Below, piece by piece: positions 1 through 31,373 of a stretch of 31,373 nucleotides of DNA. Source of the DNA: Elusimicrobiota bacterium (GTDB lineage Bacteria; Elusimicrobiota; Elusimicrobia; UBA1565; UBA9628); assembly GCA_028717865.1 (NCBI GenBank), contig JAQUMZ010000001.1:1-31373 (forward strand), given 5' to 3'. The position numbers and the translations under genes were made by a program. Numbering within the stretch: the first letter of the stretch is position 1; each line of letters starts with the position of its first letter. The notes beneath the pieces are model-generated. The model made no database searches and had not been told where the DNA came from. It saw only the letters and a list, made by a program, of their open reading frames with translations.

Positions 1-876
<876 letters not shown>

Positions 877-926
877 CTAATACCGGCACGACGGAGGCGG
901 GAAATAAATCAGAAACACCGAACCGC

Positions 927-932
927 TAAAAT
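927..932 (+). promoter_or_regulatory. -10 box (TAAAAT) 6 nt upstream of sORF ATG
   Basis: TAAAAT-AGCAGC-ATG(939). Confidence 0.45.
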
Positions 933-938
933 AGCAGC

Positions 939-1115
939 ATGCAGATTCTCGTGGCGATGGGGCTGGGCTCCACGGCATGCGGAACCCTGCATAATTCCCA
1001 GGCGATGAACTGTTGCAGCCTGGCGTGCCTTCTGGCGGGCGCGGTCCTGATCGGCGCGGCTCTCTGGCACCTGCGCAAGGTGCCCGGATTCCAAAGATTC
1101 ACGAACTCAGAATGA
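939..1115 (+). CDS. Putative 58-aa small membrane protein
   Basis: Manual translation MQILVAMGLGSTACGTLHNSQAMNCCSLACLLAGAVLIGAALWHLRKVPGFQRFTNSE*. One hydrophobic helix; -10 box at leaderless spacing; fills an otherwise empty gap. Confidence 0.4.
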   Translation: MQILVAMGLGSTACGTLHNSQAMNCCSLACLLAGAVLIGAALWHLRKVPGFQRFTNSE

Positions 1116-1553
1116 ATCGGTGTCGAGCATAAGCGTCACCGGTCCGTCGTTTAGCGATTCCACCCCCATGTGGGCGCCGAATTCCCCGGTTTTCACGCCC
1201 AATACCAGTCCGGACAAGCAGGACGCGAATTCCTGATATAGCCGTCGGGCCGGTTCGGGAGGAGCGGCGGCGGTGAAGTCGGGCCTGCGGCCCCCTTTGA
1301 CGTCGCCGAACAGGGTGAATTGCGATATGACCAGCGCCTCGCCTTTCGCGTCTATTATGGAGAGATTGAACTTTCCGGCGGGATCGGAAAAAATCCGCAG
1401 ATGGGCGCATTTCTCGGCGAGTTTTCGCGCCGTAGCGCTCGAATCGTTCTTCCCGACCCCCAGATAGATCAAAAGTCCGCCGGCCGTCTTGCGGCATTCG
1501 CCTCCGGGCAAGGCGACGGAAGCTCTGGAGACTCTTTGAATCAAGGCGCGCAT
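1107..1553 (-). CDS. dtd: D-aminoacyl-tRNA deacylase
   Basis: MRALIQRVSRASV, SQFTL and NDGPVT motifs; 148 aa. Confidence 0.96.
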   Translation of the reverse strand: MRALIQRVSRASVALPGGECRKTAGGLLIYLGVGKNDSSATARKLAEKCAHLRIFSDPAGKFNLSIIDAKGEALVISQFTLFGDVKGGRRPDFTAAAPPEPARRLYQEFASCLSGLVLGVKTGEFGAHMGVESLNDGPVTLMLDTDSF

Positions 1554-1591
1554 GGGCTATTATTCCTATCATATAAGCGGAAAAATTTACA

Positions 1592-2134
1592 ATGCCGAAT
1601 GTCCGCCTCTTCGTCGCCATACCGTTGGCCGAGCCGGTCCGCCAAGGCGTGGGCTCGATCATGGCTGAGTTGCGGAAAGTCGGTTCCGGCTGCAAATGGG
1701 TGGAGCCGGACAATCTCCATGTGACCCTGCGGTTCTTCGGGTCCACCCCTTCGGAAAGAATTCCCGAATTGCGGTCATTGCTGGACCGGGCGGCGCAAAG
1801 GCCGGTTTTCGACATGGCGTTCGAGGGCCTGGGAGCTTTTCCATCGTGGTCGAATCCGCGGGTGGTTTGGATCGGGATGGCGGAGGGTTTCGAAGCGGCC
1901 GGCGCCATGGCCGCGGCGTTGGGGCCTCCGGATGCGGACCGGCCGTTCTCGGCGCATCTGACCGTCGGCCGGTTCCGCTCGGGGGGGGATTTTCATGGCA
2001 TCAGGACCGCGGCGGAAAACCTCCGGTTCCCCCCGCTGCGGCAGAGGGTGGAGCGATTGGTCTTGTTCGAGTCGAAGTTGTCTTCGCGCGGGCCGGCCTA
2101 TTTTTCATTGGCGGAATCCAAGCTGGGACGGTAG
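1592..2134 (+). CDS. thpR: RNA 2',3'-cyclic phosphodiesterase (2H phosphoesterase)
   Basis: RLFVAIPL start and two HxT motifs (LHVTL, AHLTV); 180 aa. Confidence 0.93.
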   Translation: MPNVRLFVAIPLAEPVRQGVGSIMAELRKVGSGCKWVEPDNLHVTLRFFGSTPSERIPELRSLLDRAAQRPVFDMAFEGLGAFPSWSNPRVVWIGMAEGFEAAGAMAAALGPPDADRPFSAHLTVGRFRSGGDFHGIRTAAENLRFPPLRQRVERLVLFESKLSSRGPAYFSLAESKLGR

Positions 2135-2198
2135 AGGGTGACATGGGGCCGCGATATTTGGATAATGGTCTTGAAAAACAGCCAATGATGGAGGATAT

Positions 2199-2594
2199 AT
2201 GATCGGGATATTGAACATTTCGGATGGGTCCACGATCGCCATGCATGCGACGCTGCTGCTCTCGAAACACAAGGATGAGCCGATAACCACGGCCGAGGCG
2301 GCGGAAACCCTGAAGGTTTCGGCGGCGCATTTGTCCAAGGTTTTTCAGCGGCTGGCGAAGGCCGGGATCGTCCGCGCGGTCCGAGGGCCCAAGGGCGGGT
2401 ACCTGATCAATAGGCCGCTGTCCGAGGTGAAATTGCGCGATGTCTTCGAGGCCATTGAGGGTCCGATGAAGCTCAAACCCTGCCTGCTCAAGGAGCCGCA
2501 CTGCGGGATAGAAGGCTGCATGCTGGGTTCCCTGCTGAACAATATAAACCAACAGGTGGTCCAGCAATTCGACAAGCGCCTCTCCGAGCTCTGA
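2199..2594 (+). CDS. Rrf2 family transcriptional regulator
   Basis: HLSKVFQRLAKAGIVRAVRGPKGGYLI wHTH motif; three C-terminal Cys; GGAGG SD upstream. Confidence 0.92.
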   Translation: MIGILNISDGSTIAMHATLLLSKHKDEPITTAEAAETLKVSAAHLSKVFQRLAKAGIVRAVRGPKGGYLINRPLSEVKLRDVFEAIEGPMKLKPCLLKEPHCGIEGCMLGSLLNNINQQVVQQFDKRLSEL

Positions 2595-2595
2595 G

Positions 2596-3276
2596 TCAGG
2601 GCGCGGCCGGTTCGAAACGCACGGGCAGCTCGCTGCGGGACAGGACGCGCCAGCGCTCTTCCGGAGACGACGGTTTGACGTCGCGGTAGCGCGCCACGAT
2701 CCGGCCGCCGAGCGGCGCGATCGAGACCAGGCTGCGTTCGCCTAGGACCACGACCGCCATCTGCGTGGGAAAATCAACCCGCGGCATCGGCTCGGCCCAG
2801 GCGCGCTGCCGCCAAAGCCGGGCAAGTTCCAGCGCCGAGTAAACCGCTTGGCCCGGCGTCCCTTCGGGGTCGGCCAGCAGCGCGGGAGTGCTTCCGGAGA
2901 GGGGCACCAGCGGCGCGGAGGCCTTGAGTTCGCGGGTGTCGGCGCGCCGCGCCCCGCCCCAGGTTCCGCGCCGGCCCGGGAATGCGGGAGAAGGAGGCAG
3001 GATTTTCCTGATGCCCATCCGGGCTTTTTCCGCCTCGAGTTCCTGGTGCAGGGTTTCGTTGTCCGGGCCCGGTTGCGCCGGCGGCGGCTCGTCCAGGGCC
3101 GAGCCGCCGAAGTTTTTCGGCGCCGAAGGCGGGCCCGAGAGCCGGTTCGCCGGAACCGGCGGAATCTCGGAAGTCCCCGGCGCCGCCTTGGGCGGGGCCG
3201 GCCGCAAGGCCGCATAGGCGGCCAGCGTCACGACGCAGGCGCACAGCGCCCACGCCAGCCGGCTAGCGCGGGACAT
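2596..3276 (-). CDS. Membrane-anchored protein with PrcB C-terminal-like domain
   Basis: N-terminal hydrophobic anchor, Pro-rich linker, C-terminal ELARLW...PMPRVDFPTQMAVVVLG...VARY...LPVRF resembling PrcB_C. Confidence 0.6.
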   Translation of the reverse strand: MSRASRLAWALCACVVTLAAYAALRPAPPKAAPGTSEIPPVPANRLSGPPSAPKNFGGSALDEPPPAQPGPDNETLHQELEAEKARMGIRKILPPSPAFPGRRGTWGGARRADTRELKASAPLVPLSGSTPALLADPEGTPGQAVYSALELARLWRQRAWAEPMPRVDFPTQMAVVVLGERSLVSIAPLGGRIVARYRDVKPSSPEERWRVLSRSELPVRFEPAAP

Positions 3277-3541
3277 CCCTTTCCACCGCCCGCACCGAGA
3301 ACCCGCCGTAATCCAGCTTGAGCAGGCGCTTCAAGGCGGCGACTTGCGCCCAAATGGTGATCGGCCAGGTGACCCAGAAAGCCAGGCGGTTGGCGACCTC
3401 GGGCGGCGGCTTGATCACGGCGACCGTCAAGGCGATGGGAACGAGCGGGATGAGCGCGTAAAGCGGCCAGCGCCAGGAAAAACTCCACCACAGGCGCAGG
3501 GCGTGCCGCCAGCCCGGCTCCAGCGTCCGCGCCGGTTCCAC
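3263..3541 (-). CDS. Small two-TM hypothetical protein
   Basis: 92 aa, GTG start, two hydrophobic segments; sits between metK and the next gene with tight spacing. Confidence 0.65.
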   Translation of the reverse strand: MEPARTLEPGWRHALRLWWSFSWRWPLYALIPLVPIALTVAVIKPPPEVANRLAFWVTWPITIWAQVAALKRLLKLDYGGFSVRAVERDVPR

Positions 3542-3559
3542 TGGGCTTGCCGCCGCCGC

Positions 3560-4774
<1,215 letters not shown>

Positions 4775-4785
4775 GAGCCCTCCCG

Positions 4786-4791
4786 ATTATA
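4786..4791 (-). promoter_or_regulatory. -10 box (TATAAT) of metK with very short leader containing GGGAGG SD
   Basis: Minus strand TATAAT-CGGGAGGGCTC-ATG. Confidence 0.5.
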
Positions 4792-4856
4792 TGGTCCGCC
4801 CTGCCTGTATGGCTAGGGGATATACTAGAAAATTTGTCCGCGATGCTCAATGCCCG

Positions 4857-5894
4857 TTATTGCCTGATGTTGAGGACCGCGGCCTCGTAGACCGAGATGT
4901 TTTCCTTGACGTTGCCGTTGGCGCCCAGGATGCAGTTGGACAGGTGGACGTGCCGGCCCACGGTCACGTTGTCGAAGAGGATGCAGTTTTTCAGGTTGGC
5001 CCGGGCGCAGATGACGGCGCGGTCTCCCACCACGGTGTAGGGGCCGACCTGGGCGCCGGCCTCGATGCGGCAGCCCTTGCCGATCAGGCAGGGCGCGTGC
5101 AGCACGGCTTTGGGGTTGATGCGGCTGCCGCCCTCGATCCATATCCCGCGGCGGACCTGCGTGCCGGGGATGTTTATCCGGATCTTGCGGTCCAGCGCGT
5201 CGATCTGGCTGCGGCGGTACTCCGATAGGTTCCCCACGTCCGTCCAATAGCCGGCGCACTCGAAAGCGTAGATGGGCTTGCGCAGCTTCAGCAGCTTAGG
5301 CCAAAGCTCGTGGCCGAAGTCGTAAATCCGGTGGCGCGGTATGTAGCGCAGGACCTCGGGCTCGCAGAGATAGATGCCCGTGTTGACCTTGTTGGAGAAG
5401 ACCTGCCCCCAGCTGGGTTTCTCCAGGAAGCCCTTGATGCGTCCCGATGCGTCCATGTTGGTGACGCCGTACTCGAAGCGGACGTCGACCGCCTTGACCG
5501 CTATGGTGGCCAGGGCGCGGCGCCGGCGGTGAAAATCGAGCATGGCGGTCAAGTCGATGTCGGACAACCCGTCGCCGGACATGACGAAAAAGGGCGAGTC
5601 CTTGAGGAAGTCCTCCATCCTTTTGACCGCCCCGGCCGTGCCCATGAGCTTGGGCTCCAGGGAGTAGTTGATCTTGAGGCTCCAGCGCGAGCCGTCGCCG
5701 CAATAGCCCCGGACTTGGTCCGCATGGGCGAAAAGGTTGACGGCCACCTCCTTGATGCCGTGGCGCAGGAGGTTGTCCAGGACATGGTGCAGGACCGGGC
5801 GGTTGACGACCGGCACCATGGGCTTGGGCGTTTCGTACGTCAGGGGCCGCAGGCGGGTCCCGGCGCCGGCGGCCAGGACTAAGGCTTTGACCAT
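4857..5894 (-). CDS. NDP-sugar synthase (mannose-1-phosphate guanylyltransferase-like) with left-handed beta-helix
   Basis: LAAGAGTRLRPLT..PKPMVPV, FLEKP, YWTDVG and C-terminal hexapeptide repeats. Confidence 0.92.
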   Translation of the reverse strand: MVKALVLAAGAGTRLRPLTYETPKPMVPVVNRPVLHHVLDNLLRHGIKEVAVNLFAHADQVRGYCGDGSRWSLKINYSLEPKLMGTAGAVKRMEDFLKDSPFFVMSGDGLSDIDLTAMLDFHRRRRALATIAVKAVDVRFEYGVTNMDASGRIKGFLEKPSWGQVFSNKVNTGIYLCEPEVLRYIPRHRIYDFGHELWPKLLKLRKPIYAFECAGYWTDVGNLSEYRRSQIDALDRKIRINIPGTQVRRGIWIEGGSRINPKAVLHAPCLIGKGCRIEAGAQVGPYTVVGDRAVICARANLKNCILFDNVTVGRHVHLSNCILGANGNVKENISVYEAAVLNIRQ

Positions 5895-5895
5895 G

Positions 5896-7317
5896 TCAGG
5901 CCAGGGAAGGGGCGACCCATTTCTTGGCCAGCTCCAGCAATTCGCCCGTGCGCTTGGACGAGTCGGATTCGGCGTAGACGCGCATGAGCGGTTCCGTGCC
6001 CGAGGGCCGCATGAGCAGCCAATGGCCCTCGGCGAGGATGATCTTCAGGCCGTCGATCTGGAGCAGGGACTGTATCTCCGAGCCCAGTATCCTCTTGGGC
6101 AGCTTCTTGATCAGCTTGGCGACGAAAACGGCCTTGTCCGCGACGGGCTTGTGCAGCTTGAAGTCCACGCGCTTGAAGAACGAGGCGCCGTGCTTGGCTT
6201 CCAGCTCCTTCCACAGCTGACCGGGGCCTCGGCCGGTCTGCGTGACGATCTCGAGCAGCAGCAGCGCGGTCACCAGGCCGTCGCGCTCGGGCAGGCCGCC
6301 CTTCCAGGCGTAGCCGCCGGATTCCTCGCCGCCGATGACGGCGTCCCCCGCGGCGAGGCGGTCGGCGACATGCTTGAAGCCGACGGGCAGCTCCTCGAAC
6401 GGCAGGCCGTAGGCCTTGGCCATGCGGGAGGAGACGTAGCCCAGGGAGACCGACTGGACGATCTTGCCCTTGAGCTTGCGGCGCTCCACCAGATGCTGGA
6501 TGAGGAGGGGGAAAACTTGGCAGGGGGTCAGATAGCGGCCGTTCTCGTCGACCAGGCCCACGCGGTCGCCGTCTCCGTCCAGGGCCAGGCCCATCACGGC
6601 TTTCTCCTGGCGCACCCGCGCGCAGAGCTCCTGGAGATATGCCTCCACCGGCTCGGGGTTGAGCCCGCCGAAAAGAGGATCGTGCTCGGCGTGCATGGGG
6701 ATGAGCCGCGCGGTGGGCACCGCCGCTTCGAGCAGGCCGGCGGCCGCGCCGAAGAGATAGTCCACCACCACCGGCTTCTTCAAGCGGGATTTTATGCGGG
6801 CGGTGTCCGCCTTGCCGCGCAAGTGCTGCAGATAGGCTTCCCGGCCGGGCTTGGCCTTGATTTCCGCGCTGCGCGTCGGCTGGTTGCGGTCCAGGCAGGC
6901 CGCGATGCCGTCGGTGAGCGGTTCCATGGCGGCCCGGCCGGCGTGCTTGATCTTGATGCCGTTGTGGGAGGGAGGATTGTGGCTGGCCGTCACGACCACG
7001 CCCAGCCCCTTGGTCTTGTGGGTCAAAAGGCTGACGGCGGGGGTCGGGAGAGGTTCGGACATGAGCATGGGATTGAGCTTGTTGCCTTGGAGCACCTGGG
7101 CTATCTCGCGCGCGAAGGCTTCCGATTGGAAGCGGCGGTCGTAGCCGATCACCACGGGGCCGGCCCAAGGGGTCCGCTTGCGGTTGGGGGCCTTGAGGAT
7201 TTCCTCGTGCAGGTAGTCCGCGATGGCTTGGGCGACGCGGCGCACGTTCTCGAAAGTGAAGTCCCGGGCCATCACGCCGCGCCAGCCGTCCGTCCCGAAT
7301 TTTATTGCGTCCGCCAT
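5896..7317 (-). CDS. Phosphoglucomutase/phosphomannomutase
   Basis: FGTDGWRG, TASHNP phosphoserine, DGDGDR metal loop, GGEESGG, RPSGTEP. Confidence 0.96.
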   Translation of the reverse strand: MADAIKFGTDGWRGVMARDFTFENVRRVAQAIADYLHEEILKAPNRKRTPWAGPVVIGYDRRFQSEAFAREIAQVLQGNKLNPMLMSEPLPTPAVSLLTHKTKGLGVVVTASHNPPSHNGIKIKHAGRAAMEPLTDGIAACLDRNQPTRSAEIKAKPGREAYLQHLRGKADTARIKSRLKKPVVVDYLFGAAAGLLEAAVPTARLIPMHAEHDPLFGGLNPEPVEAYLQELCARVRQEKAVMGLALDGDGDRVGLVDENGRYLTPCQVFPLLIQHLVERRKLKGKIVQSVSLGYVSSRMAKAYGLPFEELPVGFKHVADRLAAGDAVIGGEESGGYAWKGGLPERDGLVTALLLLEIVTQTGRGPGQLWKELEAKHGASFFKRVDFKLHKPVADKAVFVAKLIKKLPKRILGSEIQSLLQIDGLKIILAEGHWLLMRPSGTEPLMRVYAESDSSKRTGELLELAKKWVAPSLA

Positions 7318-7333
7318 GAGGTCTCTCCTAAGT

Positions 7334-8398
7334 TCACAGTTGGCTGTAAGGCCGCAGGCTCGAGCCTCCGGCCAGGGCGCGGCCCGCCGAGATCGCCGCG
7401 TGCTTCCCTATCCGGCAACCCGGTCCGACCACGCAGCCCTTGAGCGCGGCTCCATCTCCGATCCGGCAGTCCCGCAGGACCACGCAATCCTCCAGGGAGG
7501 CGCCCTTGCCGATCTCGCAGCCCGGGCCGACGCAAACGTAGCGGGAGAATCGGACGAAATCGCCGACCCGGGTCCGTTCGCCCAGAAAGACTTTCCCTTC
7601 TTCTCCGTCGACGCTGAGTTCCCGGCCCAGGCGGACCCCCGGGCCAGCGCACAGCCTCTGGCGCCGCAGGCGCGCCGGCAGGTCCAGGGGGGCCTCGCCG
7701 CGCAGAAGGTCCAGGTGGACCTGGAGATATTTGTCCACCGTGCCGATGTCCATCCAATAGCCCCGGGAGATGAAGCCGAAGACCCGGGCGCCGGCCTCCA
7801 GCATGTGGGGAAACAAGGAGCGTTCCAGGGAGTAGGCGACCCCCGACGGCACGCGCCCGAGGGCGCCGGGCTCGAACAGATAGGCTCCGGCGTTGACCGT
7901 GTTCGTGACGACCTCGTCCCAGGACGGCTTTTCCAGGAAGCGGCGCACGCTGCCGTCCGGAGCGGTTTCCACGAGCCCGTATAGGGTCGGATCCTTCACG
8001 CGGGTCAGGGCTATGGTCAGTTCGGACCGGCCGCGGCGATGGCAGCCCAGGAAGGCCGTCAGATCGAGATTGTGCAGGATGTCGCCGTTGAGCACCAGGA
8101 CGGTGGAGTCGGGGCGCGGCAGGGCGTTCTTGACCGCGCCGCCGGTGCCCAGGGGCCGCCGTTCGTGCGCGTAGCGCAGGCGCAATCCCAGCCTCCGGCC
8201 GTCGCCCAGCATCCGATGGAACAAGCCCGGCTTGTAGGCCGTGCACAGGACGACGTCGCGCACCCCGTGGCGTTTGAGGACGTCGAATTGATACTCCAGG
8301 AACGGCCGGTTGACCACCGGCAGGAGGGGCTTGGGGAAATCGCAGGTGAAAGGCCGCAGACGCGTGCCCACGCCCCCGATCAGAATGAGCGCGATCAT
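7334..8398 (-). CDS. Second NDP-sugar synthase (mannose-1-phosphate guanylyltransferase-like)
   Basis: GGVGTRLRPFT..PKPLLPV, LNGDIL, FLEKP, YWMDIGT and beta-helix tail. Confidence 0.92.
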   Translation of the reverse strand: MIALILIGGVGTRLRPFTCDFPKPLLPVVNRPFLEYQFDVLKRHGVRDVVLCTAYKPGLFHRMLGDGRRLGLRLRYAHERRPLGTGGAVKNALPRPDSTVLVLNGDILHNLDLTAFLGCHRRGRSELTIALTRVKDPTLYGLVETAPDGSVRRFLEKPSWDEVVTNTVNAGAYLFEPGALGRVPSGVAYSLERSLFPHMLEAGARVFGFISRGYWMDIGTVDKYLQVHLDLLRGEAPLDLPARLRRQRLCAGPGVRLGRELSVDGEEGKVFLGERTRVGDFVRFSRYVCVGPGCEIGKGASLEDCVVLRDCRIGDGAALKGCVVGPGCRIGKHAAISAGRALAGGSSLRPYSQL

Positions 8399-8426
8399 GG
8401 CTTATTGAGGAATTGTACAAAAAATA

Positions 8427-8432
8427 TATACT
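8427..8432 (+). promoter_or_regulatory. -10 box (TATACT) 8 nt upstream of ATG 8441
   Basis: TATACT-TACGGCTT-ATG in an AT-rich divergent spacer; no SD. Confidence 0.5.
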
Positions 8433-8440
8433 TACGGCTT

Positions 8441-10570
8441 ATGGACGAGTTCCGGCCGCGTCCTCGGGTCCTGGCGTTGAGCCTGTTGTGCCTGGCGGGC
8501 TTCCTGGCGTGGCAAGCCGTCGCCCTGCGCTCTTATCTGCGCGTCGAAAGCCGGCCGCCCTCCTGGGACCAGTCCATCCACCTCGAGATCGCGCACGACT
8601 ACCGCGAGGCCCTGCGCGCGTGGGACTGGCGCGGAGTCATGTTCCTGGCGCCCAAGCCGGGAATGCCGCCCTTTCCGCCCCTGCACCATCTGGCGCTGGC
8701 CAAGCTGATGGGCGGCGCCGATCCCGAGGCGGCGGCCTTGTGGCTGAACTGGATGTATCTCGCGCTCTTGAGCTTCTCGCTTTTCGCGCTGGCCTGGCGC
8801 TTCCGTCCCGATGAAACCGCCGTCATGGGCGTGGTGCTCTTCTGCGCTTCGCCGGCCGTGCAGGACCTGCTGCATACCCAACTCGTCGATCTGGGGCTCG
8901 TCGCTTTCGCGGCCGCGGCCTACTGGGCGCTGTTCAGCAGCGAGGAATTCCGGCGCTGGAAGGGGACGCTGGCCTTCGGGATTTTGGTCGCCGGGGGCAT
9001 GTTGTTGAAGTGGAGTTTCTTCAGCTACATGCTGCCGGCGGGCTACGTGGCGCTCAAGGCCCTGGGTCTGCCGGGGCGGCGGCTGAAGGTAGCCGCGGCG
9101 GTGGTCCTGGCGGCGGCCGGCTGCGGGCCTTGGTACTGGATTCATTTCCCCGTTCTGCTGCCCCGGTTGTTCCAGGCCTCGGCCGACTTCGCCGTGCCCT
9201 TCTGGCGCGGCGGCGCGGTGCTGAGCTATGTCTGGATGGCCGCCGAGGGCCTGGGCCCGCTGTTTTTCCTGTTCGCGCTCATCGGGATTTTCCTGCCCCA
9301 GTTCCATCGCAACTGGCACCAGGGCTGGTTGCTGATCGCCTGGGTGAGCGCCGCCTTCGTTTTTTGGACCGTGGTCCCCAACCGGCAGATGAGGTTCCTC
9401 CTGCCGGGGCTGCCGGCCCTGGCCATCGCGGGCATGGGGCCTTGGCCCAGGTCCGTGTTTTGGGCCTTGACGGCGGTGCAGCTTTTCACCGCGGTAAATT
9501 TCACGGCGAACTGGATCGATCCGGCGGTCGTGCCGGTGCCCTGGGGTTCGATTCAGTTCTTTCCCTCGAGCCCCGCGGTGCGAGAGGACTGGAAGATCCG
9601 GGAAATCCTGGCCGAGACCGAGAAGCGCGGCGCGCAAAGCGGACTGCCCTTCGCCAACATGACCCTGGTGGCCAACGACACGAGGTTCAACGGTCCGAAT
9701 TTCAACTGGATGGCCAAAATGGCGGGCGCGTCCCACGTGCGCATCCGCGGCGTCAACAACCGCCTCTGCGAGCTGTCGCGGCTGGTGCTGCTCAAGACCG
9801 GCCGGTTGGGCCCGGAAAGCGTCATCTCGGGCCTGCCGGAGGCCGCCAAGATCATCCAGAATAAGCGGGGCTGGTTTCCCCGGGCCTATGAGGAGGCCCG
9901 GCGCTGGCCCCTGCCCGACGGCTCCGAGGCGGTGCTTTACCAGGTCCGAGGCCCCCAGGCGGCCCCCGTGCCGAGCGGGACCGTTCATTATCAATTCTTC
10001 TCCGCCGGCGCGTTCGAGGCCGCGGATATGGATATCTCGTTGGGGCCCTGGGATCCCGCGCGCGCGGCCTATCGTTCGGTGCAGGCGTCCGCCACCGAGG
10101 TCCAGCTGCGCGGCCTGCGTCTGACCGGCCTGCGCGCCGAGCTCGACGACGCCCTGTTCGTCCCAGTTTACGAGAAGAACAGCAACGTGTGGGGAGACGT
10201 GCGCCTGCTCAAGATCGGCCGTTTGCGCATCCAGTCGGCCCGCGTCAGCGGCGAGGCCATCCGGCGGTTCCTGGAAAAGCGGGTCCCCGGGCTGCGCATC
10301 GATTCCCTGGAGCTCGACCGGACGGCCCGGCTGCGGGGCAAGCTGGGCCGCTTCACGGTATCCGCGGAGCTGTCCGCCGAACTCGTGGCCGATCCCCCCG
10401 GTTTGCGCGTGGATCTGCGCGAGGCCCGGATCGGCGCCACGAAGATCCCCGATTTCCTGCTGCGGCCGCTGCGCAGCTTCACGCATCCCTTCCCGCCCTC
10501 GCCCGACACGCCGTTCTTCATCGACATCCCGGGCCTGAGCTTCTCCCAGGGCGCGGTTTCCATACCTTAG
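8441..10570 (+). CDS. GT-C (ArnT/PMT_2-like) glycosyltransferase with C-terminal LmeA/DUF2993-like domain
   Basis: Start reset to ATG 8441 because the track start at 8039 overlaps the opposite gene. WDQSIH luminal motif, many TM helices, LLKWSFF and PNRQMRFLLP; beta-rich soluble tail from about 10070. Confidence 0.75.
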   Translation: MDEFRPRPRVLALSLLCLAGFLAWQAVALRSYLRVESRPPSWDQSIHLEIAHDYREALRAWDWRGVMFLAPKPGMPPFPPLHHLALAKLMGGADPEAAALWLNWMYLALLSFSLFALAWRFRPDETAVMGVVLFCASPAVQDLLHTQLVDLGLVAFAAAAYWALFSSEEFRRWKGTLAFGILVAGGMLLKWSFFSYMLPAGYVALKALGLPGRRLKVAAAVVLAAAGCGPWYWIHFPVLLPRLFQASADFAVPFWRGGAVLSYVWMAAEGLGPLFFLFALIGIFLPQFHRNWHQGWLLIAWVSAAFVFWTVVPNRQMRFLLPGLPALAIAGMGPWPRSVFWALTAVQLFTAVNFTANWIDPAVVPVPWGSIQFFPSSPAVREDWKIREILAETEKRGAQSGLPFANMTLVANDTRFNGPNFNWMAKMAGASHVRIRGVNNRLCELSRLVLLKTGRLGPESVISGLPEAAKIIQNKRGWFPRAYEEARRWPLPDGSEAVLYQVRGPQAAPVPSGTVHYQFFSAGAFEAADMDISLGPWDPARAAYRSVQASATEVQLRGLRLTGLRAELDDALFVPVYEKNSNVWGDVRLLKIGRLRIQSARVSGEAIRRFLEKRVPGLRIDSLELDRTARLRGKLGRFTVSAELSAELVADPPGLRVDLREARIGATKIPDFLLRPLRSFTHPFPPSPDTPFFIDIPGLSFSQGAVSIP

Positions 10571-10583
10571 CGAACAACGGAAA

Positions 10584-10643
10584 CGGCGCCGACCGGAGAG
10601 TCGGCGCCGGGGTCCGCACCCTCCCTTCGGTCGGGTGCGGACC
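10584..10643. repeat. Two adjacent perfect hairpins between convergent genes (bidirectional terminator or REP-like)
   Basis: CGGCGCCGAC/GTCGGCGCCG (10584-10609, 10 bp) and GGTCCGCACCC/GGGTGCGGACC (10611-10643, 11 bp; loop contains cTTCGg). Confidence 0.7.
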
Positions 10644-10676
10644 GCAGGTACGGCGGAGGGTGGCGCGTGTAGCCGT

Positions 10677-12128
10677 TTACTGCAGCCGGAAGATCAGCAG
10701 GCCGTCGGCGTCCCAGGCCACGGGGAAGCGCGAGTAGAAGTAGCGCGCCACCGCGCCGTCGCGGCCGGCGAAGTAGCCGCTCTTGGCGGTCGCGAAGAAC
10801 CGCGCGCCCTCGCGGATGCGCGGTTCGACGCAATCCAGGGCCTCGGGGCCGCGGTCCATGAAGGGGGCGTGCCAACCCTTTCGATGCAGGTGGAACAGGA
10901 AGACCGACGGCGCCCTTTCGTTCACGAGGAACAGGTCGCCGCGCCGGCCGACCGCGTCGGCGGCGCGCTCGGCCGAGGTCAGGAAGGGATAGTTGACGCG
11001 GTACCAGTGCCGGATGCGCAGGACCGAGTAGACCGGCATCCCTACGGTCAGCACAAGCAGGACGGCCAGGGCCGGCCGGCGGCCTCGGCTCAAGGCGGCG
11101 GCCCGGCCGCGCAGCCAGACCAGGCCCGCGCCCATAAGCGCCGCGTTGACCGGCGCGAAGGGCAGGGAGGTGTATTCGTGGAAGAAGCTGTAGCCGCCGT
11201 AGGCGGCCAGCGAGCCGGCGACGCTCAGAAACCAGGCGGCGTAGAAGCCGCGGCGGGGATGGCGCCGGGCCACGTACGCTCCGGCGCCCAGGAAGAGCAG
11301 GCCGATGTGCGTGGCGGAAAGCTCCGGGAAGCGGGAGAGGAATTGGAACTTCACGTAGTAGCCGAGCTTCCCGTAATCCAGTATGCCCAGTATGCTGCTC
11401 ACGTGCGTGGGTACCACGTAGGTGCCCGAGGCGGCGTAACGGTACCACGCGAGCACTCCCCCGGCGGCCGCGGCCAGACCCGCCCATGAACGGAGGTCTT
11501 TCCAAGCCTCGCGGCCGCGGGCTTCCCAGACCAGCCAGGCCAGGGGCAGGAAGACGTAGGCGTAGGGCAGCTTGTGCCCGACGGCGATGAAAACGGCGAG
11601 GCTGCCCGCGGCCCAGTGAAGCCAAGGGCGTTCCGGGGCCAAGCCGCGCCGCCAATGGTAGAGCCCGGCGACGGTGGCGCAGAGGGCGAAGGCCTCGGGC
11701 TGGACGGTGCGCCCGAAGAATATCTCCAGGGGGATGAAGGAGAAGAGCAGGCCGGCGTAAAGCCCCGCTTCCCGGCCGAAATCCTCCTCGGCCAGGAGCA
11801 GGACGTAGACCGCGGTGAGCGCCGAGGCGGCCGCGGCGAGCCAGCGGCCCCACAGCTCGGCCAGGCCGGCCAGCGGCCAAAGCAGGCCGACGAGCCACAT
11901 GTAGAGCGGCAGCTCGGTCGCCGCGCGTTGGCGGCTGGGGCCTTCCCAGTCCATCTCGGGGTTCAGCGGGTTCAGGCCGTTCTCGTGGAAGTTGCGCGCT
12001 ATGGTCGCGGTGTTGCATTGGCGATGGTAATGGTTGTCGAGCAGGGGCGCGTCGAGCCCCTTGAGGTGCAGCGCCAGGGAGGCCGCGGCGACGATGAGCA
12101 GGGCCGCGGCTCGGGAGGGCGTCTTCAG
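10677..12128 (-). CDS. GT-C (family 39/ArnT-like) glycosyltransferase
   Basis: Frame stays open upstream of the track ATG (11954) and adds TM1 plus DNHYHRQCNTATIARNF, a typical luminal motif. Start uncertain (CTG 12128 proposed). ELPLY, QPE and many TM helices. Confidence 0.8.
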   Translation of the reverse strand: MKTPSRAAALLIVAAASLALHLKGLDAPLLDNHYHRQCNTATIARNFHENGLNPLNPEMDWEGPSRQRAATELPLYMWLVGLLWPLAGLAELWGRWLAAAASALTAVYVLLLAEEDFGREAGLYAGLLFSFIPLEIFFGRTVQPEAFALCATVAGLYHWRRGLAPERPWLHWAAGSLAVFIAVGHKLPYAYVFLPLAWLVWEARGREAWKDLRSWAGLAAAAGGVLAWYRYAASGTYVVPTHVSSILGILDYGKLGYYVKFQFLSRFPELSATHIGLLFLGAGAYVARRHPRRGFYAAWFLSVAGSLAAYGGYSFFHEYTSLPFAPVNAALMGAGLVWLRGRAAALSRGRRPALAVLLVLTVGMPVYSVLRIRHWYRVNYPFLTSAERAADAVGRRGDLFLVNERAPSVFLFHLHRKGWHAPFMDRGPEALDCVEPRIREGARFFATAKSGYFAGRDGAVARYFYSRFPVAWDADGLLIFRLQ

Positions 12129-12138
12129 GGCGGGGTCC

Positions 12139-13134
12139 TCACTCCTTGATCGCGTAGATCTCGAAGGTGCCGCCCCGCCGCAGCGCGGCCTCGACCACGG
12201 TCATGCCGAGGGCGGCCGCCAGCAGGGGGGGCAGCAGCAGCGCGGTCGCCAGGACGGCCAGGGGGTGCTCGCGGGCCAGGCCCTTGCGGGCGCCCTCGGC
12301 CTTGAGGAGGTCGTAGAGCAGGTTTTCCGGAAAGCCCAGGCAGTTGTAGAGGCTCTGCAGCCAGCCGAAGGGATTCTGCTCGAAGGAGAAGTGGTCGGTT
12401 CGGACCACGCGGAAGGCGTGGCGCGAGAGGATGGCCTCCAGGGCGCGGGGGGTGAAATGGAAGTAGTGGCGCGGCACGTCTAGGTGGAACCAGCGCCGGC
12501 CGAAGAGCCGCGCCTGAAAGCTGTCGAAATCCGGGACCGCCACGGCCAGCAGCCCGCCCGGCCGCAGCAGTTCGCGCGCCCGGGCCACGGCCTCGACCGG
12601 GTTGGGGAAGTGCTCGAGGGTGTGCCAGAAGATCACGGCGTGGAAGCGGTCCTTCTCATGGGGGGAGGACAGGAAGTCCCCCGTCTCCACGGGCAGGCCC
12701 AGGCGCAGCCGCGCGTGCCGGGCGGCCGTCTCCGACAGCTCGATGCCGTGCGCTTCGTAGCCCAGGGCGCGCAGGTGGTCCAGCATCACGCCCCGGCCGC
12801 AGCCGACGTCGAGCACGGGGCCGCGCGGAACGCGTCCGTGCAGGACCCGGGCCCGGCGCCTGCGAAATATCCTGGTCATGGCCTCGAAGAGCGCGTTGAA
12901 GCGCACGTTCTCCCGGCCGTAATAGGATTCGGGATACCACGCGCCGATCTCCCCGGGAGCGACCGGGGGCCAGGTCCGGCCGAGGCCGCATTCCGGGCAG
13001 CGCAGGACTTGGAAGCCGGGCCGGGATGACGGAAAAGCGGCGGTGGGCGCGTCGCGGCCGCAGCAATGGCAGCGGGGGGGGCGCGCGGCGGGGTCCTGTT
13101 TTTCCGGGGAAAAGCGCGTAACGGTCTCTGTCAC
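12139..13134 (-). CDS. Class I SAM-dependent methyltransferase with N-terminal Cys (Zn) motifs
   Basis: CHCCG...CPECG, VLDVGCGRG, WHTLEH, DVPRH. GTG 13134 preferred because the track start overlaps the protease gene; TATAAT at 13150-13145. Confidence 0.88.
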   Translation of the reverse strand: MTETVTRFSPEKQDPAARPPRCHCCGRDAPTAAFPSSRPGFQVLRCPECGLGRTWPPVAPGEIGAWYPESYYGRENVRFNALFEAMTRIFRRRRARVLHGRVPRGPVLDVGCGRGVMLDHLRALGYEAHGIELSETAARHARLRLGLPVETGDFLSSPHEKDRFHAVIFWHTLEHFPNPVEAVARARELLRPGGLLAVAVPDFDSFQARLFGRRWFHLDVPRHYFHFTPRALEAILSRHAFRVVRTDHFSFEQNPFGWLQSLYNCLGFPENLLYDLLKAEGARKGLAREHPLAVLATALLLPPLLAAALGMTVVEAALRRGGTFEIYAIKE

Positions 13135-13150
13135 GGGAGCGCCAATTATA

Positions 13151-13156
13151 TAAAAT
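13151..13156 (+). promoter_or_regulatory. -10 box (TAAAAT) 6 nt upstream of protease ATG, back-to-back with TATAAT on the minus strand
   Basis: ATTATA-TAAAAT-TGACCC-ATG. Confidence 0.55.
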
Positions 13157-13162
13157 TGACCC

Positions 13163-14197
<1,035 letters not shown>

Positions 14198-14204
14198 GAG
14201 GACC

Positions 14205-15317
14205 GTGCGCGCCCGCCCGCCGTGGATGACGCCCCTGCTCGCCCGCTATTTCCTGGGCGTGTTCATCCCGGTGTTCCTCCTGTGCGTGGGGGTTTTCACG
14301 GGCGTGCTCCTGATGAACCAGTTCCTCAGGCTTTTCAACATGGCCCTGCTCAAGGGCATCTCCCTGTTCTGGATCGCGGGCTGCTTCGCGCGCCTGCTGC
14401 CCTATTTCCTGAGCCTGGCCGTGCCCATGGCGTTCTTGGTGGCGGTCCTGCTGAGCCTGGGCCAGCTCTGCGAACAGGGCGAGGTGACGGCCTTGCGCGC
14501 CTCCGGCTTTTCGTTTTTCGACATGACCTGGCCCTTTCTGCTCGTGGCTTGCGTTTTTTCCGCGGGCCTCTTCGTGGCCAACCACAAGACCGCCCCGGAG
14601 GGCTTCCACTCTTTCCGCAAGCAGTATCAGATCGCGGCCCAGCAGATCGCCAAGGTCGAGCTGCAGCCGGGGTCCTTCATGCGTCTGGGCCGTTGGAACC
14701 TTTACGCGCGCCGGGCCGAGCCCGATACGGGCCGCTTGGGCGGCGTTTACCTCGTGCGCGTGGGCCAGGGCCGGCGCGGATTGCGCGTCAGCGCCCGGCG
14801 GGGGCTGCTTTCCGTGGACAAGGGCAAGTCCCTGGAACTCGTGCTCGAGAACGGCAGCCTGCAGCTGCCCAACGCCGAGCCGGAGAAGCTGACCGCCGGG
14901 CGCTTTTCGCGCTACAGCCTGCGCGTGCCCCTGGCGGACAAGCCCGACGCGCAGCGGCCCCTGGATATCCCGGAGATCAATTCGACCGGCCTCCAGGCGC
15001 GCCTGCGCGAGCCGCTGACCACGGCCCAGCATCGCAACGAGTATCGGGTGGAGCTTTCCGTGCGCAGCGCGGCGGCCTTCGCGCCCCTGGTCTTCTTTTG
15101 GATCGGAGCGCCCCTGGGGCTGCGCCTGCACAAGAACAGCCGGGGGATGGGCTTCGCCGCCAGCATTTTCATCCTGATCGGATTCTACGGCCTGCTGGCG
15201 GTGGGCATCGGACTGGGGCGCCGGCACGACCAGCTGGCGATGTTCGCGCCCTGGCTGGCGGACGCGGCGGGGCTGGCCTTGGGGGCCGTGATCACCAGGC
15301 GGGCGCTCCTTAAATAG
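14205..15317 (+). CDS. lptF: LptF/LptG family permease (first of pair)
   Basis: GEVTALRASG motif, 3 TM + beta-jellyroll + 3 TM; AGGAG SD before GTG. F versus G assigned by gene order only. Confidence 0.85.
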   Translation: MRARPPWMTPLLARYFLGVFIPVFLLCVGVFTGVLLMNQFLRLFNMALLKGISLFWIAGCFARLLPYFLSLAVPMAFLVAVLLSLGQLCEQGEVTALRASGFSFFDMTWPFLLVACVFSAGLFVANHKTAPEGFHSFRKQYQIAAQQIAKVELQPGSFMRLGRWNLYARRAEPDTGRLGGVYLVRVGQGRRGLRVSARRGLLSVDKGKSLELVLENGSLQLPNAEPEKLTAGRFSRYSLRVPLADKPDAQRPLDIPEINSTGLQARLREPLTTAQHRNEYRVELSVRSAAAFAPLVFFWIGAPLGLRLHKNSRGMGFAASIFILIGFYGLLAVGIGLGRRHDQLAMFAPWLADAAGLALGAVITRRALLK

Positions 15318-15326
15318 GAACCGGAC

Positions 15327-16406
15327 ATGAACCTGCGCATATTCACCTGGTACATGGTCCGGCGCTTCTTCAAACCGTTCTTTTTCGGCCTGGGGATATT
15401 CGCCGTGCTCATCTTCCTGGGCGACATGTTCAACAAGATGCACCTGCTCATGAAGAGCAGCGCGTCGCTCCTGGTCATAATGGAGTATCTTTGGCTGGAG
15501 GTCCCTTATTGGACCGTGCGCACCATCCCCATGGCCACCCTCCTGGCCACGCTCGTCGCCATCACCGGCTTCATGCAAAGCGGGGAGTGGCTGGCGGTGC
15601 AGTCGTGCGGCTTCCAGACCAAGACCTTCTGGCGGCCGCTGCTCGGCTGCGCCATGGGCGTGACGCTGTTGTCCTTCGCGGCCCAGGAGACGATCCTGCC
15701 CGCGGCCTTCCAGCGGGCCGGACGGCTTTGGCAGGAGCGCATACATCCCGAGTGGGAGTGGGATCTCTTCAGCGACATCGCCCTCGTGGCGGGGCCCGAC
15801 CACTTCATATCGGCCCGGGAGTTCAAGCCCAGCGCGGGCCGTTTGACCCGGCCCTTGCTCGACGACTTCGGGCCCGACGGCGTGGCCTTCCAGCTCGACG
15901 CCAAGCTGGCCCTGTGGGACGCGGCGGCCAAGCGCTGGATATTTTACGACGGGGTCAGCCGCAGCTTCGACCAGGGCCGCCTCCGGGAGCTGCCCTTCCG
16001 GAGCAAGGTGTCCGATTTCGACGTACCCCCGCGCAGCCTCATACCCAGGACCACGAATCCGGACGAGATGAGCCTGCGGGAACTGCTGCGCTACTGCAAG
16101 CGGCGGCGGCTCATGGGCGATTCCGTGACCGCGCTCAAGGTGGCGGCGCACGCCAAGTTGGCCTACCCCTTCGTCAACCTCGTGATCTGCGCCCTCGGCA
16201 TCCCCATCGCCCTGCGCCTGCGCCGCAGCCCCCGGGTTGCCAGCTTCTGCGTGGCCCTGGCCCTTTCGTTCCTATACCTCTGGGTCATAGAACTGGGCCG
16301 GGCCCTGGGCGCGGGCGGCCGCCTGCCGCCCCTGGCCGCGGCCTGGAGCCCCAACGTCGTCTTCGCCGCCCTGGCCGCCGTCCTCCTGAAAAAATGGGAA
16401 GTCTGA
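15327..16406 (+). CDS. lptG: LptF/LptG family permease (second of pair)
   Basis: SGEWLAVQSCG, PDEMSLREL, KLAYPF, AAWSPN motifs. Confidence 0.87.
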   Translation: MNLRIFTWYMVRRFFKPFFFGLGIFAVLIFLGDMFNKMHLLMKSSASLLVIMEYLWLEVPYWTVRTIPMATLLATLVAITGFMQSGEWLAVQSCGFQTKTFWRPLLGCAMGVTLLSFAAQETILPAAFQRAGRLWQERIHPEWEWDLFSDIALVAGPDHFISAREFKPSAGRLTRPLLDDFGPDGVAFQLDAKLALWDAAAKRWIFYDGVSRSFDQGRLRELPFRSKVSDFDVPPRSLIPRTTNPDEMSLRELLRYCKRRRLMGDSVTALKVAAHAKLAYPFVNLVICALGIPIALRLRRSPRVASFCVALALSFLYLWVIELGRALGAGGRLPPLAAAWSPNVVFAALAAVLLKKWEV

Positions 16407-16455
16407 TTTCTTGGTGCCACGCTTTCAGTAACTTCAGAAACTTTTAACGGATACG

Positions 16456-16628
16456 GCCACCCTGACGGAATGGGCGTCCCCCCCATAGGGGGACGCCCAG
16501 ATTCGGCGCCCTTCGGGCGCCGAATTAGTTTGACGGCAAAAAGGCATTGCCACCCTAACGGAATGGCCGTCCCCCTCGTAGGGGGACGGCCAGATTCGGC
16601 GCCCTTCGGGCGCCGAATTAGTTTAACG
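16456..16628. repeat. Tandem direct repeat: two 80-bp units (16456-16535, 16549-16628), each carrying two hairpins
   Basis: Unit about GCCACCCTRACGGAAT-GGSCGTCCCCC-loop5-GGGGGACGSCCA-GATTCGGCGCCC-TTC-GGGCGCCGAAT-TAGTTTRACG, 13-bp spacer, between convergent lptG and traF-like genes. Confidence 0.92.
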
Positions 16629-16634
16629 ACAAGG

Positions 16635-17909
16635 TCAGTCGACCTTTTCTTCCTTTGCCTTGTTCCCGCCGCCGAAGACCAGGCCGATCTGCGCCGAGAC
16701 CGCGAGGTTGGCGGGAATTTTCTTGTTCTCTTCCTCGGACTTGATCTGCTGCGTCGCGGGCGAGACCATGGCCGCCAAGTCCGCGGTGAAGTGCATGAGG
16801 TTGAACCCGAAGCCCATGGTGTAGGCCGTCTTGGAGCCGGCCAGGGCGATGTTGCGCGTCAAGCCGGCGCGCAGGGGGAGGTTGAGCCAGGAGCGGTTGA
16901 AGACGTTGATCTCGGCGCCCAGGCCGACGTTCTGGGAGGCGACCCCGTCGACCGGGGTGAGGTTACGGGTCAGGTCCGCGTCGGCCGCGACGGTGATGAA
17001 GCCCAGGGGGCTGGCCGCCGCGCCGAGGCGCAGGTTGCTCTGGAGGGGATAGCGCGCCCGCTCGCCGGCGGCGGTGGCTTGCGCGGGGTTGTCGAACTTG
17101 GGATTGTTGATGTTGCGGGCGCTCAGGCCGACGCGCGGCCGGGCCGGGACGACGCCGAATGTGCGCTGGATGTCCCACAGAACGCCCAGGTCCAGGCCCG
17201 GGGCCACGCTGGACTTGGCTCCGTTCTGGTACTTCTCGAAGGCGTTGCCGAAATCGGGTTCGGTGGTGTTGAGCATGAGGTCGTAGTAGCCCGCCTTGCC
17301 CGCCAGCAGCTTGAGCGCGGCTCCGGCGTAGAGGCCGGGCAGGAAGGGCAGTTCGCGGCCGTGGCCCACGCCGATCTCGGTCACGGAGAGGCCGCGCAGG
17401 GTGAGCTTGGAGTTGTTCGCGGTTGCGAAAGTCATCGGGTTTATGTTCGCCAAGTCGGCCTTGGGGATGGCGCCGATGTAGTTCAAATTATTGACGAACA
17501 AGGCGAATCTCTTTAACTTTACTTGCGCGCCTAGGCCGGCGTCTACGCGCAGGCCGTTGTCCGCGCGGTTGAGCTTGGCCAAAGCAGCGTTGATGTTGGG
17601 CTGTTGGCAGATGCCGCCGCCGGGGGTGTCCTTGCAGGCTTCGCTGATATCGTTCAGGTCGTTGGCGCCCTCCAGCATTTGGCCGGTGATCTCGGCGTGA
17701 GCTCCGGCGGGCACCTGGGCCCCGGAAGGGCTTTTGGCCGAGCCGAGGCTGGCCGGGTTCCAGTAGACTCCGATCGGACCTTCCGAGGCGGCCACGCCGG
17801 TTCCGCCCATGCCCATGGCCCGGCTTCCCAGCACGTGCCACTCCGTGGACCAGACTGGAGCGGTTAGAAGCAGTGTCGCCGCAAGAGACAGGAAGTAGCG
17901 CTTATTCAT
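16635..17909 (-). CDS. TraF-like (FadL-type) outer-membrane beta-barrel protein
   Basis: Signal peptide from ATG 17909 (MNKRYFLSLAA), GSRAMGMGGTGVA, YWNPASL and amphipathic beta-strands. Confidence 0.75.
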   Translation of the reverse strand: MNKRYFLSLAATLLLTAPVWSTEWHVLGSRAMGMGGTGVAASEGPIGVYWNPASLGSAKSPSGAQVPAGAHAEITGQMLEGANDLNDISEACKDTPGGGICQQPNINAALAKLNRADNGLRVDAGLGAQVKLKRFALFVNNLNYIGAIPKADLANINPMTFATANNSKLTLRGLSVTEIGVGHGRELPFLPGLYAGAALKLLAGKAGYYDLMLNTTEPDFGNAFEKYQNGAKSSVAPGLDLGVLWDIQRTFGVVPARPRVGLSARNINNPKFDNPAQATAAGERARYPLQSNLRLGAAASPLGFITVAADADLTRNLTPVDGVASQNVGLGAEINVFNRSWLNLPLRAGLTRNIALAGSKTAYTMGFGFNLMHFTADLAAMVSPATQQIKSEEENKKIPANLAVSAQIGLVFGGGNKAKEEKVD

Positions 17910-17916
17910 GGGGCTA

Positions 17917-17922
17917 AGTATA
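17917..17922 (-). promoter_or_regulatory. -10 box (TATACT) 7 nt upstream of traF-like ATG
   Basis: Minus strand TATACT-TAGCCCC-ATG. Confidence 0.55.
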
Positions 17923-17958
17923 GGCAACTGGATCAAGGAGGTCAAGCCGCGGCGCATT

Positions 17959-17967
17959 TGGTATCAT
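17959..17967 (+). promoter_or_regulatory. Extended -10 (TG-G-TATCAT) 8 nt upstream of ychF ATG
   Basis: TGGTATCAT-TACGCCCC-ATG; no SD. Confidence 0.6.
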
Positions 17968-17975
17968 TACGCCCC

Positions 17976-19055
17976 ATGGAGATCGGCATCGTCGGGCTGC
18001 CCAACGTCGGGAAATCCACCATTTTCAACGCCCTGACCTCCGGGCATGCCCCGGCCTCCAACTATCCCTTCACGACCATCGAGCCCAACGTGGGCGTGGT
18101 GGCCGTGCCCGACGCGCGCCTGGAACGGCTCGAGGCGCTCTTCCATCCCAAGAAGAAAATCCCGGCCACCGTGCGCTTCGTGGACATCGCGGGCCTGGTC
18201 AAGGGCGCGGCCGCGGGGGAAGGGCTGGGCAACAAGTTCCTGGCGCATATCCGCGAGGTCGATGCCGTGATCATGCTGGTCCGGCTTTTCCAGGATCCCG
18301 ACGTGGTGCATACCATGGGCGGGGTCGACCCCCGGCGCGACGTCGAGGTCATAGAAACCGAGCTCATCCTGGCCGATCTGGCCAGCGTGGACAAGCAGCT
18401 GGAGAAAGTCGTGCCCAAGGGCCGCTGCGGGGACAAGGAAGCGCGCGCGCAGCAGGCCGTATTGGAGAAGATCAAGGCCGGCCTGGAGGCGGGGTCCACC
18501 GTGCGCAAGCTCGGCCTGCCGCGCGAGGCCGTCAAGGATTTCTTCCTGCTGACGGACAAGCCGGTGCTCTTCGTGGGAAACACCGACGAGACCCCCGACC
18601 AACAATTGGTGTCGCGTTTGGAGGCGCTGGCCCGCGAGCGCGGCGCGGGCTGCGTCACGCTTTGCGGCAAGCTGGAGGCGGAGATCGCCCAGTTGGCCGC
18701 CGAGGAGCGCAAGGCCTTTCTGGCCGAGCTCGGGCTTTCGGCCCCGGGGCTGGAGCGCGTCATAGTGGCGGCCTACGACCTGCTCGGCCAGGCCAGTTTC
18801 TTCACCGCCGGGGAGGACGAAGTCCGGGCCTGGACCGTCACCCGCGGCTGGAGGGCCCCGCAGGCCGCCGGCGTAATACACACCGATTTCGAAAAAGGCT
18901 TCATCAAGGCCGACATATACTCCTTCTCGGACATCGACCGTTGGGAGAAGGAGCCGGTTCTGCGCGAGAAGGGCCTGATTCGCTCGGAGGGCAAGGACTA
19001 CCTGGTCCAAGACGGCGATGTCTGCTTCTTCAAGTTCTCTCCCGTCGCCAAGTAA
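17976..19055 (+). CDS. ychF: Redox-regulated ribosome-binding ATPase YchF
   Basis: GIVGLPNVGKST, NYPFTTIEPN, DIAGLVKG, GLGNKFL, APQAAGVIHTDF; start at MEIG (17976). Confidence 0.98.
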   Translation: MEIGIVGLPNVGKSTIFNALTSGHAPASNYPFTTIEPNVGVVAVPDARLERLEALFHPKKKIPATVRFVDIAGLVKGAAAGEGLGNKFLAHIREVDAVIMLVRLFQDPDVVHTMGGVDPRRDVEVIETELILADLASVDKQLEKVVPKGRCGDKEARAQQAVLEKIKAGLEAGSTVRKLGLPREAVKDFFLLTDKPVLFVGNTDETPDQQLVSRLEALARERGAGCVTLCGKLEAEIAQLAAEERKAFLAELGLSAPGLERVIVAAYDLLGQASFFTAGEDEVRAWTVTRGWRAPQAAGVIHTDFEKGFIKADIYSFSDIDRWEKEPVLREKGLIRSEGKDYLVQDGDVCFFKFSPVAK

Positions 19056-20223
19056 GGCGCGGCCGCCTTGCGCGCACTTCGGCCTATGCGGAGGCTGCGC
19101 CTGGCAGGACCGGATCTACGATGAGCAACTGCGCCTGAAGGCCGAAAAGGTCCTGGCCGCGCTTTCCTGCGGCGAGCCCTTGCCCCAGCCGACCGTCCAC
19201 GGGTCTCCGGATATCTGGCGCTATCGCAACAAGATGGAGTTCAGCTTCGGGGACGTCTATCCGCCCCGGCCGGAAGGGCCCGGCTTGAAGCTGGGCCTCA
19301 AGCCCAAGGGCCGCTGGTATGAGATCCTGGATATCGGGGAATGTCTTTTGGCCTCCGCGGAGGCGTGCGCCTTGCTGGGGCGGTTGCGCGCCTGGGCCGC
19401 GGCGGCGGGCGCGGCGCCGTATAATATCCGCCGCAAGACGGGCTTCTTGCGCCACCTTGTCCTGCGCGAAACCAGGGCGGGGGAGCGCATGGTCGTTCTG
19501 GTCACGGCCGAGGGGAGCTTGCCGGAGGCTTCTTTCCTGGCCGCGGTAAAGGAGTCCTATCCGGCGTCCACGGTCCTATGGGGGATCAACGCGAAGGAAT
19601 CGGACGTCGCGGTCAGCGACCGGCTGAAGATTCTGGACGGACCGGGCCACGTGACGGAAACCCTGCGCTTCGGGGAGCGCGAGCTCAAGTTCCGGATTTC
19701 CCCGCATTCCTTCTTCCAAACCAACACCACGGCGGCCAACCTGCTCTACGGCTTGATCCGCGAGTGGGCGGCCGCGGAGAAGCCGCGGACCATCCTCGAC
19801 CTTTACTGCGGCGGCGGCGGGATCACGCTGACTTTGGCCGACCTCTGCGCCAAGGTCGTGGGCGTGGAATCGTGCTCGGCCTCCGTGGCGGACGCCAATG
19901 CCAACGCCCGGCGCAACGGCCTGGCGGGCGCGGAATTCTACGACGGGGCCGTGGAAGTCCTGCTGCCGGCCCTGCTGGCCCTGGGGCCTCAGGTCGTCGT
20001 CTGCGACCCGCCCCGCGCCGGGATGCACGCCGGGGCGGCCGAGGTCCTGGCCGCGTCGGGGCCGGGCGCGGTCATTTACGTGTCGTGCAATCCTCTGTCG
20101 CTGGCCCGGGATTTGGCCGTCTTGACGCGAAGCTACCGCGTCGAGCGGCTGGCGGTCGTGGATTTGTTCCCGCATACGGAACACGTCGAGACCCTCGCGT
20201 TGCTGCGCCGCGTGAAAAAGTAA
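19018..20223 (+). CDS. rlmD: RlmD/TrmA-family RNA m5U methyltransferase, 4Fe-4S type, no TRAM domain
   Basis: CAHFGLCGGC, YRNKMEF, SFFQTN, DLYCGGG, DPPRAG, YVSCNP, DLFPHTEHVE. Confidence 0.9.
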   Translation: MSASSSSLPSPSKARPPCAHFGLCGGCAWQDRIYDEQLRLKAEKVLAALSCGEPLPQPTVHGSPDIWRYRNKMEFSFGDVYPPRPEGPGLKLGLKPKGRWYEILDIGECLLASAEACALLGRLRAWAAAAGAAPYNIRRKTGFLRHLVLRETRAGERMVVLVTAEGSLPEASFLAAVKESYPASTVLWGINAKESDVAVSDRLKILDGPGHVTETLRFGERELKFRISPHSFFQTNTTAANLLYGLIREWAAAEKPRTILDLYCGGGGITLTLADLCAKVVGVESCSASVADANANARRNGLAGAEFYDGAVEVLLPALLALGPQVVVCDPPRAGMHAGAAEVLAASGPGAVIYVSCNPLSLARDLAVLTRSYRVERLAVVDLFPHTEHVETLALLRRVKK

Positions 20224-20239
20224 AAGCCGGGCGCCGGCT
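20215..20239 (-). terminator. Possible intrinsic terminator for the LOG-fusion gene
   Basis: AGCCGG-CGC-CCGGCT 6-bp stem followed by TTTACTTTTT on the minus strand. Confidence 0.35.
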
Positions 20240-22404
20240 CAGTGGGAAATGACGTCCCAGGCTTCCTTCGCGGTGTCCACGATCCGGATGAGATTCAGGT
20301 CGCCGGGGCTGATGAGCCCCATTTCGGAAAAGGCCTGGAAATCCAGGATCTTTTTCCAATAATTTGCACCCACGAGAACTATCGGCCGGCGCTCCATCTT
20401 CCCCGTTTGCATCAGCGTCAATATTTCGAAGAGTTCGTCCATGGTGCCGAAGCCCCCCGGGAAGTAGACCAGGGCCATCGCTCCGTGGCGCAGGGCCATC
20501 TTCCGGGTGGGGAAGTTCTCGAACTCGAAGGAAAGACCGGGCGTGATGTAGCGGCCGAGGCCTTGCTCCTTGGGCAGGATTATGTTGAAGCCCACGCTCG
20601 GTCCGCCGGCCTCGAAAGCGCCTTGGTTCCCCGCCTGCATGATGCCGGAGTCGGCGCCGCCCGTCACCAGGGCGATCTTGCCTTCGCCGTTGATCGCGAC
20701 CAGCCGGCCCAGCTTGCGGGCTTCTTCATGGTAGCGGGACATGCGCAGATCGACTTTCGCCTGGGCCAATTCCTTGCGGCCGGCTTCCTGCGCCGGCTTC
20801 GAGCCCCATTTGCGCACCGCCGCCGCCAATGCCTCCTTGGCCGCTTCCGGGGTCTTGATGCGCGCGCTGCCGTAGATGGTGACCGTGGCTTTTATGCCGT
20901 GCTCGCGCAATATCCGGGCCGGTTCCTCGATCTCGCGCACGATGCGGTCCGTGTCCACGGCCGGAGCGCGCTTGATCGTGTTGGGAATGGGAAGGCGGGG
21001 CAAGAGGCTTTTGACCTGGTCCGCGATCCAGGAAACGGCTTCCACGGAGGCGTTCTTTCGGAACTTCGCCCAGATGCCGCGGGCGGTCTCGACCTTGCTT
21101 TGTCCGACCAGGTCGTCGATGCGCCGCAGGACCTGCTCGGCCTGGAAATGATGGCGGGCCTGGCTGGCCGGTGAATGCGGATCGCCGGGGGTCAGGCCGA
21201 GGCGGTTTACATGCCGTTCCACCTGGTTCAGGTTCCCCTGCCGCAGCAATATTTGCGCCCGGGTCAAATCGGAGCGCTTGGTGGGCTGTTCCCGCAGGGG
21301 CGAAAGCATGCGGGCAGGGGATATTTTTTTCCACAGGTCCTGGGACGAACGGTTGAATACGTTGACCTCGCCCGGCTTGGGCCCCAGGAATACGACCTGC
21401 GCCAAGGCTCGGCGCCTGGCCCCGGCCAGCGCCTGTTCCACCTGGACGGGCGTGAGCTCGGAATCGCCGGGCAGTTCGAAGACCGCGACGCCGCTGCCCA
21501 AGCCGTGGCGCTGTGCGTGCGCGAAAAGCTGGGTTTCGGCCGAGGTAAGGCGCGTGCGCAGGGTCGCGCGGTCCTTGCCGGTGAAATACTTGAGCTCGAC
21601 TAGCCGGTCGCCCATGACCAGGTCCGGGGTTTGGCCGCCTTCTTCTTCTATTAGGACCCGTATGTCGTTGGACAACAGCAAGAGCTTCTTGATGGCGCGA
21701 ATCTCGTGGGACTGCAGATTCGGTATCCGGTCCACGAGTTCGGGCCGGCCCGATACGTCTATGCCGGTGAAGGTCCCGCCCCGGGAGTCTCGGTACGTGT
21801 AGACCTGGTATGGGGCCATTTCCCCCACGTTTTGCAGGAGCCGGGCCCGCAAGACCGCGGAGTTCTTCTGCGCGGGGATCAGGCGCATGACGTCGGCGGC
21901 CGTGCGCACCGTGTCCACGGAAACGGATTGGACGCCCGGAGGCAGGCGGAGCGCGGGCGAGCCCGATTCCACGGCCGCGGCCGGGCCGGCGCCTTGGTCG
22001 AAGAAGCGCTGGGATAACCCCTCTGGGGCGGCCTTCTCCAGGCCGGCGGCCAAGTGTTCAAGCGAGCCGAGAGCGGGGGCGAGGCGGGCCGCGGCGGGGG
22101 CTTCGGTCTGCGGCTTGAGTATCGAAGCTGGGGGCGCGAGCTGCGTCCCGGGTTCTATCTGAGGAACCGCGATCGGGATGGCCGGGGGAGCCAACTGCGG
22201 CACGGCCAATTCCGGAGCCACGCGCGTTCCCGGGACCAGGGCCGAGCCGGTGAGCGCGGGCGCGTTGAGATTGCTGGTAAATACTGCTGAAGGAACGACC
22301 GTTATTTTGGGGACGTTGGTACGAGTCCGCGCGGCCGGGCCTGCCTCCAACGGAGAGGCCGTCAAGCCAGCCAGCAACGACACAAGCCATATCTTGTAAC
22401 GCAT
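20239..22404 (-). CDS. Signal peptide + Pro/Ala linker + PD-(D/E)XK (CdiA_C-like) nuclease-like domain + LOG/TIGR00730 nucleosidase domain
   Basis: C-terminus has TIYGSAR, LPKEQ and PGGFGTMDE (LOG). Middle has HE...TPDLVMGDRLVELK...AETQL. N-terminus MRYKIWLVSLLAGLTASPLEA. Confidence 0.8.
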   Translation of the reverse strand: MRYKIWLVSLLAGLTASPLEAGPAARTRTNVPKITVVPSAVFTSNLNAPALTGSALVPGTRVAPELAVPQLAPPAIPIAVPQIEPGTQLAPPASILKPQTEAPAAARLAPALGSLEHLAAGLEKAAPEGLSQRFFDQGAGPAAAVESGSPALRLPPGVQSVSVDTVRTAADVMRLIPAQKNSAVLRARLLQNVGEMAPYQVYTYRDSRGGTFTGIDVSGRPELVDRIPNLQSHEIRAIKKLLLLSNDIRVLIEEEGGQTPDLVMGDRLVELKYFTGKDRATLRTRLTSAETQLFAHAQRHGLGSGVAVFELPGDSELTPVQVEQALAGARRRALAQVVFLGPKPGEVNVFNRSSQDLWKKISPARMLSPLREQPTKRSDLTRAQILLRQGNLNQVERHVNRLGLTPGDPHSPASQARHHFQAEQVLRRIDDLVGQSKVETARGIWAKFRKNASVEAVSWIADQVKSLLPRLPIPNTIKRAPAVDTDRIVREIEEPARILREHGIKATVTIYGSARIKTPEAAKEALAAAVRKWGSKPAQEAGRKELAQAKVDLRMSRYHEEARKLGRLVAINGEGKIALVTGGADSGIMQAGNQGAFEAGGPSVGFNIILPKEQGLGRYITPGLSFEFENFPTRKMALRHGAMALVYFPGGFGTMDELFEILTLMQTGKMERRPIVLVGANYWKKILDFQAFSEMGLISPGDLNLIRIVDTAKEAWDVISH

Positions 22405-22528
22405 CGCCTAATGAGAGGATAAGCGCTCCCGTGGCCGGGCGGCTGGGCCATTTGGCGGCTTGGCGATGCGCGATGGACCCAAGCGCCGGTGGGCCCAGGG
22501 ACCCAGCGGCGCGGGCCGGATAATAAGA

Positions 22529-22534
22529 TATAAT
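22529..22534 (+). promoter_or_regulatory. -10 box (TATAAT) of the tRNA gene
   Basis: Perfect TATAAT 21 nt upstream of the mature tRNA 5' end. Confidence 0.6.
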
Positions 22535-22555
22535 CCTTATCCTTCGCGGACCATT

Positions 22556-22630
22556 GCGCTCTTAACACAATGGATAGTGTCCGAGCCTGCGAAGCTCGGT
22601 ATACAGGTTCGATTCCTGTAGAGCGCACCA
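22556..22630 (+). tRNA. tRNA-Arg (anticodon GCG), CCA encoded
   Basis: Cloverleaf: acceptor GCGCTCT/AGAGCGC, D ACAC/GTGT (GG then A20), anticodon stem CGAGC/GCTCG with loop CT-GCG-AA (22589-22591), T ACAGG-TTCGATT-CCTGT, then A-CCA. Confidence 0.97.
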
Positions 22631-22850
22631 CTTTCCCGACCCCAAGCCCGCGGCCGATAAGACGGGCTCGTCACGAAAGTTCGTAGGTCTAAAGGATAAA
22701 ATTTTATAGGCCGAAATACCTCCCGGCTTCTAAGCTTTTTGGCTTATGCGGATTCTTGCGTATCTGCGCTACAATCTCAATCCGCATGGAAATGGAAGAG
22801 CGTTTCTATGCCCTGACGGTGGTCCTGGCTTTCCCATGGGGGATGCAATT

Positions 22851-23927
22851 ATGAAAAAAAGCGTCCGGTTGTCCGTGATCGCTGGCAACGTTCTGGTAAT
22901 GGCAGTTGCGCTGCATGCTCAGGAATTCGACGTGCATGGGACCCTGAGCGCGGCCAGGAATCTGGCCAGCCGCCAAGCCGGCATGGCTGGTCAGCCGGTC
23001 GCAGATGCAGCGGACAAGGATTTCATCGCCAAAAGTTATATGAGCGGGATATTCCTCTCTGCGGACAAGCTGGCTCAGGCTTTCCAGCAGGCGGTCGGCT
23101 CATCGTTCAAGTCCTTTGCGGACCAGGGTTTGGTCAAGGTCGTGTCCGCCAAGCAGCGCAGCGCCACTTATCAAGTGGACTACCTGGTCAAGGCGGATAA
23201 CGACACCGAAACCGTGGGCGACGAGGATGTTTTCTATATTCCAAAATACGGGCTCTTCCGTACCCACAAGGACGCCCAAGACGCCATGGCCGCCAAGAAA
23301 GACGAGCTCAAGCCCAAATACAGGTCGGTCGATGGAACGATCGATACCAAGCCCGGGGAAGACGGCTACGTCGGCTACTTCTGCAAGATCGTGGCCTCGA
23401 ACAAGCATGAGGTGCTCGTAAAGAAGCCGAAAGTCTTCGATGCGGAAGATACGAAATACTTTGCTGACCTAACCGGCGCCGAAGTCTCCCAGATCGCCGG
23501 CAACCTGGCGGCTTTATTCAAGGAGCTGAAATTCCCCGTGCTGGGCATAACCAACGTCCGCAGTTGGAACGACACCTACGCCAACGGGTTTTCCGTGGCC
23601 TTTCTCACCCAAAACGATTATTACCGTAAACATGCCACCTTGGATTTGGTCTCTGATGGCGGGCACTCTTCTTTATATTGGGCGTCCTTGTTCGCATGCA
23701 ACGTCGAATCCGGATGGGCCTATTATGGCGGGTCCTGGGACGGGCATTATCATTCGCGCGAGGAAGCCCAGGCCGAGGCTGCCCGGATATTAGCCGCCAA
23801 GAAAGCCGAGGTGGCGGCCAAGGGCGGGCGGGTGCTCTTCGAGACTATCGCGCCTTACGGCAGCGACCGCTTGAGGGCAAGGGTCATATGGGTGGACCCC
23901 GGCAGCATCGCGCGCGCGGCGAAATAA
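22851..23927 (+). CDS. Secreted hypothetical protein
   Basis: Signal-like MKKSVRLSVIAGNVLVMAVALHA from ATG 22851; no family recognised; TACAAT at 22770-22775. Confidence 0.7.
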   Translation: MKKSVRLSVIAGNVLVMAVALHAQEFDVHGTLSAARNLASRQAGMAGQPVADAADKDFIAKSYMSGIFLSADKLAQAFQQAVGSSFKSFADQGLVKVVSAKQRSATYQVDYLVKADNDTETVGDEDVFYIPKYGLFRTHKDAQDAMAAKKDELKPKYRSVDGTIDTKPGEDGYVGYFCKIVASNKHEVLVKKPKVFDAEDTKYFADLTGAEVSQIAGNLAALFKELKFPVLGITNVRSWNDTYANGFSVAFLTQNDYYRKHATLDLVSDGGHSSLYWASLFACNVESGWAYYGGSWDGHYHSREEAQAEAARILAAKKAEVAAKGGRVLFETIAPYGSDRLRARVIWVDPGSIARAAK

Positions 23928-23967
23928 ACCAGGCTCATGCGCCAAGCCGGCCAGCGGTGGCGATAAT

Positions 23968-24966
23968 ATGGTCGTGAGAAGGCTGGCGACGTTTCTTGCG
24001 GCGATCGGACTGGCTGTTCCGGCGCGCGCCCTCGTGCCGGAGGATGCGGCCGCAGTCGCGCGGCAAGGCTTGGCCGCCGTGGGATTCCCCGTCTTCCAGC
24101 AGGGAGCCGCGGTCGCGGCTCTCCCGGGGCGGTCCGCGCTCGACTTGACCAAGGAGTTCCTGGACCGGCAGAGCCGCGGTGACGTGGACGGCGAACTGCT
24201 GACCCAGCTGCGCGGCTACAAGGTATTGTTCGTCCGCGGCTTCCTGACCGACGTCTACGACCGGCTGGGACTCGGGGCCTTCGGGGACCAACTCGCCTGG
24301 CTCAAGGCCGCCGGCGTGGACTGCGAGCTTGTCGGTTTCAACACCCAGGCCGGGCTGGCGCCCAACGCGGCCGCCATCGCCGCGGCCGCGGAGTCGGCCG
24401 CCAAGCCCGTGCTGGTAATCTCGCATAGCAAGGGTTCCCTCGACGTGCTGGAGGCGCTGCTATCCCATCCGGAGCGGACCAAGCGGATACAGGGCTGGAT
24501 ATCCATCCAGGGTCCTTTCCAGGGCAGCCCCATCGCGGATTGGATATTGTCCGGCCCGCGTCTGGACCCGCTCGCGGCCTGGCTGCTGGAGCTTTTGGGC
24601 GGCGGTCGGGAGGGGCTGGCCAGCCTATCCGTTTCCGAGCGCCGCGCTTACATGATCTCCCGGCGGCAAGATGTGGCCGCCGCGCTGCGCGGACGCGCCG
24701 TGCTGTGTTTCGGAAGCTGGAAGGACCCCGACCCGGGCTCCCGCTTGGATACGCTCCTGAAGCCCTCCCGGGATTGGATGTCGGGGCAGGGGCTCAAGAA
24801 CGACGGCTTGATCCCGGCCGACAGCGCTTTCCTGGACGGAGCCGCCCGCGTGAGCATCCCGGGCGTGGACCACGCCGCGCCGGTCATGAAGACGCTGCTG
24901 CCCCTCGACCGGGTGCTTTTCACCCGGACCCTGCTGGGACTGCTCCTGCTTCGGCTGCCCGGCTAA
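23968..24966 (+). CDS. Secreted alpha/beta hydrolase (lipase/esterase-like)
   Basis: Signal peptide, oxyanion VRGF, nucleophile SHSKG, NDGLIP acid, VDH His. Start may be GTG 23974. Confidence 0.8.
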   Translation: MVVRRLATFLAAIGLAVPARALVPEDAAAVARQGLAAVGFPVFQQGAAVAALPGRSALDLTKEFLDRQSRGDVDGELLTQLRGYKVLFVRGFLTDVYDRLGLGAFGDQLAWLKAAGVDCELVGFNTQAGLAPNAAAIAAAAESAAKPVLVISHSKGSLDVLEALLSHPERTKRIQGWISIQGPFQGSPIADWILSGPRLDPLAAWLLELLGGGREGLASLSVSERRAYMISRRQDVAAALRGRAVLCFGSWKDPDPGSRLDTLLKPSRDWMSGQGLKNDGLIPADSAFLDGAARVSIPGVDHAAPVMKTLLPLDRVLFTRTLLGLLLLRLPG

Positions 24967-25940
24967 TTCCGAACGCCGAGGAGCGCGTTCATGCTTTTCG
25001 CGTCGGTTCCGTTGATATATCTGCCGTCCGACAATTCCTTTCGGAACCGCTCCAGCACGACCGGGTTGGCGCCTATGCGGCCGTTGTTCCAGCGCAGCGG
25101 TCGGTCGGTCCAGTCCCAGTTGATGTAGCAGAACCCCTTGACCTGGGGATTGTCGCGCATGAACTTGAAATACGGAGCGAACCACCCGTCCCAGCTGGCC
25201 GCGCCGTCGAGCACGCCGACGCCCCGGGGCGTGGACTCGGTGATCATGACCGGGAAGCGGTGCGTCTTGGCGTCGCGCACGAAGGCCAAGGCGTCGGCGG
25301 CGGCGAAATGGCCGGCTCCGAACAGGTCTATGGCCCACCAGTCCACGTACTCGTCTCCCGGGTAGAAGTCCATGTAGTTCTTGTTTTGGCTGTCCGGCGT
25401 ATAGCACCAGACGGCCGCGACCCGGTCCAGTTTGTTCTTGCGCAAGGCCTGCACGATGCGTATCCAGGCTGCCTTGTAGGTCTCGGGCTGATACGCGTTC
25501 CATTCCCCGCTGAACTCGAAGCCGATGCGGACGAACGCCGGACAGTCGAGCGCGGCCAGGCCGTCGCAAAAGGCCTGGATCTTTTTGTCGACCTGCCCAG
25601 AGCGACCTCCCGCTCGAAGGGGATCTCCGGGTCGTCCCAGATCGTCATGCCCAGCCCGATCTGCGGGATCAGATAGGAGGGATATTTGGTCAGCTCCTTG
25701 CGCAGATCCTTAAAATAGGCCGAGGTGTCGCCTTGCAGGCTGAAGTAGGTCATATAGACCGCGGGCGGGTTCTCGCCCAGCAGCTTGAAATGCTCGGCGA
25801 AGGCCTCCGGGTCTTGCCCGGCGCCGTGCAGGACCCGGCCGGCCGCAGGGCTCCAGGCGCCGGCCGAAAAAAAGTCCCTCTTCCGCCCCCGCAGGCGCGA
25901 GGAGAAGCGATGCCGCCGCCGCCAAGAACAGCTTCTTCAT
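24963..25940 (-). pseudogene. Secreted GH26-family glycoside hydrolase split by two frameshifts (or sequencing indels)
   Basis: Three track ORFs join into one protein: signal peptide/RLEP, then (+1 at 25848-25850) AAGRVLHGAGQD...EREVALG, then (-1 near 25590) DKKI...VRIGFEFSGEWN...VAAVWC...FYPGDEYVDWWAIDLF...PVMITESTP. Confidence 0.85.
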
Positions 25941-26001
25941 CTTCCCTCCTGGTAAAAGTTCAAGAAATTATGCCACATTGTATCGGTCCAGGGAGAACGA
26001 C

Positions 26002-27906
26002 ATGACCACCCGCGCAATTTCGGTTTTTCTCATCTGCCTTCCGGTCTCAGCCTTCGCCGCACCCCCGGCCTACCGGCCCGACGCCAACGCTCCGCGCGCC
26101 TCCGTCCCCGAGCGCTACCGCTGGGACCTCTCCCCGTTCTTCGCCGACCAAGCGGCTTGGGAGAAGGGCTTCGCGCAGGCGCGGGGCCGGGTGGCAGGCT
26201 TGGCCCGGCACAAGGGCAAGCTCTCGACCCCCGAGGCCGTCAAGGCCGCCCTCGACGACTATTTTCAGGCCCGCCAGGCGGTAGGCCGGGTCGCCTCCTA
26301 CGCGAACCTGAGCGCCGACTCCGATGACGCCGCGCCCGAGGCGCAGTCCATGCAGCAGCGCGCCCTGGAACTGGGCGCCCAGTTCCGCTCCGAGACCGGC
26401 TTCATTCGCGGCGAGCTCCTGCGTCTGGAGACGGAGCCGGCGCAGCGGCTGCTGGCCGGCCCCGAGCTGTCGGGCTACCGCCTCTACATCGCGGACCTGC
26501 GCCGCCGGCGCCGGGCCCTGCTGGGCGATGAAGCGGAGAAGGTCCTGAGCCTGGCCGGGGACAACCTCTGGTCCGAGACCGACCTCAACGAGATACCCTC
26601 CGACGTCGAGCTGATTTACAAGGCGATCCAGAAGGACATGCAGCTGCCCAAGATCAAGGACGAGCGGGGCCGGCCGGTGCAGCTGACCCTGGGCAACTTC
26701 CCCAAGTACCGGGCCTCGCGCGACCGCCGCGTGCGGCGCGCCGCGGTCGACGGCCTTTTCGGCGCCCTGAAAAGCAACGAGGACATCCTGGCGGCCGCCC
26801 TCGGCGCCGAGGCCAAGCGCGACGTCTTCCTGGCGCGGGCCCGCGGCTATGCGCGCTCCGTGGACGCCTACCTGGACCGCCAGGACGTGCCGGCGGCGGT
26901 GGTGGAGAACCTCGCAGCCTCCGTGCGCCGGAATCTCGGGCCCCTGCACCGCTACCTGGCCCTGCGCAAGAAACTGCTGAAGGTCAAGGAGCTGCGCTAT
27001 CACGACCTCTACGCCCCGCTGGTGCCCTCGGCCGACGCCGACATCCCATTCGAGGCGGCCCTGCGCGAAGTGCGGCAGGCGATCGCGCCCATGGGTCCCG
27101 ACTACGCGGCCCGGCTCGACGGCCCCGAGATGCTGGGGCGGCGCATGGTGGACGTCTATCCCAACAAAGGCAAGGATTCCAGCGCCTTCTCCCATTCCTT
27201 GTGGGGCTTCCCGCCGTTCGTCGAGCTCAACTACATGGATCGCGTCGAGGACGTCTTCACCACGGCCCACGAGCTCGGCCATGCCATGCACAGCCTCATC
27301 AACAACAAGGCCAACGCCGATCCCGACGCCGGCTACTCCTCGCTGGCCGCCGAGACCGCCTCCACCTTCCAGGAGATGCTGCTGAGCCGGCAGCTGCTCA
27401 AGAGTTGCGGCAACGACCGGAAGATGAGGCTCTATCTGCTCAGCCAGCTGGCCGATCGCATCCGGGCGACGGTCTACCGGCAGACCCTCTTCACCGAGTT
27501 CGAGCTCAAGCTCCACGCCTTCGCCGAGAGCGGCGCGCCGATCACGGCCCAGCTGCTCAACGATACCTACGCCGGGCTGGCCAAGGCCTACTACGGTCCG
27601 GATTTCGCCCTCGGACCCGACGACGGCGTGGAATGGGCTTACGTGCCGCATTTCTATTGGAAGCACTACGTCTTCAGCTACGCTTGCGGGCTGGCCAGCG
27701 CCATCGCCTTGTCGGAGAAGATCGCCGCCGGAGACCCGGCGGCGCGCGACCGCTATTTGGCCATGCTGGCCCAGCCCCGGGAAGCGCATCCGGTCGAAGT
27801 GCTCAAGGCCGCCGGGGTGGATCTGACGTCGCCGGAGTCCATCGCGCCCGCGGCCCGCGCGCTCGACGCCGTGGCGGCCGAGATGGAGAAACTCTCCAGG
27901 CAATAG
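26002..27906 (+). CDS. pepF: Oligoendopeptidase F (M3B) with N-terminal signal peptide
   Basis: YRWDLS, DVYPNKGK, TTAHELGHAMHS zinc motif, AETAS, VPHFY; GGGAG SD before ATG 26002. Confidence 0.93.
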   Translation: MTTRAISVFLICLPVSAFAAPPAYRPDANAPRASVPERYRWDLSPFFADQAAWEKGFAQARGRVAGLARHKGKLSTPEAVKAALDDYFQARQAVGRVASYANLSADSDDAAPEAQSMQQRALELGAQFRSETGFIRGELLRLETEPAQRLLAGPELSGYRLYIADLRRRRRALLGDEAEKVLSLAGDNLWSETDLNEIPSDVELIYKAIQKDMQLPKIKDERGRPVQLTLGNFPKYRASRDRRVRRAAVDGLFGALKSNEDILAAALGAEAKRDVFLARARGYARSVDAYLDRQDVPAAVVENLAASVRRNLGPLHRYLALRKKLLKVKELRYHDLYAPLVPSADADIPFEAALREVRQAIAPMGPDYAARLDGPEMLGRRMVDVYPNKGKDSSAFSHSLWGFPPFVELNYMDRVEDVFTTAHELGHAMHSLINNKANADPDAGYSSLAAETASTFQEMLLSRQLLKSCGNDRKMRLYLLSQLADRIRATVYRQTLFTEFELKLHAFAESGAPITAQLLNDTYAGLAKAYYGPDFALGPDDGVEWAYVPHFYWKHYVFSYACGLASAIALSEKIAAGDPAARDRYLAMLAQPREAHPVEVLKAAGVDLTSPESIAPAARALDAVAAEMEKLSRQ

Positions 27907-27913
27907 AAATAAG

Positions 27914-27919
27914 TAAAAT
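27914..27919 (+). promoter_or_regulatory. -10 box (TAAAAT) 7 nt upstream of pcrA GTG
   Basis: TAAAAT-ATCCGTT-GTG. Confidence 0.55.
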
Positions 27920-27926
27920 ATCCGTT

Positions 27927-30122
27927 GTGGACGGCCTTCCCGGCGTAAATCTGGCGAACCTCAACCCCCAGCAGAAGGAGGGCGTTCTGCACCCCGGCGG
28001 CCCCCTCCTGGTCCTGGCCGGGGCGGGGACGGGCAAGACGCGGGTCATCACCTACCGCATCGCCAACCTCATCGCCCGGGGCGTGGCGCCGGACCGCATC
28101 CTGGCCGTCACCTTCACCAACAAGGCGGCGGGCGAGATGCGCCGCCGAATCGAGGAGCTGTCTCCCGGGCGGGGCGCCCTGGTCTGGATACACACCTTTC
28201 ACGCTTTCGCGGCCCGCCTGTTGCGGCGGCATCACGCGCGGCTCAAGCTGCCGCAGCATTTCACCATCTACGACCAGTCCGACCAGAAGCGGACCGTCGT
28301 CGCGGCCATGAAGACCCTGGGTTTGGAGGACCAGAACAACAAGGCGGCCATGTACGTCAGCATCATTTCCCGGGCCAAGGACGACCTGCTCGACGCCCAG
28401 TCCTATTCCATACACGCCATGACCGCGGGAGGTCCCGCGCGCAAGACCGCGGCCGACATCTACCTCGCCTACCAGCGCCAGCTCGACGCCGCGGGGGTGC
28501 TCGACTTCGGCGACCTGCTGCTGCGCACCTGCGTCCTGCTGCGCGAGCACGAGGACGTGCGCGCCCAGTACCAGGAGCAGTTCCAGCACATGCTCGTAGA
28601 CGAGTACCAGGATACCAACCACGCCCAATACGTCCTGACCCGCACCTTGGCGGCCAAGCACCGCAACGTCTGCGTGGTGGGCGACGACGACCAGAGCGTC
28701 TATTCCTGGCGCGGGGCCAACATCCGCAACATCCTGGAATTCGAGACGGATTTTCCCGACGCCAAGGTGGTGACCCTGGAGCAGAACTACCGTTCGACCT
28801 TGAGCATCATCGAGGCCGCGGGCAAGGTCATACGGAACAACAAGTCGCGCAAGCCCAAGACCCTTTGGACCGACAAGCCCGCGGGCGAGGCGATCGTCGT
28901 GCGGGAGCTGCCCAGCGAGATGGAGGAGGCCGCCTGGGTGGCGCGGCGCGTGAGCGCCCTGCTCGAACAAGGGCGCTCCCTGCGCGACATGGCCGTCTTT
29001 TACCGCACCAACGCCCAGAGCCGCTCCTTCGAGGAGGCCTTGCGCCGGGCCGGCCTGCCTTACGTCATAGTCGGCGCCGTGCGCTTCTACGAGCGCAAGG
29101 AGATCAAGGATGCCCTGGCCTACGGTCGCCTGGTCCTGAACCATCTCGACGCCGCCGGCCTGCGGCGCGTGATCAACGTTCCCCCGCGCGGCCTGGGCAA
29201 GACCAGCCTGGAGCGCATCGAGAGCTTCGCCGAGGCCCGGGGCCTCCCGCTATGGGAAGCCTTCCGCCGCGCCGCCGAGGTCCCCCAGCTGACGGCCGCG
29301 GCGCGCGGCCGGATCGCGGAACTGGTCGGCGTCGTGGAAAAGCTCGGGGAGCAGACCGCCGGCGCGCCCGCCTCGCGGGCGCTGGCGGCGATACTCGAGG
29401 CTACCGGCTACTGGGGCTGGCTCGAGAGCCAGGTGGACAGCGACCCGGAGGCCGCCGGCCGGCTGGGCAATCTCCAGGAGCTGCTCAACGCCGCCAAGGA
29501 GCACGAGGAGAAGCAGGCCGCCTCGGGAGCGGCGCCGCCGGATCTGTCGCAGTACCTGGAATCCGTCTCCCTGCAAAGCGATATCGACGCCTACGATCCG
29601 AATACGCCGGCCGTCACGCTCATGACCGTGCACCTGGCCAAGGGGCTGGAATATCCCGCGGTCTTCCTGACCGGCCTGGAGGAGGGCCTCTTTCCGATAG
29701 GTTCCGCAGGCGCGGCTCCCGAGGAGCTCGAGGAGGAGCGCCGGCTCTGCTACGTGGGCTTTACCCGGGCCCGGGAACTGCTGCACCTGACTTACGCCTC
29801 CACGCGGCGCATCTTTGGGCAGGTCTACGCCAATCTGCCCTCGCGCTTCATCATCGAGGCCCAGCTGCTCTTCCAGGGCGTGCCGGCGCGCCCCGCCGGG
29901 CCGGCCGCCGCCGCGGGTCCGCGCCCGGTTTGCGCGCCGCCGCGCCGGCTTTCCGCCGGCGGCGGCGTCGCGCCGGGGCTTCAGGTACGGCACCCCGACT
30001 TCGGCCGGGGCCGGGTCGTCGAGACGGCCGGCTCCGGGGACACACTCAAAGTCACGGTCCGCTTCGACGACGGGCGCACGACCAAGTTCCTGGCGCGCTA
30101 CGCCCCCTTGGAGCGCGCTTGA
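27927..30122 (+). CDS. pcrA: UvrD/PcrA SF1 DNA helicase
   Basis: LNPQQ, LAGAGTGKT, VDEYQDTN, VGDDDQSVYSWRGA, LEQNYRS, MTVHLAKGLEY, EERRLCYVG and C-terminal Tudor-like domain. Start reset to GTG 27927. Confidence 0.96.
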   Translation: MDGLPGVNLANLNPQQKEGVLHPGGPLLVLAGAGTGKTRVITYRIANLIARGVAPDRILAVTFTNKAAGEMRRRIEELSPGRGALVWIHTFHAFAARLLRRHHARLKLPQHFTIYDQSDQKRTVVAAMKTLGLEDQNNKAAMYVSIISRAKDDLLDAQSYSIHAMTAGGPARKTAADIYLAYQRQLDAAGVLDFGDLLLRTCVLLREHEDVRAQYQEQFQHMLVDEYQDTNHAQYVLTRTLAAKHRNVCVVGDDDQSVYSWRGANIRNILEFETDFPDAKVVTLEQNYRSTLSIIEAAGKVIRNNKSRKPKTLWTDKPAGEAIVVRELPSEMEEAAWVARRVSALLEQGRSLRDMAVFYRTNAQSRSFEEALRRAGLPYVIVGAVRFYERKEIKDALAYGRLVLNHLDAAGLRRVINVPPRGLGKTSLERIESFAEARGLPLWEAFRRAAEVPQLTAAARGRIAELVGVVEKLGEQTAGAPASRALAAILEATGYWGWLESQVDSDPEAAGRLGNLQELLNAAKEHEEKQAASGAAPPDLSQYLESVSLQSDIDAYDPNTPAVTLMTVHLAKGLEYPAVFLTGLEEGLFPIGSAGAAPEELEEERRLCYVGFTRARELLHLTYASTRRIFGQVYANLPSRFIIEAQLLFQGVPARPAGPAAAAGPRPVCAPPRRLSAGGGVAPGLQVRHPDFGRGRVVETAGSGDTLKVTVRFDDGRTTKFLARYAPLERA

Positions 30123-30409
30123 ACGCGGATTTTACGGCCGTCGCGGCGCGTCGCGTCGCCAAGCTGGCCCGCCTGCGCTTGTCGGACGAGGAGGCGGCCC
30201 GGTTCGAGACGGAGTTTCCCCGGATACTGGAGTTGGTCGCGGGACTCGGCGGTCCGGAGGGGGCGGCGGCCGAGGCGGCGCCGGCGGCCGAGGCGGCGCG
30301 GCCGCTGCGCGAGGACGAGCCCGCGCCGTTCCTGGAGCCGGAGCGCCTGTTGGCTCTGGCTCCCGAGCGGGACGGAGATTTCTACAAGGTCATGAAGGTG
30401 CTCGAATGA
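30119..30409 (+). CDS. gatC: Asp/Glu-tRNA amidotransferase subunit C
   Basis: Tail of track ORF 28865..30409: VAKLARLRLSDEE...ILE...PLREDEP...LLALAPERDGDFYKVMKVLE. TTG start with TTGA overlap of the pcrA stop; 96 aa. Confidence 0.85.
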   Translation: MNADFTAVAARRVAKLARLRLSDEEAARFETEFPRILELVAGLGGPEGAAAEAAPAAEAARPLREDEPAPFLEPERLLALAPERDGDFYKVMKVLE

Positions 30410-31373
30410 GACGGCGCTGGCTCGCGGCGGCCGCGCTTGGCGTGCTGGCGGCGGCGCCCGCCGCGGCCGCTCCGGGGCGCCCGAGCCGCGAGGCGCAGCG
30501 CCGCCTCCAGGAGGCCTGCCGCTCGTATCGCCGGGCCGACTTCGACAACGCGCTCAAGCGCTTCAATCAGGCCCTGGCGCTTTTCCCGGGCTGGAAGACG
30601 GCCACGGGCTACCGGGCCATGTGCCGCTGGACCATGGGCGACAAGGCGGGCGCCGAGGCGGACGCGGGTATCGCCGCGCCCTTGCGGCCCGACGGCGCCG
30701 AATCTTACGTAGCCCGCGGCTTGGCCCGGTTCGTGCTCAATGATTTCAAGGCGGCGGGCGATGATTTCCGGGCCGCGATCGAGCGGGAGCCCGAGAACGC
30801 CGCGGCCCATTTCGGCCTGGGCAGCGCGCTCAGCGCGCGCAACGAGGCGGCCGAGGCGGCGGCGAGCCTGGACCAGGCCGTGCGCATCGATCCGCAGTTC
30901 GCGGCCGCGCTGCTCGTGCGCGGGGCGGCGCGGGAAAAACTGCGCGACCACGCCCGGGCGGCCAAGGATTTCGGGCAGGTGCTCGCGCTCGCCCCGGAAT
31001 TTTTCTGGGCGCATTATTACCGGGGCAAGGCCCTGCGCGACCTGAGGGATTATCGCGGGGCTCTCGCCGATTTTAACGAATTTTTGTCCGAACGCCCGGA
31101 CTTCGTCGAGGCCCTCTATCTGCGCAGCAACGTCCGCTTCCTGCTGGGGGATTACGGCGGGGCCGAGGCGGACCTGACGCGCGTCATCGAGCTGGAGCCC
31201 AAGCGGGGGCTGGCCTATTCCAACCGCGGGCAGGCCCGCGCCCAGTTGGGCGACAAGGACGGGGCGCTCTCGGACTTGCGCCGGGCCTTGGCGCTGGAGC
31301 CCGCGCGGCGGGACAAGATACAGGCGGCCATGGACCCGCCGGCGGAAGACCGCGGCCGTTCCCGGCTTGGCCC
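30406..31373 (+). CDS. Secreted tetratricopeptide-repeat protein; runs off the right edge
   Basis: Not in track. ATGA overlap with gatC stop; MRRRWLAAAALGVLAAAPAAA then serial TPRs (AHFGLG..L, AHYYRGKA, AYSNRGQARAQLGD...A..DL..AL.LEP). Confidence 0.92.
   Translation, partial: MRRRWLAAAALGVLAAAPAAAAPGRPSREAQRRLQEACRSYRRADFDNALKRFNQALALFPGWKTATGYRAMCRWTMGDKAGAEADAGIAAPLRPDGAESYVARGLARFVLNDFKAAGDDFRAAIEREPENAAAHFGLGSALSARNEAAEAAASLDQAVRIDPQFAAALLVRGAAREKLRDHARAAKDFGQVLALAPEFFWAHYYRGKALRDLRDYRGALADFNEFLSERPDFVEALYLRSNVRFLLGDYGGAEADLTRVIELEPKRGLAYSNRGQARAQLGDKDGALSDLRRALALEPARRDKIQAAMDPPAEDRGRSRLG

Follow-up and report, generated by a model that had tools for sequence, protein, structure and literature searches.

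An apparently exported Elusimicrobia protein that combines a CdiA-like nuclease domain with a type-II LOG domain

The DNA analysed in this study (the window, 31,373 nucleotides in all) belongs to a groundwater-type Elusimicrobia genome. On its minus strand, at 20239..22404, it carries an open reading frame with exact boundaries for a protein of 721 amino acids plus stop, here called P0001. An earlier sequence-only reading of this DNA had given the frame correctly, and also its neighbours: a convergent tRNA U5-methyltransferase-like gene that ends at 20223, 15 nt off the frame, and a tRNA-Arg(GCG) gene on the opposite strand at 22556-22630. Between the two convergent genes, right after the P0001 stop, a GC hairpin with a T-rich tail behind it resembles a terminator (20224..20240, minus strand). 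A functional tie between P0001 and the tRNA-Arg gene was considered and dropped, as this tRNA is not conserved at the locus of any relative; it is probably an incidental neighbour. We found no immunity-like gene around P0001 in the window, and no cyclase partner or CRISPR genes near P0001 or in the orthologue loci examined.

P0001 consists of five parts: a signal-peptide-like N-terminus, a disordered linker, a folded domain, a helical spacer and a type-II LOG domain. The N-terminus (aa 1-21, 22342..22404, minus strand) is MRYKIWLVSLLAGLTASPLEAG, and was read from the sequence with a crude hydrophobic-core heuristic; its start is charged, its hydrophobic core scores 2.36 in the window test and follows two basic residues, and acidic residues are lacking. 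The same heuristic was passed by 42 of the 59 full-length relatives. Cleavage would fall at an uncertain position somewhere around aa 16-22, and aa 2-15 form a lone helix in the structure model. The positive charges ahead of the hydrophobic segment predict that most of P0001 lies outside the cytoplasm. Export as a lipoprotein and export through Tat were both rejected, as the conserved lipobox Cys and the conserved twin-arginine (RR) motif are absent. Downstream of the signal peptide the family has a short, conserved strand-like motif, V-x-R-V-x-V. The Pro/Ala-rich linker that had been noticed earlier occupies aa 22-149 (21958..22341, minus strand), as delimited by pLDDT and composition. Ala makes up 21% and Pro 15% of aa 22-148, and the model has pLDDT below 50 at aa 18-90, 92-105 and 135-148, so that the linker is mostly disordered; aa 108-125 form one short helix in it.

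The folded domain in the middle of the protein (aa 150-361) was modelled by AlphaFold with a pLDDT of 94.2, and the restriction-endonuclease fold anticipated for this region was thus modelled confidently. Its N-terminal subdomain (aa 150-228, 21721..21957, minus strand) consists of a strand, helices and a beta-hairpin in the model; P155, G157, Y204, D216 and P228 are near-invariant there in the family alignments. A CdiA_C-like (PF18451) PD-(D/E)xK nuclease core follows at aa 229-352 (21349..21720, minus strand). The segment SHEIRAIKKL...VAVFEL pointed out by the sequence-only reading corresponds to aa 232-311 and does contain D261-x8-E270-L-K272. This P-D-x8-E-x-K stretch lies at 21589..21624 on the minus strand, with the codons of D261 at 21622-21624, of E270 at 21595-21597 and of K272 at 21589-21591. 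The proposed active site comprises E234, (E254), D261, E270 and K272, and further conserved residues of the core are Q292 and R299-H300. In the family alignments E234, P260-D261 and E270-L-K272 either do not vary or are conserved to at least 90%. Because the pattern HE...PD...ExK is near-invariant, being found in 58 of the 63 relatives, the PD-x8-ExK motif is not a product of chance.

In three structure searches of the PDB, nearly all top matches were PD-(D/E)xK nucleases, all four CdiA-CT members included, and the nearest solved structure to the modelled middle domain was a CdiA-CT tRNase, in agreement with the CdiA-like identity suggested before. The whole module, N-terminal subdomain included, could be aligned in structure searches with the nuclease domains of Can2/Card1 and with Spirochaetota proteins of 188 aa. 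The closest solved structures and the closest AFDB and Atlas clusters with a name were toxin domains, namely CdiA-CT, the MuF/SPP1 gp7 phage toxins and a pre-toxin TG protein. At the sequence level, P0001 had no match to PF18451 even at E <= 1 (the gathering threshold is 26.6 bits), and a search of its own genome with this family gave no match. Matches below or near the threshold were obtained for 30 of the 63 relatives (best E 4.4e-5), and no other Pfam family was matched by more than one of the 63. Searches of the middle region against the sequences of PDB chains, with single sequences and with family profiles, gave only low-complexity or chance matches. In structure, the middle domain was most similar to members of PF18451. 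As modelled, it is a PD-(D/E)xK nuclease that belongs to the CdiA_C clade and has the E...PD...ExK set complete.

PF18451 (CdiA_C, 'tRNA nuclease CdiA C-terminal') is represented by the CdiA-CT(II) tRNase of Burkholderia pseudomallei 1026b (PDB 4G6V). The spacing E234-27-D261-9-E270 in P0001 equals that of E187-27-D214-9-D223 in this toxin (numbering of PMC9086364). However, the P0001 nuclease domain is only 16% identical to 4G6V, it carries about 80 aa more as an additional subdomain at its N-terminus, and its lysine is in the classical ExK site, whereas K242 of 1026b is on the following helix. The P0001 nuclease is internal, behind a predicted Sec signal, while the CdiA toxin is carried at the filament tip. 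Unlike CDI and polymorphic toxins, P0001 is accompanied by no CdiI, CdiB or pre-toxin motif, and unlike CDI systems it has no cognate immunity gene downstream. With Pfam no toxin-delivery or pre-toxin domain was detected in P0001, and LOG was the only match.

The helical spacer at aa 377-501 (20902..21276, minus strand) was modelled with about six helices, as had been expected. It matched no known family in Pfam or the Atlas; it is kept in the LOG-bearing members and in some LOG-less members. The type-II LOG domain, delimited by profile and structure matches, extends over aa 502-721 (20242..20901, minus strand). The claim of a complete LOG domain with PGGFGTMDE was borne out: PF03641 matched aa 589-717 with an E value of 5.6e-29 (101.4 bits against a cut-off of 27), and TIGR00730 scored 110.5 bits against a cut-off of 96.35. 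GGADSGIM (GGxxGxM), R634-K635 and an intact PGGFGTMDE (PGGxGTxxE; aa 649-657, 20434-20460, minus strand) are all there, and most LOG-bearing relatives retain the LOG motif. The domain matched the type-II LOGs TT1465 of Thermus (1WEK, E 2.2e-30), 5WQ3 of Corynebacterium glutamicum, 5ZI9 of Streptomyces coelicolor and 9US2 (YgdH of Neisseria), with which it has the GGxxG-M, RK and PGGxGTxxE motifs in common at 30-33% identity and TM scores of 0.8-0.87 by target. Type-II structures were matched at E values of 1e-28 to 2e-30 and type-I structures at 1e-10 or weaker. From these matches and the motifs, all present, we class the domain as an enzyme-type type-II LOG. The PpnN model NF038390 reached only 13.1 bits against its equivalog cut-off of 450. 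The known type-II LOGs stand alone in the cytoplasm, whereas the LOG of P0001 forms the C-terminal module of a multidomain protein that is apparently exported; it differs from them also by a helical insert behind its first strand, about 30 residues long and specific to the family, and by the family-specific spacer ahead of it. E. coli PpnN (YgdH), which splits NMPs into base and ribose 5-phosphate, resembles P0001 in having extra domains beside the LOG fold, but its accessory domains are different, and it is cytoplasmic and regulated by alarmones.

The family was recovered by an exhaustive HMMER search; a word-indexed homologue search had given two relatives, to which a profile added none. It comprises 74 representatives, and LOG is present in 24 of them. 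Public databases name one relative merely 'AMP nucleosidase'. The gene was found in 34 of the 57 other genomes of one Elusimicrobia order (31 of 47 in its own family and three of ten in a second family) and in none of 343 genomes elsewhere in the searched families, with one copy per genome wherever it occurred. P0001 is collinear with the orthologue P0012 (718 aa) over aa 111-720 at 46% identity (E 4e-171), and in 20 genomes the match lies in an open frame longer than 600 aa, as is required for the LOG fusion. With this end-to-end orthologue and these 20 genomes, a mis-assembly or chimera was rejected as the source of the fusion. The sequence-only reading had named three ways in which it could fail: a middle region of another fold, catalytic residues that vary in homologues, or a fusion that is a one-off mis-assembly. 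The fold was found in the model, the catalytic residues are conserved and the fusion recurs across many independent assemblies.

LOG presence is scattered on the tree of the nuclease domain, with 18 changes. We did not use this tree for LOG gains and losses, because many LOG-less representatives resemble truncated metagenomic gene calls. Exceptions are clear LOG-less clades within the window's own genus (432-436 aa) and within genus g3. The C-terminal module in the window's clade may be LOG, a barnase-type RNase or none; in the relative P0008 a barnase/T1-type RNase takes the place of LOG, with no barstar alongside. The barnase/T1-type RNase family includes classic secreted enzymes. In four genera the gene adjoins guaB, guaA, purC and purS in a conserved position, an adjacency that is absent from this window. 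The earlier statement that no immunity gene follows holds within the window, but in other genera genes for the small membrane proteins DUF4234 and DUF2752 follow in an operon. Their candidacy as immunity genes was dropped, as they are membrane proteins and are unlinked in P0001's own genome, where DUF4234 is located on contig C322. No soluble immunity-like ORF is conserved downstream across 20 loci. In genus g4, small ORFs lie between guaB and this gene; they were rejected as Arg-rich antisense artefacts. Some orthologue loci have a Fic gene (convergent, downstream), a serine recombinase gene or an Ank/NADase gene nearby.

We tentatively favour the explanation that P0001 is an extracytoplasmic nuclease and NMP N-glycosidase for scavenging nucleic acids or nucleobases. 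It would be exported over the inner membrane and work on its flexible tether, either in the periplasm or on the surface of the cell, where the metal-dependent nuclease domain may cleave extracellular RNA and possibly DNA. PD-(D/E)xK chemistry yields 5'-phosphate ends. Other nucleases would trim the products to 5'-mononucleotides; the LOG domain would then hydrolyse their N-glycosidic bond to give ribose 5-phosphate and the free nucleobase, which would be imported and salvaged. Under scavenging, the lack of an immunity gene would be explained because export itself protects the producer. With slightly more reserve, we suggest that a toxin-type CdiA/MuF tRNase fold may have been domesticated in one Elusimicrobia order for housekeeping, as a scavenging enzyme. 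It would form the core of a tethered machine of two enzymes that is exported and, outside the cytoplasm, releases nucleobases from environmental RNA or DNA.

The conserved signal-peptide-like N-termini, judged by the heuristic, suggest export. Scavenging is also supported by the fold and active site of the nuclease, by the enzyme type of the LOG domain, by the orthologue-like behaviour of the gene (one copy per genome, conserved gua/pur position), by P0008 with its RNase in LOG's place, and by the absence of toxin and defence marks such as an immunity-like gene in the window, a delivery domain or a PADLOC match. An exported LOG predicted in Bordetella pertussis provides a precedent (PMC6864091); this enzyme, BP1253, resembles P0001 as a LOG-family protein predicted to be extracytoplasmic, but it has a single domain and no nuclease, and its localisation is likewise only predicted. 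In function, the ecto 3'-nucleotidase/nuclease of Leishmania is an analogue, a class I nuclease that serves purine salvage (PMC13232948). That enzyme and the periplasmic EndA/UshA nuclease/nucleotidase pairs follow the outward-facing logic that we propose, degradation to transportable purine or pyrimidine units; however, their folds are unrelated, and they deliver nucleosides by a phosphatase whereas P0001 would deliver bases by an N-glycosidase.

Several points stand against scavenging. Among characterised proteins, the nearest relatives are tRNase or DNase toxins of high specificity, not bulk nucleases. Because an endonuclease alone yields no mononucleotides, an exonuclease would have to act as well, and we identified none. 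Ribose 5-phosphate freed outside the cytoplasm is a poor nutrient, and the hosts are not obvious auxotrophs, since purine synthesis genes are encoded in these genomes. The gua/pur adjacency may be inherited synteny without functional meaning. The variation of the C-terminal module in the window's clade is reminiscent of toxin cassettes, and the conflict-type genes (Fic, serine recombinase, Ank/NADase) near some orthologues also speak against scavenging.

The last two points, together with the toxin domains among the nearest solved structures and named clusters, would suit a Sec-secreted, bacteriocin-like antibacterial toxin, a role that we regard as rather unlikely. The CdiA-like domain would cut tRNA or DNA and the LOG domain would destroy nucleotide pools in the target cell, into which the disordered N-terminal region and the conserved V-x-R-V-x-V motif would mediate uptake. 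Nuclease colicins likewise enter cells by unstructured translocation domains and TonB/Tol boxes. The effector role proposed by the sequence-only reading is nevertheless weakened, because the gene is inherited vertically as a single copy with synteny conserved across genera, not patchily, and because a known delivery or pre-toxin domain and an immunity gene, in the window or in soluble form across the 20 downstream loci, are lacking. We also found no variable cassette structure, and the nuclease forms the conserved centre of the protein, not a C-terminal tip that is exchanged. That reading had further offered a SLOG-type defence protein. Such a protein would be cytoplasmic or tethered to the membrane, and its LOG domain, by binding or processing a signalling nucleotide, would activate the nuclease as an effector when a phage infects the cell. 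We consider this highly improbable, because PADLOC gave no match for P0001 or P0003 at E <= 1, because the LOG domain is far closer to enzyme-type type-II LOGs (E 2e-30, catalytic motifs complete), and because the charges before the hydrophobic segment predict an extracytoplasmic bulk; cyclase and CRISPR genes are missing nearby and LOG-less orthologues occur. Of the three roles once listed, we infer scavenging to be the best fit. An exported enzyme with a non-feeding role, such as remodelling of nucleic acids in the envelope or biofilm or production of a purine-derived signal, is unlikely, though it accounts for the same structural facts. Production of such a signal has been proposed for the exported LOG of B. 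pertussis (PMC6864091), a precedent in favour of a non-feeding role. Such a role is also in line with the two small membrane proteins, of unknown function, that are encoded in one operon with the gene in several genera. It is, however, a residual category, in which no one role is specifically supported.

Both domains of P0001 belong to well-known families, and their combination behind a signal peptide appears to be undescribed in the literature searched. If P0001 were a toxin, it would be an immunity-less, Sec-secreted toxin with dual activity, which is likewise unusual. On either reading, the protein is small, modular and readily testable in E. coli. If scavenging is true, P0001 would provide the first LOG outside the cytoplasm for which a partner activity is defined, and LOG chemistry would reach the cell exterior. 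It would represent a new route of nucleic-acid scavenging, in which bases are obtained by an N-glycosidase instead of nucleosides by a phosphatase, and a nuclease fold that is mainly known from toxins of phages and of competition between bacteria would have a conserved housekeeping role as an exo-enzyme. For the uncultured groundwater Elusimicrobia, this would be a concrete trait of nutrient acquisition.

P0001, the 721-aa protein encoded by one long minus-strand ORF (20239-22404), combines a CdiA_C-type nuclease with a type-II LOG behind a predicted signal peptide, in a conserved fusion that is specific to its lineage. No description of this architecture was found in a full-text literature search. 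The only related precedent was a predicted exported LOG in Bordetella pertussis (PMC6864091), which has a single domain, whereas the LOG of P0001 is part of a nuclease fusion. The surroundings of the gene are as the sequence-only reading described them: a gene of the tRNA (uracil-5-)-methyltransferase family, assigned by family match, is convergent and stops at 20223, leaving 15 nt to the stop codon of P0001, and tRNA-Arg(GCG) lies on the opposite strand at 22556-22630. Immediately after the stop codon comes a GC hairpin whose tail is rich in T. Just past the tRNA gene, a 393-aa ORF (22746-23927, plus strand) has an internal start and then a signal-peptide-like segment (MKKSVRLSVIAGNVLVMAVALHAQE); a Pfam scan of it gave zero matches. 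Elsewhere in the window, a 440-aa ORF (16635-17957, minus strand) matched TraF_2 (PF13729, E 1e-21) and is overlapped on the opposite strand by a 348-aa ORF that matched nothing in Pfam.

In the full-length model, P0001 consists of an N-terminal helix (aa 2-15), disorder (aa 18-105 and 135-148), a folded module (aa 150-361), a confident helical region (aa 377-501) and the LOG (aa 502-720); the pTM was 0.53, so the relative placement of the domains is undefined in this model. The N-terminus contains two basic residues and a hydrophobic core of 13 residues, and lacks acidic residues. A signal-peptide test, a crude charge/hydrophobicity heuristic, was passed by 42 of 59 full-length relatives, and most of those that failed look like truncated gene calls. 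A conserved Cys or twin-arginine motif was absent from the N-termini of the family. Judged from its sequence, export of P0001 is a well-founded prediction. Most members (P0002-P0071) carry, just behind the predicted signal peptide, a short V-x-R-[VI]-x-V(-x-x-P) motif and then a Pro/Ala-rich stretch; P0001 has a degenerate version only. The motif may serve in sorting, anchoring or uptake. A 180-aa ORF on another contig of the same genome (C456) has a signal peptide followed by AVGRIAVKG and a P/A-rich stretch.

The middle domain of P0001 is a PD-(D/E)xK nuclease, recognised at the family level. No match was found for aa 1-500 in Pfam, NCBIfam or PDB sequences, and an indexed homologue search returned only two relatives (433 and 446 aa, both without LOG, 39% identity over aa 1-400). 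Using the alignment of these two as the query, an exhaustive HMMER search recovered 74 cluster representatives of the family. H233-E234, E254, T259-P260-D261, E270-x-K272, A289-N-x-Q292 and R299-H300 were invariant or at least 90% conserved in alignments of 40 to 66 members, and the HE...PD...ExK pattern was matched by 58 of 63, bearing out the expectation that the catalytic residues would be conserved in homologues. When the 63 core domains were each scanned against Pfam at E <= 1, 30 matched CdiA_C (PF18451, best E 4.4e-5) and every other Pfam family was matched by a single member only. The core of P0001 did not match PF18451 at this threshold, so it is formally outside that Pfam family.

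The AlphaFold2 model of aa 150-352, built on a 63-sequence alignment, had a mean pLDDT of 94.2 and a pTM of 0.90, and agrees with the restriction-endonuclease-type fold proposed for this region. Its sole Foldseek match in the PDB below E 0.001 was 4g6v_A, the CdiA-CT(II) toxin of Burkholderia pseudomallei 1026b. The matches after it were PD-(D/E)xK proteins without exception: XisH-like 2okf (7.0), CdiA-CT E479 (6.3), Can2, Card1, NucS and SfsA, and further CdiA-CT TA271 (5.4) and CdiA-CT YPIII (5.1). Among AlphaFold DB clusters, rank 1 went to a 639-aa relative with the automatic name 'AMP nucleosidase' (TM 0.89), and most entries at ranks 2-30 either bore the name 'tRNA nuclease CdiA C-terminal domain-containing protein' or were phage MuF/SPP1 gp7 proteins; ESM Atlas clusters agreed. 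The 1026b toxin has the active site E187, D214, D223 and K242, is Mg2+-dependent and cuts tRNA-Ala in the acceptor stem (review, PMC9086364). Its acidic-residue spacings, 27 and 9, are those of E234, D261 and E270 in P0001, but the lysine of P0001 is at the classical ExK position. We infer the correspondence of these residues from spacing and alignment ranges, not from residue-level superposition.

At its C-terminus P0001 carries a type-II LOG domain. PF03641 spans aa 589-717 (Pfam, E 5.6e-29) and TIGR00730 was passed (110.5 bits, cut-off 96.35); the PpnN equivalog scored 13 bits against the 450 required. By sequence, the best PDB match was Thermus TT1465 (E 2.2e-30), followed by type-II LOGs from Corynebacterium, Streptomyces and Neisseria, and type-I structures reached E 1e-10 or weaker; ranking by fold with the full-length model was identical (TM 0.8-0.87 by target). 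GGADSGIM, R634-K635 and PGGFGTMDE are all intact, and the first strand is followed by a helical insert some 30 residues long. Two more LOG-family genes occur in the genome (contig positions C300:1495-1884 and C33:4894-5280, open frames 201 and 369 aa), so the predicted exported fusion is not the cell's sole LOG.

The nuclease-LOG fusion is genuine and old. P0001 is colinear with the 718-aa orthologue P0012 from the nuclease through the spacer to the LOG (46% identity, E 4e-171), and in 20 of 35 matching whole genomes the matched site has an open frame of >600 aa, as long as a LOG fusion should be; the one-off mis-assembly considered in the sequence-only reading is thereby dismissed. PF03641 was carried by 21 of 40 scanned members and LOG by 24 of 76 (phmmer), with the catalytic motif kept in most LOG modules and degenerate in a few. 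Two sister species in the same genus have 432-436-aa forms that end just past the first helix of the spacer, suggesting that the spacer and LOG were lost. In the relative P0008 (L040:6001-7647, GCA_026388115.1), a barnase/T1-type ribonuclease (PF00545, E 7e-13) replaces both; a barstar-like gene adjoining it was not found. Another orthologue (L024:6010-8309, genome G327) seems frameshift-split into a 506-aa ORF (6010-7530) and an overlapping 552-aa ORF in another frame (6651-8309); it may be a pseudogene, or the split may reflect a sequencing error.

The named matches to the family were Elusimicrobia MAGs, of which one came from groundwater. The search covered 401 genomes of the phylum, one of which was that of P0001. 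Among the 400 others, 31 of the 47 genomes in the same taxonomic family carried the gene, as did 3 of the 10 in a second family of the order and 0 of the 343 in the remaining families; it was always single per genome. In four genera it adjoins, divergently, a block for IMP dehydrogenase, GMP synthase, SAICAR synthetase and PurS, and is followed in an operon by DUF4234 and DUF2752 membrane-protein genes and, past these, a Fic gene and a serine recombinase. At one such locus (L022:6120-9039), the family gene (6120-8276), DUF4234 (8273-8644) and DUF2752 (8641-9039) overlap successively by 4 nt, which suggests a translationally coupled operon; the arrangement is conserved in several genera. The context in the window differs, and DUF4234 is on a separate contig of this genome. 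In a sister species of the genus, a Fic gene lies convergently downstream of the LOG-less gene. An ankyrin-repeat protein with NADase_transloc (PF25302; L001:14177-15136) and a Fic gene lie within a few kb of the LOG-less orthologue in a sister species, and an unannotated 841-872-aa protein is directly upstream of it.

The analysis establishes what the domains are, that their active sites are conserved and that the architecture recurs; from this we infer where P0001 is located and what it does. A Sec-secreted, bacteriocin-like toxin is unlikely and yet a serious rival, given the toxin ancestry of the nuclease fold, the plastic C-terminus within the clade of the window and the conserved V-x-R-V-x-V after the signal peptide, which could be an uptake box. 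P0001 lacks the marks of polymorphic toxins: no delivery or pre-toxin domain, conserved soluble immunity gene or patchy multicopy distribution was found for its family. Because these marks are missing, inheritance is orthologue-like and the neighbourhood is one of purine metabolism, we tentatively favour an exported, tethered nuclease and NMP N-glycosidase that would turn outside nucleic acid into free bases. A SLOG-type defence role appears very improbable, and other exported roles account for the rest.

The weak points of nucleic acid scavenging are that the closest relatives are specific toxins, that an exonuclease step is missing, that the hosts are able to make their own purines, and that the gua/pur synteny may be historical, not functional. 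The chemistry of the two domains is compatible, because PD-(D/E)xK nucleases leave 5'-phosphate ends and LOG requires 5'-monophosphates. As a scavenger, P0001 would be exported and tethered, its nuclease would cut nucleic acid from outside, and its LOG, as an NMP N-glycosidase, would release free bases.
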